Origin: Escherichia coli
GTDB taxonomy: Bacteria; Pseudomonadota; Gammaproteobacteria; Enterobacterales; Enterobacteriaceae
Length of the DNA stretch: 566 nucleotides
NCBI RefSeq assembly: GCF_003334785.1
Contig: NZ_QOWV01000082.1
Strand: one strand, 5' to 3'
The notes beneath the pieces were generated by a model. That model saw only the letters and a program-made list of their open reading frames with translations. It searched no databases and was not told where the DNA came from. Position numbers and translations under genes: made by a program. How positions within the stretch are numbered: position 1 is the stretch's first letter; every line of letters starts with the position of its first letter. Below, piece after piece: positions 1 through 566 of the stretch.

Positions 1-57
1 GTCCTTCATCGCCTCTGACTGCCAGGGCATCCACCGTGTACGCTTAGTCGCTTAACC
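1..57 (-). rRNA. rrl: 23S ribosomal RNA, 5' end (partial; gene continues beyond window start)
   Basis: Reverse complement of 1..57 reads GGTTAAGCGACTAAGCGTACACGGTGGATGCCCTGGCAGTCAGAGGCGATGAAGGAC, which I recognise as the canonical 5' end of enterobacterial 23S rRNA. The mature 5' end maps to window position 57. Lies downstream of tRNA-Ala on the same strand, as expected for an rrn operon. Confidence 0.93.
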
Positions 58-115
58 TCACAACCCGAAGATGTTTCTTACGATTCATCATCGTGTTGCG
101 AAAATTTGAGAGACT

Positions 116-140
116 CACGAACAACTTTCGTTGTTCAGTG
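116..140 (-). other. Spacer RNA hairpin: 7-bp stem with GAAA (GNRA) tetraloop, extended by 3 bp across a 1-nt bulge
   Basis: Seen directly: plus-strand gaacaac (119..125) / tttc (126..129) / gttgttc (130..136) is a perfect inverted repeat. In the minus-strand transcript the loop is GAAA. The stem can extend via c116-g140, a117-t139, c118-g138 with a137 bulged. Lies 3' of the boxA-like motif in the transcript. Function (processing or antitermination-associated structure) is inference. Confidence 0.55.
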
Positions 141-162
141 TTTCAATTTTCAGCTTGATCCA

Positions 163-177
163 GATTTTTAAAGAGCA
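163..177 (-). promoter_or_regulatory. boxA-like antitermination element of the rrn spacer (binding site for the NusB/NusE-containing antitermination complex)
   Basis: Reverse complement of 163..177 is TGCTCTTTAAAAATC, close to the boxA consensus (TGCTCTTTAACAA-like) known from rrn leader and spacer regions. Position between tRNA-Ala and 23S matches the known location of spacer boxA in E. coli rrn operons. Confidence 0.7.
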
Positions 178-180
178 AAA

Positions 181-214
181 CTTCGCAGTGAACCTTTGCA
201 GGTACACTCTGAAG
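181..214 (-). promoter_or_regulatory. Putative imperfect boxB-like hairpin upstream (in transcript sense) of boxA
   Basis: Plus-strand cttcgcagtg (181..190) and cactctgaag (205..214) form an imperfect inverted repeat: 4 bp, a 2-nt mismatch, 4 bp, enclosing a 14-nt loop. In the transcript it lies just 5' of the boxA-like motif, the same order as boxB-boxA in rrn leaders. The stem is weak; this call is tentative. Confidence 0.3.
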
Positions 215-240
215 TATTTTTTATTTAATCACTACAGAGA

Positions 241-316
241 TGGTGGAGCTATGCGGGATCGAACCGCAGACCTCCTGCGTGCAAAGCAGGCGCTCTCCCA
301 GCTGAGCTATAGCCCC
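241..316 (-). tRNA. tRNA-Ala (anticodon UGC), 76 nt with encoded CCA
   Basis: Reverse complement of 241..316 is GGGGCTATAGCTCAGCTGGGAGAGCGCCTGCTTTGCACGCAGGAGGTCTGCGGTTCGATCCCGCATAGCTCCACCA. It has the G3:U70 acceptor-stem pair characteristic of tRNA-Ala, a GGTTCGATCC T-arm and an encoded 3' CCA. Anticodon TGC is at window 283..281 (minus strand) in the loop cTTTGCAc. Matches the spacer tRNA-Ala of E. coli (alaT/alaU/alaV family); the specific paralog cannot be determined from this window. Confidence 0.97.
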
Positions 317-358
317 ATAACATGTAGTTAAAACCTCTTCAAATTTGCCGTGCAAATT

Positions 359-435
<77 letters not shown>

Positions 436-503
436 GTAGAGGTTTTACTGCTCATTTTCATCAGACAATCTGTGTGAGCACTTCAAAGAACGCTTCTTTA
501 AGG

Positions 504-566
504 TAAGGAGGTGATCCAACCGCAGGTTCCCCTACGGTTACCTTGTTACGACTTCACCCCAGTCAT
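504..566 (-). rRNA. rrs: 16S ribosomal RNA, 3' end (partial; gene continues beyond window end), including the anti-Shine-Dalgarno sequence
   Basis: Reverse complement of 504..566 is ATGACTGGGGTGAAGTCGTAACAAGGTAACCGTAGGGGAACCTGCGGTTGGATCACCTCCTTA, the canonical 3' terminal domain of 16S rRNA. The anti-SD CCUCC is the complement of plus-strand ggagg at 507..511. The mature 3' end maps to window position 504. Confidence 0.95.

Follow-up and report, generated by a model that had tools for sequence, protein, structure and literature searches.

The spacer between tRNA-Ala and 23S rRNA in Escherichia coli contains a boxA followed by a hairpin that is maintained as a helix across genera. On the basis of cofolding and sequence comparison, this hairpin appears to be a branch on an extended helix between the 23S leader and trailer, beginning at the 3′ edge of boxA. 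Taken as a whole, the region is probably best explained as a boxA together with the central hairpin of the Rfam StyR-44 family, the hairpin forming the third arm of a junction in the long leader-trailer helix and the leader being excised later. The two elements are not new in themselves: the boxA is established, and the hairpin lies within the catalogued StyR-44 family.

Organization of the rrn spacer

The window, meaning the whole stretch of 566 bases that was analysed, is 100% identical to rrn operons in many E. coli genomes. In one identical E. coli record the gene order is gmhB, 16S, tRNA-Ile, tRNA-Ala, 23S, 5S, tRNA-Asp, dkgB. The window is an E. coli rrn 16S-23S spacer of the tRNA-Ile/tRNA-Ala type, and its sense strand is the minus strand. 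It contains the following genes, complete or in part:

504-566, minus strand: 3′ end of 16S rRNA (Rfam SSU_rRNA_bacteria, model positions 1471-1533, 61 bits; 16S is annotated in the identical E. coli record)
359-435, minus strand: tRNA-Ile (GAU) (ARAGORN; Rfam tRNA, 66.3 bits)
241-316, minus strand: tRNA-Ala (UGC) (ARAGORN; Rfam tRNA, 65.6 bits)
1-57, minus strand: 5′ end of 23S rRNA (Rfam LSU_rRNA_bacteria, model positions 1-57; 23S is annotated in the identical E. coli record)

The boxA and the hairpin are both located in the 183-nt spacer that separates tRNA-Ala (241-316, minus strand) from the start of 23S (position 57, minus strand). A scan of the window gave no promoter-like sites. Only four short open reading frames, of 26-66 amino acids, are found across the rRNA/tRNA spacer region, and two of these overlap tRNA genes.

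The spacer boxA and the hairpin upstream of it

Two features lie side by side in the upstream part of this spacer:

165-177, minus strand: spacer boxA, UGCUCUUUAAAAA, the NusB/NusE site according to the literature; one mismatch to TGCTCTTTAACAA
180-215, minus strand: boxB-like hairpin with a GCAA loop, directly 5′ of boxA (MFE and centroid folds of the spacer)

The minus strand at 163-177 reads TGCTCTTTAAAAATC. Within it, the 13-mer TGCTCTTTAAAAA (165-177) is one base away from the leader boxA consensus TGCTCTTTAACAA and is an exact match to the 9-mer consensus UGCUCUUUA(ACAA). For the boxA 13-mer with at most two mismatches allowed, the expected number of matches per window is 0.06, and any such match was seen in 11 of 200 shuffles. 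The motif occupies the place of a spacer boxA, in the 16S-23S spacer, after the spacer tRNAs and before 23S. Both the leader and the spacer of rrn operons carry boxB and boxA, with the boxA consensus UGCUCUUUA (PMC6614797; PMC4807359), and boxA is reported to bind NusB/NusE and to support 23S synthesis (Pfeiffer & Hartmann 1997, as cited in PMC4807359 and PMC6614797). The boxA-like motif that an earlier, sequence-only reading of this DNA had placed at 163-177 of the minus strand is therefore present and is the established rrn spacer boxA (PMC6614797; PMC4807359). Its suggestion that the motif would serve antitermination ahead of 23S agrees with the same literature. The spacer boxA itself is already textbook knowledge.

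Our search pattern fixed the first 10 bases of boxA (TGCTCTTTAA), leaving only position 11 free to vary. This position is A in the Escherichia/Enterobacter/Klebsiella/Citrobacter group, and also in Mangrovibacter and Rosenbergiella; it is C in most other Enterobacterales.

The boxB of rrn operons is placed 5′ of boxA and is reported to be dispensable for rrn antitermination (PMC6614797). A hairpin 5′ of boxA recurs in nearly all of the Enterobacterales spacers examined. The one at 180-215 consists of three stacked segments closed by the GCAA loop; among Enterobacterales the hairpins at this position fall into two sequence types, and are capped by GNRA or by UNCG-like loops (UACG, UUCG, UGCG). 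The region thus shares with the described rrn spacer boxB-boxA element (Berg, Squires & Squires 1989; Pfeiffer & Hartmann 1997) the same boxA sequence, the position between tRNA and 23S, and the adjoining upstream hairpin. However, the boxB of that element is 5′ of boxA, whereas the hairpin that concerns us here is 3′ of boxA, and is not that boxB.

The hairpin downstream of boxA is conserved as a helix

116-140, minus strand: hairpin downstream of boxA, with a core of 7 bp (119-136) and a further 3 bp on the other side of a bulged U; GAAA loop at 126-129

The minus strand at 119-136 reads GAACAAC-GAAA-GUUGUUC, which makes a perfect 7-bp stem. Pairing of CAC with GUG adds 3 bp across the bulged U, so that the hairpin spans 116-140. 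It begins 26 nt from the 15-mer at 163-177 and 28 nt from the 13-mer at 165-177. The 32-nt hairpin region has a folding energy of -11.4 kcal/mol (z = -3.6), a stability matched by 1 of 200 shuffles, and the same hairpin is present in both the MFE and the centroid fold of the whole spacer. In the isolated fragment the pair probability of the core is approximately 1.0, and the core also persists in the leader-trailer duplex state described below. The sequence-only reading had described a 7-bp stem with a GAAA tetraloop at 119-136, extendable to about 10 bp with one bulge and lying about 27 nt downstream of boxA; it reads, folds and measures as described, and folding of the minus-strand transcript, proposed there as a check, does form it.

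We surveyed the spacer using one genome per species and requiring both a boxA and a 23S start, which gave 89 spacers from approximately 12 Enterobacterales genera and several other Gammaproteobacteria. In Enterobacterales the hairpin is flanked by the conserved blocks AAGCUGAAAAUUGAAAC and GAGUCUCUCAA, and its own sequence is hypervariable. All 24 distinct variants anchored in this way form hairpins, of 8-15 bp, and 23 of them beat at least 99% of shuffles in stability.

Pairing was counted on two alignments: a sequence-only alignment of 20 variants of similar length, and a model-based alignment of 35 distinct Enterobacterales sequences. A MAFFT alignment of leader plus trailer was not used for this purpose, since both the hypervariable hairpin and the trailer segment of variable length come out scrambled in it. 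In the sequence-only alignment, 86.4% of cells are paired, against 27-56% for slid partners, and double changes occur in 7 of the 10 pairs. The covariation score is 0.522, compared to 0.233 when shuffled, and was reached by 0 of 500 shuffles (the shuffle controls compare sequences without a correction for phylogeny). The model-based alignment, which favours structure by construction but with which the sequence-only alignment agrees, has 86.9% of cells paired, double changes in 9 of the 10 pairs, and a covariation score of 0.590, against 0.222 when shuffled and at most 0.125 for slid partners.

Because the stem covaries across genera, it is selected, far beyond chance: the hairpin is kept by selection as a helix, and not for its sequence, its length or its loop. 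Stem-preserving covariation in the 119-125/130-136 stem, which had been put forward as a check of the hairpin, is thus found in both alignments. Short hairpins are common in AT-rich spacers, and with 1 of 200 shuffles of the 32-nt region equally stable the hairpin might be taken for a chance palindrome whose structure is unselected. The pairing nevertheless survives a complete turnover of sequence across some 12 genera, and the covariation counts already refute such a reading, which we find scarcely credible.

The loop behaves differently from the stem. A GNRA loop is present in 9 of the 24 distinct variants, and the other loops are of 3-7 nt and of varied sequence. The GNRA tetraloop, which the sequence-only reading had singled out, is therefore ruled out as a conserved feature.

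The hairpin also lacks the characteristics of an intrinsic terminator: its 7-bp stem contains 2 G-C pairs, it is followed by GUGAGUCUCUC, and there is no U-tract. No terminator-like sites were found in a scan of the window. We therefore rule out a terminator, as had been concluded previously from the missing U-tract.

In the nut sites of phage lambda, boxA is followed by a hairpin. The same order and the GAAA loop make the present arrangement resemble a lambda nut site, and the first hairpin after boxA in Halomonas is also GNRA-capped; on this reading the hairpin would be a nut-like boxB, with a GNRA-type loop 3′ of boxA, bringing a protein into the antitermination complex. A boxB of the lambda nut type has a short stem, only a few nucleotides 3′ of boxA, with a conserved GNRA-like loop. 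By contrast, only 9/24 enteric variants here have GNRA, loop size ranges over 3-7 nt, and the spacing is 26-28 nt. Furthermore, the known rrn boxB is upstream of boxA, where such a hairpin is found at 180-215, and boxB is reported not to be required in rrn antitermination (PMC6614797). We consider a nut-like boxB to be very improbable.

Two observations were made in passing on the surveyed sequences. In Halomonas and Billgrantia (L032, L033, L045, L050, L074, L086-L088), the first hairpin after boxA varies in sequence with its pairing kept; it is usually capped by a GNRA loop (GCAA, GAAA) and is followed by a second, conserved hairpin (GAUACG...CGUAUC). Two records, labelled 'uncultured Desulfovibrio sp.' (L070, 13648-13698) and 'MAG: Oxalobacter sp.' (L085, 12854-12904), have a hairpin-region spacer identical to that of E. 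coli (77.4 bits each), and are probably mis-binned Escherichia contigs.

Predicted pairing of the 23S leader with the 23S-5S spacer

The E. coli leader was cofolded with the 23S-5S spacer (the trailer), and the leader was found to contribute the following elements:

145-166, minus strand: distal 5′ strand of the helix, AAUCUGGAUCAAGCUGAAAAUU, predicted to pair with trailer +34 to +55 (GAUUUUCAGCCUGAUACAGAUU) (cofold with the cognate trailer, in other genera too)
98-113, minus strand: middle 5′ strand of the helix, UCUCUCA...UUCGC, predicted to pair with trailer +21 to +32 (GGCGGAUGAGAGA) (cofold)
80-94, minus strand: second small local hairpin, between the middle and proximal segments (cofold only)
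50-77, minus strand: proximal 5′ strand of the helix, comprising the RNase III stem (58-77) and 23S helix H1 (50-57) (cofold)

In the cofold, a continuous helix extends between the final bases of boxA and H1 of 23S. From distal to proximal, its segments are AAUCUG/CAGAUU, AUCAAGCUGAAAAUU/GAUUUUCAGCCUGAU, UCUCUCA/UGAGAGA, UUCGC/GGCGG, and finally the RNase III stem with H1. The hairpin downstream of boxA and the second small hairpin are side branches, and the layout is the same in other genera; the second hairpin (80-94) is variable in length and is absent from several genera.

The same elements were scored in 28 distinct leader/trailer cofolds from approximately 10 genera. The hairpin downstream of boxA is intramolecular in 27 of them. 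At least 8 of the 13 nt that follow the boxA core are paired with the trailer in 25, and at least 60% of the 3′ flank, which forms the middle segment, is paired with the trailer in 20. All three features are above these thresholds together in only 11 of the 28.

In the joint MAFFT alignment of leaders and trailers, which is good enough for counting the distal and proximal helices, the distal helices have 86-95% of cells paired, against 36-48% for slid partners. The proximal helix has 99% of cells paired and compensatory changes in four pairs, where the columns for 23S H1 are constants that we filled in. The middle segment has 60-73% of cells paired on the MAFFT alignment, which is an underestimate because that alignment scrambles the corresponding trailer segment. 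The energy of the distal duplex has a median z of -6.6, and in 26 of the 28 pairs 0 of 200 shuffles was as good. Most positions of the distal helix are invariant; its covariation consists of one clean swap, A-U in 11 sequences and U-A in 9 with none unpaired, which perhaps reflects a single evolutionary event, together with a few G-U changes. When leaders were combined with the trailers of other genera there was a modest preference for the cognate trailer. The preference is only modest because most of the distal strand is invariant, and it is weak evidence.

In five other gammaproteobacterial genera (six operons), leader-trailer pairing also reaches far up the leader: it starts within a few nucleotides of boxA in four of the six cofolds, and the branch hairpin is present in only two. 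The complementarity of leader and trailer is thus conserved and goes beyond what is expected by chance.

This pairing builds on the known 23S leader-trailer helix (Bram, Young & Steitz 1980; Liiv & Remme 1998; Gemler et al. 2024), which involves the same pairing of leader and 23S-5S spacer and has the RNase III cut in its proximal part. The published helix in E. coli is approximately 30 bp long (PMC8782170), whereas here some 35 further pairs are predicted, extending up to boxA and broken by the two hairpins. Neither boxA nor branch hairpins are mentioned in the main text of Gemler et al. (2024). A search for papers on a spacer stem-loop or on compensatory changes found none, a MazF paper contains nothing on the spacer beyond a citation, and the literature searched held no experiments on the hairpin. 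Beyond the proximal stem, the pairing seems to be indicated by thermodynamic prediction together with conservation, and the extended form is predicted rather than established.

Some leaders and trailers deviate from the general pattern. In Enterobacter sp. EA-1 (L041, L042, L043), one operon does not have the GGGUUGU just upstream of 23S that is part of the RNase III stem, and two other operons are one UCUC short in the conserved UCUCUC block and carry GCUGAGAAUU; such differences are either operon-level variants or assembly errors. Among Enterobacterales, the 23S-5S trailers (L001-L090) range from 64 to 433 nt in length, and some trailers of Photorhabdus and Xenorhabdus contain insertions between the GAGAGA and UUUCAGC blocks, some of which form hairpins of their own.

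Relationship to StyR-44

65-173, minus strand: full-length match to Rfam RF01830, StyR-44, covering positions 1-107 of the 107 in the model (score 124.9 bits, gathering threshold 54, E = 1.8e-21)

The hairpin downstream of boxA is the central stem of the RF01830 model, and this stem is the one for which covariation was found above. The sequence-only reading had not recognized the region as a catalogued RNA family. Its view of the hairpin as a possible structural or processing element of the pre-rRNA was right, and can now be sharpened to the central stem of StyR-44 and, on our prediction, a branch of the extended leader-trailer helix.

StyR-44 is a 109-nt RNA, cloned from S. Typhi, that lies upstream of 23S in all seven operons; the discovery paper reports it as detected on Northern blots and growth-regulated in S. 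Typhi and E. coli. Its discoverers described it as processed from longer precursors and possibly a maturation intermediate. It was found again as sYJ118, raised by tigecycline, tetracycline and ampicillin, also in Klebsiella, with the caveat that it may be a by-product (PMC3511261). Our sequence is a member of this family (RF01830, StyR-44 = sYJ118; Salmonella, E. coli), in the same operon position. We differ from the family description in that we question the outer stem as a conserved feature, and suggest that the RNA is an excised leader strand and not an independent gene.

The outer stem of the Rfam model pairs 145-154 with 98-107. If the Rfam fold were the functional structure of the pre-rRNA, the hairpin would sit in a purely local stem and the distal leader would not be engaged by the trailer. 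The MFE of the isolated 109-nt fragment does match the Rfam fold, with outer-stem probabilities of 0.53-0.94, Escherichia, Enterobacter, Klebsiella and Citrobacter all retain the outer stem, and only about 30 bp are given for the 23S leader-trailer helix in the literature (PMC8782170). Across genera, however, the outer stem is 72.1% paired compared to 70.2% in shuffles, with 48 of 500 shuffles as high; covariation is absent from it, and it is unsupported outside Enterobacteriaceae; and the stem is disrupted in Dickeya, Xenorhabdus, Tatumella, Mixta and Edwardsiella, even though its 5′ strand is unchanged there. In nearly all operons that strand has its complement in the trailer, to a degree well in excess of chance, and when the leader is folded alone with its upstream sequence the outer stem is absent from the MFE. 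The outer stem is therefore unsupported as a conserved partner of the 5′ flank of the hairpin (72% against 70% in shuffles, and broken in five genera), and we think it unlikely that the local fold is the functional one. The extended leader-trailer helix is our preferred structure for the distal leader.

A related observation concerns the 3′ hairpin of the StyR-44 model (66-93, minus strand), which makes use of 66-77. Since in the leader-trailer fold these nucleotides are paired to the trailer within the RNase III stem, that fold and the Rfam 3′ hairpin are mutually exclusive.

Naked pre-23S is cleaved by RNase III 7 nt before the mature end (PMC8708148); the cuts on the 5′ side are at +7 or +3. 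The '+7' cut falls between positions 65 and 64 of the window, and the upstream product ends at -8, which is position 65. This is exactly the last position of the StyR-44 model. The 5′ end of the model (173) falls inside boxA. Because its 3′ end lies at the RNase III cut, and because its conservation is explained by pairing with the trailer, StyR-44 most likely represents the leader strand set free from the 23S leader-trailer helix.

StyR-44 might instead be a genuine trans-acting sRNA, in which the hairpin is a stabilizing or functional module that is independent of rRNA maturation. Its detection on Northern blots, its growth regulation in S. Typhi and E. coli, and its upregulation by tigecycline, tetracycline and ampicillin, including in Klebsiella (PMC3511261), would suit an sRNA. 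Against this, both discovery papers warn of a by-product and the 3′ end coincides with the RNase III site. In addition, trailer pairing explains the conserved parts, the hairpin is hypervariable, unlike a seed region, and the papers searched give no target or phenotype. On balance an independent sRNA seems quite unlikely, and we continue with StyR-44 as the excised leader strand.

A possible role for the hairpin in the 23S leader

Based on the literature, NusB/NusE would bind boxA ahead of 23S transcription and nucleate the rRNA antitermination/chaperone complex there. The two conserved flanks of the hairpin would then pair mainly with the 23S-5S spacer, approximately 2.9 kb downstream, and not with each other. 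Since its flanks would pair with the trailer, the hairpin would form the third arm of a leader-trailer junction, in a helix predicted to run from the 3′ edge of boxA to the RNase III stem and 23S H1. We infer that the role of the hairpin is kinetic and organizing. As a local, fast-folding arm it may keep some 30 extra nucleotides of leader compact and inert, and by juxtaposing its two flanks it may allow a continuous stretch of trailer to zip across them. It would be folded before its flanks change partners and still be folded afterwards, and would thus be the constant element of the leader. RNase III cutting 7 nt upstream of 23S would release the leader strand, and the released fragment would refold to the shape of Rfam StyR-44, with the local outer stem and the hairpin, and become detectable as a metastable by-product. 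In the excised fragment the hairpin may provide stability.

In 16S, the antitermination complex promotes formation of the long-range helix (PMC10250234; bioRxiv 10.64898/2026.03.17.712431). There the 5′ strand of the leader-trailer helix includes boxC, and the gap between boxA and boxC is 18-19 nt (Warner et al. 2023, PMC10250234). Both arrangements have the leader strand of a long-range helix soon after boxA, a likeness that fits a boxA that tethers the leader strand near RNA polymerase until the trailer emerges. They differ in that 16S has a gap between boxA and boxC, whereas pairing in the 23S leader is predicted to start inside boxA, among its last bases, does not involve a GU-rich boxC, and includes a branch hairpin.

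A more elaborate mechanism would make a timed conformational switch of the leader that lies between boxA and 23S, with the hairpin as its hinge. During 23S transcription, the hairpin and a local stem specific to Enterobacteriaceae (145-154/98-107), which mimics the trailer sequence GAUUUUCAGC, would keep the leader strand protected in a placeholder fold, tethered to RNA polymerase through boxA and NusB/E. Some 2.9 kb later the trailer would displace the placeholder, giving a leader-trailer helix of approximately 60 bp that reaches boxA, and this may help to release the Nus complex. We regard a switch of this kind as doubtful, and favour the third-arm arrangement with subsequent excision.

Significance

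At the level of individual elements there is little here that is new, since boxA is textbook and the hairpin is within a curated Rfam family. The refinements are modest and partly predictive: the hairpin is placed as a branch on an extended helix, the outer stem of the Rfam model is found to be unsupported, and the GNRA loop is found not to be conserved. They bear on the annotation of the family. StyR-44/sYJ118 is still listed as 'Gene' and has been reported as a stress-induced sRNA, and both its 3′ end and a conservation that is explained by the trailer argue for an excised leader strand; the consensus outer stem in Rfam is unsupported beyond Enterobacteriaceae.

For the biology of the rrn operon, the complementarity of the 23S leader and trailer in Enterobacterales seems to reach as far as boxA, and to include a branch hairpin that is structurally conserved. 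The model in which a boxA-tethered complex delivers the leader to the trailer has so far been tested only for 16S, and complementarity that extends up to boxA in the 23S leader would be relevant to models of this type.
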